The notes beneath the pieces are model-generated. The model was not told where the DNA came from and made no database searches. It saw only the letters and a program-made list of their open reading frames with translations. A DNA stretch of 64,000 nucleotides from Candidatus Levyibacteriota bacterium (GTDB lineage Bacteria; Patescibacteriota; Microgenomatia; Levybacterales; UBA12049): assembly GCA_038254115.1 (NCBI GenBank), contig JBBSGK010000002.1, positions 5,589 through 69,588 on the forward strand. The letters run 5' to 3'. The position numbers and the translations under genes were made by a program. This document shows, one piece after another, positions 1 through 64,000 of this stretch. Positions within the stretch are counted from its first letter, which is position 1, and the number at the start of each line of letters is the position of its first letter.

Positions 1-663
1 CAATCCGGCCTTTGTAATCGTCACGGGATAATGTTGTCATAAGGATTTGAAGTGGTTTTTCCGGGTCCCCTGATGGTTCGGGGACATATTTAAGAATTGC
101 ATCAAAAATCGGGGAGATATCGGCCATTGATGCCAAATCAGGCTCAAGTCCTGCTTTACCTTCCTTTGCAGATGCATAGACAATTGGAAAATCAGCTGTC
201 TCATCATCAGCCCCCAGCTCCAAAAACAGATCAAGTGTTTTGTCGTGTACTTCATGAATCCTTGCATCCGACCTGTCAATCTTATTAACAACAACAATAA
301 TCTTCAGTTTTTTCCTCAGCGCGTGCTTGAGAACAAAACGGGTTTGGGGCATAGGACCTTCTTTTGCGTCTATCAGAAGCAAGCATCCGTCAGCCATTGT
401 CAGAACGCGCTCAACCTCACCGCCAAAATCAGCGTGTCCGGGTGTATCGATGATGTTGATTTTGGTGCCATTCCAGTCAACTGATGCGTTTTTGGAAAAA
501 ATTGTAATTCCACGCTCTTTCTCAAGCTCGTTACTATCCATGATGAGATCTGTGCCTGATACTTCTTTGTTAAGATCCGTCTTTGATTGACGAAGAAGCG
601 CATCAACAAGAGTAGTCTTTCCGTGGTCAACGTGGGCTATAATTGCAACGTTACGTATGTTCA
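1..663 (-). CDS. typA: Translational GTPase TypA/BipA, N-terminal part (gene continues past window start)
   Basis: Minus-strand translation from the ATG at 661-663 gives MNIRNVAIIAHVDHGKTTLVDALLRQSK...DTPGHADFGGEVER...VVVNKIDR. G1-G4 GTPase motifs with a TypA/BipA-type N-terminus; no stop codon before position 1. Confidence 0.8.
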
Positions 664-727
664 TAATAATAAACCTCGCACTTCGCGAGGCCCATTAATG
701 ATATCATTTTAACCCAATAATTGCAAT

Positions 728-2365
728 TTATTTCTGGGCTTTTGCCATTTCTTTGAAGGAGACTGCTTTGGTCTTGGGAATAAAAAGCGATGAGAACGCT
801 CCAGCAAGGGTGAAATAAAATGCAAGAGTAAGGGCTGCTTTTGCGCCGTCCGTTACGGCTTGCGATATATCAAGTTTTAAAGCCTTTGCGATTTCCGGAT
901 ATTGACGGGCAAATTTCGGATCTCCTTTTGCGCCGCTTTCAACATTTACATTTTTTATACTCTCAATTATTTTTGATTTGGCAAAAGCCGGGATCCGGTT
1001 ATCTGATTTAATATTTTGCGGAATGTTTGTCGTGAGAGTTCCGGCCAAAATTGTTCCCAAAATAGCAATACCAATACTTGTTCCGATCTGCCTCACTGTT
1101 GAATTAACAGCGGATGCCTCGCCCGCTAGTTTTATATTCACTTGAGAGATAACTATATTTGTAAGCTGCGCGCTCGCCATACCTATGCCTGCCCCAAAAA
1201 GAATTAGCCCGGGAGCCAGAGTCATACCTGTTGCCGTCGTACTGAATAAATTTCCTAAGAGAAAAATTCCAAAAGCTGTTACGAACATTCCGATTGTTGA
1301 TATCCATTTGGGACCAATTTTTGATGCAATAAATCCGGACAGTGGACCAAAAATAGCCACACTTACGGATGCAAACATGAATACAAGCCCGGTATTAAAT
1401 GCATCTAGTCCGAGGGCATTCTGCAGATAAATTGTAAGCACAAAGAACACCCCGATAAGTCCCATTGATAGAATTCCAAGTGTTATAAGGCCTAGTGAAA
1501 ATCCCCGGTTTTTGAACATGCTCATTCTAAGGAGCGGATCCTGTCCGTTCCGCTCAAGTTTATTCTCAACCAAAACAAAAAGTATTAGAAGAATAGCCGA
1601 CAAGCCAAAGGCATATGGAATTATTGATATACCCGTATTGTTCCATGCAAAACTACCAAGAGAAAAAAGCTCCTGAGGGGCCCACCAGCCGTATTTACGG
1701 CCTTCAATAAGTCCGAAGATTAATATAAATAATCCGGAAGCTGAAAGAAATGTTCCGGCAATATCAAACTTTTTACCCCCATCACCTTTGGATTCCTGGA
1801 TAAATATCGATCCGATTATAGCAACTAAGGCTACAGCTACGTTGATACGAAGCGACCAGCGCCATGAGTAATAAGTTGTCAAAAATCCTCCGAGAAGAGG
1901 CCCGACGCTTGCGGATCCACCTGCAACTGATCCCCAAATTCCAAAAGCCACTGCTCTTTCTTTTCCCTGAAATTCACTTGCAATAAGAGAAAGCGATGAA
2001 GTCATAAGCATCGCGGCGCCAATTGCCTCTATAAAGGCCTCACCTAAAAATAAAATGTAAACATTCGGAGCGATCGAGGCAATAAAAGAGCCTACTGCAA
2101 AAAATACCGTGCCGATTAAGAAGATTTTTTTCCGGCCGTATAGATCACCGAGCCTTCCCATAATTATTAGCAGGGTTGCGATAATCAATGCGTAGCCTGA
2201 AATCACCCACTGAATTGCATCAAAGGTTGTGTTGAGATCCCGGAGAATATAAGGTATCGCAACGTTAAGCACTGTATTATCGATGATTACAATTGCAATT
2301 GAAAGAGCGAGAACGACTAGCGCATACCATCTGTATTTATCTGTTGAGAATCTGGATAAATTCAT
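728..2365 (-). CDS. MFS transporter, DHA2 (EmrB/QacA-like) 14-TMS drug:H+ antiporter family
   Basis: 545-aa polytopic protein. The N-terminal half (LGRLGDLYGRKKIFLIGTVFFAVGS..., GPLLGGFLT...W) matches MFS signature loops. A long hydrophobic central region with 14 predicted spans is typical of DHA2. Confidence 0.75.
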   Translation of the reverse strand: MNLSRFSTDKYRWYALVVLALSIAIVIIDNTVLNVAIPYILRDLNTTFDAIQWVISGYALIIATLLIIMGRLGDLYGRKKIFLIGTVFFAVGSFIASIAPNVYILFLGEAFIEAIGAAMLMTSSLSLIASEFQGKERAVAFGIWGSVAGGSASVGPLLGGFLTTYYSWRWSLRINVAVALVAIIGSIFIQESKGDGGKKFDIAGTFLSASGLFILIFGLIEGRKYGWWAPQELFSLGSFAWNNTGISIIPYAFGLSAILLILFVLVENKLERNGQDPLLRMSMFKNRGFSLGLITLGILSMGLIGVFFVLTIYLQNALGLDAFNTGLVFMFASVSVAIFGPLSGFIASKIGPKWISTIGMFVTAFGIFLLGNLFSTTATGMTLAPGLILFGAGIGMASAQLTNIVISQVNIKLAGEASAVNSTVRQIGTSIGIAILGTILAGTLTTNIPQNIKSDNRIPAFAKSKIIESIKNVNVESGAKGDPKFARQYPEIAKALKLDISQAVTDGAKAALTLAFYFTLAGAFSSLFIPKTKAVSFKEMAKAQK

Positions 2366-2376
2366 ACAATCAGCTA

Positions 2377-3387
2377 TTATAACCCATACTCACTATCAAT
2401 GGAATCCCTGACGCTCATTGTTACTATTTTATCAGCTCCCAAAAGCTCTGAAACTTTTACAAACTCATAACCTTTCTCTTTTAAAGCTCCTATTATTTTG
2501 GGCAGAGCATTTGCAGTCTCGGGTTCGTTTGGAAAACCATTCATATGGAGGACGATTATAGAACCATTTTTTACATTGTCCAAAATATTTTTTTCAATAA
2601 GTCCGCGGTCACCATTAAATCCATCCTGGCCCGCAACATCCCAATGCACGACTTTCAGGCCCTCCTTTTTCACATTTTCCAAATCAGTCTTTGAATAACA
2701 TCCGCCCGGAAATCTAAAATATTTATTTCCACTTTTACCGTATTCACTCAGGAGCTTCTGTGTTTTATTTATTTCTTCCTTATCCTGATCGTCTTTTGAA
2801 GGAGTTAGCCCGTAACAATGTCCATCGAATGATGGATGAGAGTAGGAATGGTTGGCAAGCTCAAACAAGGAATCGCCTGCCAGGAAACTTGTCTCTGTGG
2901 GATATGATTCGATCCACATCCCGCTTAAAAAAAGCGTTGCCTTTGTATTCGTGTTTTTGAGTATCTCAATTGTCCGGTGATCATAATAACTCTGAATTCT
3001 TCCGCGAGTTAAATTATTTTTCATCCGGGGAGTCATATCCGCGTCAAATGTAAGCGCAATTTTTTTCTTATCCGTCGGGCCGTGGAAAACGACGTCATCA
3101 TTTTTTGATACGGGACGGGGAATATTATTTTCACTGATTTGAGATAGGGGACTAATATCAGATAAGAGTTTGGTGTTTTCTGTAGCATAAACCGGAATAA
3201 TAAGTTTTTCCTTAAGCGGTATGCTGCCTGCCAGTACTATTATAATAAGGAGCATAGAAAACAATAAATTTTTATTTATGTTTATTACAGGTAGAGTAGG
3301 TAAGGAGTACTTTGGAGAGTAGGATATTTTGATTTGTACTTTTAAACCGAAAAATCCAAACTTGGCTTTTTTATATTTTTTTGCCAT
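2377..3387 (-). CDS. Polysaccharide deacetylase (NodB-homology domain), N-terminal membrane anchor
   Basis: Motifs TFDADM (metal-binding Asp-Asp), HSYSHP and IIVLHMNG match the carbohydrate esterase family 4 deacetylase core. One N-terminal hydrophobic span. Confidence 0.75.
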   Translation of the reverse strand: MAKKYKKAKFGFFGLKVQIKISYSPKYSLPTLPVININKNLLFSMLLIIIVLAGSIPLKEKLIIPVYATENTKLLSDISPLSQISENNIPRPVSKNDDVVFHGPTDKKKIALTFDADMTPRMKNNLTRGRIQSYYDHRTIEILKNTNTKATLFLSGMWIESYPTETSFLAGDSLFELANHSYSHPSFDGHCYGLTPSKDDQDKEEINKTQKLLSEYGKSGNKYFRFPGGCYSKTDLENVKKEGLKVVHWDVAGQDGFNGDRGLIEKNILDNVKNGSIIVLHMNGFPNEPETANALPKIIGALKEKGYEFVKVSELLGADKIVTMSVRDSIDSEYGL

Positions 3388-3420
3388 TCAATATTATTAT
3401 ATGCAATGCACACGGGCTAA

Positions 3421-4233
3421 TCAAGCATTATTTATTATATCAGCGCTTTTAAGAAGGCCATCAAGATCTGTCTCAATCTCCATGGTAAGAAGTCCATCGT
3501 ATTTTTCAGATTTTAGTGTTTTTAGGAACTCATCAATCGGAAGTGTTCCCTTTCCCAGAGGCATATGTTTGTAGCGCATGGGTCTTAGCGAATTATTGAG
3601 ATAATGCTTTTTGTAATCGCTGAGATGTATATTAACTATTCTATCCTTGTTGTTTTTGAAAAAGTCTATAATGTCACCGTTTGATTGGCCCAAATGGCAA
3701 ACATCCAATGTAATATTAAAGTTCTTCTCCTCCATAAGTGATGCAAATTTTTTTGAATCCCAGCAATATGCGCTAAGTGCGGACACCACATGTTTTTCTT
3801 GATTTTCAAAACCGATTTTTATCTTATATTCTTCTTCCAGAAGATGCAGGGAATCGATATATTTGGTATCAAATAACTGTTTCCCGACAGAGCTCATGTG
3901 TAAGACAATTACTTTTGCGCCGAGAAGCCGGGCTGATTCAAATAAACTTTTGATCTCTGAAATCCTGGTCTTTGTCAGAAAACGAAGAGCCTGGTGCACG
4001 CTGTAGATTTTCATCTTGTTCTCTTGAGCGGATTTTTTAAGATCTTCAATATCAGTAGGTGTTACGAAGTTGGGGAGAAGCACCTCAATCCCTTCAATTC
4101 CTGATTTCTTCATTTCGGAGAAGACTTTACGAGCAGGTGTATTGCCAAAAATTCTGTTCTTTACGACCTTGTTAAGTATTCGCCGCTTTTCGGGAAGGAT
4201 GTCGGTGAGAAATAGGTGGACCGAAGTTTTCAT
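3421..4233 (-). CDS. Sugar-phosphate isomerase/epimerase, xylose-isomerase-like TIM barrel (AP endonuclease 2 fold)
   Basis: KVIVLHMSS...KIGFENQEKH...ITLDVCHLGQSNGD...VNIHLSDYKKH...MPLGKGTLPIDEF. His/Glu/Asp metal ligands placed as in this fold. Confidence 0.55.
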   Translation of the reverse strand: MKTSVHLFLTDILPEKRRILNKVVKNRIFGNTPARKVFSEMKKSGIEGIEVLLPNFVTPTDIEDLKKSAQENKMKIYSVHQALRFLTKTRISEIKSLFESARLLGAKVIVLHMSSVGKQLFDTKYIDSLHLLEEEYKIKIGFENQEKHVVSALSAYCWDSKKFASLMEEKNFNITLDVCHLGQSNGDIIDFFKNNKDRIVNIHLSDYKKHYLNNSLRPMRYKHMPLGKGTLPIDEFLKTLKSEKYDGLLTMEIETDLDGLLKSADIINNA

Positions 4234-4352
4234 TTATATGAAATTATAAACTATTATTCACGCAAATTCTATGGCAATCAAAGTGTGTTAATATTTAAAT
4301 ATATTATTATAGGTTGTAATTAGTTTCTAAGTATGATACAATAGTTATAACT

Positions 4353-4841
4353 ATGAGAGAACAACATTTGAATTCAGGCGAGCAAGATTTATTTGATAAT
4401 TTGCATTTGGTAGAACTCGCAATTAAACATTTACCAAATCCAAAGGATAAATTTTCTTACGAAGAACAAGGTGATTATAACGACAGACTTGCTACCTTGC
4501 ATCTCGCAGGTTACATGATCGCAACTCGTGCAGGACGCCCACACCTGGCATCAACATATAAAGAAGATGCTCAATTAGAAAAACCTGATAGAGTAGGAGA
4601 GTTTGACAAGTTATCACCCGATGGGCAGCTGGAATTTTTGTTCATGAATGTCAGTGTTCACAGGACAGACTTCCAGCTCCCAACACTGCTTGCATCAATG
4701 ATTTCAGACCGCACTTTATCTAAAAACTGTCTTAGCAGGATACCCGCCATACCACATGAACCACAGAGACGACGTAACGGAATTACTAAACCAGGATTAT
4801 CACCAACATCATTTCCACCAAAGTACAAATATATTTTTTAG
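4353..4841 (+). CDS. Hypothetical protein (island gene 1), no recognisable domain
   Basis: 162-aa ORF, first gene of the GC-richer block. Upstream TTGTAA-N17-TACAAT promoter. Confidence 0.45.
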   Translation: MREQHLNSGEQDLFDNLHLVELAIKHLPNPKDKFSYEEQGDYNDRLATLHLAGYMIATRAGRPHLASTYKEDAQLEKPDRVGEFDKLSPDGQLEFLFMNVSVHRTDFQLPTLLASMISDRTLSKNCLSRIPAIPHEPQRRRNGITKPGLSPTSFPPKYKYIF

Positions 4842-4896
4842 ATATTTTATTATAAGTTATATTACTTCTTGACAAATAAAATTTTAGTGATATACT

Positions 4897-5487
4897 ATGG
4901 GGAATATGGGTAGAGAACGAGATGAAATACATGTTTCACTTAGACCAGATGACCTTGTAGGGTTAATGGCCAAATACGCCGGAAGAGCCCCAGGTGATGA
5001 AAGTCCCTTGGTAGTGAGAGCGAGAACCTTGGACAACCCTCATGATGGTGATTCTGGTAATAACCCATCCCTTAGATCAAGGCGAAGAAGATATGGACTA
5101 GCTGCTATAGCATTACCAGTAGCTGCGGGTTTGATATGGGTCGGACTGGACGGTAAATCCCCTATGGGTGGAAGTGCTGAGAAAAAAGGAAACACTACTC
5201 CCACAACCCTCCCGACAACTGTTAAGACTGAAGCACCGGCATCATCTGCTCCTCCTACAACTGCCGCACGGGTCGAGGCACCTCCACCATCTGCTCCTCC
5301 TACAACTGCCGCACGGGCCGAGGCAACTGCACCATCTGCTCCTCCTGCAACTTCTGCCGCACCGGCCGAAGCACCTGCGCCCACTCCTACAGAACCACCA
5401 AAATTATCGCCAGCACTCACACAGGGTTTACAAGATACTAATAGATTTCCCGGTAAAAGTGATCATAACACTGCGGTAGGTCAATAA
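4897..5487 (+). CDS. Hypothetical single-pass membrane protein with Pro/Ala/Thr-rich repeat tail (island gene 2)
   Basis: Hydrophobic span YGLAAIALPVAAGLIWVGL, then three imperfect 45-48-bp tandem DNA repeats (5233-5373) encoding APPTTAARxEAP units. The TTGACA-N16-TATACT promoter ends directly at the ATG. Confidence 0.55.
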   Translation: MGNMGRERDEIHVSLRPDDLVGLMAKYAGRAPGDESPLVVRARTLDNPHDGDSGNNPSLRSRRRRYGLAAIALPVAAGLIWVGLDGKSPMGGSAEKKGNTTPTTLPTTVKTEAPASSAPPTTAARVEAPPPSAPPTTAARAEATAPSAPPATSAAPAEAPAPTPTEPPKLSPALTQGLQDTNRFPGKSDHNTAVGQ

Positions 5488-5511
5488 GGCCGCAGATCAT
5501 ATTAAATAATT

Positions 5512-6537
5512 ATGGCAAGACATGAACAAGGGAAAACACATGAATTTAGACAGGCCTTACGAAGGTCCCAAGATCCCGAAATAGACGGAGATACCCCCCA
5601 ATGGAGTCACAGACCGAATTTGGATGAAAGAGGATTCACCAATATAAAGACACTAAAGCGCGCGGGATGGATAGTTGGAGGTGTTGTCGTAGGAACTGCG
5701 ACACTCGCATACTGTGTGCCACAAGCCGCTAAAGAAGGTGCAAGAAAAACAGCGCAAGATGTCCGTGACGCAGCCGGAAGATTTGTTTATAGTGAACAGC
5801 AAAGAACCACAATGGAAGGTATTATAGGCGGTGAGACGAACAAAAGAGAGGATAATATCGCTACCGACAGGACATATCTTGTTAAAATAAGAAGAGATAA
5901 ATTGCGTGAAATTCTAGGAAGGGAAGTGCCGGGGTGGATGACAAAAGGCGGAGGTGAGCTAACCATGCGTTATAAAGCGTTAGTTGGGGTGGACCACGCT
6001 GGTTTGATAGGCAATAATACCCTTTCTGAAGACGGTCTAAGAGTAACAACACGATTACCATTCCCCCACGTAATTGAAGCATTCCCGGATATAAGCGATA
6101 AACACCCTCACCTAGAAATTGAGAGTGGCGTAATTGAAGATTTCGTAGGTCAACTAAAAAGAATGGGAGGACAGGATTCAAAGAATCCTGACGAGATTCT
6201 TGCAATTGCTTTTGATTTGGCCCGAGTAGGAGAGAAAGCTGTTATTACAAATTTCATACAAAACGACTTTATGTTTCAACGATTTACAACGGACTGGATC
6301 ACCGCGCAGACCAAGAAAGATCTAGAAAAAACACGTGATGCTTTTCACTTGCCATATACGAGTGAAGATGTCATTTTCGAAGACAAGCCGGAGGTGCCGG
6401 TAAAAGATCGACTACCTGCAGGCGTATTTATCGATGCTGTGGACAAACCCAATGCTCATGGAGCTCCCCCTCCTCCGGAACCCAATCCGGCAATTGCCGC
6501 ACAGCCTAACGCTCCCAGACACGCGGCGGGCGGTTAA
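5512..6537 (+). CDS. Hypothetical membrane-anchored protein (island gene 3)
   Basis: 341 aa, N-proximal hydrophobic span GWIVGGVVVGTATLAYCV, Pro-rich C-terminus. Lies 24 bp after gene 2, so probably co-transcribed. Confidence 0.5.
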   Translation: MARHEQGKTHEFRQALRRSQDPEIDGDTPQWSHRPNLDERGFTNIKTLKRAGWIVGGVVVGTATLAYCVPQAAKEGARKTAQDVRDAAGRFVYSEQQRTTMEGIIGGETNKREDNIATDRTYLVKIRRDKLREILGREVPGWMTKGGGELTMRYKALVGVDHAGLIGNNTLSEDGLRVTTRLPFPHVIEAFPDISDKHPHLEIESGVIEDFVGQLKRMGGQDSKNPDEILAIAFDLARVGEKAVITNFIQNDFMFQRFTTDWITAQTKKDLEKTRDAFHLPYTSEDVIFEDKPEVPVKDRLPAGVFIDAVDKPNAHGAPPPPEPNPAIAAQPNAPRHAAGG

Positions 6538-6553
6538 TTTGGTAAAATAAAAT

Positions 6554-7204
6554 ATGAATGAAAGAAGACGAATTACAAGAAAATGCGTAGCGGTAACATT
6601 AGGTGTAGCAACTTTAGCTGGCGCGGATGCCATGGCTCTTCAGGCAAGCAAGCATGATTGGACAACGCATAGACAACGCGAAGCAATATTAGTTGCTGCA
6701 GCCCCCCCGTTGAAAGATGCCGCATGGGCTGTCGCGCCAGGTCCTGTAAAAGTTGAAAGACATTTGGGTCTGGATTTTCCTCAAGGGGAACGCGGACGGG
6801 ATACGGAAAAGGCTGATAAAGCACTTGCTTCTACTGACGGAATATTAGGAAAAGATCCCAACACAAAAGGATCCGTAGATACGGATAAACTCCGTGGATC
6901 AGTTCACTCTGATAATGATAACACTGCTGTAATGGCAAATATTTCAGGTGCCGCAAGTATATTGGAAGATAAAGTAAAAAAATTAGATTCCCAGGCATCA
7001 AAGGAGCGAAACCATGCGCTCGGCGAAGCAGCTCCTTTTGCTCTTGCCACACTTATTGGTGCGGGATATTTAACAATTAAGGCAGGGAGTTCTGTAGCTT
7101 ACCGAATTGGCCAGCGAATAAGACGCAAGCGTATAAAAAGAGAAGCCAGAGAAAGATTAGCCGAAAATGATTCTGACCGCCAGCCTGCACAACCCAAAGT
7201 ATAA
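6554..7204 (+). CDS. Hypothetical secreted/membrane protein (island gene 4)
   Basis: 216 aa. N-terminal signal-like RRRITRKCVAVTLGVATLAGADAMA, C-terminal hydrophobic span followed by a basic tail RIRRKRIKREARER. Confidence 0.5.
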   Translation: MNERRRITRKCVAVTLGVATLAGADAMALQASKHDWTTHRQREAILVAAAPPLKDAAWAVAPGPVKVERHLGLDFPQGERGRDTEKADKALASTDGILGKDPNTKGSVDTDKLRGSVHSDNDNTAVMANISGAASILEDKVKKLDSQASKERNHALGEAAPFALATLIGAGYLTIKAGSSVAYRIGQRIRRKRIKREARERLAENDSDRQPAQPKV

Positions 7205-7322
7205 GCACATAATATGTTTCTTATAACGTATTAAATACAATATCTTCTGTTCTTATAGCTTTTGTATTTAGCCTTATTACTCCTTGACATTTGAGGTATA
7301 TATTGATATACTATGACCCATT

Positions 7323-8981
7323 ATGGGAAGTAATCCCGAAATAGGAAGACGTAAGGAAGAAATACCTCGTAAAGATTTTCGAGTTACTGCTGAATGGGCA
7401 ATGGCACTTTTGGAAAAAGCCCAAGGTCTGCCTACCGTTGCTCCCGCAACCTCAGGGGAAAGCAGACGTAATCCCGGACTAGTTGCTCCCTCCCGGCCAG
7501 GAGGATTAGGGGATCGTGATGTCCAACCCAGTGGAATAATTATTCCTGAAGCTCACGTTAGAGGAGTGAGGAAAATAGTTACCTCCACATCTCCCGATGA
7601 GAAGGAGAGGAGACCCGAAACAGAATTGGAGAGATTTCAGAAAGTGTTTGATAAAGCCTGGAAAATTTCAGGACTTCCTGTAGAAGAAAAACCAAAAACC
7701 GTTGAACCCCAACCCCTATATACAGACAAATACACATATGGTGAAAGTGCTGTATATTTTCAAACAATGGAAGGAGCCGATGTAACAGAATTAATTAGAG
7801 CTCTTATGGACAAAGAACTATATGGGGAGGGTGATAACATTCTTTCTCCTGAAGGCAAAAAATGCTTATCTTTCTTGCTTGAGCATAGCGAAGAAGACTA
7901 CGGCAAGATTGGAAACCGGGCCGAAGGTATGTTTATGCATGCGCGTATAAATCATGAAATAAACATTCTAAAAAAAGCAGGGGAAACCGCCAGTAAAGCT
8001 GATCTATACCCTCAAGTAAAGAATGAATTTGCCCACCGGCGTGAACTTGTATTGCCGGGATACGGATTTGACTATTATAAGGTAACAGAATCAAAATTGC
8101 CTTTTATTGAAGAAGGTAAGGGCATGACTGATGCAACAGGAAATACAGCCACTCTAGATACCCCCGGGGATTTAAATGGTAGTGGAAGTTCTCGCTCCGG
8201 ACGCAGACGCAGACCCAGCCAAAGAACTGCAACAGCCGCTGTTGCATCAGTGGTAGCTGCTGCTCTAGCAGCGGCTGCTGTGACAGGCGTGGTTCCGGCT
8301 GAAGCTATATCAGGAATTCCATTAGCAGGAAGACTGGTAGATGCATCAAGTAAAACACCCAATTCAGCTTCCCACATCCACAAAAAAGGGGATAGAATGA
8401 CCGCAGTAATCCCAGCTAGTACATCTACTTCAGTAGCTACTACCGAAGCACCCAAAGTTACACCCGAAACCAAACCTCAAGTAACTGCCGATATTCCTTG
8501 GCTTAAATTGGACACAATGAACTGGTGCAATGACGCTATAAATGCCTACGCTATACTTCATGGAGCCGATCCTGATCTGGTAAAAATTTACGTTATGGTA
8601 AGAACAGCAGGTAATCCATTTATAAATAAACCCGGCGGCAAAGGAGTAGTGCTCATGACTAATGACTGGGCATCTGATGTTGCAAAAGGAATGGGGAAAG
8701 CCTCCTTTAACCTTATGGATCCAAATGAAAGTTTGGATATATTCTCCACATGGCTTGCAGTCGCAATGAATTTAACAAATGGAAACGTAGGTCTTGTTGC
8801 TGGTGTTTTTGATCGCGGGGATCCTGACCCTTCAGATTTTATCCAAACTGTAGCAGATTTATATGCTCAAAGAAAAGATTCTCAAAGTCCAGCCTACCAA
8901 AAGTTCTTAAGAGATAATGCGGGAATGATTGAAAATGCCCGCGTTGCCTTAAATAGTGCTGGTCTGATAAAACCGAAATAA
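7323..8981 (+). CDS. Hypothetical 552-aa membrane protein with conserved-looking Cys-containing C-terminal domain (island gene 5)
   Basis: Central hydrophobic span AAVASVVAAALAAAAVTGVV. C-terminal ~170 aa (WLKLDTMNWCNDAINAYAILHG...GGKGVVLMTNDWA) looks globular and may be a hydrolase, but its family is unassigned. Own promoter TTGACA-N17-TATACT at 7269-7297. Confidence 0.55.
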   Translation: MGSNPEIGRRKEEIPRKDFRVTAEWAMALLEKAQGLPTVAPATSGESRRNPGLVAPSRPGGLGDRDVQPSGIIIPEAHVRGVRKIVTSTSPDEKERRPETELERFQKVFDKAWKISGLPVEEKPKTVEPQPLYTDKYTYGESAVYFQTMEGADVTELIRALMDKELYGEGDNILSPEGKKCLSFLLEHSEEDYGKIGNRAEGMFMHARINHEINILKKAGETASKADLYPQVKNEFAHRRELVLPGYGFDYYKVTESKLPFIEEGKGMTDATGNTATLDTPGDLNGSGSSRSGRRRRPSQRTATAAVASVVAAALAAAAVTGVVPAEAISGIPLAGRLVDASSKTPNSASHIHKKGDRMTAVIPASTSTSVATTEAPKVTPETKPQVTADIPWLKLDTMNWCNDAINAYAILHGADPDLVKIYVMVRTAGNPFINKPGGKGVVLMTNDWASDVAKGMGKASFNLMDPNESLDIFSTWLAVAMNLTNGNVGLVAGVFDRGDPDPSDFIQTVADLYAQRKDSQSPAYQKFLRDNAGMIENARVALNSAGLIKPK

Positions 8982-9059
8982 TATTATGTATGAAAGAAAT
9001 GCGCCAGGAAATGTAGGATTACATCTTGGTTTGAAGTAAATATATATAGAATTTAACTT

Positions 9060-11837
9060 ATGGGTACTTTAGAAAAAAGATTAGGATTACGGGAACCATC
9101 TAAACCTGACAAAAGAGGAGCTGGTCATCCATTTGGTGAAGCTTTCACATTACTGGAGAAAGGCCATACCGGAGACTTTAATGCAGAACTCGCCGAGCTT
9201 GCAGCACGCTACAGAAAACCGCTGGAAGTTATTGCAAACATGCCTCCAGGAGTAAATGTGCCAGAAGCGGAAGCAGAACTAAACCTTGTTCTAAATACAT
9301 TAGGTCACGAACTCTTAGGACTCCTTCCTCCAGGTGATTTAGAAGATGTTCCAAGTGAAGAAGTTATTATTGCTCCAGGTACAGATAATAAAAGAAGGGG
9401 ATTAAGAGGGTTATCTCAAGGTAGAAAGCTAGGCACAACTTCGGCTCCTGATAAAAGTCCTAGACTAAAAAGAAAAAGGAAAGGCAAAGCCCAACCACCA
9501 GATGCGCCGGGATTGCCTTCAAAATCTGCACCTGTTGTTGAAGATGCATCTGAAAAGCCTGGACTTTTTACTCGAATAATACCTATTGATGATGAGGATA
9601 TATTTGGAGATCCGGAATCAGATGAAGGACTTTTTGAAAACAGAAGATTTCCAACAGTAACAATAGACGGAAGACAAATTCCTATATTAGGGTCTCCGGA
9701 TGATGACCTTGATCCGGATCATGATAGAATTTTCAAACCAGACACAACTGCTCTCAAAAGGCAGAGCGTTGCGCGCAGTATGGCTGTTGCAATGGCAAGT
9801 TCATTATTGGGTATAGATGTGGATCCTGACGAATTGACTGATGCTACAGAACCAGATCCCAAATCATTATGGTCAGCAAAAGCTGATCTGCACATAGCGG
9901 CAGATGTGATAAGTCCTACTCCACTGGCTGACCGTTGGGATAGCGCTATGGAAGTTTTATCTACCGGAGATCCGGTTACTACGACCCCTGACGAGACGCT
10001 ATTTGCCGGTATAGTGCAGCGTACATATCCCCCGGCAGATACCTCATCCTTGAATCCTGCAACTCATGCCTTAATCGTAGTGAAAGATTTTGCTAGGGAT
10101 AAATCAATTGGAAAAGCTGTGGAAAGTGCAAAACAAATTCTTGAGCTCATGTTGATGAGGTATAAAGAAAAAACAGCTAAAGAACTTGCGCTGCTTATTT
10201 CGGAGCAAAAAGATCCAGCTGTAATGGCGCGAGATGAAGCAATGATAAAAACCCTTATCGCAAGCGATGAAGATTTTTTTGATAAATGGGGAGTGAGTCC
10301 AAGTCATGAAACTTTAGTAGAGTCATTAAGAATCGTCGATGACGCAACAGGATTACTCAGAACTCGACAGCCCGTTGTCCGCGTAGATATACCTGTATTA
10401 GAAACAAAAGAAATAGTACCGGGAAATATACACAGAAGCTTAGCCGCAGCGGTGGCGGCAGTTGCTGCTTTACTTCCAAGTCAAGCAGGCCACCTCTTAG
10501 ATTCAGGTACTTCAAAGCCCAAACCCTCTGCTAAAACCCAATCAGTGGCCGGAGTACCGAAAGAATCAGTGGCCCAGAAAGTTCCTGATAAAGACGTACG
10601 GGCGTTGCCTGTTAATGATCCAGGAGCTTACGGATCAGGTGATAAAACTCACTGCGAAGGTCCGCCTATATCATTTGAGGGTGTAGAAAAAAAGCTTATA
10701 CCTGTTAGCACTCCGGACTTAAAAACTGGTAGACCAGGTGATTGCGTTAAAGCGCCGAGATATATTGTCATACACACGACCGCTTCTCCTGAGCCAACAG
10801 CTGAAGGAATTTATGAATATTTTGCAAGCGGAGCCGGAGGACGCGGTGTTGCATCGCAGTTTGTTATAGGAAATGATGGTCACACGATACAGATGGGGGA
10901 AACTCTAGCTAGCCAAGCCGATAGAATGTACCACGCAGCTTACAATAACGATGGGTCTATCGGTATAGAAATTACTGCTAAAGACATTTATAATAGCAAA
11001 TCGGAGGCGCCGACAGCGCAATATAAACAAACGCTTGCCTTGGTCAGAGCCCTAATGAAATTATATAACATACCGATTGCTGATCCGCAGCATAATTCAA
11101 CCTGGAGAGCTCCATCTAATAAATTCGATGATCCTCCTCCCGGCGTTTACGGTCATTATCAATTAAACCCTGTTAACCCTGACTCAAGAACAGATCCCGG
11201 GGAAGGTTTTTTTAAAGATCTTATTAATGACTTGCAATCACCCGAATCGGTACAGCCTCCGGCAACGGGGCCAGAACACATACCCGCAATCAAAGAACAT
11301 CTGACGCCGCCGAATTTAGATAGCAACGAAAATTCACAAATTAATATACCTTGGCTTTCCAAATCTATTCTTAAATACAAAGATAAAATTATCTCTGAAT
11401 CAGAAAAAAATGATATTAGCCCTGAGTTCGTTGCAATTATTATGGCAATCGAATCTGGAGGAGATTCAAGCGAAGTAAGTACTGCCAATGCAAAGGGCGT
11501 ATTACAAATTATTCCTTCTACAGCTGCCAGTATTGCAAAAGAATTGGGTATGGTAACTTATGATCTGCATAACCCGGATGACAACATAAAAATGGGAGTA
11601 CATTACTTGGGGCAACTGAAAAAATTATTCGGTAAAGAATCTCATGGACCATCATGGGACGAAACGATAAGACTGGTGTCTGCGGGATATAACGGGGGTC
11701 CTGGTGCCGCGAACAATATGAGAGATGGAATTTATACAAATAATGCAGGTCCGTTTCAAGAAACAAAAACTTATGCCGCTATGGCAGTTGAAATGTGGCA
11801 AAACAGACATAATCCTAACTACAAATCCCCACGGTAA
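9060..11837 (+). CDS. 925-aa bifunctional peptidoglycan hydrolase: Amidase_2 (PGRP-type N-acetylmuramoyl-L-alanine amidase) domain plus SLT lytic transglycosylase domain (island gene 6)
   Basis: Amidase_2 segment: YIVIHTTAS...SQFVIGNDG...YHAAYNNDGSIGIEI...GHYQLNPVNPDSRTDPGEGF. SLT segment: FVAIIMAIESGGD (catalytic Glu-Ser)...AKGVLQIIPSTA...SAGYNGGPG. Long acidic/basic N-terminal region with one hydrophobic span. Confidence 0.7.
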   Translation: MGTLEKRLGLREPSKPDKRGAGHPFGEAFTLLEKGHTGDFNAELAELAARYRKPLEVIANMPPGVNVPEAEAELNLVLNTLGHELLGLLPPGDLEDVPSEEVIIAPGTDNKRRGLRGLSQGRKLGTTSAPDKSPRLKRKRKGKAQPPDAPGLPSKSAPVVEDASEKPGLFTRIIPIDDEDIFGDPESDEGLFENRRFPTVTIDGRQIPILGSPDDDLDPDHDRIFKPDTTALKRQSVARSMAVAMASSLLGIDVDPDELTDATEPDPKSLWSAKADLHIAADVISPTPLADRWDSAMEVLSTGDPVTTTPDETLFAGIVQRTYPPADTSSLNPATHALIVVKDFARDKSIGKAVESAKQILELMLMRYKEKTAKELALLISEQKDPAVMARDEAMIKTLIASDEDFFDKWGVSPSHETLVESLRIVDDATGLLRTRQPVVRVDIPVLETKEIVPGNIHRSLAAAVAAVAALLPSQAGHLLDSGTSKPKPSAKTQSVAGVPKESVAQKVPDKDVRALPVNDPGAYGSGDKTHCEGPPISFEGVEKKLIPVSTPDLKTGRPGDCVKAPRYIVIHTTASPEPTAEGIYEYFASGAGGRGVASQFVIGNDGHTIQMGETLASQADRMYHAAYNNDGSIGIEITAKDIYNSKSEAPTAQYKQTLALVRALMKLYNIPIADPQHNSTWRAPSNKFDDPPPGVYGHYQLNPVNPDSRTDPGEGFFKDLINDLQSPESVQPPATGPEHIPAIKEHLTPPNLDSNENSQINIPWLSKSILKYKDKIISESEKNDISPEFVAIIMAIESGGDSSEVSTANAKGVLQIIPSTAASIAKELGMVTYDLHNPDDNIKMGVHYLGQLKKLFGKESHGPSWDETIRLVSAGYNGGPGAANNMRDGIYTNNAGPFQETKTYAAMAVEMWQNRHNPNYKSPR

Positions 11838-11931
11838 GCTTGAGTAAGCCCGTTTAATTTGTATCAGATAGTTTTTAAGAAATTTTTAGATCTATCCCTT
11901 TCATAGCAGTGTTTCCAAGATTTACACATTA

Positions 11932-13464
11932 TTACTTTGAATATGTTTCCTCGTATCCGGGGAAGAAGTCTGCTTTGTATTTGACTCCTAGCTTCTGAAG
12001 CATCTCCTCGTATGCCATGACCATAGGCTGAGGGCCTGAAATATAAAACAATTGAGACGCAGGATCTGGAACGTATTTTTTAATCATTTCCTCATTTAGC
12101 CTGCCCACTTCACCCTTCCAGCCATCAGGCGGATTTTCTGAAATTACGTATACTGTCTTTACCCCATTTTTTTCTGCTTTTTCCAAAAGCTCTTTGTAAG
12201 CGAATTCTGATGGATCGCGGGCTATGTAAAACAAGACTATTGGAAAAGTGAGTTTTTTATCCAGCATGTATCTGATAATGCTTACAAAAGGCGTTATACC
12301 GATTCCGCCGGCGACAAAAACATATTTCGTATCTGTCTCTTTGTCCAGTACAAATTCTCCCTCAAGATTTGTTGCATAAATTGAGTCTCCTGGATTTAAT
12401 TTGTTTAGCGCGCTCTTGAAACTGCTTGCCTTCTCAGGAATTTTAACTGCCAGTTTTACAGTGCTTTCAGTAGGGCTTGAACTGATTGTAAAATATCTTC
12501 TATTTCCGCGTGAGTCTGCATGCGGGTGGGGGAGAGTCCACTCCAAGAATTGGCCGGGTAAAAATGCAAATGACTTAACCGGCTCAAATACAAATTCCCA
12601 GATAGATTTGGCAATTTCTTTTTTGCTCTGCAGGACCAAATCATATTTTTCACTAAATCTGATGATTCTGAAAACCAGATTGGATACAAGCAGGGAAAGT
12701 TCCAGGGTATAAGAAACATTTAAATAATTTGCCAGGAATGTATAGACAAACCCGCAGAATATCCCAAAATATAGCCTTAATTTCCTATCAGCAGGACTTG
12801 TAATCGGCTCAGTGAGCATAACAAAAGTGAAGAAAAGAATTGGAGGAGATAGAAAAGCGCTTTTCAACAAATCCGGCAAACCCGCAATACCTACTGACTG
12901 GAAACTAAATACAGATAGAAAAAATGCGTAACTCAATACAAAACCGACGATCATATTAAACCTTTTCAGCTTGCGGATCATAAGCAATCCTCCAATAGCA
13001 ATAAACGGAAGCATGGTCTTGTCTCCTATCCACCAGCTCGCTCCCTGCCCGATCGCTACGGCTGTCACGGTAACCGCAATAGCTGCGGGATTAAAAATAT
13101 GCTGCTTTTTATACGCGATAAGGTACTTGGATGCCATGGAGATTACTCCGAGTATTGTTAGGAAAACAAGATTTTTGAGTAAAGGAAGAGGGCCTACTAT
13201 CAATGCCAGAATCGTTCCCGTGATAAGCTGTGACTCATAATTGGGTCGTACTTTAAATAGATAAGCAAAGACCTGATTCACAAGATATGAAATAAAAATC
13301 AGATAAAGCCCGGAGGTAAGCAGATCAATATAACTGTAGGGAATGATCTTTATAAAACTAAAAATTATTGCAAGAGAGTAAAGAGCTGTGAGGTAATAAA
13401 GCATCAGACGGTACATCGTTACTTTATTGAGGAGATTATCAAGTGGATTTAAAAACCGGTTCAC
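11932..13464 (-). CDS. Membrane-anchored FNR-type oxidoreductase: N-terminal polytopic domain fused to FAD-binding and NAD(P)-binding domains
   Basis: C-terminal RRYFTISSSP (RxYS FAD motif), GGIGITP (NAD(P)-binding), and a YISGP-type end. N-terminal ~290 aa very hydrophobic (several spans, FNPAAIAV). Confidence 0.6.
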   Translation of the reverse strand: MNRFLNPLDNLLNKVTMYRLMLYYLTALYSLAIIFSFIKIIPYSYIDLLTSGLYLIFISYLVNQVFAYLFKVRPNYESQLITGTILALIVGPLPLLKNLVFLTILGVISMASKYLIAYKKQHIFNPAAIAVTVTAVAIGQGASWWIGDKTMLPFIAIGGLLMIRKLKRFNMIVGFVLSYAFFLSVFSFQSVGIAGLPDLLKSAFLSPPILFFTFVMLTEPITSPADRKLRLYFGIFCGFVYTFLANYLNVSYTLELSLLVSNLVFRIIRFSEKYDLVLQSKKEIAKSIWEFVFEPVKSFAFLPGQFLEWTLPHPHADSRGNRRYFTISSSPTESTVKLAVKIPEKASSFKSALNKLNPGDSIYATNLEGEFVLDKETDTKYVFVAGGIGITPFVSIIRYMLDKKLTFPIVLFYIARDPSEFAYKELLEKAEKNGVKTVYVISENPPDGWKGEVGRLNEEMIKKYVPDPASQLFYISGPQPMVMAYEEMLQKLGVKYKADFFPGYEETYSK

Positions 13465-13471
13465 AACTAAA

Positions 13472-14464
13472 TTATATCACGTTTTTTGCTTCGTAATAAA
13501 CACCTTTTGTCGTACCGAGTTTTTTTACAAACCCCGCATCAGTTAATTTTTTTAGATCATATCGCAGTGTACGCTCATTTACAGCCATAAAACGTCTGCG
13601 TATTTGATCAAAATTGATAATTCTATGATCTTTTATAATATTTAGTATTTCTGTTCTTCTTGGAAGTAAATAATCCTCGTGCACAATTTCTTTCTTATTT
13701 AAAACCAGCTGCTTAGCATTGTCCGCCGTAAAAGCTATTGCCTCAAGCATAAATTCCAAATAACCGGTAACATCTTTTTCAGAATTTTCAAGTACCTGAT
13801 AATAGGTTGACCTATGATTATCCAAATATTCTTCAACTGAGATTAATCCCTTCATCCAATATCCGCCCTGTTTTAAAACAGATTGGATCAGCAATCTACC
13901 GACTCTTCCGTTTCCATCCAAAAAGGGATGTATTTTTTCAAAAGAATAATGAGAAAGGCAAGCGCGGATTGGTATAAATTGCTCCGAAGAACTATTTATG
14001 TATTCGAGAAGAGAATCAATAAGCTTTGGAATAATTGAAGGTGGAGGTGGCATATATATTGCAATACCTGCTGAATTAAAAATGGCGCTCATTTCTTTTC
14101 TGAACACTCCTGAATTAGAACTATTGTCCAAATTGCTCATAATAACTTTATGCCATTTTTTAATATCATTTTTTGTTATTTCTTTTTTATCTGCAATAGA
14201 GAGGGCATTAATTGCTTTGAGAATATTAAAGATCTCAATTTTTTTTATGTCATTTGAAGGTCTTGAATTTAATTCCTCAAGAGTAGTGGGGTTTCCTTCA
14301 ATTCTTGCGGAAAAGAGAGAACTTTTAAGTGAGGATTGACGGCGGATATTAATCTCAACATCCAATGGAATTTCAATTGATTCAATTACTGCCTTGCTTG
14401 CTTCTATTGAGGAAAGGTGTTGAGAAATAATGTTCGTTAATGAATATTTAGTAGGAATAAGCAT
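13472..14464 (-). CDS. Fic family protein (class II, with intramolecular inhibitory motif) plus C-terminal winged-helix
   Basis: Fic active-site motif HPFLDGNGRVGR. Upstream inhibitory SxxxEG motif SARIEGN. C-terminal ERTLRYDLKKLTDAGFVKKLG resembles a wHTH. Confidence 0.8.
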   Translation of the reverse strand: MLIPTKYSLTNIISQHLSSIEASKAVIESIEIPLDVEINIRRQSSLKSSLFSARIEGNPTTLEELNSRPSNDIKKIEIFNILKAINALSIADKKEITKNDIKKWHKVIMSNLDNSSNSGVFRKEMSAIFNSAGIAIYMPPPPSIIPKLIDSLLEYINSSSEQFIPIRACLSHYSFEKIHPFLDGNGRVGRLLIQSVLKQGGYWMKGLISVEEYLDNHRSTYYQVLENSEKDVTGYLEFMLEAIAFTADNAKQLVLNKKEIVHEDYLLPRRTEILNIIKDHRIINFDQIRRRFMAVNERTLRYDLKKLTDAGFVKKLGTTKGVYYEAKNVI

Positions 14465-14517
14465 ATCCTTATATTACCAGATATTGCCTAATGTTGCCAA
14501 ATCTTGCAAGATAGGGC

Positions 14518-15735
14518 TTATTCAACAAACGTAACTGCTGATCCGACTTTTCCGGCGCGTCCAGTTCTTCCAATTCTGTGGACATAATCATCATATGTTG
14601 CAGGTACGTCATAATTTATAACATGGGATACATCGTCAATATCCAGTCCGCGGGAGGCAACATCTGTTGCCAGAAGGACTTGGACTGCGCCTTGTTTGAA
14701 GTCCATTAGTGCACGCTGTCTCTGTCCCTGGGATTTATTGCCATGAATTGCCGTTGCGCGGAATCCACGCTCGAGCAGCATCTTGGTGAGCTTTTCAATA
14801 CCGTATTTGGTGCGTCCAAAAATCATAACCTTGTCATATCCATCCTGCGCCAATAAATCATGCAGCTGATCTACTTTCTGACCGGACTTTACTTTGATAA
14901 TATCCTGATCGATGTTTTCAGACGTTTCAGCTGTTTTGACAGAAACAGTAACAGGATCCTTAACAAACGCAGCTAGAATTTCACGGGTTGATTGATCGAC
15001 AGTTGCTGAGAAAAATAATGATTGCCTGGGGGAGGGAAGAAGAGACACCATGAATTTAATGTCTTTTATAAAACCTATATCAACCATCCGGTCAACTTCA
15101 TCAAGCACTACGTTTCTGAAATTCTGAAGATTTAGGCTTTTTCGCTGAATGAGATCTTTAAGTCTTCCTGGAGTCCCGATCACAAATTGCGGATTCTGAC
15201 GAAGCCTCTGGATCTGGCGGAACATAGATGACCCGCCAATTGAGAGAACAGATGAAATATTCATACCTCTTGAGAAAGCTATCAACTCTTCATTGATTTG
15301 AAAAGCCAGCTCGCGCGTTGGTGTGACGATCAGGAAATGTTCATTTCTATTTTGAATTGCTTTTTCAATAAGCGGAATTAGAAAAGCTGCAGTTTTGCCG
15401 GTACCAGTGTTGGCAATACCAATAACGTCACGTCCTTCGAGAATTGGAAGGATCGTCTGATCCTGAATTTGCGTCGGAATTGTGTAACCCTTATCTATAA
15501 TGTTTTTCTTGAGTGACTCTGAAATTTTGAAATCAACAAATGAGTTAACAGCTACATATGGCACTACCATTCCGGGCTCAGTTGCCTTGCTGACAAAGCG
15601 GTTGATGTCAATTTTCTGGGCATTCTGGTTGTTACGTCCTCCACCTGAAAATCTGTTTCTGAAATTTCCACGCGAATTATTATTGAATTTAGAACGTCCG
15701 TTGGAAGAACGTGAATTTTGAAATTTTCTATACAT
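14518..15735 (-). CDS. DEAD-box ATP-dependent RNA helicase with N-terminal RGG/Asn-rich tail
   Basis: Q-motif region, GTGKTAAF (motif I), PTRELA, DEVD (DEAD variant), SAT, HRIGRTGRAG (motif VI). N-terminus NSRGNFRNRFSGGGRN. Confidence 0.85.
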   Translation of the reverse strand: MYRKFQNSRSSNGRSKFNNNSRGNFRNRFSGGGRNNQNAQKIDINRFVSKATEPGMVVPYVAVNSFVDFKISESLKKNIIDKGYTIPTQIQDQTILPILEGRDVIGIANTGTGKTAAFLIPLIEKAIQNRNEHFLIVTPTRELAFQINEELIAFSRGMNISSVLSIGGSSMFRQIQRLRQNPQFVIGTPGRLKDLIQRKSLNLQNFRNVVLDEVDRMVDIGFIKDIKFMVSLLPSPRQSLFFSATVDQSTREILAAFVKDPVTVSVKTAETSENIDQDIIKVKSGQKVDQLHDLLAQDGYDKVMIFGRTKYGIEKLTKMLLERGFRATAIHGNKSQGQRQRALMDFKQGAVQVLLATDVASRGLDIDDVSHVINYDVPATYDDYVHRIGRTGRAGKVGSAVTFVE

Positions 15736-15892
15736 ATTTATAAATTGAATGTGATGAGTTAAGGCAGAGTGTGTATTTAAGCAATTAGCTCTAACTTGAG
15801 CAATCTAATCTGCTTAAACCTGTGAGGGTTTTGAGTAGGATGCTCTAATCTATTTCAACTGAATGTATTATAGCACAAAGGTACAGGGAATG

Positions 15893-17062
15893 CTACTTTA
15901 GTGAGTGGAATATTTGTTTAGCAGCGCGCTTCACCTCATCATTGCAAACAAAAACTGCAAAAAGCGTCACTATTGGCACTACCAAAATTAGCCCAATGCT
16001 TCCTGAAAGTGTCCTGACAATCTCATCACTTATATCCTCACTGTTTATCATTACCCACAAAGGAAGCTTGAGTGGATTAAGAATGATAAAGAGAAAAAGG
16101 GCAAGAGCCGATCCTGCGTATGCAAGAACCAGGGTGTTAACCATGGATACTACATGTTCGCGCCCGATAGAAAAGCTTTTTCTGAAAAGCTCTCTAAACT
16201 TCAATTTGGTATCAGTCGCTGAGAGCTCAAATACGGCAGCTGCCTGCGTTGTTGTAATATCGTTCAGCGCTCCGAGTGTCCCGATAATTATTCCTCCCAA
16301 GAGCAATCCCTTGACGCTTATATTGCTTGTTGCTCCGAATTGAAGAGAGGATGTTTCTTCGGTAAATCCGCTCAGATGGGTTACATTGACAAACAGAGAT
16401 GATAACCACGCTGTCAACATAAGTGAAATAAAGGTTGCGATAAGAGCAACCGTAGTCTGCTTTGATACCCCATGAGCAAGGTAAGTTGTCAGGAGAAGTA
16501 TTGCAATAGATCCGTAAATACTGATGAGAAGGGGATCGGCTCCATGTAATATAGATGGAATAATATAAAGAAATATTACACTCAAACTTATCGCAAGACC
16601 GATGACAGATCCCAATCCTTTCCATCCGGCAACAGCAATCACAACGAACAAAAACGCCAAAAATATGTATATGATTTCATTAATTCTGTACGAATCATAA
16701 ACTTGATACTGACTTTTTTGCCCGGGAGGCGCGATCTTGGTTAGTACCACCGTTTGACCTTCTTTTACAATTTGTGAGGGGGAGAGAGTTGTGTTTTTCC
16801 CGCTTTCGATTTCAACCGTTTTTCCTTTGTCAGCTCCATCTGATATCTCAACTTTTATTTTTTGATAAACATTTTTTACCCCTTCAACGAGCTTTACATT
16901 TTCATCCTCAACTTTTATTACTTTTGCTTTGACAAACGTTTGCTTTGGGGGAGCTGTGTTTTGCTGAGCGTGAGCGGGGCTTACCGGAATCAGAAAAATT
17001 AGCGACAACAGCATGGCGCAAAGTCCACGGACAATCATTTTCATTTTTAGATTATACCTCAA
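15893..17062 (-). CDS. YibE/F-like polytopic membrane protein with N-terminal signal peptide and extracytoplasmic domain
   Basis: Signal peptide MKMIVRGLCAMLLSLIFLIPVSPAHA, ~130-aa soluble domain, then about 8 hydrophobic spans with Gly-rich loops as in the YibE/F family. Confidence 0.45.
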   Translation of the reverse strand: MRYNLKMKMIVRGLCAMLLSLIFLIPVSPAHAQQNTAPPKQTFVKAKVIKVEDENVKLVEGVKNVYQKIKVEISDGADKGKTVEIESGKNTTLSPSQIVKEGQTVVLTKIAPPGQKSQYQVYDSYRINEIIYIFLAFLFVVIAVAGWKGLGSVIGLAISLSVIFLYIIPSILHGADPLLISIYGSIAILLLTTYLAHGVSKQTTVALIATFISLMLTAWLSSLFVNVTHLSGFTEETSSLQFGATSNISVKGLLLGGIIIGTLGALNDITTTQAAAVFELSATDTKLKFRELFRKSFSIGREHVVSMVNTLVLAYAGSALALFLFIILNPLKLPLWVMINSEDISDEIVRTLSGSIGLILVVPIVTLFAVFVCNDEVKRAAKQIFHSLK

Positions 17063-17072
17063 GAAATGCGTA

Positions 17073-17102
17073 TTGACAAATGCAATTGAGTTGCATTATA
17101 CT
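17073..17102 (+). promoter_or_regulatory. Promoter of zur-zupT (TTGACA-N17/18-TATACT) overlapped by a 7-5-7 inverted repeat AATGCAA-TTGAG-TTGCATT (candidate Zur box)
   Basis: Read directly: ttgacaaatgcaattgagttgcattatact, ending 6 nt before the ATG at 17109. Confidence 0.5.
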
Positions 17103-17108
17103 TGTGCC

Positions 17109-17522
17109 ATGGCAAATCAAAATTTTACAATGTTGTTAAACAAACATGACCTAAAAACAACTCAAGCTCGCGTTTCGCTTCTTAGGTTAATTGAAAAAGA
17201 GAAGAGCCCTGTTGACTCGCAATTTTTGATTGATAAATTGCAAAGCGCATTCAGCGTGGATAAGGTTACTGTTTTTAGAATTCTGAATGTATTGACTGAA
17301 CATGGTATTTTGAGAAAACTGGAATTCGGGGAAAATAAAGCGCGTTATGAATTAAATAACGAAGACCATCACCATCTGATTTGTCAGAACTGTGGAAAAA
17401 TTGAAGATATATCTGATTGCAACATAAGCGCTCTTGAGAAAGAAATCAAAACCAAAAAAAACTTTCTAGTTAAGCTTCACACTTTAGAATTTTACGGATT
17501 ATGCGCTGACTGCCAAAAATAA
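17109..17522 (+). CDS. zur: Fur-family metalloregulator, probably Zur
   Basis: MANQNFTMLLNKHDLKTTQARVSLLRLIE... DNA-binding helix. HHHLICQNCGKIEDI...GLCADCQK metal sites (HHH, CxxC...CxxC). Followed with a 1-nt overlap by a ZIP transporter. I prefer the second ATG of the ORF because the upstream ORF ends at 17062 and a promoter lies at 17073-17102. Confidence 0.75.
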   Translation: MANQNFTMLLNKHDLKTTQARVSLLRLIEKEKSPVDSQFLIDKLQSAFSVDKVTVFRILNVLTEHGILRKLEFGENKARYELNNEDHHHLICQNCGKIEDISDCNISALEKEIKTKKNFLVKLHTLEFYGLCADCQK

Positions 17523-18253
17523 TGGAAGCTTTAATTTTATCTTTTTTTGCATTTATCTCGACAACTCTTGGCGGGTTTGTCGGCCTTCGTAATAAATCAC
17601 GTCTTCACCTCATTATGAGTTTCACAGCAGGAGTGTTACTGGCAGTTTGTTTCTTTGATATTCTCCCTGAGATGTTCAACATTACTACAAAAAATAATTT
17701 AGATATAACTTTCGGTCTTGTGGCAATTGTCACAGGTTTTTTACTTATTCATGTCCTCGAAAAGTCTGCTCTAATTCATCACTCACATGAACACGAATAC
17801 GCGACTCACACCCACAAACACCCAACTGTTGGGCGAATTGGAGCAGGGGGTCTTGCATTCCACAGCTTGCTTGATGGAGTGGGAATTGGGCTTGGATACC
17901 ATGTAAATCCGCACGTAGGACTTCTAATCGCTATTGCCGTGATAGCTCATGATTTTTCAGATGGACTCAATACTGTGACTATAATGCTTACTCACAAAAA
18001 CACCCAGAAAAAAGCTATTATTTTCCTCTTAATTGATGCTGTTACTCCAATTATTGGAGTTCTTTCGACGTATTTATTTACAATTCCTACAAGTATTCTG
18101 CAACTATACCTGGGCTTTTTTGCAGGATTTCTTCTCTATATAGGAGCAAGCGATTTACTGCCCGAGGCGCACAGCGAACACAGCTCATATAGGATGATTG
18201 GACTTACAATTGTGGGAGTAGTATTTATTTTTGTGGTGACGCGTTTTACCTAG
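17522..18253 (+). CDS. zupT: ZIP-family divalent metal (zinc) transporter ZupT-like
   Basis: HSLLDGVGIGLGY, AIAVIAHDFSDGLNT and GASDLLPEAH are ZIP signature helices with His/Asp ligands. 8 predicted spans. Confidence 0.8.
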   Translation: MEALILSFFAFISTTLGGFVGLRNKSRLHLIMSFTAGVLLAVCFFDILPEMFNITTKNNLDITFGLVAIVTGFLLIHVLEKSALIHHSHEHEYATHTHKHPTVGRIGAGGLAFHSLLDGVGIGLGYHVNPHVGLLIAIAVIAHDFSDGLNTVTIMLTHKNTQKKAIIFLLIDAVTPIIGVLSTYLFTIPTSILQLYLGFFAGFLLYIGASDLLPEAHSEHSSYRMIGLTIVGVVFIFVVTRFT

Positions 18254-19209
18254 AGGAATTTTCCGATTTCTTTTTTAAGTCTTATTAAGCTTTCTTCGTC
18301 AACGAAAGAATAGGCAATAACTTTTTTCCCCATTTTTTCAAATACTTTTATATTTTTAATTACAAATTTTTCATCAAACAAATCTGTTTTTGTAAGAAGT
18401 ATAATTTCAGGTTTTTCAAGAAGCAGGGGATTGAATTTCTCAAATTCGGATCTTACTGTTTTGTATCTTTTCTTTGCATCATCATCAGATAGCTCGATGC
18501 AGTGAATTATCAATTTCGTTTTCTCAATGTGTTTTAAGAAAGTTATTCCAAGACCCTTACCGGTTGACGCGCCTTCTATAAGTCCTGGTATATCAGCAAT
18601 AGGACGTGATCCCATCATACCGATATTGGGCTCAAGAGTTGTGAAAGGGTAATCAGCGATTTTTGGTGTTGCATTAGTAAGGGCGGTGAGTAGGGTACTT
18701 TTCCCGGCATTTGGCAGTCCGATCAGACCAATCTCAGCAATGAGTCTCAGCTCAAGAAAAAGAATTTTTTTCTGCCCTGGTGTACCTGATTCCGCATACG
18801 TCGGCGCCTGGGTAACTGATGTTTTAAACTCCGTATTTCCACGTCCGCCTTTTCCTCCTTTGGCAAGAAGTACAGGGGTTGTTATGTCTGTAATTTCATA
18901 AATCTTATCTGTATCAACATCTGTGATTTTTGTTCCGCGGGGGACGTAGATTGTCATGTCCTCTGCATTTTTCCCAAAAAGATTTTTGGATTTACCGTCA
19001 ACTCCTGATTCGGCAGTTAATTTCTTTTTGAAGCGGAAGAGACGAAGATCATTTATATTGTTGGATCCCTGAAAGTATATATCGCCCCCATTACCGCCAT
19101 TGCCGCCATTTGGTCCGCCCCGCACATGCTGTCCGTCTCTTAGAAATGTAGATGCGCCATTGCCCCCACCCCCGGCCTTAATAGTGATTGTTACATTATC
19201 AACAAGCAT
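18250..19209 (-). CDS. obg: GTPase Obg (short form lacking a C-terminal extension)
   Basis: Gly-rich Obg fold MLVDNVTITIKAGGGGNGASTFLR...GGPNGGNGGNGGDIYF, then G-domain GLIGLPNAGKSTLL...DIPGLIEGAS. Confidence 0.85.
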   Translation of the reverse strand: MLVDNVTITIKAGGGGNGASTFLRDGQHVRGGPNGGNGGNGGDIYFQGSNNINDLRLFRFKKKLTAESGVDGKSKNLFGKNAEDMTIYVPRGTKITDVDTDKIYEITDITTPVLLAKGGKGGRGNTEFKTSVTQAPTYAESGTPGQKKILFLELRLIAEIGLIGLPNAGKSTLLTALTNATPKIADYPFTTLEPNIGMMGSRPIADIPGLIEGASTGKGLGITFLKHIEKTKLIIHCIELSDDDAKKRYKTVRSEFEKFNPLLLEKPEIILLTKTDLFDEKFVIKNIKVFEKMGKKVIAYSFVDEESLIRLKKEIGKFL

Positions 19210-19305
19210 CCTTGCATTGTAGCACTTATGGAATGGTTATAAAATCTGTTCAGCTCGTACCCTTGATTCACATTTTTAACCAAAACATGCTATAATCCTT
19301 TCAAT

Positions 19306-19800
19306 ATGGCTACTAAAGGGGAATATTTGTCTCCAGTCGATGCTAGCAGGTACCAAGGCAGGTCACTTCTTGATACTACTATGAGATCGCTTTTAGGATT
19401 TGAAGGAGTAAAACCGCCCGTAGTTTTAGGTGATATAAGAGCCCAAGGTTCAATGGGCACTATTAACGTCGCTGTGTTGGTAAATGCTTTCGGTTTTACA
19501 ACTAGCAAACTTGCAACAAGAGATAGGGTTACAGAAATTTTTAAGAGTATAAATGCTCAAGCTAGTATCGTACCCACAGAAGGAATTCCCCCTTTTCCTG
19601 AATTAGAGCGCCAAAGATGGTTTTCCGATACCAGTGTAATTGGATTTAATGAAACAATTGATGGAGTGGATGGAGTAGTATTTGTATGTATATCTCCCGA
19701 TAAACTAGAAGCTGACCGAATGCTTGAAGTGGTTATTAATGAATCAAGAGAAATCCAATTAGGAAAAAAAGAGACATTTACTTTGGGACGACTGCTTTAA
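19306..19800 (+). CDS. Hypothetical protein, no recognisable domain (GC-richer orphan)
   Basis: 164-aa ORF divergent from obg. Composition differs from its neighbours. Confidence 0.4.
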   Translation: MATKGEYLSPVDASRYQGRSLLDTTMRSLLGFEGVKPPVVLGDIRAQGSMGTINVAVLVNAFGFTTSKLATRDRVTEIFKSINAQASIVPTEGIPPFPELERQRWFSDTSVIGFNETIDGVDGVVFVCISPDKLEADRMLEVVINESREIQLGKKETFTLGRLL

Positions 19801-21567
19801 CTACCAACTTCCGCCGCCGCCGCCGCCGAAACCTCCTCCCGATGATCCTCCTCCTGAGAACCCACCGCTACTACTAGGCGTTGATGCAATTGCTGAAGAC
19901 ATGGAACTTGAAAAATCATTCATGTTTGATCCGAAATAAACCATGTTAAAGGGATGTGTTCCCGAATACCATCCCACTGCTGTAGATTTGACTCCTATGG
20001 AGTCCATTGCTTGAGCAAATTTTCCGGTTAAACCAAAGACAATTGCGTACGGCAAAACTTCATTGAACAAATTCTTTTTTTCAAAGAATTTTTGTCTGTA
20101 TGTTTCAGATTTATCGATAAACATACGGTATCCCTTGATCCTTCTATAAAGGTCACGTCCATAAGCAGTGCGTCTGGGCATGAATTTGGCGAACAATATA
20201 AATAGCAACCCGCTGATTATTGCTCCAACGCATAAATCAGTAAGAAAGACATTGCTGAAAGATATCATGTACCCGATGAGAAATGCGCCTATGAAGGCCA
20301 GGATAAATCCAGCGGCAAAATATTTACTGCGGACTTTCTCAGGATCTTCTGCAAATAACTTTTTCTCAACAACTTCCCGGTAAAGCTCGTCCTTGATTTT
20401 TTTTAAATCGTCGTAAAAAGTTGTCTTAAGCGTTGAGACATTTATTTCTTCTCCACTTGAAAATAACCCATTCAATAGCATTTTCTCGTAATTCATCAAT
20501 CCGTCTGTGTTGTTTTGTTTTTTTGTTAAAGTATAATCGGTCTTTCCAAAAACCCATTTCTTATCTACCTCTGTGATAGTCAAAAATCCACGTGACGCAA
20601 GATCTATTATCGTCGCGACCACATCCAGAGTGTCCGCTTTCTCATCCATGAGGACACCAATTTCGGCTGGCCTTAGCTCCTCAGGAGGAGTAAATTCTAT
20701 GACAGATGTCTCGTGTGTTCCGATTGGTTTGACCGAACCCGGATCTGAAACTTTTCCAAATGCTGAATCGCCAAACCAATAATCACGTCCGTTTTTGATC
20801 CATAAGTAAATAATTCCACCCATTCCAAAAGCCAGAATTATACCAAGCATAATAAGCGACGGTGTATCTATAAATTTCTCCCAAAACGTTTTAGGATTGA
20901 CTACCGTTAGTAGAGGCACTAAGCCTTTTTTATAACCTACTACAGCAGTCAATCCCTTTGCTTCCATCAGCTGCTCAGTTGCTTCAAACTTTGCTACTTG
21001 AGGTGACTGAATAGCGCTATGGCACTCTCCCTGTGAACCCGCATAACCCTGAAAACAGGCTACTTTAGTAATTCCGTCCGTAGGTAAAGTTATTGTGGCT
21101 TTTGCATTATTTATTCCGACGGGCCAATTATTACCGGTTACATTCCAATAAAGCTCGTCATGATCACTAAATCCTCTTAATACTCCTTTTGCTAAATATG
21201 TAATTTTGTAAGTATTTTTCCCTGAAATTGTTCTATTCTTATCACCAATTTTAATTCTAACGTACCCATCAGTGAGTGTTACTGAGTATTTTGCCTTATT
21301 CTCATTTTGCATAACTCCCTCTACGTTAATTTCTGTGTACGTTTTCTTGCCATCCTGCTCATAAACATACGGAATATCCCGGTATATCCCATGCTTTGAG
21401 AGCGTGCCAAAATCAACATCTATAGTTTCGTCGACCTTAACAATTCCTGTTTTCTGAATTTCAATATTGGAATTAAAATTGTCAATTACCCAACCTTCAT
21501 CAGCAAAAACGTAATGGGGGAGTAGTAAGAAGAAAAAAGCAAATACGAAAAATATTAAGCGCTTCAT
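19801..21567 (-). CDS. DUF2207-type membrane protein: signal peptide, extracytoplasmic domain, transmembrane segments, Gly-rich C-terminal tail
   Basis: N-terminal signal peptide, ~230-aa soluble domain, TM spans around LIMLGIILAFGMGGIIYLWI and FAAGFILAFIGAFLIGYMISF...LCVGAIISGLLFILFA. C-terminus GGFSGGGSSGGGFGGGGGGSW, an architecture characteristic of DUF2207. Confidence 0.6.
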   Translation of the reverse strand: MKRLIFFVFAFFFLLLPHYVFADEGWVIDNFNSNIEIQKTGIVKVDETIDVDFGTLSKHGIYRDIPYVYEQDGKKTYTEINVEGVMQNENKAKYSVTLTDGYVRIKIGDKNRTISGKNTYKITYLAKGVLRGFSDHDELYWNVTGNNWPVGINNAKATITLPTDGITKVACFQGYAGSQGECHSAIQSPQVAKFEATEQLMEAKGLTAVVGYKKGLVPLLTVVNPKTFWEKFIDTPSLIMLGIILAFGMGGIIYLWIKNGRDYWFGDSAFGKVSDPGSVKPIGTHETSVIEFTPPEELRPAEIGVLMDEKADTLDVVATIIDLASRGFLTITEVDKKWVFGKTDYTLTKKQNNTDGLMNYEKMLLNGLFSSGEEINVSTLKTTFYDDLKKIKDELYREVVEKKLFAEDPEKVRSKYFAAGFILAFIGAFLIGYMISFSNVFLTDLCVGAIISGLLFILFAKFMPRRTAYGRDLYRRIKGYRMFIDKSETYRQKFFEKKNLFNEVLPYAIVFGLTGKFAQAMDSIGVKSTAVGWYSGTHPFNMVYFGSNMNDFSSSMSSAIASTPSSSGGFSGGGSSGGGFGGGGGGSW

Positions 21568-21640
21568 TATTTTGCCCGGCCATTTGGCTTTGGATATCCA
21601 AATTATAGCAAATTAGATTAGTGTTTTGTATAATTGATTT

Positions 21641-22561
21641 ATGAAAAAACTCATTTTTTTAATCATTGCGGTTGTATCTATAATAATGGGGTATGTTTAT
21701 AAAACTCCTCTCGTGACCTATGCGGACAGTATTTTGTACGCATCCCCCTGTGACATACCAAGAACTTACCGCATTGGAAGCATTGATCCCAAATACAATA
21801 TGACTCGGGATAATTTTATAGCGAGTATCAATCAAGCAGGTAGCATTTGGAGCAGCTCTACTGGTAAAAATTTATTTGCTTATGACCCAAAAGGGAACAT
21901 TGAAATTAATCTTGTCTATGATCAAAGATCACTTCTGAACACTCAGATCAATGATCTGAATTCAAAAGTAAAAGAGCAGCAGAGTGAATTGGACCCTAAA
22001 ATAGCAGATTATAAAAGAAGGGCTGGCGAATTCAGGGCAAAAATTAACAAACTAAATAGTGACATCGAATATTGGAATACAAAAGGAGGAGCTCCGAGCG
22101 AAGAATATAATGCTTTAAAAAACCGTCAAAATAGTCTTGAGCAGGAATCAATTTCATTAAAAAATGAAGCATCATCCCTTAATCAATCAACAGATCTATA
22201 TAATCAGCAGGTGGGACAGCTTCACCAAACAGTAAACACCTTTAACGCGGCTTTGCAGTACAAACCTGAAGAAGGGGAATATATTTATGACAACGGACAT
22301 GAACTAATTAATATTTATTTTGATAATTCATCAGCCGAGCTTAAGCACACGCTTGCGCATGAGCTGGGACACTCAATCGGAATACCTCACAACAATAACA
22401 ACCTCTCAATCATGTTTCCCAGGACGACCGAGGCCACAGCACTCTCCGCTGATGATAATGCAGCGCTTGCAAACGTATGCGCAAAAAAAAGCGTAATAAT
22501 AGAAAATATAAAAAAACTTTCTTTACTTATCTCTAGACTGGGGCTAAAATTAAAACCCTAA
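21641..22561 (+). CDS. Metzincin (matrixin/MMP-like) zinc metalloprotease with internal coiled-coil insertion
   Basis: HELGHSIGIPH (HExxHxxGxxH) followed by the Met-turn SIMFP. N-terminal signal/anchor. About 100 aa of heptad-like sequence (KVKEQQSELDPKIADYKRRAGEFRAKINKLNSDIEYWN...) inserted before the zinc site. Confidence 0.7.
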   Translation: MKKLIFLIIAVVSIIMGYVYKTPLVTYADSILYASPCDIPRTYRIGSIDPKYNMTRDNFIASINQAGSIWSSSTGKNLFAYDPKGNIEINLVYDQRSLLNTQINDLNSKVKEQQSELDPKIADYKRRAGEFRAKINKLNSDIEYWNTKGGAPSEEYNALKNRQNSLEQESISLKNEASSLNQSTDLYNQQVGQLHQTVNTFNAALQYKPEEGEYIYDNGHELINIYFDNSSAELKHTLAHELGHSIGIPHNNNNLSIMFPRTTEATALSADDNAALANVCAKKSVIIENIKKLSLLISRLGLKLKP

Positions 22562-22637
22562 TTTGTAAAATATTGCTATTACATGTTATTAGGCTCATTC
22601 TTACATAATTCTTACATTTATATCTTATAGTTAAAGC

Positions 22638-24077
22638 ATGAAACCAAAGAAAAAAGTTATTATATTGCATATTGACGGCTTGGGCTTTGATGACGCTCAA
22701 AGAGCCATAAAAGAAGGACATATGCCTTTTTTGAAGAAACTTCTGACTGAGGAGGAGTATGAGATTTTAAGATACAGATCAGGAATTCCATCAACTACAC
22801 CATATGTTCAGGCAGGCATACTATATGGAGAAAATCAGGAAATCCCCGCTTTCAGATGGTGGGACCGCAAAAACAGTGAAATAATACGCGTGGCGGGAGA
22901 CAAGTCCTTTTATGATGTGGAGCACAGGTATTTCAATAACAAAAAACCGCTTCTGGAAAAGGGGGCAGCAATAGCATCATTATACGCAGGTGGTTCAAAA
23001 GATGTATTCGCTGTTTCATATATTGAAAAAGGGAATCGGAAATATTTCAATTCCTTGTTCCGCGAGACAGCTCTTCATTTGCTTCTCAATCCCATAAACA
23101 CTATTAAATGGAATTGGCATACATTCAGGAGAAGTATTAAAATTGGACGTGAATTAATTAAAAATATTTTAAAACGAAAATATATCGATTGGGTGCACTT
23201 TCCGATTTATCTTCTCGAGCAATTTCTTCTTGTATTTCCGACGACTATTGCGATTAAAAAAGCTCTAAATGCAAATTATCCTGTTACCTTTGCTGGTTTT
23301 TATTCTTATGACGTTATTGCTCATCTCTTCGGTACCAATTCGTCTCATTGCAACAGTGCCTTAAAAGATATAGACGGAAAACTTAGGAATATATCCGACA
23401 CGATCAATGAGGGAAAAGAATGTGATTTAATTATTTTGTCAGATCATGGGGAAACAGAGTTTTCATTCATAGAGACTATTACCGGAAAAACATTTGCTGA
23501 GCATATTTCAGATGTACTTCCGGACTATGAAATATTAGAGAATCCCGGGAAACATATTTTGACACCGGGAAAATCAAAAGGAAAGATTGTACTTGCGTAC
23601 TCTGGGGGACTTGCGCATCTATATGACGCTGAAAATGAATCCCGGATGAGTTACTCACAAGTTAAGCGAAAATTTCCAGATTTGATAAGAAAAATTTTGG
23701 CACTTCCTGAAATCAACGGTGCTATTGTCAGAGAAGCGGAAGATCATATATTTATAACGAATAGAGGCGAATTCTATCTAAATAGCCCACTTGGAAAAGT
23801 GGCCAAGGAAGTTTTGGGTAAGTATGACTTACCGGAAATAGTTGCAAAACAACTAATTGATCTAAATTCTTTCAAAAACTCTGGGGAGATTATATTTCTT
23901 GGCCAGCATGTAAAAAACCGTCAGATAAGTTTTGAAGCGCCTGTGTTTGGACATGGATCTATCGGCGGTTCACAAGCGCATCCATTTATTCTTCTCAAGA
24001 AGTCGCACAAATTAGACACAAAAAATATCACTGATGCTAGGCATCTTTACCCATTTCTAAGCTCCCTCGTTTCCTAA
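22638..24077 (+). CDS. Alkaline-phosphatase-superfamily enzyme, type I phosphodiesterase/nucleotide pyrophosphatase-like
   Basis: N-terminal VIILHIDGLGFDD metal-binding Asp cluster and later DLIILSDHGET (His ligand) are typical of the AlkP core. Confidence 0.55.
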   Translation: MKPKKKVIILHIDGLGFDDAQRAIKEGHMPFLKKLLTEEEYEILRYRSGIPSTTPYVQAGILYGENQEIPAFRWWDRKNSEIIRVAGDKSFYDVEHRYFNNKKPLLEKGAAIASLYAGGSKDVFAVSYIEKGNRKYFNSLFRETALHLLLNPINTIKWNWHTFRRSIKIGRELIKNILKRKYIDWVHFPIYLLEQFLLVFPTTIAIKKALNANYPVTFAGFYSYDVIAHLFGTNSSHCNSALKDIDGKLRNISDTINEGKECDLIILSDHGETEFSFIETITGKTFAEHISDVLPDYEILENPGKHILTPGKSKGKIVLAYSGGLAHLYDAENESRMSYSQVKRKFPDLIRKILALPEINGAIVREAEDHIFITNRGEFYLNSPLGKVAKEVLGKYDLPEIVAKQLIDLNSFKNSGEIIFLGQHVKNRQISFEAPVFGHGSIGGSQAHPFILLKKSHKLDTKNITDARHLYPFLSSLVS

Positions 24078-24078
24078 G

Positions 24079-24846
24079 CTATTTGATATTTATATCGCAG
24101 AAAACAGGTATGTGATCCGATCCCTTTATGTCAAGGCTCCAGGATTTATATGGATAGTTAAATGGTTTTATAAATATAGAATCCAATTTCTGCTTAAACC
24201 GTACCCCGGGACGCACAAAAGTCCATACTATTTCCGTTGTCAGGTCAAGAAATCCGGCTTCTTTTGCGTCTACCGAAAGATTTTTCCATCGGGGTCTGGA
24301 CGCAACTTTAAATGTATTGAAATCACCAATTATACAAGTTAGATCAACGGGCTTTTGTGATTCTGAATGTGTGAAGATTGCTTTCAGCTGCGCCCGCTTA
24401 TGATAATAACCGAACACATCCAGATGAGTAACATATACCCTTATAGATTTTTTTCCGAATTTTCCCTCAACCACAATGCAATTACGTTCCTGTTTTGGAA
24501 CAAGCCGAAATAGCATTTTTTCCCATTTTGGTAAATGTAGGCCGTAGACATCCGGTAGAAAAAAACTATTTTTTTTCGTTATTTTTATCTTATTTGAGTT
24601 CCAAATAAACGCATTTCCCTGGAACATATTCTTTTTTATTTCAATATTCTCCTGGAAGTATTTATATTGCGGACCCAATATTTCGGCAATTTCCGAAGCA
24701 TCTTCGACATTATCATGTATAAGCGATTCCTGAATTCCAACAAAGTCCAGTCCTGAAAACACATCATTTGAGGCAACCTCCCTCAATAGGATAGGCAAAT
24801 ATTGGCCCCGCTTAATATTCCATGTACAAATTCTTAAATTATCCAT
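24079..24846 (-). CDS. Endonuclease/exonuclease/phosphatase (EEP) family protein
   Basis: CTWNIKRG...VGIQE...HLDVFG...IGDFNTF...GSDHIPV: conserved Asn/Glu/Asp/His catalytic residues of the EEP fold. Confidence 0.65.
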   Translation of the reverse strand: MDNLRICTWNIKRGQYLPILLREVASNDVFSGLDFVGIQESLIHDNVEDASEIAEILGPQYKYFQENIEIKKNMFQGNAFIWNSNKIKITKKNSFFLPDVYGLHLPKWEKMLFRLVPKQERNCIVVEGKFGKKSIRVYVTHLDVFGYYHKRAQLKAIFTHSESQKPVDLTCIIGDFNTFKVASRPRWKNLSVDAKEAGFLDLTTEIVWTFVRPGVRFKQKLDSIFIKPFNYPYKSWSLDIKGSDHIPVFCDINIK

Positions 24847-24905
24847 TTAGATCAGAATATTATAATACCCATTTGTAAGAAATAAAGAAGAATAAACCTC
24901 TTGAC

Positions 24906-26195
24906 CTACTTATTTTTAATAGAAGAAACAAGAATCTTATCAACTCTATTCCCATCCATATCCATTACTTCAATCTTCAAATTATCTACCTCCAATTTAT
25001 CTCCCGTCACAGGGATACGCTCAATTCTATCCATTACAAATCCTCCAATCGTATGAAAGTGCCCGGACTTTTCGGCAGGAAGTTTTTTAATACCAAAATG
25101 ATCTTTAAATTCATCAATTGGTACCGTTCCGTCAACAAGAAATGATCCGTCATCCCGTTTTATAAATTCCTTTTCCTCAAGCTGATTAAGATTTGGAAGA
25201 TCTCCGACTATAGCCTCCAATATATCATTTAGAGATACCAATCCCTGAACATTTCCATACTCGTCAATTACAAGCGCAACATGAATTCCGGATTTCTTAA
25301 ATAGCTCAAGAACTTTTAATCCGGTTGTTCCCTCTGGAACAAATAGAGGCTTGTGCAGATGTTTTCTTAAATCTATTTCGCCCTCTATGAGAAAATTGGT
25401 TAAAATATCCTCTGTTCTTATTACTCCAAGTATTTTATCAAGACTGTCCTCAACAACCGGAAAATACGAATGCGGATTTTGAGATATTCTTTTTTTTAGA
25501 GTAGCAAACTTGCTGTCAACGTCAAGATAAACTATCTCAGCCCTGTGAATCATAAGGGATTGCACTTTCTTATCACTCATCCTAAAAGTCCGCTCTACTA
25601 TATCCTTCTCAGCAATTTGAAATACCCCCGCGCGCGTTCCCTCCCGAATAAGCATCCTTATCTCTTCTTCACTTACAGGCGGATCTTCTTTTGAAGTGAT
25701 CCTGAACAACCTTAGGATAAAATCAGTTGACGCACTAAGAATGACTATGAGGGGAGAAGCAATAATTGATATGTAATTCATGGGAAGAGCTAGTAGCTTG
25801 GCAAATTTTTCAGGATTGTTAAGACCTATTCTTTTGGGAACAAGTTCTCCAATTATTAATGATAGATATGTAATCGCTGCAACTACCAATATAAGCGCCA
25901 AAGTTTCGCTATACGGAGCAAAGAATGGATAAGCTCTAAGATAATTGGCGACATTTGCCGTAATTGTCTTTTCCCCAAAAGCGCCTGCAAAAATTCCGAT
26001 AAATGTCATACCGATCTGCGTCGTTGAGAGGAATCTGTTGGGGGACTGAGACAGATCAAGCGCCGCCTGCGCATTTATATTTCCATCATGAGCAAGCTGC
26101 TTGAGACGGGATTTGCGCGCTGAGATTATGGCAATCTCTGCCATGGCAAAAAATCCATTCAGAACAATCAGCAAAAGAACGATTAAAATCTCCAT
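24906..26195 (-). CDS. Hemolysin-family membrane protein CorC/HlyC (DUF21 + CBS pair + CorC_HlyC transporter-associated domain)
   Basis: N-terminal 4-TM DUF21 (AMAEIAIISARKSRL), tandem CBS region, C-terminal PVTGDKLEVDNLKIEVMDMDGNRVDKILV. Confidence 0.8.
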   Translation of the reverse strand: MEILIVLLLIVLNGFFAMAEIAIISARKSRLKQLAHDGNINAQAALDLSQSPNRFLSTTQIGMTFIGIFAGAFGEKTITANVANYLRAYPFFAPYSETLALILVVAAITYLSLIIGELVPKRIGLNNPEKFAKLLALPMNYISIIASPLIVILSASTDFILRLFRITSKEDPPVSEEEIRMLIREGTRAGVFQIAEKDIVERTFRMSDKKVQSLMIHRAEIVYLDVDSKFATLKKRISQNPHSYFPVVEDSLDKILGVIRTEDILTNFLIEGEIDLRKHLHKPLFVPEGTTGLKVLELFKKSGIHVALVIDEYGNVQGLVSLNDILEAIVGDLPNLNQLEEKEFIKRDDGSFLVDGTVPIDEFKDHFGIKKLPAEKSGHFHTIGGFVMDRIERIPVTGDKLEVDNLKIEVMDMDGNRVDKILVSSIKNK

Positions 26196-26266
26196 ATGTA
26201 TATTATAGCAAGTCCAGCTCAGGAAGTTAAATTTTAAACTTGCTTGCTAAATAGTATAATATATTT

Positions 26267-26575
26267 GTGATTGAGTTAAGAGTAAAACTATTAAATGGAA
26301 GGAGCAAAATAAGAGGTTTATTGGGTTCAAAAAAAGCTTACCCCGTGCTTTTAAAAACCCGTTTCGGAATTCACACGTTGGGGATGAAATTTCCGATTGA
26401 TGTAATTATTTTAGACAAAAATAATTTTGTAGTAAAGCTTGCAAAAAACCTAAAGCCAAACCATATTTTCCTTTGGAATCCTTTATATGAGACTTGCATT
26501 GAACTCCCGACCGGAGAAATTGCAAAACGAAAGATTGTAGTAGGAGAAAAAACAAAGATAATTATCTTAAGTTAA
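26267..26575 (+). CDS. Small DUF192-like protein (COG1430 family), tentative
   Basis: 102 aa. GLLGSKK...GIHTLGMKFPIDVIILDKNNFVV resembles the conserved Gly/Met-Asp core of DUF192. Confidence 0.35.
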   Translation: MIELRVKLLNGRSKIRGLLGSKKAYPVLLKTRFGIHTLGMKFPIDVIILDKNNFVVKLAKNLKPNHIFLWNPLYETCIELPTGEIAKRKIVVGEKTKIIILS

Positions 26576-26634
26576 TAGCTTTTTAAGCTTGGTTTTAGTA
26601 AAATATGCATTGTGGCATACTCAGTCACAAATAA

Positions 26635-26705
26635 TGGGAAGTCGTCTAATGGTAGGACAACAGCCTTTGGAGCTGTTTATTCTGGTTCGAATCCAGGCTT
26701 CCCAG
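26635..26705 (+). tRNA. tRNA-Gln (anticodon TTG)
   Basis: Cloverleaf read by hand. Acceptor TGGGAAG/CTTCCCA (U1-A72) with discriminator G73, anticodon loop CTTTGGA, T-loop TTCGAAT. Confidence 0.8.
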
Positions 26706-26769
26706 CATTGTTTTGAATCTTAATAATCCAATGATTTCAATGAATTAACGGTATTGTAGAATTGTTTAA

Positions 26770-27366
26770 ATGAGAAAAATTTTTGTGCTCGAATTTATTA
26801 CTATGGATGGCGTCATACAGGCACCTGGCGACTCCAAAGAAGATGCAGCCGAAGGCTTCAAATATGGTGGTTGGATGGGGCCATATTTTGGAAAAGATGA
26901 GATTGCGGGTCTGGAGATGGAGAAACAAATGAAGAAGACAGCTGGCCTGCTCCTCGGACGCAATACATATGACATCTTTGCGGGATTTTGGCCTAAAAAT
27001 ACCGAGTCTTGGCCACAAGTAAACAAAATCACTAAATATGTTGTCTCAAAAACCCTCCAAAAACCCACATGGGAAAATACTATCGTTATAAAAGACATTG
27101 AAGCATTAAAAAAACTCAAAGACTCGGACGGTCCAAACCTCCAAGTCTATGGAAGTGCAAATCTAATTCAGTCACTAATGGAGCAAGATTTGGTTGATGA
27201 ATTTTGGCTGAAAATATTTCCTGTTACTCTCGGGACAGGAAAACGGTTGTTTGACAAAGGCACTATCCCTGTATCTTTCAAGCTCTTCGACTCTAAAATT
27301 TCCCAAAATGGTATCATTTTTGCATACTACAAGCGTGCAGGAGATGTCAAAACGTCTGAAGTGTAG
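26770..27366 (+). CDS. Dihydrofolate-reductase-family protein (RibD C-terminal/YwjB-like reductase domain), paralog 1
   Basis: FITMDGVIQAPG, LLLGRNTYDIF, VYGSANLIQSLM, FPVTLGTGKRLF. 198 aa, typical size for the family. Confidence 0.7.
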   Translation: MRKIFVLEFITMDGVIQAPGDSKEDAAEGFKYGGWMGPYFGKDEIAGLEMEKQMKKTAGLLLGRNTYDIFAGFWPKNTESWPQVNKITKYVVSKTLQKPTWENTIVIKDIEALKKLKDSDGPNLQVYGSANLIQSLMEQDLVDEFWLKIFPVTLGTGKRLFDKGTIPVSFKLFDSKISQNGIIFAYYKRAGDVKTSEV

Positions 27367-27387
27367 CTTTGATAATAAGTTCCCACA

Positions 27388-27407
27388 CCTGCCTGCCGGC
27401 AGGCAGG
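27388..27407. repeat. Perfect 20-bp palindrome CCTGCCTGCCGGCAGGCAGG (copy A of dispersed palindromic element)
   Basis: Read directly. Identical 20-mer at 54716-54735. Imperfect copy at 32501-32519. Confidence 0.9.
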
Positions 27408-27482
27408 TAGTCAACCAATGCCAGGTTTTAGCCTTAAAATCCAAGGTTTTCAATGAATTAACGGTGTGGTAGAATTGATTAA

Positions 27483-28094
27483 ATGAGGAAAATCATCACT
27501 ACTACATTTATAACTCTTGATGGCGTTATGCAAGCTCCTGGAGGACCGGATGAAGATACCTCAAACGGCTTCAAGTACGGAGGTTGGCAGCTTCTGGGCT
27601 GGAATCAAGAGGATGAAGTGGCAGACAAGATTCTGGACAGCTTTATGAAGACTCCTTTTGAGCTGCTCTTGGGAAAACGCACCTACGAAATCTTTGCAGC
27701 ATACTGGCCAAACGACAAAAAAGAGCCAAGTGTGGCAAATCCGTTCAACAGTACGAAGAAGCATGTGGTCGCACATAAACCTTTTAAACTTTCATGGAAC
27801 AATTCTGCGCTTATTACGGGAGACGTGATTTCGGAAATAAAAAAGCTTAAAGATTTAGACGGTCCCGACCTGTGGGTGTGGGGTAGCGGCAACCTCATAC
27901 AAACGCTTCTAAAACATAATCTGATAGATCAAATGCATATCTTGACATACCCCATTACTATTGGCAGCGGTAAAAAATTATTCGCCGAAGGAACTCGTCC
28001 TGAAAAATTCACTCCGGTAGACACAAAAATCACCTCAACAGGCGTAATATTTGCAACCTACGAACCCTCAGAACAACTCAAAATAGGATCTTAA
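27483..28094 (+). CDS. Dihydrofolate-reductase-family protein, paralog 2 (tandem duplicate)
   Basis: FITLDGVMQAPGGPDED, LLLGKRTYEIFAAYWP, VWGSGNLIQTLL. The upstream ~40 bp (TTCAATGAATTAACGGTnTnGTAGAATTGnTTAAATGAG) duplicates that of paralog 1. Confidence 0.7.
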   Translation: MRKIITTTFITLDGVMQAPGGPDEDTSNGFKYGGWQLLGWNQEDEVADKILDSFMKTPFELLLGKRTYEIFAAYWPNDKKEPSVANPFNSTKKHVVAHKPFKLSWNNSALITGDVISEIKKLKDLDGPDLWVWGSGNLIQTLLKHNLIDQMHILTYPITIGSGKKLFAEGTRPEKFTPVDTKITSTGVIFATYEPSEQLKIGS

Positions 28095-28299
28095 TGAACT
28101 TTTACACATGCCCGATGCATCTGGAGATTAAGGGGGGATAAGCCGGGCAGGGTAGCTCATGCTATTGGGGTATAAAAAAAATTCAGTTCGCCTACTTTGA
28201 CATTTCTCAAAGTGCCTCTGACAAAAGTGAATCTCATTTAAGGCTTCGGACTGATTATCTTGACATCATTTCTGATTATTCAGAGCGCTAACTCAACTT

Positions 28300-28755
28300 T
28301 TAAGAACCGATAAGTTCTTTTCGCCTCAATTCCAATCTTCGCATTTTTTCTGCATAATTTTTAATATTTCTAATTGCTGTTTGCTGTCTTCTTCTCGCAT
28401 TCCTATCGGGAGCTTTTATTGTTTCCATTGCTCTAGCAAAAGCATTAGCATCCTCGGAAGAAGTTGCCTCTTTATTATATGGCTTCCATACTCTTTGATG
28501 TCGTGCGTCGGTTCCAGCATAATATAAATGCGTTTCAGGTCTTCTATGTTGCGGATTATATGCAACAACTGTTTCAATACCGGTATCCATATTAAATCTT
28601 GCAGCATATGCAAAAATGTCTCCATCAAATGAAAGTCTCTCAGGAGTTTTAAAATTCATAAATTCAGAGGTAGTATTAACTGTTACAAAACCAAAAGCCC
28701 TACTTGCCGGGTCTTGATCTACTCTCCCTCTTCTTGTTTCTGAAAGGTCTGCCAT
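28300..28755 (-). CDS. Hypothetical protein, no recognisable domain
   Basis: 151-aa ORF, GC-richer than its surroundings, basic C-terminus (RNARRRQQTAIRNIKNYAEKMRRLELRRK). Adjacent to tRNA-Gly. Confidence 0.4.
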   Translation of the reverse strand: MADLSETRRGRVDQDPASRAFGFVTVNTTSEFMNFKTPERLSFDGDIFAYAARFNMDTGIETVVAYNPQHRRPETHLYYAGTDARHQRVWKPYNKEATSSEDANAFARAMETIKAPDRNARRRQQTAIRNIKNYAEKMRRLELRRKELIGS

Positions 28756-29032
28756 ATTGACGTATTTTTATCATAAATTATACAAAAATGCAAATGCACG
28801 TATTTATGGTTAAATGCAAAAACAATTTTTTTCATTTAATTTACTTCTCCTACTAATCTGCTAACACCTTTTAACACAATCAAAGGCCCCCACAAAACTG
28901 TATTGGCAGCTACTACATAAATATCTACAGCTAATGAAGTATTCTTAATGCAGTTATCTGAGGATTTATAATTTCCAATAGTTGGGCGATTATATTGAAG
29001 GATATTGAGGACAAGTCCAAACGTTACTTGTG

Positions 29033-29103
29033 AGCGGGTAAGGGGAATCGGACCCCTGTAACCTGATTGGCAACCAGGTGTACTACCATTGTACTATACC
29101 CGC
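29033..29103 (-). tRNA. tRNA-Gly (anticodon GCC)
   Basis: Reverse complement GCGGGTATAGTACAATGGTAGTACACCTGGTTGCCAATCAGGTTACAGGGGTCCGATTCCCCTTACCCGC folds as a cloverleaf. Anticodon loop TTGCCAA. Confidence 0.8.
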
Positions 29104-29229
29104 AGTACATGGAGTATAACAAAATATTTATCTATCCTCAAGGCTTAATAATCAAATATTGACAAATGATTTGTTGAAGGAGTATCATCGTCCGAGTGCG
29201 CAAAAACTTTTCAGTTAAGCACAAAATTT

Positions 29230-29586
29230 ATGTCATTAGAAAACCCTTGGAGAAGACTTTCCAAATTATTTGGATATAATAGAACTAATGATCCGGAGTC
29301 CAGTGATTTGCTTTCAGTAAGAGAATTAACGGGAGCAATCGCTGCAACTGTTTGCGGATGCGGAAGTTGTCGGGTGAATGCCGAACCTGCACTCCGAAAT
29401 AACCCAGCATTGAAAAGGTTGAATTCCCATACTGCAAGTAAATTATGGGGTACTTTGCGATCTCAAAGCAGAGAATCTGCAAGACATTTTCAGGGGGAAA
29501 ACACTACCCACCTTTTAGGTACGGGTGTAGAAGTCACACACGGTCTATTTGATATCTCAATTAAAGCTAGAAAAAGCCAACTTTAA
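29230..29586 (+). CDS. Hypothetical protein, no recognisable domain
   Basis: 118-aa ORF, GC-richer, contains a CGCGSC motif. No known family. Confidence 0.3.
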   Translation: MSLENPWRRLSKLFGYNRTNDPESSDLLSVRELTGAIAATVCGCGSCRVNAEPALRNNPALKRLNSHTASKLWGTLRSQSRESARHFQGENTTHLLGTGVEVTHGLFDISIKARKSQL

Positions 29587-29621
29587 AAGCAGGTACTTGT
29601 TTTTTATTTTTCTGTGATACT

Positions 29622-30842
29622 TTAGCAAAGTGAGATAAATTTGATGGCAACATTCTCCCAACTAAGATCCTGCACATTGCGGTAAACTTCCCAGCTGACT
29701 TTTTTGTGAGATTTTTCATCTCCCAATAAACCCTGCATTTTCTCAGCCAGAAGAAGAGGATTGTTAGCAGAAGTTACAAGTGCCTCATGCGCTTTATCAA
29801 ATATACCTGACACTCCTGCAGCGTCCGTTGTTATGACGGGCGTTCCGCAGGCCATCGCCTCAAGAGCTGTCATTCCAAAAGCTTCATAGTGCGATGGCAT
29901 CACAACAACTTCACTTGCATTGTAATAATACGACAATTCGTCCTGTTCCTTACGACCAACAAATTTTACAGAAGTTGATATATGGAGTAACTTCCTGAGA
30001 CGTTCGAGCTTTTGAAGCTCGTTGGACCACTTGCTAGTGTGACCTGAAACATCTCCGCCTACGATCCAAAGACATAGCTTAAGATCCGGTTGCTTCTCAA
30101 GTAAAATTTTTGTAGCATAGACAAGTACATCTAGCCCTTTAAGCGGCTGGATTCTACCTACGAATAATATTATTTTGTGATCTAGATCTGCTTTGATAAA
30201 ATTCTTTGCTTTTTTCTTGTCCATCGGCTGAAATAATTTAAAGTTAATTCCCGGTATCAGAACTGATATTTTTTCTCTGGGACAATTATATAAAGTGTGC
30301 AAATATTCGGAGTCATTTGGACTTGTGGCTATTACCATCTCGGACTTTCTGACAAGCCTCAGCTCAGTCTGGACTCTTTGCATAGTTTCTTTTTCCTCAC
30401 TATTTCGTGCTACAAGATTTTTCATAAATGCTAGCGTGTGAAAAGTCATAAGCATAGGTAGATCATATTTTTTCTTTATTTCAAGTCCAGCAATGCCTGA
30501 TAAATAATAGTGACAGCTTAATATATCGTATTTGATATTTTCATCCTTCACAAATTTATAAAAATTTGCCAAAAATTCCGGGATGTGGCTTTTAAGTTTT
30601 TTAGGAGGCAAATAACCCTGAACACCCGCCGGTAAATGAATAACTCTTAGGTTCTCAGACACGTTTACAATTTGCTGACTTTCTTTGCTTTGAGATCTTG
30701 TAAAGATGTCAACCCTATAACCCTTAACTGCAAGTGCTTTTGATATCTCCAGAACATATACATTCATTCCTCCTATTTCCGAACCCTCATCTGAGAGGGG
30801 ACATGTGTGATACGAAATAACCGCGAGACGTTTCTTTTGCAT
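29622..30842 (-). CDS. GT4-family retaining glycosyltransferase, MshA/BshA-like (UDP-GlcNAc-type donor)
   Basis: N-terminal ISYHTCPLSDEGSEIGGMNVYV is the MshA-like acceptor-domain signature. C-terminal EAFGMTALEAMACGTPVITTDAAG is the GT4 E-x7-E region. Confidence 0.7.
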   Translation of the reverse strand: MQKKRLAVISYHTCPLSDEGSEIGGMNVYVLEISKALAVKGYRVDIFTRSQSKESQQIVNVSENLRVIHLPAGVQGYLPPKKLKSHIPEFLANFYKFVKDENIKYDILSCHYYLSGIAGLEIKKKYDLPMLMTFHTLAFMKNLVARNSEEKETMQRVQTELRLVRKSEMVIATSPNDSEYLHTLYNCPREKISVLIPGINFKLFQPMDKKKAKNFIKADLDHKIILFVGRIQPLKGLDVLVYATKILLEKQPDLKLCLWIVGGDVSGHTSKWSNELQKLERLRKLLHISTSVKFVGRKEQDELSYYYNASEVVVMPSHYEAFGMTALEAMACGTPVITTDAAGVSGIFDKAHEALVTSANNPLLLAEKMQGLLGDEKSHKKVSWEVYRNVQDLSWENVAIKFISLC

Positions 30843-30876
30843 TAGATCATTATACTATATAATATCCATAAGATTT

Positions 30877-31485
30877 ATGACTACAAATATCTATCTAGTC
30901 CGTCATGGAGAGGTTCACAATCCAAAAAAAATCGTTTATGGACGATTGCCAGGATTCCGTCTTTCGACAAAGGGTGTTCTAGAGGTTGAACAAACAGCAA
31001 ATTTTTTGATAGACAAAAATATCAGCACGATATATTCCAGTCCTCTTCTAAGAGCTAGGCAAACAGCCAAAATAATTCAAAAAAAATTATATTTGCCAAA
31101 TGTTTTTTTAACAAAAGACTTATTAGAAGTTAAATCATCAGCTCAAGGAGAATTAAGTTCCAAGCTGGATCTTATTCATCACAATTATTACGCGGCGCCC
31201 GTTTGGCAAAAAAACGATGACACAATGCACAGTATCAGAGATCGAATGAGTAAAGTATTTAAAAGACTGGCAAATAAACACCATGGTCAATCAGTTGCCG
31301 TAGTATCCCACGGAGACCCGATTTTAATCCTGAAAGCATATATAAATAATTTGCCCATGGAACTCGCAACGATCAGAAAAGAAAAATATGAACTGGGTCA
31401 CGCCGAAATATTAAAAATAGAACAAATCGACAATAAATTACCTACCATAAAGAGCGTTTTTTGCCAAAAATATGAAACTTTATAA
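30877..31485 (+). CDS. Histidine phosphatase family protein (phosphoglycerate-mutase-like)
   Basis: IYLVRHGEVHN (RHG catalytic His), RARQTA, VSHGD. Confidence 0.75.
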   Translation: MTTNIYLVRHGEVHNPKKIVYGRLPGFRLSTKGVLEVEQTANFLIDKNISTIYSSPLLRARQTAKIIQKKLYLPNVFLTKDLLEVKSSAQGELSSKLDLIHHNYYAAPVWQKNDDTMHSIRDRMSKVFKRLANKHHGQSVAVVSHGDPILILKAYINNLPMELATIRKEKYELGHAEILKIEQIDNKLPTIKSVFCQKYETL

Positions 31486-32671
31486 TACTTTGTCCCGCAA
31501 ACTGGAAGAATTTACTCCAATTGATGGCAAAACTGTCAAAATGTATGTTTGTGGAATAACTCCCTATGACACCACGCATCTGGGGCATGCATTCACATAT
31601 ATTTTTTTTGATGCACTGCAGCGTTTTTTAAAGTACAAGGGATTTAGCGTGGAATATACCCAAAACGTCACAGATATTAATGACCGTGACAACGATATCC
31701 TCAAACGGGCACAAGAACAAAGCGTCACGTGGCAAAATCTTGCAAAGTTCTGGACAGATAAATTCCTCTCTGATATGGAAGAGCTGAATTGGATAAAACC
31801 TGACAATTATCTATTTGCCAGCGAAAAAATACCCGCAATGATTGATCTGATTGAAAAACTAATTAAGAACAAAAAAGCATATCAAGTAAATGGGGGAGTG
31901 TACCTGGATATTTCTAAGATCAATGATTTTGGTAAACTATCCCGATTGCCGCAGGAAAAAATGCTAAGTATTGCAAAAGAATTTGAAGAAGATCTGAGCA
32001 ATCCTGACAAGTATCATCCGCTTGATATAACATTGTGGAAACCAACAGCTAATAATCAGGCTGAACATGTTCCGTCATTCGAAAGTCCGTTCGGCCCGGG
32101 ACGCCCTGGTTGGCATATGGAATGCTCAGCAATGGCAATTAAATCTCTTGGCGAGCAGATAGATATTCATGGCGGAGGAGTGGACTTGATATATCCTCAT
32201 CACGAGTCTGAGATAGCCCAATCAGAGGGAGGGACTGGTAAAATCCCTTTCGCGAGGTTTTGGCTTCACAATCAGATTGTAAGCTTTAAAGGAAAAAAAA
32301 TGTCTAAATCTCTTGGAAATTTGGTGATGGTCTCTAATCTTTTGAAAAAATATTCACCAAATGCAATACGATATCTACTGCTTTCCCATCATTATAGAAA
32401 AGAGTGGGAATTTCATGAAGCGGAATTGGAAGAGGCGGAGAAAAAAATAAACGTGATTAAATCGGCGCTAGATGGTTATTCTTCGAACGGAGAGTTCGAT
32501 CTGCCTGCCGGCAGACAGGGAACAAACAATGAAACAATTAAGCAGTTTAATAATTTTTTGGATGATGACATGAACACTCCTAAGGCACTGGAAGTATTGG
32601 TAAAATCTGCTGAAAAAGGAAATTATGAGGAATTAAAGAAAATGTTATATATTTTAGGTTTTAAGTTTTAA
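31472..32671 (+). CDS. cysS: Cysteinyl-tRNA synthetase (compact form)
   Basis: HIGH-type motif TTHLGHA, KMSKS motif, C-terminal DDDMNTPKAL anticodon-binding helix. Carries an in-frame copy of the palindromic element (DLPAGRQG). Confidence 0.85.
   Translation: MKLYNTLSRKLEEFTPIDGKTVKMYVCGITPYDTTHLGHAFTYIFFDALQRFLKYKGFSVEYTQNVTDINDRDNDILKRAQEQSVTWQNLAKFWTDKFLSDMEELNWIKPDNYLFASEKIPAMIDLIEKLIKNKKAYQVNGGVYLDISKINDFGKLSRLPQEKMLSIAKEFEEDLSNPDKYHPLDITLWKPTANNQAEHVPSFESPFGPGRPGWHMECSAMAIKSLGEQIDIHGGGVDLIYPHHESEIAQSEGGTGKIPFARFWLHNQIVSFKGKKMSKSLGNLVMVSNLLKKYSPNAIRYLLLSHHYRKEWEFHEAELEEAEKKINVIKSALDGYSSNGEFDLPAGRQGTNNETIKQFNNFLDDDMNTPKALEVLVKSAEKGNYEELKKMLYILGFKF
32501..32519. repeat. Imperfect copy B of the palindromic element (CTGCCTGCCGGCAGACAGG) inside cysS coding sequence
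   Basis: Read directly. Core TCTGCCGGCAGA is perfectly palindromic. In frame, encoding LPAGRQ. Confidence 0.7.
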
Positions 32672-32676
32672 ATTTT

Positions 32677-33408
32677 TTATATCTGTCCCGCGCTTTGCAT
32701 TCTTCTGGCGCATCCGGGAAACTGTGTATGTATACTTGACCTCGCAACAAGTCTTTGAACTGCTGCTTTCTGTACGTCAATTGGCGCAAGATCAGCCCTT
32801 GCATATCCGGTATTCATGCTATTCCAAGTTCCCGCTGAGAACTGAAAAGCTCCATAATATCCGTTTCCGGTATTTTTGGCAGGATCCATTCCTGCCTCGC
32901 AGCTTCCCAAAGCATTAATCTGCTCATCAGTTAATGTTTTCGGCGCGTTTGCAACTATATTTGCCGCAGGAACCTGACGCGCGGCAACTGCAGCTTGGTA
33001 ATGAGCTATTGGAGCGTAAGCATAAGTGTTAAGAGGTACTTCGGGTGCCAAACGGTCAGCAAGCTCTGTCTTTAAAATCTCAGGCTGTTCCGTTTTTGTC
33101 TTGCGGATTTTCAAAACTGTTCCAGGCTCTAATTGCGCAGCATTTTGAATCTGAGGATTCTCATTCCAAATATTTGTCCAGTAGTCCTCATTTCCATAGT
33201 ACTCTTGTGCCAGCTTTGATAAATAATCCCCCTCTTGGACAACATAAGTAGAAGAGTCAGTTTGCTCCAAGACTTGGCTGAACTTATAATGCACCGTTGG
33301 CGTTGGAGTTGGCGGCAAGGATGTCGTCAAAACGGATGATGCCAAGAATCCTGCGAGTAAAGTAATAATCATATTAAAAATCAAAACCAACTGCTTTATT
33401 AAAAGCAA
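32677..33408 (-). CDS. Secreted LysM-domain protein with C-terminal Rpf-like (resuscitation-promoting-factor-type) transglycosylase domain
   Basis: N-terminal hydrophobic anchor. LysM: YVVQEGDYLSKLAQEYYGNEDYWTNIWNENPQI...GTVLKI. Rpf-like: CEAGMDPAKNTGNGYYGAFQFSAGTW...VQRLVARSS. Confidence 0.7.
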   Translation of the reverse strand: MLLIKQLVLIFNMIITLLAGFLASSVLTTSLPPTPTPTVHYKFSQVLEQTDSSTYVVQEGDYLSKLAQEYYGNEDYWTNIWNENPQIQNAAQLEPGTVLKIRKTKTEQPEILKTELADRLAPEVPLNTYAYAPIAHYQAAVAARQVPAANIVANAPKTLTDEQINALGSCEAGMDPAKNTGNGYYGAFQFSAGTWNSMNTGYARADLAPIDVQKAAVQRLVARSSIHTQFPGCARRMQSAGQI

Positions 33409-33667
33409 TTGGTTTGAATTGGATATTCTATCACATTAAAATTGCTTTGTCAAGGGGTATAGTGTCACCAATCTAGCCTCATATTCAAGGATATTAATTA
33501 TCCTATAATAGTTAATGCAGCAAATTAACTTCTTACCCTCTTGGCAACCTGAGGAGAAAAAATATAATACGAAAAAATTAAAGTACTTCAGATAAAACTA
33601 TATTCCGGGGTGTTGTAGTTATGAGTACTAAAAAAGCTTGTACTAGCGGGCTAAGCAAGCGAGTGGG

Positions 33668-33740
33668 TGCTGAGGGTCAGAGTCGAACTGACATAGCCTG
33701 TTCTTCAGACAGGTGCCTTGACCACCTTGGCTACCTCAGC
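33668..33740 (-). tRNA. tRNA-Phe (anticodon GAA)
   Basis: Reverse complement GCTGAGGTAGCCAAGGTGGTCAAGGCACCTGTCTGAAGAACAGGCTATGTCAGTTCGACTCTGACCCTCAGCA. Anticodon loop CTGAAGA. Confidence 0.8.
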
Positions 33741-33764
33741 TTTGCGTGGTCGCATTTGACGCGG

Positions 33765-33837
33765 TGGACGATGCAGGATTCGAACCCGCGACATCTTCAG
33801 TGTAAATGAAGCGCTCTACCAACTGAGCTAATCGTCC
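33765..33837 (-). tRNA. tRNA-Val (anticodon TAC)
   Basis: Reverse complement GGACGATTAGCTCAGTTGGTAGAGCGCTTCATTTACACTGAAGATGTCGCGGGTTCGAATCCTGCATCGTCCA. Anticodon loop TTTACAC. Confidence 0.8.
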
Positions 33838-33915
33838 TGATACATGATTATATCTGAATTTGTAGTCACTATCAAGAAGCTTGGTCTGAGTGCCTGTCCG
33901 TGATATAATATAGGC

Positions 33916-34182
33916 ATGAATTCCGCTCAAGCACCCTACGTAATCACCAAGTTTGACGCGCTGAGTATTATACTTGAAGAATCTCCGCGGGCAGCCGAGC
34001 TTTTGGCAGAATATGGCCTTCACTGTGTCAATTGCTTTGCCAATCAATACGATTCCCTGGAAACAGGAGCAAGCATGCACAACATGACGGAGGTTGAAAT
34101 GCAGGATATGATTGATGAGATCAATACCCAGCTTGAGAAAGAATGGCGCGAGCAACACGCAGAAGCAAGAATTACGAAGTAA
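33916..34182 (+). CDS. Small DUF1858-type redox-disulfide protein (hybrid-cluster-protein-associated family) heading the suf operon
   Basis: 88 aa with the LHCVNC CxxC pair in the characteristic N-terminal helix. A TTGGTC-N17-TGATATAAT promoter ends 6 nt before the ATG (leaderless). Confidence 0.5.
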   Translation: MNSAQAPYVITKFDALSIILEESPRAAELLAEYGLHCVNCFANQYDSLETGASMHNMTEVEMQDMIDEINTQLEKEWREQHAEARITK

Positions 34183-34201
34183 GAAATAAGAATTAAGAAG
34201 T

Positions 34202-34948
34202 ATGAAAAATCAATTAGTCATCACTGATTTGCATGTCCAAACACTAGACGGGATAAAGATCTTAAATGGAATATCTCTGACAGTTAAGGAGGGAGAAATT
34301 CATGCAATCATGGGTCCCAATGGAGGGGGGAAATCAACTTTTGCGCAGGCTCTGATGGGTCACCCCGGATATGTAATTACGGAGGGGAAAATAATGCTAA
34401 ACAATATAGATATAACGCGATTAACCCCTGACTTGCGCGCAAAACATGGCCTATTTTTAGGATTTCAGTATCCCGTTGAAATTGCGGGTGTAAATTTTGG
34501 AAGTTTTCTGAGGCAAGCAATGAATGAAAATATCGAAAAAGGCGGAAAAAAGGTCTCTCCGATTGCCTTCCGCAATCTCCTTACACCTGCAGCAAAACAA
34601 CTGGGATTTTCTGATGAAATTACAAAGAGATTTCTAAACCAGGGTTTCTCGGGCGGTGAAAAGAAAAAAGCGGAGATTCTCCAGCTTGAACTTCTTAAGC
34701 CCTCATTTGCAGTACTTGATGAGCCTGACTCAGGACTAGATGTTGACGCGCTGAGATATATTGGCAAAAGTATTAACGGACTTGATCATAAAACAGGTCT
34801 AATTCTTATTACTCACTATCAGAGAATTCTTCATTATATAAAACCTCAGTTTGTTCACATCGTTGTAAAGGGAAAGATTGTTAAATCCGGAGATGAATCA
34901 CTAGCAAAAACAATAGAGGAAAAAGGGTACGAAGGATTTTCGTCTTAA
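34202..34948 (+). CDS. sufC: Fe-S cluster assembly ATPase SufC
   Basis: Walker A GPNGGGKST, ABC signature FSGGEKKK, Walker B LAVLDEPDSGLD, H-loop ITHY. Confidence 0.9.
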   Translation: MKNQLVITDLHVQTLDGIKILNGISLTVKEGEIHAIMGPNGGGKSTFAQALMGHPGYVITEGKIMLNNIDITRLTPDLRAKHGLFLGFQYPVEIAGVNFGSFLRQAMNENIEKGGKKVSPIAFRNLLTPAAKQLGFSDEITKRFLNQGFSGGEKKKAEILQLELLKPSFAVLDEPDSGLDVDALRYIGKSINGLDHKTGLILITHYQRILHYIKPQFVHIVVKGKIVKSGDESLAKTIEEKGYEGFSS

Positions 34949-34976
34949 AATTTCTAATTTCTAATTTCTAAACATT

Positions 34977-36374
34977 ATGAAGTCTCAACCGGTAGTCAAA
35001 ACATCTTACAAATACGGTTTTCACAAACCCGAAGCATCATTTTTCAAAACACCCATGGGTCTTAACCGTCAGGTTGTTGAGGCAATTTCGCATTTTAAAA
35101 ATGAGCCTGAATGGATGCTGCAATTCCGCCTGCAAGCTCTTATGATGTTTGAGCAGAAAATGCTTCCCACTTGGGGTGCGGATTTATCGGGAATTGATTT
35201 TGATGCTATGTACTATTACATCAGTCCAAGTGAGAAAAAATTTACAGATTGGGGCGATGTACCGGCTGATATTAAAGACACTTATGACAAAATTGGAATT
35301 CCACAAGCTGAGCAAAAATATCTGGCAGGAGTTGGTGCTCAATACGACTCGGAGGTTGTCTATCACAATTTGAAAAAGAAATGGGAAGATCTGGGTGTTA
35401 TATTTGTTGATACTGACACGGCGCTTACCAAATACCCTGATCTCTTCAGACAATATTTCGGAACAGTTATTCCTGTGTCCGATAATAAGCTTGCGGCACT
35501 CAACTCAGCTGTGTGGAGCGGGGGAAGCTTTATTTACATTCCAAAAGGTGTCCATGTAGACATTCCGCTTCAGGCGTATTTTAGAATTAATGCTGCTAAT
35601 ATGGGACAATTTGAACGGACACTTATCATTGCTGATGAGGGGAGTTACGTACATTACGTTGAGGGTTGCACTGCTCCTATTTACACAACAGATTCACTCC
35701 ACGCGGCAGTCGTAGAAATCATAGTCAAAAAGGGAGCTAGAGTCAGGTACACAACTATTCAGAATTGGAGCAATAATGTCTATAACCTTGTTACAAAGCG
35801 GATGCTGGTTGAGGAGGAGGGATTTGGTGAGTGGATAGATGGGAATCTCGGGGCAAAAGTTACTATGAAATATCCATCGGTTATTCTGAATGGCAAAGGT
35901 GCCAAGGGAGAAGTGTTGTCTCTTGCGTTTGCCGGAAAAGGGCAGCATCAGGACGCAGGTGGAAAAGCTATTCATCTGGCGCCTTACACAACTAGCACTA
36001 TTACTTCAAAATCTGTAAGCGTCGGGGGAGGCCGGTCCAGTTACCGGGGTATGGTAAAAATCATAAACGGCGCAAAAGGAAGCAAGTCTTTTGTCAGATG
36101 TGACGCGCTTCTTCTTGATGAATTATCACGGTCCGATACTTATCCGACAAATATCGTGAATGAGGAAGACGTAACACTTGGGCATGAGGCATCAGTCAGC
36201 AAAATAGGTGAGGAGCAGCTTTTTTATCTTATGTCCAGAGGCCTGTCTGAAGCCGCAGCAACCGGACTAATCGTTAACGGGTTTATTGAGCCGATTGTCA
36301 AAGAATTGCCACTTGAATACGCAGTAGAGCTGAACCGGTTAATAAATCTCTCAATGGAAGGCTCAGTCGGATAA
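34977..36374 (+). CDS. sufB: Fe-S cluster assembly scaffold SufB
   Basis: 465 aa. Conserved SufB C-terminal beta-helix region (...[18 protein letters not shown]...[27 protein letters not shown]). Confidence 0.85.
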
Positions 36375-36377
36375 TAG

Positions 36378-36935
36378 ATGAAAAGCATAGTTGTAAAAAA
36401 AAACGAAGAAAAAGTTATAACTGTTTTGTGGATAGGAAAAGAAACTGAATTATCTTACGATATCAAACTCGCCGGCATTGGTTCTTCCATAAAATTTTTG
36501 GGGCTTATCATCGGCAAAGGAATGCAAACTTTAACTTTGAATGTAAAAGTAACTCATGCTGCTCCTCAGACTACAAGTAAAATTATCATAAAAAGTGTTC
36601 TTACTGAATCGGCAAAGGTTGATATAGAAGGTCTTGTAAAAATAGATCCCGGAGCAAAGGGAACAAATGCATGGCTCGCAGCACATTTACTTTTATTGTC
36701 TGAAAGGGCAAAAGGAAGAGCTGTTCCAAGTCTTGAAATCCTTGAAAATGATATTAAAGCAGGGCACGCGACAACTGTTGGAAGAATCAATGATATGGAA
36801 GTTTTTTATCTGATGTCCAGGGGCTTATCAAGAAAAACTGCAAAAAATCTTATTGTGGAGGGATTCTTACGGGAAATGATTGAGCAGTTTCCCAAAAATC
36901 TAAGTCAAACTGCTGAAAGGGAATTGAGATTATGA
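36378..36935 (+). CDS. sufD: SufD-like protein (short, C-terminal SufBD domain only)
   Basis: 185 aa ending [34 protein letters not shown], paralogous to the SufB C-terminus. Sits between sufB and sufS. Confidence 0.7.
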   Translation: MKSIVVKKNEEKVITVLWIGKETELSYDIKLAGIGSSIKFLGLIIGKGMQTLTLNVKVTHAAPQTTSKIIIKSVLTESAKVDIEGLVKIDPGAKGTNAWLAAHLLLLSERAKGRAVPSLEILENDIKAGHATTVGRINDMEVFYLMSRGLSRKTAKNLIVEGFLREMIEQFPKNLSQTAERELRL

Positions 36936-38146
36936 AAGACGCAAGCTGGAATGATTTTCCAATCTTTAAAAATAACCCCGGTTTGGTCTATCTAGACAGC
37001 GCAGCTACCTCGCAAAAACCTCAAGCCGTGATTAATGCTGTTTCTAATTTCTGTGAAACCCATAACTCCAATATTCACCGCGGAATTTACACACTTAGTC
37101 ATAATGCAACAGATCTTTTTGAGAAAACAAGAGAAAAAGTAGCAAAGTTTATAGGCACTAAAACAGCAAGCGAAATAATTTTTACTAGCGGAACAACTGA
37201 ATCAATAAATCTTGTTGCAAGAGGCTACGGGAATAAACATTTGGAAAAAGGTGATATCGTAGTACTCTCTGAGATGGAACATCATTCCAACATCGTCCCA
37301 TGGTTAAGACTGAAGGAGGAAAAGGGGATTGAGGTAACATTTATTCCGGTTGATGATGAAGGAATTCTGGATTATAAAAACTTTGATGTAAATTATTCCA
37401 AAGTAAAACTATTAGCCATTACTCATGTCTCAAATGTACTGGGAACAATTAATCCAATTTCTGATATTGTTAATCATTTTAGAAAAAATGGGGCAGTAGC
37501 AAAAGTCTTAGTGGACGCTGCGCAATCAATTCCACATCTTGAAATCAATGTAAAAGATTTGGATTGTGACTTTTTGGCATTCTCGTCACACAAAATGCTC
37601 GGACCAAGCGGAGTTGGAGTTTTATGGACAAAAAAGGAAATTTTGGAGTCTATGGATCCTCTCATTTTTGGAAGTCATATGATAAAAAAAGTGACGAAGG
37701 ATAAAGCAACGTGGGCAGATATCCCTGATAAATTTGAAGCCGGAACGAGAAATATAGAGGGAGTGATCGGCCTAGGAGCAGCAATTGACTATCTACAAAG
37801 TACGGGATTGGCAAATATTCTAAAATATGAACAATTACTCACAGAATATGCTTTGGATAAATTTAAAACTTTGAAAGATGTCAAACTTTTCGGATCAAAA
37901 CTATCAAAAAATAGACTTGGCGTATTCTCATTTGCAGTTGGTAGGATACATCCTCATGATGTTTCGGAAATTCTTAATAGGGAAAATATTTGCATAAGAT
38001 CAGGCCATCACTGTACTCAACCCCTCATGAGCTGTCTAGGAGTAATGGGAACAGCCCGGGCTTCCCTCTACCTATACAACACAAAAAATGACATTGATAA
38101 ACTGGTTGATGGAATAGAGCTTGTTGAAAAAACATTTAAAATATAA
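36932..38146 (+). CDS. sufS: Cysteine desulfurase SufS (class V aminotransferase fold)
   Basis: PLP-lysine region FSSHKMLGPSGVGVLW, active-site Cys loop RSGHHCTQPLM, SufS-type N-terminus. Confidence 0.85.
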   Translation: MKDASWNDFPIFKNNPGLVYLDSAATSQKPQAVINAVSNFCETHNSNIHRGIYTLSHNATDLFEKTREKVAKFIGTKTASEIIFTSGTTESINLVARGYGNKHLEKGDIVVLSEMEHHSNIVPWLRLKEEKGIEVTFIPVDDEGILDYKNFDVNYSKVKLLAITHVSNVLGTINPISDIVNHFRKNGAVAKVLVDAAQSIPHLEINVKDLDCDFLAFSSHKMLGPSGVGVLWTKKEILESMDPLIFGSHMIKKVTKDKATWADIPDKFEAGTRNIEGVIGLGAAIDYLQSTGLANILKYEQLLTEYALDKFKTLKDVKLFGSKLSKNRLGVFSFAVGRIHPHDVSEILNRENICIRSGHHCTQPLMSCLGVMGTARASLYLYNTKNDIDKLVDGIELVEKTFKI

Positions 38147-38147
38147 C

Positions 38148-38516
38148 ATGCAGGATCCAATTTACCGCGAAATTATTCTGGAACACTGGCAAGACCCTCA
38201 AAATTACGGGGTAGTGGATAATGCTGATTTTGATGTAACTGATCTCAATCCGCTTTGCGGAGATGAGATACGCATTACCGGAAAAATAAAAAATGGCAAG
38301 TTGATAGATATCGGCTTTGTAAGTGAGGGCTGCGCAATATCCAAGGCATCAGCATCACTTTTTACGGAAAAAATAAAAGGAGAATCGCTTTCGGATATTA
38401 AAAAACTCGGCCCGGATGATGTCCTGGAAGAGTTGGGCATAGAACTTACACCGGCACGTACAAAATGCGCCCTCCTGATTTATTCTGCTACCAAACAAAC
38501 TCTTAAATCTTTTTAG
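38148..38516 (+). CDS. sufU: SufU/IscU-like zinc-dependent sulfur transfer protein
   Basis: YREIILEHWQDPQNYG...NPLCGDEIRITGKI...GCAISKASASLFTE. ATG at 38148 immediately follows the sufS stop at 38144-38146. The ORF-track TTG at 38121 is less likely. Confidence 0.8.
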   Translation: MQDPIYREIILEHWQDPQNYGVVDNADFDVTDLNPLCGDEIRITGKIKNGKLIDIGFVSEGCAISKASASLFTEKIKGESLSDIKKLGPDDVLEELGIELTPARTKCALLIYSATKQTLKSF

Positions 38517-39423
38517 CATGGAAATCAGTAAAAAGCTTAAGTATGCCGGGAGAGGAGCTCCAGGGAATCTCAGATAGTACCATGAAGAGTGCTATTCTAG
38601 GACTAAAGAACGCGACAGCAATCCCAATTGCCAAGGCGTTATTCATGTATGTTTTTGATACAGCTACTGCGATTCTATCCGTCTTTTTTCTCCAAAATAC
38701 TGCAAAATAGGTAATTATAAATGTTGCAATAAATAATAAATGAAGCCATAGAATGTCAACAAACGTACTAAATGGATTTGCCATAATTTGATTGGCTTGA
38801 GTCGAAACCACAATGTAATTTATTACGCAGCATGCAAGAATATTGATAAAGCTATAATATTTTGTGGTTTTGAGTACAGCATTCTTTCCAATTTTTCGAA
38901 CAATTTGAGAAGCAATTAGAGGAATAAAGTTAACAATATGCAAAGTTTTGAATAAATTTCCTAAATCCAGGTGAATTATTTTTTGTGCTAATACAAAGAG
39001 CAAAAATAAAACAGTAAAAGGGGACACAAGATAAGCAGCAACTGCAATAGCGATACTTAAAGAGGTATTTCCCTTAAAGATATCTGTCACAGCAGGGGAG
39101 GCAGATCCAGGGGGGATAGCTGAAAGCAGTAACATGCCAATTGCAATTTCAGGATTTATAAATTTAAACAGCGCATAGAATAGGACTGGAATAATAATAA
39201 GATAGAGTATGAGAATATAGAGAAGGAATAGAGGTTTTTTGAAATGAGCAACTACATTGAGAAAATCAATTTTGAGGCAAGCTAGGAAAAACATCAACAT
39301 CAACAGAGGGATAACAAGAAAACTAAAATTACGGCCAAAAGATGGAAAAAATAAACCGAGCAGCAAAGACAAAGTTAGAGGAATCCAAAACCTTTCTTCA
39401 AAAAGCTTAATGACTGTAATCAT
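38503..39423 (-). CDS. Polytopic membrane transporter, possibly bile-acid:sodium-symporter (BASS)/ACR3-like fold
   Basis: 306 aa, about 9 hydrophobic spans, Pro/Gly/Ser-containing re-entrant-looking segment LLSAIPPGSASPAV. Family assignment is tentative. Confidence 0.35.
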   Translation of the reverse strand: MITVIKLFEERFWIPLTLSLLLGLFFPSFGRNFSFLVIPLLMLMFFLACLKIDFLNVVAHFKKPLFLLYILILYLIIIPVLFYALFKFINPEIAIGMLLLSAIPPGSASPAVTDIFKGNTSLSIAIAVAAYLVSPFTVLFLLFVLAQKIIHLDLGNLFKTLHIVNFIPLIASQIVRKIGKNAVLKTTKYYSFINILACCVINYIVVSTQANQIMANPFSTFVDILWLHLLFIATFIITYFAVFWRKKTDRIAVAVSKTYMNNALAIGIAVAFFSPRIALFMVLSEIPWSSSPGILKLFTDFHAKKI

Positions 39424-40475
39424 ATTGCTTGTGTAATTTTATCTCCCAGCTCTTTTGTTCCGAGGATTTTGTCCGTCGTAATATCTTTTGTTCCGTATCC
39501 TTCTTCAAGCACTTTCTCAACCGCTAAATAGATTGCTTTTGATTCTTCGGTCATGCCAAAACTCCGCTCAAGCATCATTGCTGCTGATAATATAGTTCCG
39601 ATGGGATTGGCCGTGTTCAGCCCTGTAGCTTTTGGATAGCTGCCATGAATCGGTTCGTACAGCGCAGTTTTGTCACCAATTGACGCCGATGGCAACATGC
39701 CAAGTGACCCTGTTATAACGGATGCCTCATCGGACAGAATATCCCCAAACATATTGTCTGTTAATAGAACGTCAAAGCTTGATGGCCTTTTTATAATCTG
39801 CATTGCAGCATTATCTACAAACATATATTCAGTTTCAATTTGAGGATAGCTTTTTGCAATATCCTGCACCACCTCTCTCCACAATCTTGATGTTTCTTCA
39901 ACATTGGCCTTATCTACTAACGTCACCTTACTTTTTCTTTGGCCTGCAAGCTTAAATGCCACGTGCGATATACGGGTTACTTGTTTTTTTGTGTAGACGC
40001 TAGTATCATAAGCGCTATTTCCATTTTTAGTACGCCCCTTTTTGCCGAAGTAAATACCTCCGGTCAATTCTCTGACAACTACAAAATCAACGTCTTTAAC
40101 AATTTCCGGTTTAAGCGGAGATTTGTCGATAAGACTTTTAAATATATGAATCGGTCTTAAGTTGGTATAAAGATCCAGCGCAAGCCGCAGGCCTAAGATT
40201 CCCTGTTCAGGGCGCACTTTGGAAAGTGGGTCGTTGTCGTATTTCGGATCACCAATTGCACCGAAAAGAATTGCGTTAGTCTTCTTACACAAATCAAGAG
40301 TTTCATCCGGCAATGCAGTTCCTATCTTATCAATTGCAGCCCCACCAATTAAGCCGTATTCATACTCAAACTTATAATTATAGACTTGAGCTATTTTATT
40401 GAGGATTTTTACAGCCTCTGCAATAATCTCTGGGCCAATCCCATCACCAGGCAACACAGCAATTGTTTTTTTCAT
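39420..40475 (-). CDS. leuB: 3-isopropylmalate dehydrogenase
   Basis: MKKTIAVLPGDGIGPEI, ...NMFGDILSDEASVITGSLGMLPSASIG..., typical LeuB length. Sits within a leuA-C-D-B run. Confidence 0.9.
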   Translation of the reverse strand: MKKTIAVLPGDGIGPEIIAEAVKILNKIAQVYNYKFEYEYGLIGGAAIDKIGTALPDETLDLCKKTNAILFGAIGDPKYDNDPLSKVRPEQGILGLRLALDLYTNLRPIHIFKSLIDKSPLKPEIVKDVDFVVVRELTGGIYFGKKGRTKNGNSAYDTSVYTKKQVTRISHVAFKLAGQRKSKVTLVDKANVEETSRLWREVVQDIAKSYPQIETEYMFVDNAAMQIIKRPSSFDVLLTDNMFGDILSDEASVITGSLGMLPSASIGDKTALYEPIHGSYPKATGLNTANPIGTILSAAMMLERSFGMTEESKAIYLAVEKVLEEGYGTKDITTDKILGTKELGDKITQAI

Positions 40476-40476
40476 A

Positions 40477-41091
40477 CTAAGATTTTAATGAAAAGTCGTT
40501 TTTGCGCTTTTTTTCAAACTCTTCGGTTTCTTTCTTCACGCTTAGCAGATAATCCACATCATCATATCCATTGATAACGCAGATTTTTTTGTATGGATTT
40601 ATGTCAAAAGGCTCGCTCAATTTTTTTGCAGGAATACTGATGGTTTGGTTTTCAACATCAACTTCAATAACCATATTATGATCTTTTGTTACTTCAGCAA
40701 ACAATTTTCTCAAGAATGGCTTTGTGACTTGTACGGGCAGGAGGGTGTTGTTGAGGGCGTTATTCTTGAAAATATCTGCAAAAAAGCTCGACACAACGAC
40801 AGTGAACCCATAATCAGACAAAGCCCATGCAGCGTGCTCCCTGCTTGATCCTGAGCCGAAATTATTTCCGGCAATTAAAATCTCCCCTTTATAATTTGGG
40901 TGATTTAGAACAAAATGAGGTTTGGGATTTCCTTCGGGATCAAACCTCCAATCCCGGAATACATTTGCGCCAAACCCCTCCCGTGTGATTGCCTTCAAAA
41001 AACGAGCCGGAATAATCTGGTCTGTATCAACATCCTCCATATCGAGTGGAATTGCTGTTGATATGATTCTTTTAAGTAATTTTTTCTTCAT
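40477..41091 (-). CDS. leuD: 3-isopropylmalate dehydratase small subunit
   Basis: Aconitase swivel-domain signature [17 protein letters not shown]. About 200 aa. Confidence 0.85.
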
Positions 41092-42497
41092 ATAAACTCC
41101 CTTACATCGCTTACTCTTCCGGTAATTGCAGCAGCGGCTGCTGTCATCGGGCTTGCAAGAAATGTCCGCGCCCCCGGGCCTTGTCTTCCCTGAAAATTGC
41201 GGTTGGATGTAGAAACACAGTACTTACCGGCAGGTATCTTATCCTCATTCATTCCAAGGCAAGCTGAGCACCCTGCTCCACGCATCTGAAATCCTGCCGC
41301 CATAAAAATGTCATCCAGTCCCTCTTCCTGAATTTGCTTAACCACTTGCGCAGATCCCGGAACAACAAATACAGTCAGCCAATCAGGCTTCTTCTTTCCC
41401 TTAACAATTTGTGCGATTTTCCGGTAGTCCTCCATACGTGAATTTGTGCAGGATCCGAGAAATACATAATCTACTTTTTTGCCAAGAAGTTGTTTCCCCT
41501 GATCGGATACCATTCCCATGTATTCCATTGCTCTCAGAAAATTATCTTTTAAATTTTTCTCCTCAAACATACTCTCATCAGGAATCGTTCCTGTAATTTT
41601 CATACCCATCCCTGGATTGGTTCCATATGTAATCATCGGATCAATGTCCGCTGCGTCAAAAGAAATTTCTTTATCATACTTAGCCCCTTTGTCTGTCGGC
41701 AAAGTTTTCCAATACTCAACGGCGCTGTCCCACTTTTCACCTATGGGCACAAATTTACGTCCTTTCATGTATTCATATGTCGTTTCATCAGGCGCAATCA
41801 ATCCGCCACGAGCACCCATCTCAATGCTCATATTACAAATCGTCATACGCGCTTCCATGGAAAGTGATTCTATTGCAGATCCGGAATATTCAACAAAGTA
41901 TCCTGTTCCACCGGAAGTTGAAATCTTGGAAATTATATAAAGGATAATATCTTTTGAGCTGACTCCTTTTCCCAGTTTTCCGTCAATTCTGATATTCATT
42001 GTCTTTGGCTTATATTGCAAAATAGTCTGGGTTGCCAATACCTGCTCAACCTCACTTGTCCCGATGCCAAAAGCGATTGTCCCGAAAGCCCCATGTGTTG
42101 ATGTATGACTATCTCCGCAAACGATCGTCATTCCTGGCTTGGTAATTCCAAGCTCGGGCCCGATTATGTGGACTATTCCCTGAAATGGGTGGCCCAGTCC
42201 GTACAAACGAACTCCAAAATCGCGGCAATTTGTATCAAGCATCTCAATTTGCTTTCGGGACATTTCCTCTTTGATAGGTTTGTCCTGGTCTTTGGTAGGT
42301 ACATTGTGATCCATAGTTGCCCAAGTTCTATCAGGCCGGAAAACAGGAACTCCGCGTTTCCTTAATCCGTTAAATGCCTGTGGACTGGTAACCTCATGAA
42401 TCAGGTGCGCATCTATATAAAACACAGCCGGATAATTATCCTGCTGATGGACAATGTGCTGATCCCAGATCTTTTCAAAAAGTGTTTTGGGTTTCAT
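41088..42497 (-). CDS. leuC: 3-isopropylmalate dehydratase large subunit
   Basis: Aconitase-family Fe-S ligand regions ...[14 protein letters not shown]..., ...[10 protein letters not shown]..., [19 protein letters not shown]. Confidence 0.9.
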
Positions 42498-43984
42498 ATT
42501 ATTTTATTCAGAGCGTCCAGATATGCTTTAACTGATGCGACGATGACATCCGTATCCGCGCCAAAACCATAATACATTATTTTTTTATACTCAACTTGGA
42601 CATGCACCTTGCCCAGATCATCACTTCCTCCGGTTACAGCTTGGACAAGATATTCCTCAAGCTTAACCTTTTTCTTTAAAATCTTATCGACTGCCGAAAA
42701 AGCTGCATCCACAGGTCCGTCTCCTGTTGCCTGAGCTTTCATCTCTTGACCATTTATTTTTATAGTAACATTTGCGCTCGGTGTAACTGAGGTTCCGCAG
42801 ACAACTTCCAAAAGATCCAATGTTGCGTTATCTCCATTTACCTGGTCTCCCATAAGAATCCGCAAGTCATCATCATTGATATCTTTTTTCTTATCGGCAA
42901 CTGTCAGGAAATTTTTATAAATCTCATCCAGTTTTTCAGGTGTCACTTTATAATTAAGTCTTTCCAGGTGATATTTAAGCGCAGCTCTGCCCGATCTGGC
43001 TGTCAGAGCTAGGGAGGATTCTTTGATTCCCACATCCTGAGGACTTATGATTTCATAAGTTAAACGGTGTTTGAGAACTCCGTTTTGATGGATTCCTGAA
43101 GAGTGCGCAAAAGCATTGCGCCCGACGATTGCTTTATTTGCCTGAACAGGCATTCGCATAAGGCGCGATACCATGCGCGATGCAGGATAGATTTTTTTGG
43201 TATCAATTTGAGTTATTGCGTTAAGATCTTTTCTGGTTGAGAGGATCATCACTGCTTCTTCAAGGGAAGTATTTCCCGCCCTCTCGCCAACTCCGTTAAT
43301 TGTTACCTCAATTTGCCTCGCGCCGTTTTGGACAGCAGCAATTGAATTGGCAGTCGCCATGCCCAAGTCATTATGACAGTGAACGGCAACGATTACATCT
43401 TCAATCCCATCGACATGATCAAACAAGTATTTTATTTTCTCCCCAAATTCACTAGGAAGACAATAGCCGGTTGTATCGGGAATATTTACAGTTGTAGCAC
43501 CTGCTTTTATAGCTTTCTCTATAAACTCTGCCAGAAATTCATTATCAGTCCGTCCCGCATCCATGGCCGAAAACTCAACGTCCTCGGCAAATTTCTTGGC
43601 GTATTTTACAGCTTCCACGGCTTGTTCTGTTATTTTCTCACGTGTTGAGCGGAACTGATGGATGATGTGAACATCCGAACTGCTGATAAAGGTATGAATG
43701 CGCTTGTGTTTGGCGAACTTCAACGATTCGTTTGCTGCGTCTATGTCTCCTTTTATTGCGCGGGACAAAGCAGTAATGATTGGCTTTTTAACAACTTTGC
43801 TAATTTCCTGGACTGATTTCAGATCCCCGGGGCTTGAAATAGGAAAGCCTGCCTCTATGATATCGACTCCAAGCGACTCAAGCATTTCTGCAACTTCAAT
43901 TTTTTCAACAGTATTTAACTGACAGCCGGGGGATTGCTCACCGTCTCTTAATGTTGTGTCAAAGATAAAAATTTTATTTTTCAT
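42494..43984 (-). CDS. leuA: 2-isopropylmalate synthase
   Basis: [14 protein letters not shown] (DRE-TIM metallolyase N-terminus), [18 protein letters not shown]-terminal LeuA regulatory domain. Confidence 0.9.
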
Positions 43985-44798
43985 ATTTTTTATTTTTTCC
44001 CAGGAATAATAAATAGATAACCCCTATATATCCCGCCATTATAGAAAGTCTGGCCAAACTAAATTCAGAATCTATTCCTGTAAAGCTACGTACTGCGTGA
44101 CCAATCAGGCTACGCTCGTCAGGCATAAATCTCATTTGAAATGAAACAATGTCAGACAAGCGAAAATTAAATTGATGAGCGAGCAGCTCTGTTGTTCCCA
44201 CCTGGACCATTGATGCCCCAAGCAGCATAATCATATATTCCGTAATGCGGAACACTTTCTGTATGGGAAATTTGGTGTATGTAAAAAATGCCGCTATCCC
44301 AACAAGCGATGCTGATCCAAGTCCAATAAAAAGCCCCATCATATTCTGAAAGAAAACAGCAAAGAGCGAAGTGCTCGCTGTGAATAGAGCAATTTCAAAT
44401 CCTTCTCTTATTACTAATAATATAATAGTTGCAAACAATGTAAAATCAAAAGCTCTGTTCTCCAATTTTGTTTTAGCTGTTTTAATTATAGCTTTTTTAT
44501 TCTCACTTATCCGCCTGTGAAGGGAAAAAATAACATAAGCTATGAAGAATCCGGAAAACAGCATAAGATAGTTTCCCAATAATTCTGCCCGCTTTTCAGT
44601 TAGTATAACTCGGGCCGCGTCCCCAAAGGTGTAAGTTGCAGTTGACAAAATAACAGAAATTAAAATTCCCAGTGCTGCAGCAATCCCTATCTCTGTTTCT
44701 TTTTTCAAACGAAGCTTTCGTGATACTCCCAGAAAAACACCTATGATTAGGAATATTTCCAAAAACTCTCTGAATGCAATTATCGCTATACTGAACAT
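43974..44798 (-). CDS. FTR1/EfeU-family putative iron permease, first gene after the leu attenuator
   Basis: Two RExxE motifs in hydrophobic spans ([13 protein letters not shown] and [13 protein letters not shown]). Seven predicted TMS. I prefer the ATG at 44798 (MFSIAII...) over the TTG at 44855, which lies in the terminator U-tract. Confidence 0.5.
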
Positions 44799-44853
44799 AA
44801 TTTTAATTATACACCCGCCGTTGTTTTCTTTTCGTCTAACATCCTGAACCCAC

Positions 44854-44877
44854 AAAAAAAACCCCGCTGAGCGGGGG
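44854..44877 (-). terminator. Intrinsic terminator of the leu attenuator (CCCCGC-UCA-GCGGGG + U8 on minus strand)
   Basis: Plus strand reads aaaaaaaaccccgctgagcggggg. The reverse strand gives a GC hairpin followed by eight U. Confidence 0.75.
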
Positions 44878-44910
44878 TGTATTTGTTACTAACCAAACAA
44901 ATCTCCCCGC

Positions 44911-44955
44911 CTAAACGGTAAGAAGTGTAAGGTTAAGAAGTTGTCTTTTATTCAT
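44911..44955 (-). CDS. leuL: Leu-rich leader peptide MNKRQLLNLTLLTV (leu operon attenuator)
   Basis: 14 codons, 5 Leu. The stop is immediately followed by GCGGGGAG, which can pair with the 5' arm of the terminator (antiterminator). TTGACG-N17-TATTAT promoter at 44965-44993 (minus). Confidence 0.6.
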   Translation of the reverse strand: MNKRQLLNLTLLTV

Positions 44956-45057
44956 GTTGATTTGATAATATCAGAAGAATCACAATCCGTCAATAGTTTT
45001 GTTACGCCTGATCCTGTTTGAGATATTGACTGGAAAGTATAGCGAGGTGGTATACTA

Positions 45058-45435
45058 TTGTTCATGGATAAATCTCAACCCGCAACAAAAGAAGACTTAT
45101 TAGATCTTGAAAAAAGGCAGGATAAGAAGTTTGCTGCAAAAACAGATATAAAAGACCTCAAATTAGAAACTAAATCTATACGGGGAGAGCTTTTGAGGGT
45201 TGAGGAAAAAGTAGAATATATACAAGATGAAATAAAAGAAATTGGCGCAGATAACAAAAGCATGGATACCAAACTTGATAGACTCCAGAATACGTTGGAC
45301 AGTTTAGTCGGGGGAATTGATGAGTTAAGAGTTGAAAATACAGTTGGAACGCATCAGACCCGAGAGCTTCAGGTCAAAGTTGAAGATCATGAGAAGAGAT
45401 TAAGGCAAGTTGAGTCTTCAAAACAAGCAGCGTAA
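45058..45435 (+). CDS. Hypothetical coiled-coil protein
   Basis: 125 aa, heptad-rich (LKLETKSIRGELLRVEEKVEYIQDEIKEI...LDRLQNTLDSLVGGIDELRVEN). TTGACT-N17-TATACT promoter just upstream. Confidence 0.5.
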   Translation: MFMDKSQPATKEDLLDLEKRQDKKFAAKTDIKDLKLETKSIRGELLRVEEKVEYIQDEIKEIGADNKSMDTKLDRLQNTLDSLVGGIDELRVENTVGTHQTRELQVKVEDHEKRLRQVESSKQAA

Positions 45436-45511
45436 ATTAAATTTATCCCATAAAAAATTTAAGTGCGAAAAAGCTTGCATTCTCAGGCTTTTATGATAAA
45501 ATATCGATATT

Positions 45512-46018
45512 ATGACAGAAGCCAGAGATAATAGAGGCGCAGGAGAAGGAGCAGCTGCTGTAGATTCTCCTAGTAAACAACTGACAGTTCTTTGGGATGA
45601 AATGCGAGGAATTCAAAATGGATGGGGACATGGACTTGGTAGTGGTGGAGAAAAAGTTGGTTTTGGGTTTACTACAAGAACTGAGCCATCTGGAGATGGT
45701 GGTATACATGCGTCATTAGGCAAAGAAGCTGACGGATCTTTTAGAATAAGATTTTCATCTGTAAAGCGTGTGAGTTTAAAAACGTGGAGATGGGGAGAGG
45801 AGTACGAGATCACAGGGGATGTAATTGCAGACAGAAAAGTTCACGAAGACTTTAGGCTTGACGGTGTTGATATGAATGACAGAAATCCAAACCCACATAG
45901 TATGGGAATTGATGGATCTACTCCTGCTGGCCCAATAGGTTTCCTGAGAACATTATGGCAAGAGAGAAGAGATGAATTTAATGCTTCCAATCGGAGCGTT
46001 GGTCTCCCTAATGTTTAA
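45512..46018 (+). CDS. Hypothetical protein, no recognisable domain (GC-richer)
   Basis: 168-aa ORF, Gly-rich N-terminal half (WGHGLGSGGEKVGFGFTT). No known family. Confidence 0.4.
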   Translation: MTEARDNRGAGEGAAAVDSPSKQLTVLWDEMRGIQNGWGHGLGSGGEKVGFGFTTRTEPSGDGGIHASLGKEADGSFRIRFSSVKRVSLKTWRWGEEYEITGDVIADRKVHEDFRLDGVDMNDRNPNPHSMGIDGSTPAGPIGFLRTLWQERRDEFNASNRSVGLPNV

Positions 46019-46051
46019 AAGTTTTAAAATCGAACGAAACTATTTTAGATT

Positions 46052-46972
46052 TTAAATCTTCGTTGTCCAGGCTTTGTAATCTTTATCTTTCCCACGAACA
46101 ATACTGAAGAACTTTTCCTGAAGTTTTTTGGTGACAGATCCTATACCGGCTTTTCCAATTTGTCTATTATCTATTTTTGCAACCCACGCAACTTGACAAC
46201 CAGTTCCTGAAAGAAAAACTTCATCCGAAACATACAATTCGCTTCGTTCAATAGAACGCTCAATTGTATCAATGCCCATGTCTTTTGCAATTTGAATAAC
46301 AGACCTCCTCGTAATTCCCTCAAGGGCTCCTTCAGAAAGACCGGGTGTGATAAGTTTTCCGTCGCGGACGATAAATAGATTTTCTGCAGATCCTTCAGAT
46401 ACATGCCCTGAACTATTTAGTAAAATCGCTTCATCAAATCCACCATCAGTTGCTTCCTTTCTTGCGAGGGCTGAATTTACATATCCTCCTGAAAGCTTTG
46501 CACGGGTAGGAATTGCATTATCGCTGATTCTTTGCCAGGTCGAGACAATCATGGATAAGCCTTTATCAACCGGCATATATTCCTCAAGCGGAATCATGTA
46601 GAGAGCAAAATCAAGTTTTATATTTGCAAAATTAGGACCAAGCTCGGTATTACCGACATATGCAAACGGGCGAAGGTAAATATTTGTTTTAGGCTCATTC
46701 TTTGCAATAAGATCAAGTGTAATTTTTTTTAACTCCTCGTGCGAATAGGGAAGCGGACATCCTACAATTCTACCCGAAGACAAAAATCTCTTGTAATGAT
46801 CATCGATTCTAAAAAGAGAAACAAATCCTTCTTCTTTATTGTAGTAACCCCTGATGCCACCAAAAAAAGCTGTGCCGTACTGCAGAGCATTGGTCATAAT
46901 AGAGACCTTTGCATCCTCAATCTTTACGATTTCTCCTTGAAAAAATGCGTATGGAAATGCTTGAGTTTTCAT
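46052..46972 (-). CDS. ilvE: Branched-chain amino acid aminotransferase (fold type IV PLP)
   Basis: MKTQAFPYAFFQGEIVKIEDAKVSIMTNALQYGTAFFGGIRGY... Conserved E..GSAENLF and LSGTGCQV(T)...V motifs. Confidence 0.85.
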   Translation of the reverse strand: MKTQAFPYAFFQGEIVKIEDAKVSIMTNALQYGTAFFGGIRGYYNKEEGFVSLFRIDDHYKRFLSSGRIVGCPLPYSHEELKKITLDLIAKNEPKTNIYLRPFAYVGNTELGPNFANIKLDFALYMIPLEEYMPVDKGLSMIVSTWQRISDNAIPTRAKLSGGYVNSALARKEATDGGFDEAILLNSSGHVSEGSAENLFIVRDGKLITPGLSEGALEGITRRSVIQIAKDMGIDTIERSIERSELYVSDEVFLSGTGCQVAWVAKIDNRQIGKAGIGSVTKKLQEKFFSIVRGKDKDYKAWTTKI

Positions 46973-46991
46973 AAATTGATTTTAGCAAATC

Positions 46992-48824
46992 TTATACCTC
47001 TTGACCAGCGCCTTCTATTGCCGGTCTTGCTGTTGCCCTCATCCGGTTTAATAATCGGTTGTCAACAGGTTTTACAAGGGGATGAATACCTTTATTATCC
47101 GCTGCAACTTTCTGCCAAGCCTTTTTCCGCTGATCAAAAACTTTACTGTCTAATAACTCCTGACAATCAATAGTGCATTTGTTGATATCAACGATTATTG
47201 TGTCTCCATTCTCAATTAGCGCTATGGGCCCGCCAAGGTACGCTTCTGGCCCTACATGACCAATCACAAGTCCCACAGATCCTCCTGAAAAACGCCCATC
47301 TGTCATAAGGGCGATCGTTATTCTTTTTTCACGGCAAAGTGTTGTGATGCGGGACGTCGGATCAAGTAATTCAGGCATTCCGGGGGCTCCCCGTGGACCT
47401 AGATAGCGGATCACAACCATATCGCGGTCTTGAAAAATATCTGGTGAGTCCTCAAGAGCTTGAATCAATTCTTCTTCGCTATTAAATACGCGGGCAACGC
47501 CTTTGAATATTCCATTTTCCAAGCCACCCTCAACTCCTGCGACTTTGATAATTGCGCCGTTTTTCGGCGCAAGATTGCCCTTAAGTAAACGGAGACCCCC
47601 CGTTTTCTTGAAAGGTTTGGTTACCGAATAAATGACTTTGTGATCAGGCGAGGGAGGGGAAAGACGTTTGATTTGCTCGGCAAGTGTTTCGCCGGTACAA
47701 GTCACACAACTGCCATCAAGCAATCCTGCATCCAGAAGTTCTTTGACAATAACCTGCAAACCTCCGCTTTCATCAATATCAATCATTGAATACAATCCAA
47801 ATGGTCTGGCATTAACGAGGACCGACACATTTTTTGAAAGTTCGTTAAATTCTTCGGGCGTTATCACATCTTTCCATAGGTTGATTCCTCCGGCTCTTGC
47901 AATTTCAACACTGTGAAGCGCTACATTGGTCGATCCGCCCATTGCAATCGCGATGGTAAGGGCGTTTTTTAAAGAAGCGGGTGTCACGATGTCACGGGGT
48001 TTTATTTTTTTCTGTGTCATTTTTAAAAGACAATCAATTAGTTGATCCGGAAATTCCTCAACACGCCTCTTATCATCCGATGCGGGAGACACCATGTGCA
48101 GAGGTTCCATCCCAAGAACTGCAATAAACGATTGCATGGTGTTGTATGTGAACATCCCACCGCAGCTTCCTTGTCCGCAGCATGCGTTCAAAGCAACACG
48201 CTTTTTTTCCTCTTCATCATCGCTTCCAGCGGCTTGAAAAGCGCTGACGATATCAATCGGCTCATGAGTTTTTGGGTCGACTCCTGGTCTTATAGAACCA
48301 TCAGAAAGTATAATTGCCGGCTCATTGTGCTCCAAAATCGCTGCAAGTGTCCCGACTGGGGGCTTGTCACATGCAACAACAGAGATTAGTCCTTTGATGT
48401 CACTTCCGCTGAGGTGCAAAGTCATAGAATCGTGAGTAACTTCACGCCCGATTAGGGAGTAACGCATCCTGCCTGTTCCGTTAAGTTGCCCATCGGAAAC
48501 CCCGATTGTATATGCCTGAGGTATTAATCTAATTGGCAAATCATCCTTATTTATTCTTTGAGAAAGCGCTTTTTGGATTGCTGCAACTTTTTGAGTTACG
48601 CCGAGATAGCATTGGCTGTCACCCAAACTTCCTGTCACACCCCAAACATCTTTGTGAATTTTGCTTGGGTCTTGCTCCAAGAATCTGGCAGTACCTACTT
48701 TTTGGACATCGCGGCCGGGATTATCCGTTACGAAATTTGAATCATCAAAATTATCGTCACCACAATCACAATTCTCACATTTCTTATTAGTCGAATTTTT
48801 CATATTCTTAACTATACTCTGCAA
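46992..48824 (-). CDS. ilvD: Dihydroxy-acid dehydratase (IlvD/EDD family) with Cys-rich N-terminal extension
   Basis: CDKPPVG (CDK motif), NACCGQGSCGGMFTYNTM (Fe-S cysteines), TDGRFSGGS. Extra N-terminal KKCENCDCGDDNFDD. Confidence 0.85.
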   Translation of the reverse strand: MQSIVKNMKNSTNKKCENCDCGDDNFDDSNFVTDNPGRDVQKVGTARFLEQDPSKIHKDVWGVTGSLGDSQCYLGVTQKVAAIQKALSQRINKDDLPIRLIPQAYTIGVSDGQLNGTGRMRYSLIGREVTHDSMTLHLSGSDIKGLISVVACDKPPVGTLAAILEHNEPAIILSDGSIRPGVDPKTHEPIDIVSAFQAAGSDDEEEKKRVALNACCGQGSCGGMFTYNTMQSFIAVLGMEPLHMVSPASDDKRRVEEFPDQLIDCLLKMTQKKIKPRDIVTPASLKNALTIAIAMGGSTNVALHSVEIARAGGINLWKDVITPEEFNELSKNVSVLVNARPFGLYSMIDIDESGGLQVIVKELLDAGLLDGSCVTCTGETLAEQIKRLSPPSPDHKVIYSVTKPFKKTGGLRLLKGNLAPKNGAIIKVAGVEGGLENGIFKGVARVFNSEEELIQALEDSPDIFQDRDMVVIRYLGPRGAPGMPELLDPTSRITTLCREKRITIALMTDGRFSGGSVGLVIGHVGPEAYLGGPIALIENGDTIIVDINKCTIDCQELLDSKVFDQRKKAWQKVAADNKGIHPLVKPVDNRLLNRMRATARPAIEGAGQEV

Positions 48825-49257
48825 GTTCCAAAATTATCCCTTCCGGCCCTTCAAAGTAACACAATTTTTTATTTGATTCTTTATATTCCTGGATTCCGCT
48901 AAAAAATTTAATCCCTTTACTACCTAAATCTGCGACAACTTTTTCAATATCTTCAACCGCAAAAGCAACATGACGGTATCCAACTTGATTAAGAGAATTT
49001 ATCTTGGGATCTGTAGATCCAACAGGATTTAAAAATTGTAATAACTCTAAGTTAGTTTCTGTTCCTGGCAAATTTAACGCAGCAAATATTCCTTTTACGT
49101 CTTTCATCCTTGAAAGAGTATCGATCCACTCTCCAGTAAGGGTTCCTTCTCTTTGCACAATAAAACCAAAATTCAGAAAAAAATTCTTAGTCTCCTCTAA
49201 ATTACTTACCACAATATTAATATGGTCAATTTTTTTTATCATATTCATCCACTCCAC
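48808..49257 (-). CDS. VOC-family (glyoxalase/bleomycin-resistance/dioxygenase fold) protein
   Basis: KKIDHINIVVSNLEETKNFF...GYRHVAFAVEDIEKV... paired βαβββ modules with His/Glu ligands. Confidence 0.65.
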   Translation of the reverse strand: MEWMNMIKKIDHINIVVSNLEETKNFFLNFGFIVQREGTLTGEWIDTLSRMKDVKGIFAALNLPGTETNLELLQFLNPVGSTDPKINSLNQVGYRHVAFAVEDIEKVVADLGSKGIKFFSGIQEYKESNKKLCYFEGPEGIILELAEYS

Positions 49258-49288
49258 AGGGCGGTTTTTGATAACCGCCCTAAAACAT

Positions 49289-50341
49289 TTATTTCTGGTT
49301 CTCAGGCCTTAATTCCCTTACTTTTTTGCCTGTTCGCCACATTTCGCTGTTTTTTATAGTATCCAGCTCTACCTCAAGCTTCTTGCGGTAATCGGACTCA
49401 CTATTTTTCTTAATAGTCCGCGCTGCTTCTTTTCCTGATTTAACACTTTTATATAATTCTGAAAAAACAGGTTCTGTTGCCTTTCTGAACTTTTCTTTCC
49501 AATCGAGTGCACCGCGCTGCGCTGTTGTTGAACAATTTGCAAACATCCAGTCCATACCATTTTCTCCAATCAATGGAATAAGACTTTGGGTTGCTTCCTC
49601 AACTGTTTCGTTAAATGCCTCAGAGGGGGAGTGACCCATTTTGCGAAGCAAATTATACTGGGCTTCCATAAGTCCTGCAATTGCTCCCATCAATACACCA
49701 CGTTCACCTGTCAGATCGCTGTAAACCTCTTTTTCGAATGTTGTTTTAAATAGAAATCCTGATCCGATAGCAATTCCCAAAGCTTTCACTGTGTCCTGTG
49801 CGTGGCCGCTTGCGTCCTGAAAAACGGCATAACTTGAATTAATTCCCCGTCCCTCCAAAAATATTTTCCTGACCGTTTTTCCTGATCCTTTTGGAGCAAC
49901 AAGAACAACATCAACATCTTTTGGTGGTACAATTCCAGTTTGTTTTAAGAAAGTTATCCCAAAACCATGTGAGAAGTATAATGTTTTTCCTTTAGACAAA
50001 TGCTTCTTGACAGTTGGCCAGAGTTTGATCTGTGCTGCATCTGACAACAAATAGGAAATAATAGTGCCCTTTTCAAGGGCATCTTCAATTTCAAACAAAG
50101 TTTTGCCTGGCTTCCAGCCATCAACAATTGCTTTTTTCCAAGATGGGGAGTTTTTGCGCTGTCCGATAATTATATTTGCAATTCCATTGTCGCGCATATT
50201 TAACGATTGGGCCGGTGCTTGCACCCCGTAACCAATAACTGCAATTGTTTCGTTTATTAATACTTTTTTTGCTTTTTCAAGTGGAAATTCTTTCCGGGTT
50301 GTTACCTCTTCAAGAACTCCACCAAAATTTAATTTTGCCAT
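49289..50341 (-). CDS. ilvC: Ketol-acid reductoisomerase
   Basis: N-terminal Rossmann region IAVIGYGVQAPAQSLNMRDNG..., C-terminal knotted domain, typical length. Confidence 0.9.
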   Translation of the reverse strand: MAKLNFGGVLEEVTTRKEFPLEKAKKVLINETIAVIGYGVQAPAQSLNMRDNGIANIIIGQRKNSPSWKKAIVDGWKPGKTLFEIEDALEKGTIISYLLSDAAQIKLWPTVKKHLSKGKTLYFSHGFGITFLKQTGIVPPKDVDVVLVAPKGSGKTVRKIFLEGRGINSSYAVFQDASGHAQDTVKALGIAIGSGFLFKTTFEKEVYSDLTGERGVLMGAIAGLMEAQYNLLRKMGHSPSEAFNETVEEATQSLIPLIGENGMDWMFANCSTTAQRGALDWKEKFRKATEPVFSELYKSVKSGKEAARTIKKNSESDYRKKLEVELDTIKNSEMWRTGKKVRELRPENQK

Positions 50342-50380
50342 AATATTTCACCCCCTTTCAACGGAATTTTATCAGTTTTG

Positions 50381-50656
50381 TTAAATTCTACCAACCGGCT
50401 CTTTGTTTTCGCCTTCAAAAGCATCAATTATCTCAATAATTTTATTTAGCTGCTTGATAGTTTTTTGTGTGGTCTTCTTATCTTGATTAACAACTATTTT
50501 AAATTTAGAAATTCCATGGGTCTTAGTCTCTGAGACATCTAGACTTTCAATGTTTACTTTTCTCCGCAAAAAAAGATCAGAAATGCGGTAAAGCACTCCG
50601 GGTTTGTTTTCAGCAAAAATAGTTATAATACTGTTTTTAGGATCCATATTATTCAA
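50381..50656 (-). CDS. ilvN: Acetolactate synthase small (regulatory, ACT-domain) subunit
   Basis: ACT fold IITIFAENKPGVLYRISDLFLRRKVNIESLDVSETKTHGISKFKIV. Directly downstream of ilvB with an overlap. Confidence 0.8.
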   Translation of the reverse strand: MNNMDPKNSIITIFAENKPGVLYRISDLFLRRKVNIESLDVSETKTHGISKFKIVVNQDKKTTQKTIKQLNKIIEIIDAFEGENKEPVGRI

Positions 50657-52337
50657 GCCTTACATCTGAAACGGACATTCCCGACGGAACCATCGGAAAT
50701 ACATTTTCTTCTTTCCGGACTGTCACCTCCAAAAGCATGGGTTTTTTTGATGCCAATAGCTTCTCAAGTCCGCTTCCAAGCTCCTCTCTTTTATCGACAC
50801 GTACTGCATCAATAAAAAATCCCTTGGCAACCGCAACAAAATCCGGATTTACCAGATCAACAAAAGAATATCGCTTGCCATGAAATAATTGCTGCCATTG
50901 CCTTACCATTCCAAGGAAGTTATTGTTAAGAACAATAATTTTGACGGGGATTTGCTCCTGAAACAGTGTTGCCAGTTCCTGGATATTCATTTGAAAACTC
51001 CCATCCCCTATAATCGCAACAACTTGCCTGTTGGGTGCAGCAACTTTAGCGCCAAGTGCTGCGGGCAAGGCAAATCCCATTGTTCCCAACCCTCCTGATG
51101 TTATAAAACTATCCGGCTTTGCCAACTTGGAATATCTAGCAGCAACCATCTGATGTTGTCCAACATCTGCAACGATAACTGCGTCACCTTTTGTCTTTTC
51201 AGAAAGCATATTTATGGTTTCGGCCATTGTAATCATTCCGGTTGTGGGGTGCATTTCTGCATCTTTGACTATTTTTTGCTCTTTTACATCACACTTCTTG
51301 AATTCTTCAATCCATGAAGAGTGCTTGGATTTTTTCACATGGACTGTAAGAGCGGCAAGCGCCTCTTTTGCATCTGCAATAATCGGAACAGCAACTTCAA
51401 CGTTTTTATTCAATTCTGCAGGGTCAATATCAATATGAATTATTTTAGCCTGCTTGGCATAATTGTCCAGATTGCCCGTAACACGGTCGTCAAACCGCAT
51501 GCCAACTGCAAGTATGACATCCGCTTGGTTGGTTAGGAGATTTGTTCCGTAATTTCCATGCATGCCAAGCATACCAACATATTGCGGATGGTTTGAAGGA
51601 AGCGCTGACAGCCCGTGAAGAGTTGATGCTGCCGGAATATCTGTTTTCTCCAGAAACTTTTTAAGTACCTCTTCAGCCTTTGCAATAAGCACTCCATGAC
51701 CAACTAGCATAAACGGACGCTTTGCTGAGTTAAGAAGTTCTGCTGCTTGTATAATCTGCTTTTCATCGGGTATTATTTGTGGCTTGTAACCCAAAATAGT
51801 AGGAGATTTTTGATAAGTGAAATCCAGTAACTCATTTTGAGCGTTTTTTGTGATTTCAATCATTACCGGTCCCGGCCTTCCGGTTCTGCTTATGTGAAAT
51901 GCTTTTGCAAAGACTTCAGGAATCTCAGAGGCAGTGGTAATCTGATAATTCCATTTTGTAATAGGGGTTGTAACTCCGATGATGTCTGCTTCCTGAAACG
52001 CATCAGTCCCCAGAAGTTTGGCGGGAACCTGTCCGCAAATGCAAACAATAGGCACCGAATCAAGCATTGCGTCAGTTATAGCTGTGATCAGATTGGTCGC
52101 GCCCGGACCCGATGTAACGAGCGCAACCCCGGGCTTACCGGTAATACGCGCATAACCCTCAGCAGCATGTCCTGCGCCTTGTTCATGACGCACAAGGATG
52201 TGACGGATTTTTTCTTTGTAATCATACAAAGCGTCATAAACAGGCATGATTGCCCCTCCGGGGTAACCGAATATTACATCTACTCCTTCTTTCAAAAGAG
52301 ATTCCATTACTGCTTGTGATCCAGTTATTTGTTTCAT
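50649..52337 (-). CDS. ilvB: Acetolactate synthase large subunit (ThDP-dependent)
   Basis: GYPGGAIMPVYDAL..., ThDP motif GDGSFQMNIQELATL...NNNFLGMVRQWQ. I prefer the ATG at 52337 (MKQITGSQ...). The ORF-track GTG at 52349 would sit directly against the attenuator U-tract. Confidence 0.9.
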   Translation of the reverse strand: MKQITGSQAVMESLLKEGVDVIFGYPGGAIMPVYDALYDYKEKIRHILVRHEQGAGHAAEGYARITGKPGVALVTSGPGATNLITAITDAMLDSVPIVCICGQVPAKLLGTDAFQEADIIGVTTPITKWNYQITTASEIPEVFAKAFHISRTGRPGPVMIEITKNAQNELLDFTYQKSPTILGYKPQIIPDEKQIIQAAELLNSAKRPFMLVGHGVLIAKAEEVLKKFLEKTDIPAASTLHGLSALPSNHPQYVGMLGMHGNYGTNLLTNQADVILAVGMRFDDRVTGNLDNYAKQAKIIHIDIDPAELNKNVEVAVPIIADAKEALAALTVHVKKSKHSSWIEEFKKCDVKEQKIVKDAEMHPTTGMITMAETINMLSEKTKGDAVIVADVGQHQMVAARYSKLAKPDSFITSGGLGTMGFALPAALGAKVAAPNRQVVAIIGDGSFQMNIQELATLFQEQIPVKIIVLNNNFLGMVRQWQQLFHGKRYSFVDLVNPDFVAVAKGFFIDAVRVDKREELGSGLEKLLASKKPMLLEVTVRKEENVFPMVPSGMSVSDVRLE

Positions 52338-52349
52338 AAATTTAATCAC

Positions 52350-52372
52350 AAAAAAACCGCCTATTTGGCGGG
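52350..52372 (-). terminator. Intrinsic terminator of the ilvB attenuator (CCCGCC-AAAUA-GGCGG + U7 on minus strand)
   Basis: Plus strand reads aaaaaaaccgcctatttggcggg. On the reverse strand the hairpin is followed by seven U, 12 nt before the ilvB ATG. Confidence 0.75.
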
Positions 52373-52401
52373 ATTTTTATTACTTCGTTCTCCTCCCGCC
52401 A

Positions 52402-52446
52402 TTAGTGGGCCACGAGAAGGACGACTGTAATTAATATTTTTTTCAT
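52402..52446 (-). CDS. ilvL: Ile/Leu/Val-rich leader peptide MKKILITVVLLVAH (ilvBNC attenuator)
   Basis: 14 codons, 8 branched-chain residues. The stop is followed at once by GGCGGGA, complementary to UCCCGCC of the terminator 5' arm. TTGACT-N17-TACAAT promoter at 52459-52487 (minus). Confidence 0.65.
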   Translation of the reverse strand: MKKILITVVLLVAH

Positions 52447-52523
52447 ATACCAAAAGTGATTGTATCAGATGAAATTTATAGAGTCAAGAAGTACGGCAGT
52501 TGCAAAAAGATTTAGGAATTTAG

Positions 52524-53099
52524 TTATTTATCTCTTCTTACAAAAAAACCTTCATCCCCGTAGTTATCAGGGACGTTGTCAATCGAATGATCAAACACGT
52601 GTCCCTTACCAAACTTTGATCTTACTTTTCCATCCCCCAGATATACCCCAAAATGTACTGCATGAGCTAATTCAAGATTGAACTCTTTAGCAACTAATTC
52701 AAGCATTGTGGCCGCAAGCTCTTTCGGTCTTAAAGAGGTATATACAACAACATCATTAACTAAAGGGTCTTCATCAACCGCCAAGGTTTGATAGTTGCAA
52801 TGAGCTAAATATGCCCGTGGAGCAAGAAAAAGATTACGCTTACTGGTTAGAGGTATAGGATCTCCTAATTTTTTATCAAAGCAAAACTCTGCACACCCAA
52901 CCGTGGGCAAAAAATAAGTTTTAGGTGTATGAAGTACTATGCCTGACTGTCCGGTAAGAAGATCATTAATGGCATTTCTTTCGGAAATCCTCTCCATGTA
53001 CATTACAAGAGTTTTAAGTTCTGCTCGAGCTTGATTATGTGGAAGTACAATAGTTTTAAACCCTCTACCTTTTTCATCCTCTTTAGCCATAAAACGCAT
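52524..53099 (-). CDS. Hypothetical protein, no confidently assigned domain
   Basis: 191-aa ORF with conserved-looking Cys/His positions (TVGCAEFCF...YLAHCNY...HAVHFGVY). Family unknown. Confidence 0.4.
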   Translation of the reverse strand: MRFMAKEDEKGRGFKTIVLPHNQARAELKTLVMYMERISERNAINDLLTGQSGIVLHTPKTYFLPTVGCAEFCFDKKLGDPIPLTSKRNLFLAPRAYLAHCNYQTLAVDEDPLVNDVVVYTSLRPKELAATMLELVAKEFNLELAHAVHFGVYLGDGKVRSKFGKGHVFDHSIDNVPDNYGDEGFFVRRDK

Positions 53100-53764
53100 T
53101 CTAGCAGAAGATCTTATTTTTACAAGGTCAAAGTGAGTATCTCATTCAGTGCACCAGAAGCGATGACTCTTGAACTCCTGACTGACGCCATCTTAACACA
53201 CTGGGAACCGCTTGAACTGAATCTAAAAAGATCAGTCTTAACGATTTGTGGGCTACACAAGCGCAAGATGATAAGGGACACTCCTATTTGTATTGATAAG
53301 ATCTGATACATTTAACAATTGCCTTAGCATAATAGAAATTCGGCGCATAATACACATTTTGAAATGTTGAAACTCGCACTTACCTAGCAGAATTAGAATC
53401 TTCACCATATTGATCGAGAAGATGCTGGTTGCAATTAAAATTTGACAAAACAACTCATAGTATGATACTATCCCAAACCTATGGCAATGGAAAGATGGGA
53501 ATTAATCCAAAGACAAACAGGAAATGTCGCAGGAGCAGAAATGGCTCGCACTCTCCGTGAGCAATTTGGTGATATCCCCTTTCCCATTAGAGAAAGAGCC
53601 CTATAGAGATTAAAAGATTTGCTCCTGAGGCAAGAGAAGCTCTAGAAAGTCAGGGATTTGTAGTATATGGCTTAACAGGGCAATCAATAGCAACCCTTAG
53701 AGCATGTGGTGGACCATTTTGGTCAGCCTGGCACAACGGATTTGATTTTGAAACACACAGCTCA

Positions 53765-54154
53765 ATGCAATCAGAAGTCGCAATAAACCCAAGTAAGCTG
53801 TATTTAACAAGAAGTAATGGTAAAGATCTCTCCCAACAGGAAGCAATGGTAGGTAAGTATTCTGAAAAACTTGGCAAAACAATTAAAGGAGTTAAAGCGG
53901 TTATTGGTGAAGCGCCTGATTATGTAGAACTAGCATTTGCCCACCTAGACGCCACAAGAGGAAATGGACAACCGGATTACTTATTTGGCGAAAAATATGG
54001 TTCTAACTATGCAAGGACAAAAACCAAAACGGGTGGCTCTAGTGTCGCTTGTGTTGGTACCTTTCACCCCGCTAGTGGTTTGAATGTCTTCCGCTGGAAT
54101 GCCGGTGATGGTTATGACGTTGTTCATGTCGCTCCACTGGTAGTGCCTGCTTAA
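53765..54154 (+). CDS. Hypothetical protein; probably the 3' part of a frameshifted gene starting at 53481
   Basis: The ORF is open from 53591 in this frame. An upstream 41-codon ORF (53481-53606, MAMERWELIQRQTG...) in another frame overlaps it and has a good TTGACA-N16-TATGAT promoter. The 53765 ATG lacks a promoter or RBS of its own. Confidence 0.35.
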   Translation: MQSEVAINPSKLYLTRSNGKDLSQQEAMVGKYSEKLGKTIKGVKAVIGEAPDYVELAFAHLDATRGNGQPDYLFGEKYGSNYARTKTKTGGSSVACVGTFHPASGLNVFRWNAGDGYDVVHVAPLVVPA

Positions 54155-54363
54155 GATTTGGCATTTGTCCTCTTGGTAATCTTATCAATTAGTAAAAGCA
54201 ATTTCTGCTAGAGTAGTTGGGGTTAATGTCGTACAAAACTTATTAGCACTTTGTCCTAATGGTTACAAAATGTTAGAATTTGTAGCGATGATAATCCTTA
54301 CTTATAAAAAGATTTAAATTTATGGACAAATAGCTAATTATATTGATTTAACAACCTAATTAG

Positions 54364-54446
54364 TGCGGACGAGAGGAGTTGAACCTCCACACCCTTTCGG
54401 GCACTACCACCTCAAGGTAGCGTGTATACCATTTCACCACGTCCGC
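54364..54446 (-). tRNA. tRNA-Leu (anticodon GAG), long variable arm
   Basis: Reverse complement GCGGACGTGGTGAAATGGTATACACGCTACCTTGAGGTGGTAGTGCCCGAAAGGGTGTGGAGGTTCAACTCCTCTCGTCCGCA. Anticodon loop TTGAGGT. Confidence 0.8.
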
Positions 54447-54686
54447 TTATTGAATTTCTGCAATTTCCTTAATTATTTCTCTTCCGTAACCCGACTTAAA
54501 AAATAATTCTAATTTCCTAGCATCACCTCTGGTTGAACAAATTTCTACGTGAATTAATTCCGCAGGTAACATATGTCTCGTTGCGCTCATTTTACCCGAA
54601 AAGTGTTCAATCAATCTTTTGTCTAATGTTACCAGTTTGTCCTTTATAAAATTTATTATTCTTAATGCTTTTGAGAATATAAACAT
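54447..54686 (-). CDS. Small GIY-YIG-superfamily nuclease (COG2827/UPF0213-like)
   Basis: 79 aa. LDKRLIEHFSGK...ARKLELFFKSGYGREIIKEI aligns with the conserved RRLxEHNSG...ARxxExFLKSGxGRxF core of the family. The N-terminal GIY-YIG strands are degenerate. Confidence 0.55.
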   Translation of the reverse strand: MFIFSKALRIINFIKDKLVTLDKRLIEHFSGKMSATRHMLPAELIHVEICSTRGDARKLELFFKSGYGREIIKEIAEIQ

Positions 54687-54715
54687 AAAACATGTATTCG
54701 GTTAGCTTGTATACC

Positions 54716-54735
54716 CCTGCCTGCCGGCAGGCAGG
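54716..54735. repeat. Perfect 20-bp palindrome CCTGCCTGCCGGCAGGCAGG (copy C), 30 bp upstream of the GIY-YIG gene
   Basis: Read directly. Identical to 27388-27407. Confidence 0.9.
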
Positions 54736-54751
54736 ATTTCACCACGTCCGC
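54736..54751. repeat. 16-bp direct repeat ATTTCACCACGTCCGC duplicating the 5' end of the tRNA-Leu(GAG) gene (54431-54446)
   Basis: Identical 16-mers at 54431-54446 and 54736-54751 bracket the GIY-YIG gene and the palindrome. Confidence 0.85.
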
Positions 54752-54769
54752 AGTCCTATTGTTTACTTG

Positions 54770-54852
54770 TGCCCAGGAGAGGAGTTGAACCTCCACGCCC
54801 TTGCGAGCACTGGCACCTGAAGCCAGCGTGTATACCATTTCACCACCTGGGC
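54770..54852 (-). tRNA. tRNA-Leu (anticodon CAG), long variable arm
   Basis: Reverse complement GCCCAGGTGGTGAAATGGTATACACGCTGGCTTCAGGTGCCAGTGCTCGCAAGGGCGTGGAGGTTCAACTCCTCTCCTGGGCA. Confidence 0.8.
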
Positions 54853-54943
54853 AAAGATTTCTTGACAAGCGCCAATCGTAATTTTATCAGATGAGGATGG
54901 ACTTGACAACGGAGCTAAATTTTGCAAATATAAGAAAGCCCAC

Positions 54944-55510
54944 ATGAGGAAATTACTGCTTACATCAACTCTCATTGTTTTCGCTCCTTTTGCATTTATT
55001 TTTGGCCTAATCATGATACTGGTGGTACATAGTCAGGGCTCCCACGCCTCCATTACGGGCCAAACAGTTGCGTACGCCGCTCTTCCAAGTACTCAAAATG
55101 TGCTTGCTGCGACCATTATGGAAAGCGATGGTGGAACTGCCGAGAAAATACGTCAATTTTTAGCTGCTTATAATTCGCCCCTTGAGCCATATGCTGTGGA
55201 CATTGTGAATGCTGCCGATGAATATGGGCTTGATCACAGACTAATAGTCGGAATTGCTATGCAGGAATCAACGCTATGTAAAAAAATCCCTGATAATTCA
55301 TTCAATTGCTGGGGTTTTGGAATATATACGGGACATGTAACACGCTTTGCTGACTATAAGGAAGGCATATATACAGTAAGTAAAGCCCTTGCAACAAGAT
55401 ACAAAACCCGGGGACTGGTAACTCCTGATCAAATAATGACTATGTATACTCCTAGCAGCAATGGCAGCTGGGCACGCGGGGTCAATAGCACCATGAATAG
55501 ACTTCAATAA
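54944..55510 (+). CDS. Membrane-anchored cell-wall glycoside hydrolase, lytic-transglycosylase/glucosaminidase-like
   Basis: N-terminal TM anchor, then LIVGIAMQESTLCKK (Glu-Ser catalytic dyad context)...NCWGFGIYTG...YTPSSNGSWA. Family assignment is approximate. Confidence 0.45.
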   Translation: MRKLLLTSTLIVFAPFAFIFGLIMILVVHSQGSHASITGQTVAYAALPSTQNVLAATIMESDGGTAEKIRQFLAAYNSPLEPYAVDIVNAADEYGLDHRLIVGIAMQESTLCKKIPDNSFNCWGFGIYTGHVTRFADYKEGIYTVSKALATRYKTRGLVTPDQIMTMYTPSSNGSWARGVNSTMNRLQ

Positions 55511-55711
55511 CCTCTTAATTTTTTCCTATATAAATGGGCTAATCTCCATTTGAGACTTATAGTTTGCTACTTGACAAACCTATAGTTATATGATATTATC
55601 CATCCTAGATCCTAAGGCATGTGCCCAAAACACATGCGTTAGGATTTTTTTTGAGATACATTGAGATACCTCTCTTCCCATTTCCCTATAAATAATTTAT
55701 AATATGAGCAT

Positions 55712-55794
55712 GCGGATGTGGTGAAATGGCAGACACGCAAGGTTTAGGACCTTGTGCCCGCAAGGGTGTGGAGGTTCGACTCCTCTCATCCGCA
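55712..55794 (+). tRNA. tRNA-Leu (anticodon TAG), long variable arm
   Basis: GCGGATGTGGTGAAATGGCAGACACGCAAGGTTTAGGACCTTGTGCCCGCAAGGGTGTGGAGGTTCGACTCCTCTCATCCGCA. Confidence 0.8.
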
Positions 55795-55810
55795 CTTAAA
55801 TAATTAAACT

Positions 55811-56641
55811 ATGACAAAATCACTTATCGAAAGACAACCGGATGGAACAATAAAGCTAACAATAACAATTCCCCAAGAATTGATTGGCAAAATGCGGGAA
55901 AAAGCTATAATAGCCGCAAGCAGACAGGCAAGTGTTCCCGGGTTTAGAAAAGGAAAAGCTCCGGAAAAATTGGTTGAGGAAAAACTCAATAAAGAACAGA
56001 TAAAAGAAGACGTTCTGAAAGAGCTGATTCCCATGCATTACCAGCAAGCGGTTATGGAACATCAACTTAGACCAATTATGAACCCTAAAATTCATATAGA
56101 TAAGATCGAAGAGGACAAGGATTGGGTATTTGAAGCAATAACCTGCGAGGCGCCGAGCGTTGAAACAGGGGATTACAAAAAAAATGTCCAAAAGATAACG
56201 GCCAAAAGCAAAATTATTATTCCCGGAAAAGAAGTCCAAAAACCTTCTTTTGAAGAGATTGCCAAGGCTGTTCTTGAGACCTCGACTGTCAAAGTCCCCG
56301 GAATATTGCTTGAGCAGGAGACAGACAGACTCCTGGCGCAATTATTGAATGACATTAAAAAACTTGGGCTCAATCTGGAGCAATATCTTGCCTCAACCAA
56401 GCGGACTCCCGATGATCTTAGAGCTGAGTATGCCAAAAGAGCAGAAGATGATATGAAACTGGAATTTGTACTGCAAAAAATTGCAGAACTGGAAAAAATA
56501 ACAGTTGAAGAAAAAGAAATTGAAGAGGCAATCCAGAAAGCAAAATCACCGGAGGAAAAACAGAATTTGGAGAATAATAAATATCTATTGGCAGCCATTC
56601 TCCGTCAACAGAAAACGCTTGATTTTTTGATGGGTTTGTGA
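55811..56641 (+). CDS. tig: Trigger factor, minimal form (ribosome-binding N-domain + C-domain, no PPIase domain)
   Basis: Ribosome-docking signature GFRKGKAP in the N-domain. 276 aa against about 430 for full-length. No FKBP-like segment. Confidence 0.7.
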   Translation: MTKSLIERQPDGTIKLTITIPQELIGKMREKAIIAASRQASVPGFRKGKAPEKLVEEKLNKEQIKEDVLKELIPMHYQQAVMEHQLRPIMNPKIHIDKIEEDKDWVFEAITCEAPSVETGDYKKNVQKITAKSKIIIPGKEVQKPSFEEIAKAVLETSTVKVPGILLEQETDRLLAQLLNDIKKLGLNLEQYLASTKRTPDDLRAEYAKRAEDDMKLEFVLQKIAELEKITVEEKEIEEAIQKAKSPEEKQNLENNKYLLAAILRQQKTLDFLMGL

Positions 56642-56656
56642 TAGAATCACGTTGCT

Positions 56657-57322
56657 ATGGCAGGCAAAGTATCAAAAAAGGGTTTAATAAGAAATTCGCT
56701 TGAAGCAGTAACCAATATTGGCGATGCATCCGGCGTTGTGAGAGGTGCCGCGTCTTCCCTGGTAAATGACTTAGCGCTTGACGGCGGCAAAGACTTTTTA
56801 AGTTTTTTAGGAATGGATGTGGCATCAAAAGATAAGAAAGATTCTGATAAATCCTCACAGGAATCCCCCAACACTGAAACAGGCTCAATAGACATTGTCA
56901 ACTTCCAGGAAAAAGCCAAAAAAGTTGAGCAGCACGTTGAAGCAGCTATTGATTATCACCGCGATATCCTAAGATCTAGTGAGCGGATCTCCAAGCAGGA
57001 AATTCAATCCCTCAGCAATCAAGTAGAACAAATAAAAATGGAGATTCAGTCGCTTATTGCATCAACTAAAGAGATTCAAATGGAATTCTCCCAAGTAACT
57101 ATGGAACAACACGCTGAAAATGTGGGAACTTATCACACTAACTTCTTTGAGTGGATGATCATCATGATACGTGATGCCCGAAAAAAAGTTGAAGAATCAT
57201 CCAACTGGCTAAATGCGCAAAAAGGTAAAGGACAGAAAAAAGGTTATTGGGGAATGTTCAAGAAGCACGGTACCAGTTTTGCATTATCAAACGAACGTGG
57301 AGTTGCAACCCAAGTTGGATAA
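56657..57322 (+). CDS. Hypothetical coiled-coil protein
   Basis: 221 aa, central heptad region (ISKQEIQSLSNQVEQIKMEIQSLIASTKEIQMEF). No known family. Confidence 0.45.
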   Translation: MAGKVSKKGLIRNSLEAVTNIGDASGVVRGAASSLVNDLALDGGKDFLSFLGMDVASKDKKDSDKSSQESPNTETGSIDIVNFQEKAKKVEQHVEAAIDYHRDILRSSERISKQEIQSLSNQVEQIKMEIQSLIASTKEIQMEFSQVTMEQHAENVGTYHTNFFEWMIIMIRDARKKVEESSNWLNAQKGKGQKKGYWGMFKKHGTSFALSNERGVATQVG

Positions 57323-57330
57323 TTCTTCCG

Positions 57331-57457
57331 TTGACATACCTTAAGTGCATTGATATGATCTATTTAATGACTATAAAAAATATCAGTATTAAAATTATAA
57401 CTTCATAACGGAGAGGTCATTGCATAGCCTTTGAACCTCCCGGACGGGAGTTTTTTT
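57331..57457 (+). promoter_or_regulatory. ilvA control region: TTGACA-N17-TGATATGAT promoter, leaderless Ile-rich leader peptide MTIKNISIKIITS (57367-57408), CUCCC-GGAC-GGGAG hairpin + U7 whose 3' arm is the ilvA Shine-Dalgarno sequence
   Basis: Read directly. Leader has 5 Ile in 13 codons. The hairpin at 57437-57450 is followed by ttttttt and the ATG at 57458. Confidence 0.55.
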
Positions 57458-58705
57458 ATGGATAAAATCACAGTAAACACAATAGAGGAAGCTGCAAAAA
57501 CGCTTGACGGTGTTGTCAGCAATACGCCTCTGCAGTACAATCCTAGACTTTCAGCGGAGTTTAATTGCGATTTATACATCAAACGCGAAGATCTTCAAGA
57601 CGTACGGTCCTTTAAAATAAGAGGCGCATACAACAAGATTAATTCCCTAAAACAAACGGAGCGGAAACGGGGAATCGTAGCGGCCAGTACAGGCAATCAT
57701 GCGCAAGGCGTTGCTTACAGCTGCTTTCTTCTCAAAATAAAGGGAGTAATCTTCATGCCAACGGTAATATCCAATCAAAAAATTGATAAAGTAAAGCACT
57801 TCGGAGGTAAATATGTTGAGATCAAATTAATTGGCAAAACATTTGATGAGGCAGTGGACGCAGCGCGCAAATATTGTAAGGCTCACAATGCTGTTTTTAT
57901 TCACCCTTTTGATGATCCTTTGACAATATCCGGTCAAGGAACAGTGGGAAAAGAGATTTACGATAATTTGAAAGGTAAAGTTGATGTAGTAATCTCCCCG
58001 ATTGGCGGAGGAGGCCTTATCTCAGGTGTTGCCACTTATGTCAAAGGCAAGAAAAAAGAAGTAAAAGTTTTTGGAGTCGAGGCAAAGGGCGCTGCGAGCA
58101 TGGCAGAATCTTTAAAGCAGGACAAAATTGTTTCACTTGGAACATTTGATACTTTTGTCGATGGCGCTGCTGTCAATAAGGTGGGTCATTTGCCTTATCA
58201 AATTTGCTCTGAATTGGTGGAAAATGTACATATTGCCGAGGTTGGAAAAGTCTGCACTACAATGATTGACTTGTATCAAAATGAAGGGATAATCACGGAG
58301 CCGGCAGGCGCTTTGTCTCTGTCTGTTCTTGACGAACTAAGAGCCGAAATCAAAGGTAAAACGGTAGTATGCATACTTAGTGGCGGGAATAATGATATCT
58401 TGCGGTATCCTGAAATAATGGAAAAAAGTTTGGTGTACAAAGGGTTAAAGCACTATTTTCTGGTAGAATTCGCGCAGAAACCGGGACAATTGAAGCAATT
58501 TCTTAATAATGCGCTTGGGCCTCGGGATGACATCGTGCTTTTTGAATACATAAAAAGAAATTCACGGGAAAAAGGCCCCGCTCTAATTGGAGTAGAGCTA
58601 AGTAAAAAAGAAGATCTTGCCACACTTCTTGACAATATGGATAAATTGCAGATATTATATACAAAGATTACGAGCGATGACCCGCTATATGGTTTTATAT
58701 TATGA
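57458..58705 (+). CDS. ilvA: Threonine ammonia-lyase (biosynthetic threonine dehydratase) with C-terminal regulatory domain
   Basis: PLP-lysine motif SFKIRGAYNKI, GGGGLISG glycine loop, C-terminal ACT-like domain. Followed by ridA. Confidence 0.85.
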   Translation: MDKITVNTIEEAAKTLDGVVSNTPLQYNPRLSAEFNCDLYIKREDLQDVRSFKIRGAYNKINSLKQTERKRGIVAASTGNHAQGVAYSCFLLKIKGVIFMPTVISNQKIDKVKHFGGKYVEIKLIGKTFDEAVDAARKYCKAHNAVFIHPFDDPLTISGQGTVGKEIYDNLKGKVDVVISPIGGGGLISGVATYVKGKKKEVKVFGVEAKGAASMAESLKQDKIVSLGTFDTFVDGAAVNKVGHLPYQICSELVENVHIAEVGKVCTTMIDLYQNEGIITEPAGALSLSVLDELRAEIKGKTVVCILSGGNNDILRYPEIMEKSLVYKGLKHYFLVEFAQKPGQLKQFLNNALGPRDDIVLFEYIKRNSREKGPALIGVELSKKEDLATLLDNMDKLQILYTKITSDDPLYGFIL

Positions 58706-59079
58706 AAGATGTATTTACAAATGCTGCTCCCGCTTCGGTAGGCCCATATGCACAAGCTATTATAAGTAATGGCCTAGTCTTCTGCTCCGGTCAAATTGGC
58801 CTTGACCCAAAATCAGGTGAATTAAAAGGCGCAGACATAATCTCTCAAACATCCCAGGCAATCTTTAATCTAAAAGCTGTTATTGAAGCAGGAGGAAGCA
58901 ATCTTCAATACGTAGTCAAAACAACCTGCTATCTAACCGATTTGGCAGACTATCAAAAATTTAATGAGATTTATAACAAATATTTTGTTGAGCAGCCCGC
59001 CCGTGCAACTGTACAGGTCGCTAAGCTCCCCAAAGACGCGCTTGTTGAGATAGAAGCCATTGCTGAAGTCATTGTATGA
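58702..59079 (+). CDS. ridA: RidA/YjgF-family reactive enamine/imine deaminase
   Basis: 125 aa. APASVGPYAQAI...VFCSGQIGLDP...ARATVQVAKLP...VEIEAIA. ATGA overlap with ilvA. Confidence 0.8.
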   Translation: MKDVFTNAAPASVGPYAQAIISNGLVFCSGQIGLDPKSGELKGADIISQTSQAIFNLKAVIEAGGSNLQYVVKTTCYLTDLADYQKFNEIYNKYFVEQPARATVQVAKLPKDALVEIEAIAEVIV

Positions 59080-60158
59080 TACAGAAGAATAGGCTGGTTG
59101 AAACTTTCCTCGAACTTGTACAAATTGATAGCCCCTCAGGAGAAGAAAAAGAAATTTCAAAACTGATCGCGGCAAAACTTAATAAGCTGGGTGGAGCTAC
59201 GGAATTTGATAGTTATGGCAATATAATTGCCAGATTCGATGGAGTAGGTATTCCATGTATGCTCAACGCTCATTTGGACACAGTAGATCCGGGGCGGGGG
59301 ATCAAACCACACGTAACCGGGGAGAAAATTACCTCAGATGGAACAACAATTTTAGGCGCAGACGATAAAGCGGGACTTGCAATAATTATTGAAACATTAG
59401 CCTCACTAGTTGAAGAAAATAAGTCTCACGTTCCCCTTGAAATCGTACTGACACTTGGTGAAGAGGTGGGACTATTGGGAGCTGTAAATTTGGATTATTC
59501 CAAAGTAAAAGCAAAAATAGGCGTCACTTTTGATATGGCCGGAGGTGTGGAAAATATTACAACAGCTGCGCCGGGATATGCAAGAGTTGATGTGACTGTC
59601 ACCGGGCGCTCGGCCCACGCAGGCTTTGAACCCGAAAAAGGAATATCCGCCATAAAGATCATTTCAGAAATCATATCACAGCTTGAAGTTGGGAGGATTG
59701 ATGATGAAACAACAGCCAATGTGGGACTTATTGAAGGCGGGTCAGCAAGAAATGCAGTACCTGAAACTGCGCATTTTAAAGCAGAAATCAGAAGCCGCAA
59801 TCTAAAAAAACTGGAAGGACATAAGTTACATTTCGAAAAAGTTTTAAAAGATGTTCTCCTAAAGCATCCAGATGCAAAAATTGACTTGAATTCTCATACC
59901 GAATTTGACCCATATTTATTTAAAGAATCATACCATGTCATACAACGCGTTGTTAAAACACTTAAAAAAATGGGGCTGGAACCACATCTCGTGCCCTCAG
60001 GAGGAGGCGCGGACGTAAATATTTTTCATAAACATGGAATTGAGACATTATGCATTGGCGCCGGCTTTTACAATCCACATACAACACGTGAATATGTGCT
60101 TATCCATGAACTAGTAAATGGAGCAAAATTTTGCGAAAAATTTGTTCTAACTGATTAA
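59076..60158 (+). CDS. M20-family metallopeptidase, peptidase T (PepT)-like
   Basis: HLDTVDPG, GADDKAGLA and GEEVGLLGA metal-ligand motifs. About 360 aa. Confidence 0.65.
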   Translation: MIQKNRLVETFLELVQIDSPSGEEKEISKLIAAKLNKLGGATEFDSYGNIIARFDGVGIPCMLNAHLDTVDPGRGIKPHVTGEKITSDGTTILGADDKAGLAIIIETLASLVEENKSHVPLEIVLTLGEEVGLLGAVNLDYSKVKAKIGVTFDMAGGVENITTAAPGYARVDVTVTGRSAHAGFEPEKGISAIKIISEIISQLEVGRIDDETTANVGLIEGGSARNAVPETAHFKAEIRSRNLKKLEGHKLHFEKVLKDVLLKHPDAKIDLNSHTEFDPYLFKESYHVIQRVVKTLKKMGLEPHLVPSGGGADVNIFHKHGIETLCIGAGFYNPHTTREYVLIHELVNGAKFCEKFVLTD

Positions 60159-60202
60159 TTAAGCTGCTCTATATCAGTTGTGCTATAATTTGTTTTAGGT
60201 TC

Positions 60203-60276
60203 GGGCTCATAGCTCAGTTGGTTAGAGCGTTACATTGACATTGTAAAGGTCAGAGGTTCGACTCCTCTTGGGCCCA
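60203..60276 (+). tRNA. tRNA-Val (anticodon GAC)
   Basis: GGGCTCATAGCTCAGTTGGTTAGAGCGTTACATTGACATTGTAAAGGTCAGAGGTTCGACTCCTCTTGGGCCCA. Extended -10 TGCTATAAT upstream. Confidence 0.8.
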
Positions 60277-60307
60277 CAAATATTTAAATAAATGGTATAC
60301 TAAACAC

Positions 60308-60538
60308 ATGAATCAGCCATACGAAAAATCAAGTCTCAGGCTTTCAAAAAAAGAGATTATATTCAATAACATATTGGGTGGGATCAGCTGGGCTTTTGGC
60401 GCAACGATTGGACTTGGTCTTATATTTACACTTTTGGGAATAATTGGAAAAAATGTTAATCTTGTGCCGTATGTTGGTTCGTTTGTGTCAAAGATTATTG
60501 ACTTCGTACTCGCTACAAATCCTCACCTCCAAAGATAA
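60308..60538 (+). CDS. Small hypothetical membrane protein
   Basis: 76 aa with one or two hydrophobic spans (ILGGISWAFGATIGLGLIFTLLGIIG). Confidence 0.4.
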   Translation: MNQPYEKSSLRLSKKEIIFNNILGGISWAFGATIGLGLIFTLLGIIGKNVNLVPYVGSFVSKIIDFVLATNPHLQR

Positions 60539-60582
60539 CTCCTCTCTTTATAATTAGTCACAATTAAGATATAATCCAGAGT

Positions 60583-62316
60583 ATGGATAAACAAAATTTG
60601 GAACATCTCAGACATTCTACAGCTCATCTTTTGGCCGCAGCGGTGCTGGGCCTTTATCCTGAAACGAAGCGGGCAATTGGTCCGGCAATTGAATCCGGAT
60701 TTTACTATGATTTTGACTTCAAAGAACCACTAAGCGAAGAAGATTTACCAAAGATAGAAAAGAAAATGGAAGAGATTCTTAAGAGTTGGAATAGTTTTGA
60801 AAAAAAAGAAATAAGCGTTGAGGAAGCAAATAAGGAGTTTAAAAACGAACCATATAAATTGGAACTTATAGAAGAATTTTCAAAAGAAGGAAAGCTTTTA
60901 ACAATTTATAAAAGCGGCGATTATGATGATCTATGCAAAGGGGGACACTCTAAAAATCCGCAAAAGGAAATAGGCGCTTTTAAGTTATTGTCAATTGCGG
61001 GCGCATATTGGAAAGGTTCTGAAAAAAACAAAATGCTCACAAGAATTTATGGAACAGCATTCGCGACAAAAAAAGAGCTGGATGAATATCTTGCGATGCT
61101 TGAGGAGGCTAAAAAGCGGGACCATAGAAAAATTGGAAGAGAGCTGGATCTTTTCGTGATATCTAATTTAGTAGGTGCAGGATTGCCTCTTTTTACACCC
61201 AAGGGGACACTACTTCGTGACTTATTAGCTGAGTTTTCTGAATCGCTTCAAAAAAAGTATGGATATCAAAAAGTTTGGATTCCCCATATTGCCAAAACAG
61301 ATCTCTACAAAAAATCAGGCCACTGGGATAAATTTGGTGATGAATTATTCCTTGTTAAAAGCCAGGAAACAGATGATCAATTTGTTATGAAGCCTATGAA
61401 CTGCCCTCATCATATTCAGATTTATGAATCCCGCCCTCGAAGCTATCGTGAGCTACCTATTCGATATATGGAAACAACTACAGTTTACCGTGACGAAAAA
61501 GCAGGAGAATTATCTGGAATCTCACGCGTGCGCTCCCTTACGCAAGACGACGCACATGCTTTCTGCAAGATGGATCAAATTGAGCAAGAATTTGAAAATA
61601 TAATGACCATGATTAAAACACTGTACGGATCGCTTAACATGAAGTTTAAAGCTCGTTTATCGTTTAGGGATGATTCAGACAAATATCTCGGAGATAAAAA
61701 AAATTGGGATGTTTCGGAAAAAATTATTGAAGACGTTGCAAAAAAACTAGACATAAACTATGTAGCAGTAAAAGGTGAAGCTGCATTTTATGGACCAAAG
61801 ATTGATATCATGGTAGTTGATGCGTTGGGACGCGAATGGCAATGTGCAACTGAACAGCTCGATTTTGTACAGCCAGAGCGGTTTGGAATAAAATATATTG
61901 ATGCAGACGGACAGGAAAAAAATCCGGTTATGATTCACAAAGCCTTGCTCGGATCCATCGAAAGATTTCTGTCTGTTTATATTGAGCATACGAGCGGATC
62001 ATTTCCTACTTGGCTTTCACCTGTGCAAGTTTCAATTCTTGCAATTGCTGACAGACACAATGAATATGCCCAAAAGGTTAATCAACAGTTAAAGGACGCT
62101 GGAATCCGTTCAGAAGTTGATACGAGGTCTGAACGGCTCCAGGCCAAGATAAGAGATGCTGCTTTACAAAAAGTACCATTTATGGGTATAATAGGGGATA
62201 AAGAAACAGACACCAAAGAGGTATCTGTCAGAATTCGTGGCGGAGAAGACTTGGGATCGCTCACTGTTGACTCCTTAATTAATAAGTTACAAGAAAAAAT
62301 TGATAAGAAAATATAA
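60583..62316 (+). CDS. thrS: Threonyl-tRNA synthetase, form lacking the N-terminal TGS domain
   Basis: Starts at the HxxxH editing-domain motif (HSTAHLLAAAV). Class II motifs 2 and 3 (...YRDE..GELSGISRVRSLTQDDAH..., ...GPKIDIMV...). C-terminal anticodon-binding domain. A TATAAT lies 7 nt before the ATG (leaderless). Confidence 0.85.
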   Translation: MDKQNLEHLRHSTAHLLAAAVLGLYPETKRAIGPAIESGFYYDFDFKEPLSEEDLPKIEKKMEEILKSWNSFEKKEISVEEANKEFKNEPYKLELIEEFSKEGKLLTIYKSGDYDDLCKGGHSKNPQKEIGAFKLLSIAGAYWKGSEKNKMLTRIYGTAFATKKELDEYLAMLEEAKKRDHRKIGRELDLFVISNLVGAGLPLFTPKGTLLRDLLAEFSESLQKKYGYQKVWIPHIAKTDLYKKSGHWDKFGDELFLVKSQETDDQFVMKPMNCPHHIQIYESRPRSYRELPIRYMETTTVYRDEKAGELSGISRVRSLTQDDAHAFCKMDQIEQEFENIMTMIKTLYGSLNMKFKARLSFRDDSDKYLGDKKNWDVSEKIIEDVAKKLDINYVAVKGEAAFYGPKIDIMVVDALGREWQCATEQLDFVQPERFGIKYIDADGQEKNPVMIHKALLGSIERFLSVYIEHTSGSFPTWLSPVQVSILAIADRHNEYAQKVNQQLKDAGIRSEVDTRSERLQAKIRDAALQKVPFMGIIGDKETDTKEVSVRIRGGEDLGSLTVDSLINKLQEKIDKKI

Positions 62317-62884
62317 ACCAACTCTCAGGAAAACGTATAGACTCAATCAACGTATTTTTGCGTCACCACTAAGAGTACTGGACGTAGAAGGAAAATTGAT
62401 TGGTGTTCTTTCAAAATTTGAAGCACTAAAACTTGCCCAAGAGCAGGAATTGGATTTGGTCGAGATCGCGCCAAAGGCAAATCCTCCTGTTGCAAAGATA
62501 GTTGATTTTAATAAATTTCTCTATCAACAGGAAAAAAAGAAAAAAGAAGAAAAGAAAAAGGCAAAAGTAAGTGAAACCAAAGAAATAAGACTTGGCCCTT
62601 TTATGTCTGACAATGACTTGCAGGTCATGATAAGACGCGGGAAAGGATTTTTGGAAGAAGGACATAAATTACGGATGGTTGTAAAATTTAGGGGGCGCCA
62701 AATTGTACATCCTGAATTCGGACGGGAGATTGTAAATAAGGTAATAAAATCGCTTGGAAGTCTTTCAAAAGTGGACCGGGAACCGCACTTTGAAGGGAAA
62801 CAATTAGTCACTCTGCTATCAGCAGATAAAGGAAAAAAACATGATGACACCGGATCTCAACAAACTGTAGCAAGTACGGAATAA
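62300..62884 (+). CDS. infC: Translation initiation factor IF-3 (start uncertain; probable internal AUU start near 62354)
   Basis: LIGVLSKFEALKLAQEQELDLVEIAP...IRLGPFMSDNDLQVMIRRGKGFLEEGHKLRMVVKFRGRQIVHPEFG. The first in-frame TTG overlaps the thrS end. IF-3 genes classically use AUU, and an ATT at 62354 would give about 176 aa. Confidence 0.75.
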   Translation: MIRKYKPTLRKTYRLNQRIFASPLRVLDVEGKLIGVLSKFEALKLAQEQELDLVEIAPKANPPVAKIVDFNKFLYQQEKKKKEEKKKAKVSETKEIRLGPFMSDNDLQVMIRRGKGFLEEGHKLRMVVKFRGRQIVHPEFGREIVNKVIKSLGSLSKVDREPHFEGKQLVTLLSADKGKKHDDTGSQQTVASTE

Positions 62885-62902
62885 AATTTATTAAAAATAA
62901 TT

Positions 62903-63115
62903 ATGAAGAAGGCAATGAAAACAAAGCAAAAAGCAAAAGGGTCTGTCAGCAAAAGATTTAAAGTGACCAAAACCGGTAAAGTAAAATTTGCCCATCAATA
63001 TGGCAGTCACAAAAAGCTGCACAAATCAAAAAGCAGAATAAGACGTCAAAAAGAACCGGGTGAGTTGACGGGTGCATTTGCAAAAAAAGTCAAACAAATG
63101 CTGGGAGTGGCGTAG
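62903..63115 (+). CDS. rpmI: Ribosomal protein L35
   Basis: MKTKQKAKGSVSKRFKVTKTGKVKFAHQYGSHKK matches the basic L35 family signature. Confidence 0.85.
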   Translation: MKKAMKTKQKAKGSVSKRFKVTKTGKVKFAHQYGSHKKLHKSKSRIRRQKEPGELTGAFAKKVKQMLGVA

Positions 63116-63195
63116 GAGAAGCTTTTAGCTTATAGCAGCTAGCATCTAGTTTTATCTAGACGCTAGACGCTAATATACTAGATGCTAATAAAATT

Positions 63196-63546
63196 ATGGC
63201 AAGAATTAAAAGAGGAACTGTATCAAAAAGAAGACACAACAAATTGTTGGATCTGACAAAGGGCTTCAGGGGAACAAAAAGTACCCTTGTGAGAGAAGCA
63301 AAAGCAGCCAGTCTTCATGCCGGCCAATACGCGTACAACGGCCGGAAAGAGCGGAAAAGTGATTTCCGGTCTCTCTGGATCATCCGGATTGGAGAAGCTG
63401 CCAAACAACAGGGCATATCATACAGCGTTTTTATTAACAAACTTAAAAAAGCCAATATCGAGCTTGACCGGAAAATCCTAAGCAGCTTAGTTGCGGAAGA
63501 TCCCGCAGCTTTTAAGCAAGTTGTTGACTTAGCCAAAAAAGTGTAG
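63196..63546 (+). CDS. rplT: Ribosomal protein L20
   Basis: MARIKRGTVSKRRHNKLLDLTKGFRG... matches the canonical L20 N-terminus. Confidence 0.9.
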   Translation: MARIKRGTVSKRRHNKLLDLTKGFRGTKSTLVREAKAASLHAGQYAYNGRKERKSDFRSLWIIRIGEAAKQQGISYSVFINKLKKANIELDRKILSSLVAEDPAAFKQVVDLAKKV

Positions 63547-63559
63547 TATAAATAAGCCT

Positions 63560-63637
63560 ATGAGCTCGTCAGAACAGAAAAATTGGTTTTACTTTTACTT
63601 TACTTCCCAATCCGGGAGGTTGAGTCGCGGTTTATAA
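63560..63637 (+). CDS. Aromatic-rich leader peptide MSSSEQKNWFYFYFTSQSGRLSRGL (aroB attenuator)
   Basis: 25 codons with six consecutive aromatic residues (WFYFYF). A TTGACT-N17-TATAAA promoter (63524-63552) ends 7 nt before the ATG. Codons 19-21 (GGGAGGTT) are complementary to ACCUCCC of the downstream terminator. Confidence 0.6.
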   Translation: MSSSEQKNWFYFYFTSQSGRLSRGL

Positions 63638-63664
63638 CTAAAAGTAAATAAACCAAAACACAAC

Positions 63665-63688
63665 ACCTCCCACAAGGGAGGTTTTTTT
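63665..63688 (+). terminator. Intrinsic terminator ACCUCCC-ACAA-GGGAGGU + U7 (aroB attenuator; also terminates rplT)
   Basis: Read directly: acacctcccacaagggaggttttttt. Confidence 0.75.
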
Positions 63689-63778
63689 ATGCAAAAATCA
63701 TTAACACAGGAAGAATTTGATATACTGATGAAAGAAACGAAGTTGATTTCCAAAGATCCTGCATATATACAAATATGA
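63689..63778 (+). CDS. 29-codon upstream ORF (MQKSLTQEEFDILMKETKLISKDPAYIQI) translationally coupled to aroB by an ATGA overlap
   Basis: Starts directly after the terminator U-tract. Its TGA stop overlaps the aroB ATG. No SD precedes aroB. Confidence 0.4.
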   Translation: MQKSLTQEEFDILMKETKLISKDPAYIQI

Positions 63779-64000
63779 AAACTATAAATGTCACATTTCA
63801 AGAAGCTGAAAATAAAAAATATTCTATCATTATTGGGAATGGTCTTATTGAAAAAATCTCGACAGTTTTTGATTTTGCAGGATACTCTAAAGCGTTGATA
63901 GTCACCGACGATAATATCAAACCTCTTTTGCTTGAAAAGCTTTCGAAAGCTTTAAAGATTGACTCAGTCTCTTTCATCTTGCCACCGGGAGAGAATGAAA
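63775..64000 (+). CDS. aroB: 3-dehydroquinate synthase, N-terminal part (continues beyond window end)
   Basis: MKTINVTFQEAENKKYSIIIGNGLIEKI...ALIVTDDNIKPLLLEKL is the AroB N-terminal Rossmann region. No stop before 64000. Confidence 0.7.
   Translation, partial: MKTINVTFQEAENKKYSIIIGNGLIEKISTVFDFAGYSKALIVTDDNIKPLLLEKLSKALKIDSVSFILPPGENE

Follow-up and report, generated by a model that had tools for sequence, protein, structure and literature searches.

CPR bacteria are generally considered to be poor in amino-acid biosynthesis, and a complete pathway for the branched-chain amino acids (BCAA) is unusual among them. How would the expression of such a pathway be controlled? This question is raised by an ilv operon on the minus strand of the window, i.e., the whole stretch of 64,000 nucleotides that was analyzed. 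An earlier examination of the letters alone (the sequence-only reading) had noticed a promoter, a very short open reading frame (ORF) rich in Ile, Leu and Val codons, and a terminator just in front of ilvB, and had interpreted this arrangement as a leader-peptide attenuator.

The order of the operon is ilvB-ilvN-ilvC-VOC-ilvD-ilvE, with all genes on the minus strand. The first structural gene, ilvB (50649..52337), encodes the large subunit of acetolactate synthase with 562 aa (TIGR00118, 725.7 bits at a cutoff of 538). It is followed by a short ilvN (50381..50647), which comprises the ACT domain only and has 88 aa as called, or 91 aa from an upstream TTG. The next genes are ilvC for ketol-acid reductoisomerase (49289..50341; TIGR00465, 315.7 bits), a gene of the VOC/glyoxalase family (48808..49257), ilvD for dihydroxy-acid dehydratase (46992..48824) and, at the end of the operon, ilvE for a branched-chain aminotransferase (46052..46972; NF005146, 370.5 bits). 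The VOC gene is also inserted into the operons of the relatives L168, L169, and L171. The named relatives of the IlvB protein are assigned to "Microgenomates," "Patescibacteria group" and "Saccharimonadales," and also to "Acidoferrales" and "Sulfotelmatobacter." For the ThrS protein of the window every named relative belongs to the Patescibacteria, namely three Candidatus Daviesbacteria with 65–70% identity, "Patescibacteria group" and "Saccharimonadales." Accordingly, the source of the DNA is probably an uncultured CPR bacterium of the Microgenomates type. Proteins identical to IlvB, IlvC, LeuA, ThrS, and SufB were found together on one NCBI contig and in the run SRR24807095.

The putative leader promoter consists of the -35 hexamer TTGACT (52482..52487, minus strand) and the extended -10 element TGaTACAAT (52459..52467, minus strand; TACAAT at 52464-52459, TG at 52467-52466), which are separated by a spacer of 17 nt. 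On the minus strand the end of the -10 element is 12 nt away from the ATG of the leader ORF (52446-52444), and from the position of the promoter a 5′-UTR of about 4–6 nt is predicted. The short distance suggests that the mRNA is leaderless or has a very short leader. The ilvL-like ORF MKKILITVVLLVAH and its stop codon TAA (52402..52446, minus strand; TAA at 52404-52402) comprise 14 sense codons, and the reading frame is ATG AAA AAA ATA TTA ATT ACA GTC GTC CTT CTC GTG GCC CAC TAA. It contains two Ile, three Leu, and three Val, and thus 8 of the 14 residues are I/L/V. This fraction of 0.57 was reached by only 2 of the 235 ATG-initiated ORFs of 12–16 aa in the window, MKKILITVVLLVAH itself included, which places it within the top 1% of these ORFs with respect to codons for the end products of the pathway. 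A Shine-Dalgarno (SD) sequence is absent before this leader and before the other leaders of the window and its relatives that are described below. An SD core between positions -20 and -4 precedes 4 of 41 ORFs of at least 200 aa, compared with 12% of random windows, which is the background level genome-wide. Therefore, leaders that are devoid of an SD sequence are normal for this genome.

Four segments can be delineated in the RNA, all on the minus strand. Segment 1 (52408..52431), the 5′ arm of a predicted anti-antiterminator, covers codons I6 to A13 in the minimum free energy (MFE) folds and has the core GUCGUCCUUCUC followed by GCC. Segment 2 (52379..52400) begins one nucleotide, a single T/U, downstream of the leader stop codon; its GGCGGGA (52400-52394) can pair either with the GCC of segment 1 or with segment 3, and GGAGGAGAACGAAGUAA pairs with segment 1. 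Segment 3, UCCCGCC (52367..52373), is common to the putative antiterminator, together with segment 2, and to the terminator, together with segment 4. The latter (52350..52361) contains the 3′ arm of the terminator, GGCGG (52361-52357), and its tail of seven U residues (52356-52350). The intrinsic terminator, a GC hairpin with a U-run that lies downstream of the leader ORF and upstream of ilvB, has the 5′ arm CCGCC (52371-52367) and the loop AAAUA. It is short, with five G-C pairs and a predicted energy of -9.2 to -10.7 kcal/mol, and it was also listed by a consensus scan. From the end of its U-run to the ATG of ilvB (52337) there are only 12 nt. Because the terminator is located between a conserved promoter and ilvB at this short distance, the operon must be transcribed through it. 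For the same reasons it was rejected that the hairpin might be the terminator of the upstream gene, which encodes 191 aa.

The anatomy proposed in the sequence-only reading was thus recovered in every part. The TTGACT-N17-TACAAT promoter was present, and an independent consensus scan scored it with 10 of 12 matches and a TG extension; the 14-residue ORF with eight I/L/V was found on the minus strand; GGCGGGA after the stop was complementary to the UCCCGCC of the terminator, with one T between it and the stop codon; and re-derived coordinates placed the end of the terminator with its U7 12 nt before the ilvB ATG.

The pairing of GGCGGGA with UCCCGCC is exactly complementary, and including the flanks a helix of 8 bp, UGGCGGGA:UCCCGCCA, is predicted with -16.2 kcal/mol. 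This antiterminator and the terminator are mutually exclusive, and the former is predicted to be more stable (-16.2 vs. -9.2 kcal/mol). When the spacer downstream of the stop was shuffled with conservation of dinucleotides, 9 of 2000 shuffles matched the value of -16.2 kcal/mol with the terminator arm; the corresponding numbers for five relatives were 26–248 of 2000. The fold of the 116-nt region had a z-score of -3.45. In the MFE fold the leader codons GUCGUCCUUCUC...GCC pair with GGC...GGGAGGAGAACGA, with the VVLL codons opposite GGGAGGAGAACGA, to form a 1:2 hairpin that the sequence-only reading had not included, and thus the element appears to follow a three-hairpin design with anti-antiterminator, antiterminator, and terminator. 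For the 1:2 hairpin the support was modest, as 137 of 2000 synonymous recodings of the leader did equally well, and in L082 and L083 it was no better than in synonymous recodings. Among the 17 elements of the window and its relatives (see below) it was predicted for the free RNA in only nine.

The consequences of a ribosome on the leader were modeled by a constraint that kept every nucleotide single-stranded as far as 9–14 nt beyond the codon in the A site. In an equilibrium fold of the full-length ilv element the free RNA formed the 1:2 hairpin and the terminator. With the A site on codons 6–11 (I T V V L L) the 8-bp antiterminator was predicted, while every A-site position from codon 12 up to and including the stop codon yielded the terminator, and this switching was robust to footprint offsets of 9–14 nt. 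In four relatives (L165, L167, L168, and L169) the same full-length equilibrium model yielded the terminator at every position of the ribosome. Therefore, co-transcriptional, i.e., kinetic, folding had to be taken into account, and the equilibrium model was replaced by one in which the transcripts were truncated before segment 4. It was applied to 17 elements (13 ilv and 4 leu). In all 17 cases a stall in the run of regulatory codons was predicted to lead to the capture of segment 3 by segment 2, and in all 17 cases segment 3 was predicted to be free when the ribosome resided on the last one to three sense codons or on the stop codon. For the ilv element the kinetic model gave the antiterminator for codons 5–13 and the terminator for the stop codon. 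Regulatory codons coincided with antiterminating positions at an odds ratio of 11–23, a value derived from 17 elements that are related and not independent of one another. A comparison of the alternative folds had been suggested beforehand as a check of the attenuator reading, and in silico the zone of antitermination indeed fell on the ILV codons.

By scanning genomes and metagenomes and by looking up contigs, twelve relatives were collected that encode an IlvB with 65–78% identity and have ilvB as the first gene. In all twelve an ILV-rich ORF of 13–15 codons, together with a promoter and a terminator, was found directly upstream of ilvB. The leaders are MKSLNLVVLIVAR, MNRLFSQIIVVLITH, MNNKAAQLIVVLITH, MNRRFAQLIIVLITH, MKKFAILIIVLLDLA, MKNNVLNIVILITP, MKPNNLGLVILIAR, MKTRMFLGVVILITR, MNNKFAQLIVILITH, MKNKVAQLIVLLITR, MILKSTLKLLVVITP, and MRNSAALLVIVALAS. 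Leaders of relatives without BCAA enrichment had been named in advance as an observation that would speak against attenuation; the result was in favor of it, as all twelve are ILV-rich. Thus, the orthologous regions have kept the leader ORF with its regulatory codons as well as the competing helices. A sigma-70-like promoter precedes all 13 ilv leaders with a spacer of 16–17 nt, and in the relatives it has 8–11 of 12 consensus matches. The -10 element ends 6–19 nt upstream of the start codon in the 17 elements, and the G-rich equivalent of segment 2 starts between -2 and +3 nt from the stop codon in 17 of 17. The segments 2 of the relatives can pair with the 5′ arms of their own terminators over 5–8 bp with predicted energies of -9 to -16 kcal/mol.

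Within a six-codon core of the 13 leaders, T occupies the second codon position in 71 of 78 cases, with an entropy of 0.39 bits. The first position is variable, with A, G, and C all occurring there and an entropy of 1.26 bits. It is thus the in-frame I/L/V class that is conserved, which argues for translation of the leader. The covariation signal was marginal: own pairing and cross pairing of the segments differed only slightly (-13.45 vs. -12.75 kcal/mol). The helices show conservation and little covariation, which is explained by the constancy of the GC core in segments 2, 3, and 4. MAFFT alignments put the helices of the divergent elements L001, L087, L170, and leu_window out of register; therefore, the helices were tallied for each element with RNAduplex. 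In a looser scan for an ORF with an ILV run plus a terminator, 35 of 153 loci were positive on the sense strand, compared with 6 of 153 in the reverse-strand control. Most of these matches were located upstream of ilvD in Bacteroidota.

Beyond the element noticed in the sequence-only reading, two further ones of the same architecture were found in the window. A putative leucine leader attenuator (44854..44993, minus strand) is located upstream of an operon with an FTR1/EfeU-like gene, leuA, leuC and, further downstream, leuB. It has the promoter TTGACG-N17-TATTAT, which is followed after 9 nt by an ATG at 44955, and the leader ORF MNKRQLLNLTLLTV, which contains five Leu and no Ile. The stop codon TAG (44913-44911) adjoins GCGGGG, and the terminator is CCCCCGC-uca-GCGGGG with eight U residues. 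The predicted switching is the same as that of the ilv element, and in L163, L165, and L171 the leader is kept as ...LNL(A/T)LLTV. A putative isoleucine leader attenuator (57331..57457, plus strand) precedes ilvA (NF006390, 595.8 bits). Its promoter TTGACA-N17-TATGAT is followed after 7 nt by an ATG at 57367, and its leader ORF MTIKNISIKIITS has five Ile and neither Leu nor Val. Downstream of the stop codon (57406-57408) lies cGGAGAGG, which is complementary to CCUCCCG, and the terminator CUCCC-ggac-GGGAG with seven U residues directly abuts the ilvA ATG at 57458. The ilvA element is devoid of a 1:2 hairpin and folds into the antiterminator by default. In L170 a comparable Ile leader, MRNVKQISIIAISNRM, is present between ilvC and ilvA.

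The composition of each of the three leaders ranks within the top 1% or less when compared with similar short ORFs. With one and the same architecture, the composition tracks the operon: ILV for the shared pathway, Leu only for leuA, and Ile only for ilvA. This match of leader composition and operon function is the strongest argument, as it would be predicted by amino-acid-specific sensing by the ribosome and is hard to explain otherwise. The contrast with the Leu-only and Ile-only leaders also favors the multivalent control by Ile, Leu, and Val that the sequence-only reading had deduced from the mixed composition of MKKILITVVLLVAH.

Taken together, the ilv element is most probably a ribosome-mediated (leader-peptide) transcription attenuator that controls ilvB-ilvN-ilvC-VOC-ilvD-ilvE, and a probability of roughly 0.85 is given to this reading. 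The attenuator proposed earlier is thereby supported by sequence anatomy, conservation, in silico switching, and the sister elements. From these we infer the translation of the leader, the start of transcription, the coupling of both processes, and the physiological response. Transcription would start a few nucleotides upstream of the 14-codon ORF, which would be translated while the RNA polymerase proceeds. When charged Ile-, Leu-, and Val-tRNAs are plentiful, the ribosome would reach the TAA and cover GGCGGGA; UCCCGCC would then remain available to GGCGG, the terminator with its U7 would form, and transcription would end 12 nt before ilvB. Upon scarcity of any of the BCAA the ribosome would stall within about codons 5–12 (L I T V V L L V), melt segment 1 and expose GGCGGGA, which could capture UCCCGCC immediately after its transcription. 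As the resulting 8-bp helix is predicted to be stronger than the terminator, the latter would not form and the polymerase would read through into the operon. If the leader is not translated at all, segment 1 would pair with segment 2 as anti-antiterminator, and transcription would again be terminated.

The nearest studied analog is the ilvBNC operon of Corynebacterium glutamicum. Its IlvL peptide MTIIRLVVVTARRLP has 15 aa and mixed Ile/Val/Leu codons, transcription starts 1 nt from the leader's start codon and is thus leaderless, and regulation is lost upon Val-to-Ala and start-codon mutations (PMC11857589). Both systems share ilvB-ilvN-ilvC downstream, a short mixed ILV leader and the logic of three hairpins, which for the ilv element is a prediction. 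In contrast, C. glutamicum is a high-GC actinobacterium, its leader region has 292 nt compared with about 110 nt of the ilv element, and by inspection there is no detectable sequence similarity between the two. Unlike in C. glutamicum, the stop codon of the ilv element abuts the 5′ arm of the antiterminator, and the distance from the end of the terminator to ilvB is 12 nt. In other actinobacteria (Mycobacterium and Streptomyces) ilvB is likewise preceded by short ORFs with runs of I/V/L and by terminators, and for the ilvB leader of S. coelicolor it has been reported that mutations of candidate regulatory codons were without effect on regulation (PMC1262725). These leaders have no sequence relation to the ilv elements described here. 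The result with the codon mutants implies that a leader-like anatomy is no guarantee of classical attenuation, and the mechanism in that case is disputed.

The enterobacterial ilvBN, ilvGMEDA, and leu leaders exert multivalent ILV control on genes of the shared pathway and Leu-only control on leu. They belong to the mechanism class proposed for the ilv element and, like it, have a leader ORF with runs of regulatory codons and an intrinsic terminator that precedes the first gene; their mutually exclusive hairpins 1:2, 2:3, and 3:4 correspond to those predicted for the ilv element. They differ in the length of the peptide (28–32 aa), an SD-led 5′-UTR and a longer RNA; the elements of the window and its relatives, in contrast, have leaders of 13–16 aa, are devoid of an SD sequence and start 6–19 nt downstream of the -10 element. 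Elements upstream of ilvD or ilvB in Bacteroidota, e.g., in Dyadobacter with the leader MKSTIIVPVLLIVTQ, have the same layout, in which the stop codon of a short ILV leader is directly followed by a segment that can pair with the terminator's 5′ arm. In the Dyadobacter element stalls on codons 2–13 (9 of 12 I/L/V) are predicted to result in the antiterminator, and the Dyadobacter IlvB is the closest named homolog with 65–66% identity. The elements of Bacteroidota differ in their stem sequences, their operons start with ilvD, many of their leaders have 20–35 aa, and their promoters may be of another type. In the literature searched no description of such ILV-leader and terminator elements in Bacteroidota was found. 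Vitreschak et al. in 2004 reportedly mentioned candidate attenuators in Bacteroidetes/Chlorobi.

Could the anatomy have a different explanation? A terminator that is constitutive, or leaky on the basis of its RNA alone, would set a fixed level of expression or be responsive to an sRNA or to temperature. The ORF would then be untranslated, or its translation would be irrelevant. The small amount of covariation in the helices is compatible with this, as is the ilvA element with its antiterminator as default fold and no 1:2 hairpin, and the codon mutants of S. coelicolor (PMC1262725) provide a precedent. However, the conservation of NUN codons in frame, with a variable first position, is left unexplained, and so are the constant length of the ORF and the stop codon abutting segment 2 in 17 of 17 elements. 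Above all, such a terminator offers no reason for the switch to Leu-only and Ile-only compositions before leuA and ilvA, and this explanation is regarded as unlikely. Even less room is left for a functional hydrophobic micro-protein that happens to be encoded near a terminator, which is considered extremely improbable. The peptide is indeed hydrophobic and conserved in length, but only the I/L/V class is conserved and not the individual residues, the Ile leader MTIKNISIKIITS does not resemble a hydrophobic helix, and neither the geometry of stop codon and segment 2 nor the match of composition and operon would be accounted for.

Alternatively, the switch might be operated in trans, by uncharged tRNA in the manner of a T-box or by an RNA-binding or BCAA-binding protein, and not by a translating ribosome. 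The ilv-leu operons of many Firmicutes are under T-box control and set a precedent, and alternative terminator and antiterminator structures fit any effector. Yet no T-box and no other Rfam family matched the region 51800-53000 at E ≤ 10, a T-box was also absent at gathering level from the whole window, and the only Rfam families at gathering level in the whole window were tRNAs. A T-box riboswitch was rejected because there was no model match and the whole element has about 100 nt, too short in comparison with a T-box leader of about 200–300 nt. In addition, a conserved specifier or binding motif in unpaired RNA was not apparent outside the ORF and the three G/C segments, and a trans-acting switch is thus judged very unlikely. 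The known amino-acid leader families of Rfam were likewise rejected, as their scores were far below the gathering thresholds (GA): for the ilv element 21.6 bits with Phe_leader (RF01859; GA 55), 14.3 bits with Leu_leader (RF00512; GA 50), and 15.5 bits with Trp_leader (RF00513; GA 41), and for the leu element 17.0 bits with Phe_leader. Ribosome-mediated attenuation therefore remains the preferred reading.

The mechanism class is textbook knowledge, and the finding leaves the concepts of attenuation unchanged. What would be added is a family of compact attenuators not covered by Rfam, in which leaders of 13–16 codons are devoid of an SD sequence, begin 6–19 nt downstream of the -10 element and end with a stop codon next to the arm of the antiterminator; annotation pipelines will miss this family. 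Three sister elements in one genome are also a clean natural experiment for amino-acid specificity. The wider picture, to which we give even odds, is that of a Microgenomates lineage of the CPR near Daviesbacteria whose full BCAA pathway is under three minimal, SD-less and nearly leaderless attenuators (ILV, Leu, and Ile), which form an RNA family without an Rfam entry and have a design in common with Cytophagales. In a survey of 2010 leader-peptide systems were known only from Proteobacteria, Actinobacteria, and a hisS case in Firmicutes (PMC2965389), and in the literature searched no paper was found that links CPR/Patescibacteria with leader peptides or attenuation. If the reading is true, it would be the first evidence of ribosome-mediated attenuation in the CPR, and it would imply a tight coupling of transcription and translation and an efficient initiation on leaderless or short-leader mRNAs in these bacteria. 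A regulated BCAA synthesis and a ribosome-coupled attenuation in Patescibacteria/Microgenomates would thus inform the views of both the physiology and the gene expression of the CPR.

Two further elements in the window resembled the ilv leader in their design. The element at 44854-44993 on the minus strand has the ORF MNKRQLLNLTLLTV, the stop codon of which abuts GCGGGG, and its terminator consists of CCCCCGC-uca-GCGGGG followed by U8. It precedes the genes FTR1-like-leuA-leuC...leuB, it is conserved in three relatives (L163, L165 and L171), and from its sequence it is a putative leucine-specific leader-peptide attenuator. The other element, at 57331-57457 on the plus strand, encodes MTIKNISIKIITS with five isoleucines, and its U-run directly abuts the ATG of ilvA (57458-58705, plus strand). 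Its codon content identifies it as a candidate isoleucine-specific leader-peptide attenuator. The anti-antiterminator, i.e., the 1:2 hairpin of leader codons and segment 2, was not among the structures predicted for this element. The relative L170 has an equivalent Ile leader, which is internal to its operon and separates ilvC from ilvA. The ilvC-ilvA gaps of four other relatives (L163, 14441-14544; L167, 13268-13348; L168, 13307-13400; L169, 13429-13548) contain long palindromic repeats of high GC content, such as ACGTCATTGCGAG...CTCGCAATGACGT and TGTCATTCTGAGCG...CAGGATGACA; these are not Ile leaders but resemble REP/MITE-like elements.

The Leu leader is followed first by an FTR1/EfeU-family iron-permease-like gene (43974-44798, minus strand) that overlaps the start of leuA. 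The order Leu leader, FTR1/EfeU-like gene, leuA was retained in L163 (gene at 19056-19883), L165 (18493-19323) and L171 (17003-17848), and this arrangement may couple LeuCD and IlvD, which are Fe-S enzymes, to the supply of iron. The ilv operon also includes a VOC/glyoxalase-family gene just 5′ of ilvD (48808-49257, minus strand), the position of which is kept in several relatives (L168, 14628-15074; L169, 14776-15222; L171, 13344-13808). The IlvN of the window (50381-50647) has 88-91 aa and consists of an ACT domain only. In most relatives the small subunit has 161-169 aa with ACT and ALS_ss_C domains, and in L163 (11688-13388) and L170 (11689-13377) it is part of a fusion protein of 562-566 aa that also has an aminotransferase domain.

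Three tRNA-Leu genes with the anticodons GAG, CAG and TAG (54363-54446, minus; 54769-54852, minus; 55712-55795, plus) form a cluster upstream of the ilv leader, at a distance of 2-3 kb. The Leu codons in this leader are UUA, CUU and CUC; the proximity may be coincidental. Across the 153 loci scanned, candidates combining an ILV leader with a terminator were present in 35, versus 6 on the control strand. Seven Chitinophagaceae-type loci (L042, L060, L066, L077, L129, L158, L159) have leaders of 30-35 aa upstream of ilvD, e.g., MFSNSTNIVNIISTIIIVVVIIIPVPNGGGVLL, and in their ends (...IIIP...GGG) they resemble the E. coli ilvGMEDA leader.

Initiation in this genome appears to be SD-independent, because Shine-Dalgarno cores preceded long ORFs only at background frequency (4/41 ORFs of the window, versus 12% of random stretches). 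The promoters of the window are nonetheless of the canonical sigma-70 type, frequently with a TG extension. Almost every relative of ThrS and IlvB that carries a taxon name belongs to the Patescibacteria (Daviesbacteria, Microgenomates, Saccharimonadales). IlvB is otherwise nearest to Bacteroidota (60-66%), and this closeness hints at horizontal transfer. Together with a suf cluster (SufB, 34977-36374), complete ilv and leu operons would be metabolically unusual for a CPR-type organism.

Follow-up and report, generated by a model that had tools for sequence, protein, structure and literature searches.

The window, the whole 64,000-nucleotide stretch of Candidatus Levyibacteriota DNA analysed here, carries two tRNA-Leu genes on the minus strand with a small GIY-YIG-type open reading frame (ORF), a perfect 20-bp palindrome and a partial tRNA copy between them (Table 1). 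ARAGORN, Rfam and exact matches place both tRNAs, the ORF, the palindrome and a 16-mer repeat exactly where the original prediction had put them. The TAA stop codon of the ORF (54449–54447) directly abuts nucleotide 1 of the intact tRNA-Leu(GAG), and the first 16 nucleotides of this tRNA occur as an exact 16-mer at both 54431–54446 and 54736–54751, with the paralogous Leu tRNAs differing from it by one and three mismatches. The repeat had been read as 16 bp long and as adjoined by the palindrome. The exact 16-mer stands, but tRNA homology continues past the palindrome, where GGTATACAaGCTAaC at 54715–54701 matches nucleotides 17–31 at 13 of 15 positions. The partial copy of tRNA-Leu(GAG) thus totals about 31 nucleotides, stops near the anticodon loop and encloses the palindrome between its nucleotides 16 and 17. 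A gap of 7 nucleotides (54694–54700) separates it from the ATG of the nuclease gene.

Table 1 Features of the tRNA-Leu locus and further palindrome copies in the window
Feature	Position	Strand	Basis
tRNA-Leu(GAG), intact	54363/4-54446	-	ARAGORN; Rfam 54.1 bits
tRNA-Leu(CAG), upstream neighbour (context, not part of the cassette)	54769/70-54852	-	ARAGORN; Rfam 54.1 bits
79-codon ORF as called	54447-54686	-	ORF list
GIY-YIG nuclease gene of the UPF0213/SLX1-like, domain-only type; pseudogene here	54447..54693	-	Pfam; frame comparison; PDB relatives
5′ tRNA fragment, part 1: GCGGACGTGGTGAAAT, tRNA-Leu(GAG) nt 1-16, exact	54736..54751	-	Exact match
Perfect 20-bp palindrome CCTGCCTGCCGGCAGGCAGG, between fragment nt 16 and 17 (D-loop)	54716..54735	.	
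5′ tRNA fragment, part 2: GGTATACAAGCTAAC, tRNA-Leu(GAG) nt 17-31, 13/15	54701..54715	-	Sequence reading
Promoter-like site TTGTCA-17-TAAAAT with TG, upstream of tRNA-Leu(CAG)	54881..54909	-	Consensus match
Solo exact palindrome, spacer between two paralogous RibD_C-like genes	27388..27407	.	
Solo palindrome, 2 mismatches, in frame inside cysS (…DLPAGRQG…)	32500..32519	.	

The promoter-like site upstream of tRNA-Leu(CAG) agrees, as a consensus match, with 10 of the 12 consensus positions, and the interval from tRNA-Leu(CAG) to the ORF contains no comparable promoter site; no terminator-like site was found. No other good promoter candidate was identified for the run of tRNA-Leu(CAG), fragment, ORF and tRNA-Leu(GAG), which are probably co-transcribed. 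Beyond its copy at this locus, CCTGCCTGCCGGCAGGCAGG occurs in the window once more exactly, at 27388, and once with two mismatches, at 32500, against 0.00 matches expected from shuffles. The window holds no other GIY-YIG gene, and no integrase or recombinase lies within its 47–54.4 kb interval, as had been predicted. Rfam at a permissive threshold (E ≤ 1) returned the two tRNAs and sub-threshold noise only, with no ribozyme, intron or sRNA family, and the 129-aa and 191-aa ORFs downstream of the tRNA have no Pfam match.

The nuclease gene and its frameshift

As called, the ORF narrowly passes the Pfam GIY-YIG model (PF01541; 24.6 bits against a cutoff of 22.6), matching profile positions 22–73 only. 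The original prediction described its N-terminal motif as degenerate and the gene as possibly decaying. The gene is indeed a frameshifted pseudogene, but its N-terminus is canonical: MFYVYILKSIKNNKFYKGQTGN (MFYVYILKS…FYKGQT), starting from the ATG at 54693–54691, lies in another frame and is displaced by a +1 frameshift. Comparison with relatives attributes this shift to one surplus A (AAC[A]TTAGAC) near position 54627, and two HSPs in different frames span the window gene. The frameshift-repaired 81-aa protein matches the Pfam model over positions 1–73 with 52.9 bits (E 4.5e-14), placing the gene in the GIY-YIG superfamily. In a family alignment of 66 sequences Y5, Y16, G18 and E62 are invariant and T20, R26 and H30 are at least 90% conserved, and the repaired window protein keeps the conserved GIY Tyr, YIG Tyr-x-Gly, Arg, His and Glu. 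Because the sequenced frame of Y5, Y16 and G18 differs from that of the other residues, the window copy is predicted to be inactive, its nuclease disabled by one extra A and the copy immobile unless complemented in trans. Alternatively, the extra base could stem from misassembly of a single MAG. Only one other assembly of this strain exists (L064, Logan SRR24807095), and it breaks off at the tRNA/palindrome region and so cannot confirm the frameshift. The dN/dS values of the window gene against those of the related loci L001 and L067 (0.07–0.11) point to an old cassette lineage under purifying selection, of which the window holds a broken copy.

The solved-structure relatives of the family profile are PDB 1ywl (1e-11), 1zg2 (1.5e-10) and SLX1 (3e-5). 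Like members of UPF0213/COG2827 (YhbQ, EF2693, BH0048), which together with SLX1 are the best such relatives, the protein consists of the catalytic domain only, within a size range of 80–100 aa; it is related to EF2693 and BH0048, and its homologues measure 79–100 aa after trimming of overcalled ends. No separate DNA-binding domain was found, with the Pfam match covering residues 1–70 of the ~80-aa protein and no further domain. SLX1 acts with SLX4 on branched DNA in eukaryotes, and we know of no reported link of UPF0213/COG2827 or SLX1 URI-type nucleases to tRNA genes, palindromes or mobility; a literature search for such links of COG2827/UPF0213 found none. Exact look-up of the 79-aa ORF product returned no record. 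PADLOC gave no significant match to defence-system models, and PHROGs and NCBIfam gave weak, motif-level matches only, on which grounds we reject assignment to a defence system or a named homing-endonuclease family.

Filled, empty and rearranged loci

The original prediction saw here the footprint of a small insertion, mobile or homing, that entered on the 5′ side of a tRNA and rebuilt its target, and it proposed empty sites in related genomes as a check. Both find support. The syntenic loci L065 and L066 are empty, carrying tRNA-Leu(CAG) and tRNA-Leu(GAG) without ORF, palindrome or partial copy, and the window, L001 and L067 are filled; the arrangement is thus not common to all relatives, and it shows the presence/absence polymorphism expected of a free-standing homing endonuclease gene. 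In L001 the fragment is identical to tRNA nucleotides 1–34 (34/34) and still follows the native flank found upstream of the intact tRNA in empty L066, and in L067 fragment homology extends to about nucleotide 29. Read against an ancestral single tRNA-Leu(GAG), the filled locus retains the first ~31 nucleotides of the tRNA where they originally lay, with the palindrome splitting them in the D-loop; the ORF follows and then, from the ORF stop, a complete tRNA. The tRNA gene has thus been invaded without being lost. tRNA-Leu(CAG) is found in filled and empty relatives alike; the cassette is built on tRNA-Leu(GAG) alone, and its location between two tRNA-Leu genes is incidental.

By trigger-factor (tig) identity, the window groups with L065 (82%) and L001 groups with L066 (77%); since each pair joins a filled and an empty locus, cassette presence is not congruent with the host tree. 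The variable arm of the tRNA reads GCCYGAAAGGG in the three filled loci (GCCCGAAAGGG in the window) and GCTCGCAAGGG in the two empty loci. This variant tracks the cassette and not the host tree, the only indirect hint at site-specific cleavage of an empty allele with unidirectional gene conversion. Among the three filled relatives, GIY identity (71–80%) is close to host-protein identity (69–79%); combined with the low dN/dS, this similarity is also compatible with a cassette inherited vertically over a long time, lost precisely on two occasions and possibly of use to the host.

A large serine recombinase gene abuts the 3′ end of the same tRNA-Leu(GAG) in L001 and L065–L067, empty loci included, and could be taken to mark the remnant of an integrase-mediated island or prophage with the tRNA as attachment site. 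We consider this extremely improbable. The recombinase also stands at empty loci, it lies beyond the 3′ end of the tRNA and away from the insertion, none is present in the window over the interval given above, the inserted DNA amounts to only ~300 bp, and no recombinase-dependent att site coinciding with the fragment boundaries was seen. Integrative elements that target tRNA genes likewise enter the gene, restore it by a carried copy of the displaced part and leave a partial repeat, but they have an integrase, usually duplicate the 3′ part and span kilobases. Neither a recombinase within the element nor a 3′-part repeat is present here, the repeat being the 5′ part of the tRNA.

Homologues gathered by protein pattern only (132 distinct) reveal the same cassette beside tRNA genes in more than 100 ultra-small (Patescibacteria-type) genomes, and the combination of ORF, partial tRNA and palindrome, which the original prediction proposed to seek at other tRNA genes, recurs at many. 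A co-oriented tRNA lies immediately downstream in 103 of the 132 distinct homologues, and a tRNA abuts upstream in seven. At 86 of 120 loci there is a 5′ fragment that starts at nucleotide 1–3 of the locus's own downstream tRNA, with a hairpin insertion inside 79 of the 86, and fragments end anywhere from nucleotide 21 to nucleotide 44. The tRNAs involved belong to at least 10 amino-acid classes, with Leu isoacceptors intermixed on the GIY tree, and the stop codon falls inside the tRNA at 40 of 103 loci. Homologous ORFs are often overcalled into the palindrome, yielding N-terminal …PACRQAG… or …CLPAGR…, and also into the tRNA, yielding C-terminal …VAKLADA… or …AEVVEW.

Rearranged loci extend this pattern. 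In L027 and L040 the duplication also takes in 14–18 nucleotides upstream of the tRNA. In L035 and L179 the 5′ fragment and a 3′ remnant rebuild, as the two halves of a split resident gene, a valid tRNA-Leu(TAG) that differs in sequence from the intact tRNA beside the ORF, and a ~53-nucleotide direct repeat, comprising a D-loop piece, the palindrome and the anticodon arm, flanks ORF and tRNA. Six further loci (L002, L017, L109, L115, L118 and L130) hold 3′ remnants with an acceptor strand complementary to the 5′ fragment, and mirror forms, with an intact tRNA, the ORF and then a palindrome-bearing remnant, occur in L018, L026, L037 and L106. Copies in the same tRNA cluster are only 29–48% identical and thus give no sign of recent within-genome copy-and-paste. 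Frameshifted or truncated copies exist here and elsewhere, and ORF-less relics were also found.

These data bear on two further readings. The partial copy might be a decayed third tRNA-Leu gene of an old tandem duplication, with the GIY-YIG gene and palindrome arriving independently: the tRNA-Leu genes form a cluster here, tandem paralogues are frequent among tRNAs, and GC hairpins accumulate in dead tRNA remnants, with three different ones in L039. In the empty relatives, however, the site holds a single tRNA, and the sequence flanking it upstream is that of the fragment; the order fragment, hairpin, ORF, tRNA is the one seen at the 86 of 120 loci, across many tRNA species and with each fragment matching its own downstream tRNA; and the L027 and L040 duplicates reach upstream of the tRNA. 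We therefore judge this reading very unlikely.

The second reading makes the cassette a domesticated, host-useful module, a nuclease for DNA repair, defence or tRNA-gene maintenance co-expressed with the tRNA, in which fragment and hairpin form a regulatory or processing leader. Patchy presence in close relatives, at odds with the host tree, speaks against it, as do the frameshifted and truncated copies, the decaying 3′ tRNA remnants and ORF-less relics, the many different tRNA species used, the lack of a significant match among defence-system models and the hairpin that follows the ORF in the mirror arrangement. Strong purifying selection, a GIY divergence similar to that of host proteins, the tight packing and probable co-transcription of gene and tRNA, and the stable fold of the leader hairpin are all in its favour; where the stop codon lies inside the tRNA, RNase P would compete with translation, which resembles regulatory coupling. 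On balance we hold it to be unlikely.

The palindrome and a model for spread

The 20-mer lies within 120 nucleotides upstream of the start in 87 of the 132 distinct homologues and is exact in 79 of these 87; usually it sits within a 5′ fragment of the downstream tRNA. The distance from palindrome to ATG is 7–26 nucleotides, with a peak at 16. Most loci have a single palindrome, and the commonest insertion context, in the D-loop, is GG(C/T)A(G/T)A, then the palindrome, then C(G/A)CG. Within the leader, the palindrome folds into a hairpin of 9 bp. A role of this hairpin in controlling translation, as in T4 endonuclease genes, was considered and downgraded: in mirror loci the palindrome follows the ORF, and the 7–26-nucleotide spacing sequesters no obvious ribosome-binding site.

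Most copies sit in tRNA remnants beside the nuclease gene, and solo palindromes outside such remnants are sparse, with about nine in the surveyed loci and the two in the window. The tig gene of L001 contains a 21-nucleotide in-frame insertion, polymorphic and analogous to that in cysS of the window. Palindrome variants in L006 and L015 have paired changes at positions 5 and 12, which fit a register-shifted 6-bp hairpin, a pattern seen in three loci only. In a distant tRNA-Gln clade, the corresponding D-loop site is occupied by a double hairpin of another kind. On viral contigs the 20-mer occurs in 35 stretches, nearly all GC-rich and without the gene, and the canonical arrangement appears in L099 only. 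The 20-mer is thus not diagnostic by itself, and its mostly gene-less occurrence on viral contigs gives no support for a phage vector. No intact tRNA interrupted by the palindrome alone, a possible target intermediate, was found among GIY-associated loci; removing the palindrome produced few full-tRNA calls, on 3′ or near-complete remnants, with one clear case in a tRNA-Met on the GC-rich viral contig L092.

We propose that the locus probably holds a selfish GIY-YIG cassette of the homing type, specialised on tRNA genes and here in decay, which is built from an 80-aa domain-only GIY-YIG gene, a GC-rich 20-bp palindrome and tRNA sequence on both sides. The nuclease would cut a tRNA gene that is still uninterrupted, within its D-arm or close to it. 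Repair templated by a filled copy would then carry palindrome and ORF, and possibly the tRNA, into the target, with the 5′ tRNA fragment and the intact tRNA acting as short homology arms that are conserved universally. By interrupting the duplicate, the palindrome may abolish the remnant as a target, make excision through the repeats less frequent, or do both. Where the two direct repeats recombine, the cassette could be excised and a scar-free tRNA left behind, giving rise to the empty sites. The intact tRNA-Leu(GAG) would be the functional gene, either restored by the cassette or brought in with it. It would now be made only by read-through from the tRNA-Leu(CAG) promoter, via fragment and ORF, with RNase P then freeing it from the transcript.

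Several observations sit uneasily with a homing model. The protein is a catalytic domain only, and characterised GIY-YIG homing endonucleases have a DNA-binding extension. The intact tRNA beside the ORF has an uninterrupted D-arm, so that a simple model of D-arm target and palindrome immunity leaves self-protection unexplained. Solo palindromes inside protein genes need a mechanism outside homing, and the exact 20-mer on gene-less, GC-rich viral contigs also counts against it.

A rival model takes the palindrome to be the nuclease's own cis site, bound as a symmetric site by a homodimer or cut as an extruded cruciform or hairpin in the manner of SLX1, and has the cassette move through cuts and religation at palindromes. 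One variant has a small circle inserting into a tRNA remnant that bears a palindrome, another the cut-and-paste transfer of a segment with palindromes on its flanks; solo palindromes would be landing pads or footprints comparable to those of REP/RAYT. The ~53-nucleotide direct repeat of L035 and L179 is what a crossover between such a circle and a palindrome-bearing target should leave, and both 5′ and 3′ remnants contain palindromes. The model also draws on the structure-specific SLX1 among the closest solved relatives, on solo copies that are polymorphic in-frame insertions, and on the position of the palindrome, mostly upstream of the ORF and downstream in mirror forms, which favours a role at the DNA level over one in an mRNA leader. 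The different double hairpin of the tRNA-Gln clade fits as well, although a clade-specific hairpin is expected from simple linkage and co-evolution is unnecessary. However, a break at its own palindrome should lose the element by gene conversion rather than spread it, cleavable sites dotted over the genome would be a risk, most loci have one palindrome, no GIY-associated locus holds an intact tRNA interrupted by the palindrome alone, and the 20-mer is present on GC-rich viral contigs without the gene. We regard the model as rather unlikely.

More tentatively, the loci could represent a distinct class of 'tRNA-splitting' GIY-YIG elements, a possibility that we rate well below the homing-type reading itself. 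Such elements would pair a domain-only nuclease with a cognate 20-bp palindrome (in the tRNA-Gln clade a clade-specific double hairpin), enter at the D-loop and supply or regenerate a replacement tRNA. The tRNA halves would serve as portable homology arms or att sites across species, and the palindrome would proliferate in trans as 20–21-nucleotide insertions, including in frame in essential protein genes.

Known parallels and implications

We infer the movement of the cassette, for which SegB of phage T4 offers the nearest known parallel. SegB is a free-standing GIY-YIG homing endonuclease encoded in a tRNA cluster that cuts inside tRNA genes of genomes without segB; its gene is inherited by break repair with co-conversion, is often co-localised with tRNAs across phages and drives tandem tRNA and segB duplications through microhomology with the tRNA 5′ end (PMC2988022; PMC13096335). 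As in the window, a GIY-YIG nuclease gene is wedged between tRNA genes. The phage protein is, however, longer than the ~80-aa core found here, its sequence similarity to the cassette protein is restricted to the GIY-YIG motif region, no conserved palindrome or standing partial-tRNA duplication is described for it, and the cassette lives in bacterial chromosomes. SegB has about 220 aa, with a C-terminal DNA-binding region.

REP/RAYT elements, Rickettsia palindromic elements, the GC clusters of yeast and fungal mitochondria and double-hairpin elements are short, dispersed, GC-rich palindromes, sometimes in frame in protein genes. REP palindromes flank the gene of an enzyme thought to move them, RAYT, a Y1 (HUH) transposase, and no enzyme has been assigned to Rickettsia palindromic elements or GC clusters. 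Not one of the listed elements is known to be linked with split tRNA genes, and the cassette differs from REP/RAYT in encoding a GIY-YIG rather than a Y1 enzyme, in its usually single flanking palindrome and in the sparseness of solo copies. The group I intron in the anticodon loop of bacterial tRNA-Leu(UAA), which in some cases carries a homing endonuclease ORF, is likewise a mobile insertion in a tRNA-Leu gene, and the L001 fragment ends after anticodon position 34, the classical intron site. By contrast, the cassette has no ribozyme (no Rfam intron family at E ≤ 1), its downstream piece is a whole tRNA and not a 3′ exon, and its fragment ends vary from nucleotide 21 to 44. Literature searches on GIY-YIG with CPR/Patescibacteria, the palindrome, the D-loop or the 20-mer did not retrieve the arrangement, with only the SegB papers relevant, and the cassette is apparently undescribed in the searchable literature.

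For gene calling, the cassette explains overcalled ORF ends as a recurrent annotation artefact and shows how easily partial tRNA copies are misread. If the proposed explanation is correct, streamlined Patescibacteria genomes still carry a persistent selfish nuclease family, one able to invade tRNA genes that are essential and single-copy because it duplicates or replaces them. The 80-aa nuclease and the invariant 20-mer adjoining it form a testable pair for target finding by a domain-only GIY-YIG enzyme. With a tRNA variant that follows the cassette and not the host tree, these elements may also provide a route to horizontal tRNA-gene replacement.

The tRNA-Leu(GAG) cassette and its nuclease gene

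ARAGORN, Rfam and a sequence search recovered every feature of the original prediction, a GIY-YIG mini-element between two tRNA-Leu genes, at its predicted place. The base following the stop codon of the open reading frame (ORF) is nucleotide 1 of tRNA-Leu(GAG), and upstream of the ORF lie a perfect palindrome, CCTGCCTGCCGGCAGGCAGG, and a second exact copy of the tRNA 16-mer ATTTCACCACGTCCGC. The predicted 16-bp repeat is correct as an exact match and incomplete in extent: the repeated 5′ tRNA fragment spans about 31 nt, 29/31 identical to intact tRNA-Leu(GAG), and is interrupted by the palindrome. Both paralogous Leu tRNAs differ from the 16-mer, at 1 and 3 positions, so the repeat is not ordinary paralogue similarity. 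On the minus strand the fragment reads GCGGACGTGGTGAAAT-[palindrome]-GGTATACAAGCTAAC-CGAATAC-ATG and the intact tRNA GCGGACGTGGTGAAAT-GGTATACACGCTACC…; this places the palindrome, as an exact 20-nt insert, between nt 16 and 17, in the D-loop. Among the element's forms, the window and its close relatives have the 5′ fragment only. Elsewhere in the window the palindrome recurs once exactly and once with 2 mismatches, where shuffles give an expectation of 0.00 matches.

The GIY-YIG N terminus, first thought to be degenerate, proved canonical: it is encoded in another frame, which from its ATG reads MFYVYILKSIKNNKFYKGQTGN. tblastn reports the gene as a pair of HSPs that differ in frame, and comparison with relatives places the lesion at one extra A in AAC[A]TTAGAC. 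Against the GIY-YIG profile, scores are 22.2 bits for the first 28 residues by themselves (profile positions 1-27), 24.6 bits for the called ORF (positions 22-73) and 52.9 bits for the joined protein (E 4.5e-14), confirming the assigned family; a search of the window for a second GIY-YIG gene found none. The protein belongs to the UPF0213-like, domain-only group of the GIY-YIG superfamily, with the motif Tyr, Tyr-x-Gly, Arg, His and Glu columns conserved across 66 homologues. Its nearest solved structures by sequence are UPF0213 1ywl and 1zg2, followed by SLX1, and its similarity to phage homing endonucleases and defence models is at motif level only. Judged from substitution patterns, the nuclease lineage has been kept functional (dN/dS 0.07-0.11 among three cassette-bearing relatives, with synonymous sites saturated). 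The window copy is an inactivated member of the cassette family, its frameshift being either recent or an assembly error.

Coordinates of features in the window and in compared loci (L numbers)
Locus	Feature	Position	Strand	Detail
Window	tRNA-Leu(GAG)	54363/4-54446	minus	ARAGORN, Rfam
Window	tRNA-Leu(CAG)	54769/70-54852	minus	ARAGORN, Rfam
Window	79-codon ORF as called	54447-54686		stop TAA
Window	ATG of canonical N terminus	54693		frame differs from called ORF
Window	extra A	near 54627
Window	perfect palindrome	54716-54735
Window	exact 16-mer	54431-54446 and 54736-54751
Window	exact solo palindrome	27388-27407
Window	RibD_C-like genes	26770-27366 and 27483-28094
Window	2-mismatch palindrome	32500-32519
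Window	cysS ORF	31472-32671
Window	unannotatable short ORFs only	53100-54360
L001	tig	1871-2722
L001	palindrome in tig	2281-2300
L001	PF05635 gene	4533-4889
L066	PF05635 gene	2476-2835
L065	PF05635 gene, apparently decayed	about 2250-2750
L001	serine recombinase gene	5311-6843
L065	serine recombinase gene	653-2160
L066	serine recombinase gene	682-2349
L067	serine recombinase gene	790-2331
L065	tRNA-Leu(CAG)	2752-2836
L067	N-terminal GIY-YIG fragment	4527-4607
L017	tRNA fragment + palindrome	around 951	minus
L092	tRNA-Met with 20-mer	2239-2310

Filled and empty sites among relatives

Through the neighbouring 188-aa protein we reached four syntenic relatives (L001, L065, L066 and L067), all with the gene order trigger factor, tRNA-Leu(TAG), 188-aa gene, tRNA-Leu(CAG), tRNA-Leu(GAG). 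Comparison at this locus yielded the empty sites expected of an insertion. L001 and L067 are filled: each has an intact 80-aa GIY-YIG gene (71% and 77.5% identity to the repaired window protein) and the same palindrome at the same D-loop position, within a fragment that matches the locus's own tRNA (in L001, nt 1-34 at 34/34, including a C-to-T difference from the window). L065 and L066 are empty, with both tRNAs and without ORF, palindrome or fragment. L066 and L001 have in common a spacer gene and the flank …TTATTTTTTG…AAAAAAT/GCGGATG, which stands before the intact tRNA in L066 and before the fragment in L001. It is thus the fragment that sits at the original tRNA position, and the added DNA runs from the palindrome up to where the intact tRNA begins.

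Judged by sequence, cassette presence and absence run out of step with the host tree, a pattern that needs either two precise losses or several gains; trigger-factor identity is 82% between the window and the empty L065, and 77% between L001 and the empty L066. The variable arm of intact tRNA-Leu(GAG) reads GCCYGAAAGGG in 3/3 filled loci and GCTCGCAAGGG in 2/2 empty ones. This tRNA variant, comprising only three positions, seems to travel with the cassette and not with the host, the alternative being conversion by the CAG paralogue.

Between tRNA-Leu(CAG) and tRNA-Leu(GAG) lies a second small, patchy ORF, a PF05635 gene (23S_rRNA_IVP, four-helix-bundle) found in L001 and L066, apparently decayed in L065 and absent from the window and L067. 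At the 3′ end of tRNA-Leu(GAG), abutting or overlapping it, 4/4 relatives (filled or empty) have a large serine recombinase gene; none was found in the window, whose stretch 53100-54360 has unannotatable short ORFs instead. L067 also holds a cassette relic between tRNA-Leu(TAG) and tig. The tRNA-Leu(CAG) of L065 (GCCGAAGTGGCGGAATTGGTAGAC…) differs in sequence type from that of the other four syntenic genomes, which hints at tRNA gene replacement at that position. An independent assembly of the window's strain (L064; Logan SRR24807095) ends 162 nt before the 188-aa gene, in the tRNA/palindrome region, suggesting that repeats break short-read assemblies there.

Recurrence at tRNA genes

A peptide-pattern scan that used no DNA information gathered 62 loci from species-representative genomes and 80 from metagenomes, nearly all from Patescibacteria-type MAGs (Microgenomates lineages, Saccharimonadales and Parcubacteria; many records are mislabelled). 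Among 132 distinct proteins whose upstream sequence extends to 100 nt or more, 103 have a co-oriented tRNA immediately downstream (the stop codon lying inside it in 40 of the 103), 7 have a tRNA abutting upstream instead, and 87 have the 20-mer (up to 3 mismatches; 79 exact) within 120 nt upstream. The arrangement recurs at other tRNA genes: a fragment starting at nt 1-3 of the locus's own downstream tRNA is present in 86/120 loci (not dereplicated), with a GC-rich hairpin inserted in 79 of these 86. The palindrome mostly follows tRNA nt 22/23 or 16/17, in the dominant context GG(C/T)A(G/T)A/C(G/A)CG, and fragment ends range from nt 21 to nt 44. Mainly all five Leu isoacceptors are involved, together with Cys, Arg, Lys, Thr, His, Asn, Pro and Ser tRNAs, and a distant clade (42-48% identity) at tRNA-Gln has another type of hairpin, a double one (GTCGCCTCNTCGGCGAC-CCGCCGANGAGGCGGG), at the corresponding point of the D-loop. 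Leu isoacceptors are intermixed in a rough, low-resolution NJ tree of the ~80-aa proteins, suggesting repeated moves of the cassette between tRNA genes. In databases, many of the ORFs are annotated too long, running through the palindrome (…PACRQAG…, …CLPAGR…) or on into the tRNA.

One tRNA cluster can hold several divergent GIY-YIG copies (29-48% identity). In L027, L032, L168, L169 and other two-hit loci, divergent mini-ORFs with 29-48% identity to the Leu-associated ones lie beside further members of the same tRNA clusters, for instance right behind tRNA-Gly; it is probable that more GIY-YIG subfamilies are associated with tRNA genes.

Two loci, L035 and L179, have a fuller form: a 5′ fragment (nt 1-22), the palindrome, nt 23-44 and the ORF, then an intact tRNA-Leu(TAG) of different sequence, nt 12-22, the palindrome and nt 23-end. 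The outer pieces join into a valid tRNA-Leu(TAG), so a resident tRNA has been split by the ORF plus a replacement tRNA; the ~53-nt direct repeat includes the palindrome. At other loci, 3′ remnants persist with an acceptor strand complementary to the 5′ fragment; all of them bear a palindrome, whose place varies and is often the T-arm. Mirror forms run from intact tRNA through ORF to a palindrome-bearing 3′ portion, and at the tRNA-Leu(TAG)-tig junction of L017 an ORF-less relic, a tRNA fragment plus palindrome, lies upstream of tRNA-Leu(TAG). We infer that these states are derivable from the full form through recombination between intact tRNA and remnant. Upstream of GIY ORFs, the L039 remnant holds three different GC hairpins, L045 a tandemly duplicated fragment-palindrome unit, and L012 diverged hairpins in place of the 20-mer of its close relatives L011 and L014.

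Probable homing and the solo palindromes

The cassette is thus an insertion relative to an ancestral single tRNA, polymorphic among relatives and recurrent at many tRNAs, in support of the mobile or homing insertion originally proposed; the 5′ part of the tRNA is present twice, its non-functional copy contains the palindrome, and the intact tRNA directly follows the ORF. In its way of working the cassette most resembles the free-standing GIY-YIG homing endonuclease genes typified by SegB. T4 SegB, embedded in tRNA clusters, cuts tRNA genes and provokes tRNA-plus-nuclease duplications through microhomology at the tRNA 5′ end (PMC2988022; PMC13096335), a precedent for a GIY-YIG gene in such clusters. 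We rejected an integrase island (no integrase was found at 47-54.4 kb of the window), a REP/RAYT pair (the enzyme is GIY-YIG) and a group I intron (Rfam reports none). Our search of the open-access literature found no published description of the cassette or the 20-mer.

Homing would be the simplest explanation of spread: the nuclease would break an uninterrupted tRNA gene and a filled copy would serve as repair template, with tRNA nt 1 to about 22 as left homology arm and the intact tRNA as right. By interrupting the duplicated segment, the palindrome would abolish the remnant's target, leave excision a shorter uninterrupted direct repeat to work with, or do both, and recombination between the repeats would yield scar-free empty sites. 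Against homing, however, the presumed target persists in the intact tRNA, the protein lacks a DNA-binding extension, divergence of the GIY protein runs parallel to that of the host, and palindromes in protein genes (cysS in the window, tig in L001) go unexplained.

The cysS copy, in frame and translated …DLPAGRQG…, looks like an in-frame insertion in an essential gene (cysteinyl-tRNA synthetase), and the window's exact solo copy occupies the short spacer of paralogous RibD_C-like genes. In L001, tig contains the palindrome as an in-frame insert of 21 nt that adds about LPAGRQG; the palindrome is absent from the window's tig and from in or near tig of L065, L066 and L067, so the palindrome is polymorphic by itself. 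Further solo copies occur among the examined loci. The exact 20-mer is present in 35 IMG/VR viral-contig stretches (L068-L102), most of 54-68% GC and none of those with a nuclease gene; L099 alone has the canonical palindrome-ORF arrangement, and in L092 the variable loop of a tRNA-Met contains the 20-mer, the gene still being recognised as a tRNA. If the palindrome were instead the nuclease's own cis site, with the cassette moving by cleavage and rejoining at palindromes, the solo copies and ~53-nt repeats would be better accounted for than by homing, and net spread worse.

The tRNA-cassette run has a single promoter-like site, upstream of tRNA-Leu(CAG), and a search found no terminator in it, so tRNA-Leu(GAG) is probably co-transcribed through the cassette and afterwards freed by RNase P; at loci whose stop codon falls within the tRNA, this processing would compete with translation of the nuclease. 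Taken together, we think it likely that the element is a selfish, homing-type, tRNA-targeting GIY-YIG cassette.

What the first reader, a model, noticed from the sequence alone, without database searches (positions are those of the whole stretch)
57331..57460. Ile-rich leaderless leader peptide upstream of ilvA, with hairpin sequestering the ilvA ribosome-binding site
Seen: a TTGACA-N17-TGATATGAT promoter ends 7 nt before the ATG (57367) of MTIKNISIKIITS (5 Ile plus 2 Thr in 13 codons). Threonine dehydratase is the first Ile-specific enzyme. Downstream, CUCCC-GGAC-GGGAG (57437-57450) is followed by UUUUUUU and then the ilvA ATG. The 3' arm GGGAG is the only Shine-Dalgarno-like sequence for ilvA.

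The hairpin could therefore act as a terminator, as a translational occluder, or as both. AGAGGU at 57412-57417 can pair with ACCUC of the hairpin 5' arm as a weak antiterminator/anti-sequester.
Basis: partly seen in the sequence, partly recalled or inferred. Interest (0 to 1): 0.65.

Follow-up and report, generated by a model that had tools for sequence, protein, structure and literature searches.

The report
Isoleucine-sensing leader-peptide attenuator of ilvA
A 13-codon, isoleucine-rich mini-gene followed by a switchable terminator hairpin sits in front of the threonine dehydratase gene of a candidate-phyla-radiation bacterium. It is a classic amino-acid-sensing attenuator, ordinary in kind but not, as far as I could find, described in this group of bacteria.

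Summary
A strong promoter (TTGACA-17-TGaTATGAT) ends 7 nt before the ATG of MTIKNISIKIITS (57367-57408). A CTCCC/GGGAG hairpin plus U7 (57437-57457) abuts the ilvA ATG (57458).

It is a ribosome-mediated transcription attenuator. Segment 2 (57409-57419, directly after the leader stop) pairs with the terminator 5' arm. This antiterminator (-12.7 kcal/mol) is more stable than the terminator (-8.0).

An Ile-rich mini-ORF plus hairpin plus T-run precedes ilvA, ridA-ilvA or a longer ilvA-containing operon in 25 of about 150 related loci (27 curated family members), mostly Patescibacteria. In a 1.5 Mb scan, every hit lay upstream of ilvA on its strand.

The same window holds three sister attenuators with matching codons:
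- Leu before the leu operon
- Ile/Leu/Val before ilvB
- Trp/Phe/Tyr before a probable aroB

Leaderless initiation is inferred. The -10 box ends 6-7 nt before the start codon in 12 of 15 orthologues (13 on inspection), and 40% of the window's genes show the same arrangement.

Shine-Dalgarno occlusion is unproven. SD-like motifs are not enriched in this genome and the spacing is not conserved.

It is a new member of a known kind, of moderate interest.

The parts
57331..57336 (+). -35 hexamer TTGACA
   Evidence: A TTGAC-type hexamer sits at the same relative position in most orthologous leaders.
57351..57359 (+). Extended -10, TG-a-TATGAT, 17-nt spacer
   Evidence: In 12 of 15 orthologues the best-scoring -10 ends 6-7 nt before the leader start codon; L038 also has TGgTAGTAT 7 nt upstream on inspection.
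57367..57408 (+). Leader ORF MTIKNISIKIITS*. No Shine-Dalgarno sequence upstream. The predicted transcription start is at or next to the A of the ATG (leaderless). Ile codons lie at 57373-75, 57382-84, 57388-90, 57394-96 and 57397-99.
   Evidence: It is the only small ORF of 729 with this Ile fraction. Ile-rich ORFs occupy the same position in 26 related loci.
57400..57404 (+). Segment 1 (ACUUC, the last two sense codons). It pairs weakly with GAGGU 57413-57417.
   Evidence: -3.5 kcal/mol. The equivalent 1:2 hairpins in relatives are stronger, up to -15.5 kcal/mol.
57409..57419 (+). Segment 2 (CGGAGAGGUCA), the 5' arm of the antiterminator. It starts 1 nt after the leader stop codon.
   Evidence: In the 12 short-type leaders segment 2 starts -2 to +5 nt from the end of the stop codon.
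57432..57442 (+). Segment 3 (UGAACCUCCCG). It pairs either with segment 2 (antiterminator) or, through CUCCC 57437-57441, with segment 4 (terminator).
   Evidence: The two helices share 57437-57441 and are mutually exclusive.
57446..57450 (+). Segment 4 (GGGAG), the 3' arm of the terminator. It is also the only SD-like sequence, 7 nt before the ilvA AUG.
   Evidence: Segment 4 is of the GGGAG(G) type in about 18 of 27 family members.
57451..57457 (+). U7 tract of the intrinsic terminator, directly abutting the ilvA start codon
   Evidence: A T-run of 5-9 is present in all 27 family members.
57458..58705 (+). ilvA (threonine ammonia-lyase with one C-terminal regulatory domain), the first regulated gene
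58702..59079 (+). ridA-type gene (Ribonuc_L-PSP). It overlaps the ilvA stop by 4 nt and belongs to the same operon.
   Evidence: In 10 or more relatives ridA lies between the Ile leader and ilvA.
59076..60158 (+). PepT-like M20 peptidase gene. It overlaps the ridA stop and is the last gene of the operon, ahead of tRNA-Val at 60203.

Best explanation
The element is a ribosome-mediated (leader-peptide) transcription attenuator that sets expression of the ilvA-ridA-pepT-like operon according to charged tRNA-Ile.

Proposed sequence of events:
1. Transcription starts at or next to the A of the leader AUG (57367). A 70S ribosome loads on the 5'-terminal AUG without a Shine-Dalgarno sequence.
2. With ample Ile, the ribosome runs to the UAA (57406-57408). 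There it covers segment 2 (57409-57419), which begins 1 nt after the stop codon.
3. Segment 3 is then free to pair with segment 4. The CUCCC/GGGAG hairpin plus U7 terminates transcription just before the ilvA AUG.
4. With scarce Ile, the ribosome stalls on one of the five Ile codons (57373-57399). It covers segment 1 but leaves segment 2 free.
5. Segment 2 pairs with segment 3, and this helix is stronger than the terminator. No terminator forms and RNA polymerase reads into ilvA. Segment 4 (GGGAG) and the U-rich stretch before the AUG are left single-stranded.

What is shown: the sequence elements, the mutually exclusive helices and their energies, the geometry, and the conservation of the design.

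What is inferred: the transcription start, ribosome stalling, termination efficiency and the in vivo response to Ile.
For: Structure:
- The antiterminator (2:3) is -12.7 kcal/mol, against -8.0 for the terminator (3:4). The antiterminator is the MFE fold of the leader.
- All 12 short-type leaders analysed can form the 1:2, 2:3 and 3:4 hairpins, and 2:3 is at least about as stable as 3:4.
- Complementarity between the segment-2 zone and segment 3 exceeds dinucleotide shuffles (Fisher-combined p = 1.3e-6 over 14 leaders).
- Cognate pairs are more stable than non-cognate pairs (-12.4 vs -10.3 kcal/mol, permutation p = 0.0025).
- The arms differ between members while staying complementary. Examples are GGAGAGG/CCUCCC/GGGAG, GGGGUUGU/ACAACCCC/GCGGGG and GGGAGGAGUGUC/GACUCCCUA/UAGGGAG.

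Geometry:
- Segment 2 starts -2 to +5 nt from the stop codon in the 12 short-type leaders. It lies inside the ORF in the long type.

Conservation and specificity:
- I scanned 1.54 Mb (about 150 ilvA loci, both strands) for an Ile-rich ORF of 10-25 codons plus hairpin plus T-run. All 25 hits lay on the ilvA strand and upstream of ilvA, ridA-ilvA or an ilvB-like-ilvA operon. None lay elsewhere.
- Ile is 31% of leader codons against 8.3% in the window's genes. All three Ile codons are used, so the codon class is what is conserved, not the RNA sequence.

Paralogous support in the same window. Each has the same stop / segment 2 / segment 3 / segment 4 / U-tract layout.
- MNKRQLLNLTLLTV before the leu operon.
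- MKKILITVVLLVAH before ilvB-ilvN-ilvC-ilvD-ilvE.
- ..KNWFYFYFTS.. before a probable aroB. This one gives a sub-threshold Rfam Phe_leader match of 37.8 bits, E = 5e-5.

Leaderless start:
- The best-scoring -10 ends 6-7 nt before the start codon in 12 of 15 orthologues; L038 adds a 13th on inspection (TGgTAGTAT 7 nt upstream).
- 26 of 65 window genes have a -10-like hexamer ending 5-9 nt before their start, against 3.5% of control ATGs (p = 3e-21).
Against: - There is no experimental evidence of any kind: no mapped transcription start, no termination assay and no Ile response.
- The terminator stem has only 5 bp (-8.0 kcal/mol, z = -1.5).
- The 1:2 hairpin is very weak here (-3.5 kcal/mol). Without translation this leader would probably default to read-through, unlike E. 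coli trp. No obvious pause hairpin synchronises ribosome and polymerase.
- MAFFT with RNAalifold gave no consensus structure because the leaders do not align in register. Structural support is therefore energy-based and not a column-wise covariation count.
- The cognate versus non-cognate test is only moderately significant, because most members share GGAGG/CCUCC-type arms.
- Thr codons (2 here, up to 4 in L034 and L054) are unexplained. Thr is IlvA's substrate.
Confidence: 0.9

Rival explanations
1. Translational control is the main or an additional mechanism. The hairpin hides GGGAG, the Shine-Dalgarno sequence of ilvA. Antiterminator formation exposes it, so Ile starvation raises ilvA translation whether or not termination changes.
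For: - GGGAG lies 7 nt before the ilvA AUG, and the whole 3' arm is in the hairpin.
- Across the family, segment 4 is of the GGGAG(G)/AGGAGG type in about 18 of 27 members.
- A start codon abuts the T-run in 8-9 of 27 members, giving an ideal spacing of 7-9 nt.
- The aro attenuator in the window has the same GGGAGG-U7-AUG fusion.
- A gene placed behind a leader cannot use the leaderless initiation that is normal in this genome. It may therefore be one of the few genes that needs an SD.
Against: - SD-like 4-mers precede 4 of 65 genes, no more than at control ATGs.
- The spacing from hairpin to start is 4-20 nt in most relatives. L052 has its own AAGGAG after the terminator. L032, L034, L026 and the window's ilvB and leu attenuators have non-SD arms such as GCGGGG or GGCGG.
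- The U-tract, which occlusion alone would not require, is present in 27 of 27 members.
- No 16S rRNA gene lies in the window, so the organism's anti-SD sequence is unknown.
Confidence: 0.3
2. The hairpin plus U7 is only the terminator or insulator of the upstream DUF5660 gene, and the Ile-rich ORF is a chance feature of AT-rich intergenic DNA.
For: - The hairpin lies 115 nt after the DUF5660 stop (57322).
- The hairpin alone is not statistically remarkable.
- AT-rich sequence favours ATH codons.
Against: - A near-consensus promoter lies between the upstream gene and the hairpin.
- The ORF plus hairpin travels with ilvA or ridA-ilvA whatever the upstream gene is.
- All 25 scan hits are upstream of ilvA on its strand.
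- It is the only Ile-rich small ORF of 729 in the window.
Confidence: 0.02
3. The leader is a ligand- or tRNA-binding riboswitch (T-box-like or a new Ile riboswitch), and the ORF is not translated.
For: - Alternative terminator and antiterminator helices are also the expression platform of riboswitches.
- T-boxes control ilv genes in Firmicutes (general knowledge).
Against: - The leader is only about 90 nt with no conserved aptamer-like core.
- No Rfam family reaches threshold, and the sub-threshold hits are unrelated families.
- What is conserved is the codon class (Ile, with ATT, ATC and ATA all used), the reading frame and the position of the stop codon relative to segment 2, not the primary sequence.
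- Sister leaders in the window switch to Leu, Ile/Leu/Val or Trp/Phe/Tyr codons to match their operons.
Confidence: 0.02

Closest known systems
Corynebacterium glutamicum ilvBNC attenuator with leader peptide IlvL
   Same: - A leader-peptide transcription attenuator of a branched-chain amino-acid operon.
- A three-hairpin model (anti-antiterminator, antiterminator, terminator).
- The leader peptide is translated from a leaderless mRNA (PMC11857589).
- Leader peptides before trpE, leuA, ilvB and aroF in one genome (PMC3890552) mirror the set of four in this window.
   Different: - It comes from a different phylum (Actinobacteria).
- It controls ilvBNC, not ilvA.
- No sequence or Rfam-level similarity was found.
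Escherichia coli ilvGMEDA (ilvL) and thr (thrL) leader-peptide attenuators (textbook knowledge)
   Same: - Ribosome stalling at regulatory codons selects the antiterminator over the terminator.
- ilvA is among the genes controlled by ilvL.
- thrL mixes Thr and Ile codons, as several of the leaders found here do.
   Different: - The E. coli leaders are Shine-Dalgarno-led, longer (ilvL is 32 aa) and multivalent (Ile, Leu and Val).
- They have a strong 1:2 pause hairpin.
- The structural gene has its own separate RBS.
- Here the leader is 13 codons, Ile-only and leaderless, and the terminator U-tract abuts the start codon.
Rfam Phe_leader (RF01859) and the other Rfam amino-acid leader families
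   Same: Same functional class. The window's aromatic leader (63570-63690) aligns over the full model at 37.8 bits.
   Different: The ilvA leader gives no meaningful Rfam match. The aro hit is below the gathering score of 55. None of the window's four leaders belongs to a curated family.
Mycobacterial leaderless Cys-rich upstream ORFs (from memory, not checked here)
   Same: Short leaderless ORFs enriched in one amino acid that tune the downstream biosynthetic genes.
   Different: As I recall, they act without a canonical intrinsic terminator. Here a hairpin plus U-tract is conserved.

Membership tests
Ribosome-mediated (leader-peptide) transcription attenuator | A short ORF enriched in codons for the amino acid made by the downstream pathway | tested here: met
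   - 5 Ile in 13 codons before ilvA, the only such ORF among 729.
- 31% Ile across 27 family leaders, against 8.3% in the window's genes.
Ribosome-mediated (leader-peptide) transcription attenuator | An intrinsic terminator (GC-rich hairpin plus U-tract) between the leader ORF and the structural gene | tested here: met
   - CUCCC-GGAC-GGGAG plus U7, -8.0 kcal/mol.
- Hairpin plus T5-9 in all 27 family members.
- Termination itself was not assayed.
Ribosome-mediated (leader-peptide) transcription attenuator | An alternative antiterminator helix that shares bases with the terminator 5' arm | tested here: met
   - 57409-57419 pairs with 57432-57442 at -12.7 kcal/mol. This is the MFE fold.
- Present in all 12 leaders analysed.
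- Exceeds shuffles (p = 1.3e-6) and non-cognate pairings (p = 0.0025).
Ribosome-mediated (leader-peptide) transcription attenuator | Geometry: a ribosome at the stop codon masks the antiterminator 5' arm, while one stalled at the regulatory codons leaves it free | tested here: met
   - Segment 2 begins 1 nt after the UAA here, and -2 to +5 nt in the 12 short-type leaders.
- The last Ile codon ends 9 nt before segment 2.
- The ribosome footprint size is taken from general knowledge.
Ribosome-mediated (leader-peptide) transcription attenuator | Read-through responds to charging of the cognate tRNA in vivo | not testable with these tools
   Needs reporter or transcript assays under Ile limitation.
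Leaderless mRNA | The transcription start coincides with the start codon, and there is no 5' UTR or Shine-Dalgarno sequence | tested here: inconclusive
   - The -10 ends 7 nt before the ATG here, and 6-7 nt in 12 of 15 orthologues by best score, 13 with L038 on inspection.
- There is no SD upstream.
- 40% of window genes have the same arrangement.
- The start site itself is not mapped.
Any curated Rfam leader family (Leu, Thr, His, Trp or Phe leaders and others) | A match to the covariance model at the gathering score | tested here: not met
   No hit at the gathering threshold in the window apart from tRNAs. The best E-value hits on 57300-57500 are unrelated families far below threshold.
T-box riboswitch | Stem I, specifier loop and T-box sequence in a leader of about 200-300 nt, with a match to RF00230 | tested here: not met
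   The leader is about 90 nt, and no T-box hit appears even at E <= 10.

The most novel reading that the evidence does not exclude
Patescibacteria (Levybacteria and relatives) run their branched-chain and aromatic amino-acid biosynthesis on a coherent set of leaderless leader-peptide attenuators. In a subset of these, the terminator 3' arm (GGGAGG), its U-tract and the structural gene's start codon are fused into one SD-spacer-AUG unit. A single RNA switch would then set both transcription read-through and translation initiation. This would be the first regulatory RNA mechanism, and the first indirect evidence for transcription-translation coupling, documented in this uncultivated radiation.
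Probability: 0.3. Interest if true: 0.55.

Novelty: new member of a known kind. Interest (0 to 1): 0.4.

Why it matters
Mechanistically this is textbook attenuation, so it does not change how the mechanism is understood. Its value is contextual.

- Some candidate-phyla-radiation bacteria are usually described as biosynthetically minimal. This one carries a complete, finely regulated branched-chain amino-acid pathway, with end-product-specific sensors: Ile for ilvA, Leu for leu, Ile/Leu/Val for ilvB and aromatic residues for aro.
- These sensors rely on leaderless translation and close ribosome-polymerase coupling in these organisms.
- It gives annotators a simple, highly specific signature for ilvA regulation in Patescibacteria. 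All 25 scan hits were upstream of ilvA operons.
- It offers a compact natural Ile sensor of about 125 nt, promoter included.

Tried and rejected
- Rfam at gathering and at permissive thresholds gave nothing for the ilvA leader. Only a sub-threshold Phe_leader hit appeared for the aro leader, and nothing useful for the ilvB and leu leaders.
- MAFFT alignment of 12 leaders and RNAalifold on the antiterminator segments failed. The sequences are not in register and no consensus pairs were predicted. I therefore used per-sequence folding, shuffles and cognate versus non-cognate duplex energies in place of column-wise covariation. I did not build a covariance model, because the seed alignment was unreliable.
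- My first automatic terminator caller picked the antiterminator in many sequences. I redid this step.
- The upstream in-frame ATG at 57355 (MIYLMTIK...) was rejected as the start. It lies inside the -10 box and has no counterpart in the orthologues.
- The TTG at 57431 was rejected as the ilvA start. Homologues align from the ATG at 57458.
- The reading that the hairpin is the terminator of the upstream gene, and the riboswitch or T-box reading, were both rejected (see rivals).
- Literature searches for attenuators or leader peptides in Patescibacteria or the candidate phyla radiation found nothing relevant.
Full report
**1. Observation**

Reading 56800-57800 confirms every coordinate in the finding.
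- TTGACA lies at 57331-57336. A 17-nt spacer carries TG at 57351-57352, and TATGAT lies at 57354-57359.
- Seven nucleotides follow, then ATG at 57367.
- The ORF reads MTIKNISIKIITS with its stop at 57406-57408.
- CTCCC-GGAC-GGGAG lies at 57437-57450, T7 at 57451-57457 and the ilvA ATG at 57458.

The consensus scan rates the promoter 11/12 with an extended -10 and lists the hairpin as terminator-like. The downstream protein is threonine ammonia-lyase IlvA, by an NCBIfam equivalog at 595 bits and by Pfam PALP plus one regulatory domain. It is followed by an overlapping RidA-type gene and a PepT-like M20 peptidase gene.

**2. Is it more than chance?**

- Of 729 ATG-started ORFs of 8-25 codons on both strands of the window, this is the only one with an Ile fraction of at least 5/13.
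- Ile makes up 8.3% of codons in the window's genes.
- The hairpin by itself is unremarkable (z = -1.5).

The case therefore rests on the combination of elements and on comparison with related sequences.

**3. Organism and context**

DUF5660 and DUF5665 proteins flank the locus. The closest IlvA loci come from MAGs labelled Levybacteria/Levyibacteriota, Roizmanbacteria, Saccharibacteria and "Patescibacteria group". The window is therefore from a candidate-phyla-radiation genome, probably Levybacteria.

It nevertheless carries the whole branched-chain pathway on the minus strand:
- ilvB (50649-52349), an ACT small subunit (50381-50656), ilvC, a glyoxalase-fold ORF, ilvD and ilvE (46052-46972)
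- leuA, leuC, leuD and leuB (43984 down to 39420)

**4. Structure of the leader**

RNAfold of 57367-57470 does not give the terminator as its minimum-energy fold. It gives an antiterminator in which CGG-A-GAGGUCA (57409-57419) pairs with UG-A-ACCUCCCG (57432-57442).

| Helix | Segments | Energy |
|---|---|---|
| Antiterminator | 2:3 | -12.7 kcal/mol (z = -2.3) |
| Terminator | 3:4 | -8.0 kcal/mol |
| Anti-antiterminator | 1:2 (ACUUC 57400-57404 with GAGGU 57413-57417) | -3.5 kcal/mol |

The antiterminator and terminator share 57437-57441 and are mutually exclusive. Segment 2 starts one nucleotide after the leader stop codon, so a terminating ribosome would mask it. The last Ile codon ends 9 nt upstream of segment 2, so a ribosome stalled on an Ile codon would leave it free. 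That is the logic of classical attenuation.

**5. Orthologues**

Scans of genome and metagenome collections with IlvA gave 152 loci. The upstream regions show the same element in L001, L002, L003, L005, L010, L018, L028, L032, L034, L036, L038, L052, L054 and L084. Examples of the peptides:
- MKRQGSIISIIINS
- MTRQIIIIGIIIAP
- MLIKKAQIIINIITP
- MNKNQIITITTIPS
- MRENIDSISIIIIP

I then ran an unbiased scan of all loci, both strands (1.54 Mb), for an ORF of 10-25 codons with at least 4 Ile in 7 codons, followed by a hairpin and a T-run. It gave 25 hits.
- Twelve lie directly before ilvA.
- Thirteen lie further upstream on the same strand. These sit in front of ridA-ilvA (ridA confirmed by Pfam in L030, L035, L042 and L097) or, in L026, an ilvB-like-ilvA operon.
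- No hit lies on the other strand or downstream of ilvA.

Two subtypes exist. The short type has 13-15 codons, with segment 2 right after the stop codon. The long type has 17-25 codons of the pattern ...IIITS..GG.., with the 1:2 hairpin inside the ORF.

All 12 short-type leaders analysed can form the 1:2, 2:3 and 3:4 hairpins.
- Complementarity between the segment-2 zone and segment 3 exceeds dinucleotide shuffles (combined p = 1.3e-6 over 14 leaders).
- It also exceeds non-cognate pairings (p = 0.0025).
- The arms differ between members while remaining complementary.

MAFFT with RNAalifold could not align the leaders in register. No column-wise covariation statistic is therefore offered.

**6. 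Paralogues in the window**

Three further leaders have the same layout, and their regulatory codons match their operons.
- **leu operon, minus strand, 44955 to 44849.** The peptide is MNKRQLLNLTLLTV. GCGGGGAG follows the stop codon, then the terminator CCCCCGC/GCGGGG plus U8. It lies ahead of an FTR1-like gene and leuACDB.
- **ilvB operon, minus strand, 52446 to 52350.** The peptide is MKKILITVVLLVAH. GGCGGGAGG follows the stop codon, then UCCCGCC/GGCGG plus U7. It lies ahead of ilvB.
- **aro, plus strand, 63560 to 63688.** The peptide is MSSSEQKNWFYFYFTSQSGRLSRGL, with a full 1:2/2:3/3:4 set and ACCUCCC/GGGAGGU plus U7. A 29-codon ORF follows, and its stop overlaps the ATG of a gene whose 75-residue fragment best matches 3-dehydroquinate synthase. 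That match is weak (E = 0.007). This leader gives a sub-threshold Rfam Phe_leader hit of 37.8 bits.

The specificity pattern is Ile only for the Ile-specific enzyme, mixed Ile/Leu/Val for the shared enzymes, Leu for leu and aromatic residues for aro. This is what attenuation predicts and is hard to explain otherwise.

**7. Leaderless initiation**

No Shine-Dalgarno sequence precedes the leader ORF. The best-scoring -10 hexamer ends 6-7 nt before the start codon in 12 of 15 orthologous leaders. L038 adds a 13th on inspection, with TGgTAGTAT 7 nt before its ATG.

This is the normal arrangement in this genome.
- 26 of 65 genes in the window have a -10-like hexamer ending 5-9 nt before the start codon, against 3.5% of control ATGs (p = 3e-21).
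- SD-like 4-mers precede only 4 of 65 genes, no more than the controls.

The leaderless start is therefore well supported by inference but is not mapped. Leaderless leader peptides are already known, for example IlvL of C. glutamicum ilvBNC (PMC11857589).

**8. RBS sequestration**

GGGAG is indeed the only SD-like sequence and sits 7 nt before the ilvA AUG.

In favour of a real role:
- Segment 4 is of the GGGAG(G)/AGGAGG type in about 18 of 27 family members.
- A start codon abuts the T-run in 8-9 of 27 members.
- A gene placed behind a leader cannot be leaderless, so it may need an SD.

Against:
- SD motifs are not enriched genome-wide.
- The spacing is 4-20 nt in most relatives, L052 has its own AAGGAG, and several members have non-SD arms.

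The U-tract is universal. I conclude that termination is the conserved function. Translational occlusion is a plausible but unproven second layer here, with a probability of about 0.3.

**9. Comparison and novelty**

The element works like the E. coli ilvL and thrL and the C. glutamicum IlvL attenuators. It meets every sequence-level criterion of the class (see the membership table). It belongs to no curated Rfam family. Full-text searches found no report of attenuators or leader peptides in Patescibacteria.

It is a new member of a known kind. The mechanism is ordinary. The interest lies in the phylum, the complete four-member set in one 64-kb window and the compact leaderless design.

Noticed in passing
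window 63534-63688 (+), continuing to 64000: An aromatic amino-acid attenuator. TTGACT-17-TATAAA ends 7 nt before the ATG at 63560 of MSSSEQKNWFYFYFTSQSGRLSRGL. It has a 1:2 hairpin (CUUCCC/GGGAGG), segment 3:4 ACCUCCC-ACAA-GGGAGGU (63665-63682) and a U7 tract. The ATG at 63689 opens a 29-codon ORF whose stop overlaps (ATGA) the ATG at 63775 of a gene whose fragment weakly resembles 3-dehydroquinate synthase. It gives a sub-threshold Rfam Phe_leader hit of 37.8 bits.
   Followed up: partly
window 52350-52490 (- strand): A branched-chain attenuator before ilvB. TTGACT-17-TACAAT is followed 12 nt later by an ATG (52446) encoding MKKILITVVLLVAH. GGCGGGAGG lies right after the stop codon, then UCCCGCC-AAAUA-GGCGG plus U7 (52371-52357), then the GTG or ATG of ilvB.
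   Followed up: partly
window 44790-45000 (- strand): A leucine attenuator. TTGACG-17-TATTAT is followed 9 nt later by an ATG (44955) encoding MNKRQLLNLTLLTV. GCGGGGAG lies after the stop codon, then CCCCCGC-UCA-GCGGGG plus U8. Oddly, the first gene behind it is an FTR1-like iron permease (about 44798-43974). That gene has its own TATAAT 7 nt before its ATG and overlaps the start of leuA.
   Followed up: partly
whole window: The genome appears dominated by leaderless transcripts. 26 of 65 genes have a -10-like hexamer ending 5-9 nt before the start codon (controls 3.5%). Shine-Dalgarno-like 4-mers are not enriched upstream of genes (4 of 65).
   Followed up: yes
L010 2888-3000 and L073 about 40-320: Two relatives carry a conserved insert of about 110 nt between the Ile attenuator's terminator and ilvA. 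It includes a long-range stem, ATCCGCC...GGCGGAT. This may be a second structured RNA element.
   Followed up: no
L116 241-279 and L094 about 1400-1490: An Ile-rich mini-ORF (MQTIISPIISII in L116, MKIQTLLISIT in L094) lies between ilvC and ilvA. It is followed by a hairpin without a clear T-run. This may be an internal attenuator variant or a translational one.
   Followed up: no
L036 2948-3003, L003 695-784 and window 63689-63778: In several attenuators the T-run is followed at once by the start codon of a short bridging ORF. In L036 and in the window's aro locus its stop overlaps the ATG of the structural gene (ATGA), which suggests translational coupling after read-through; in L003 the bridging ORF ends a few nt before the ilvA ATG.
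   Followed up: no
window 57370-57372 and 57400-57402; L034 and L054 leaders: Thr codons accompany the Ile codons (2 here, 4 in MNKKLIIAITTTLL and MNKNQIITITTIPS). Thr is the substrate of IlvA, so sensing Thr starvation would seem counterproductive. The codons may instead be constrained by segment 1 pairing.
   Followed up: no
window 54363-55795: Three tRNA-Leu genes (anticodons GAG, CAG and UAG) cluster just upstream of tig and the ilvA locus. tRNA-Val (GAC) follows the ilvA operon at 60203.
   Followed up: no
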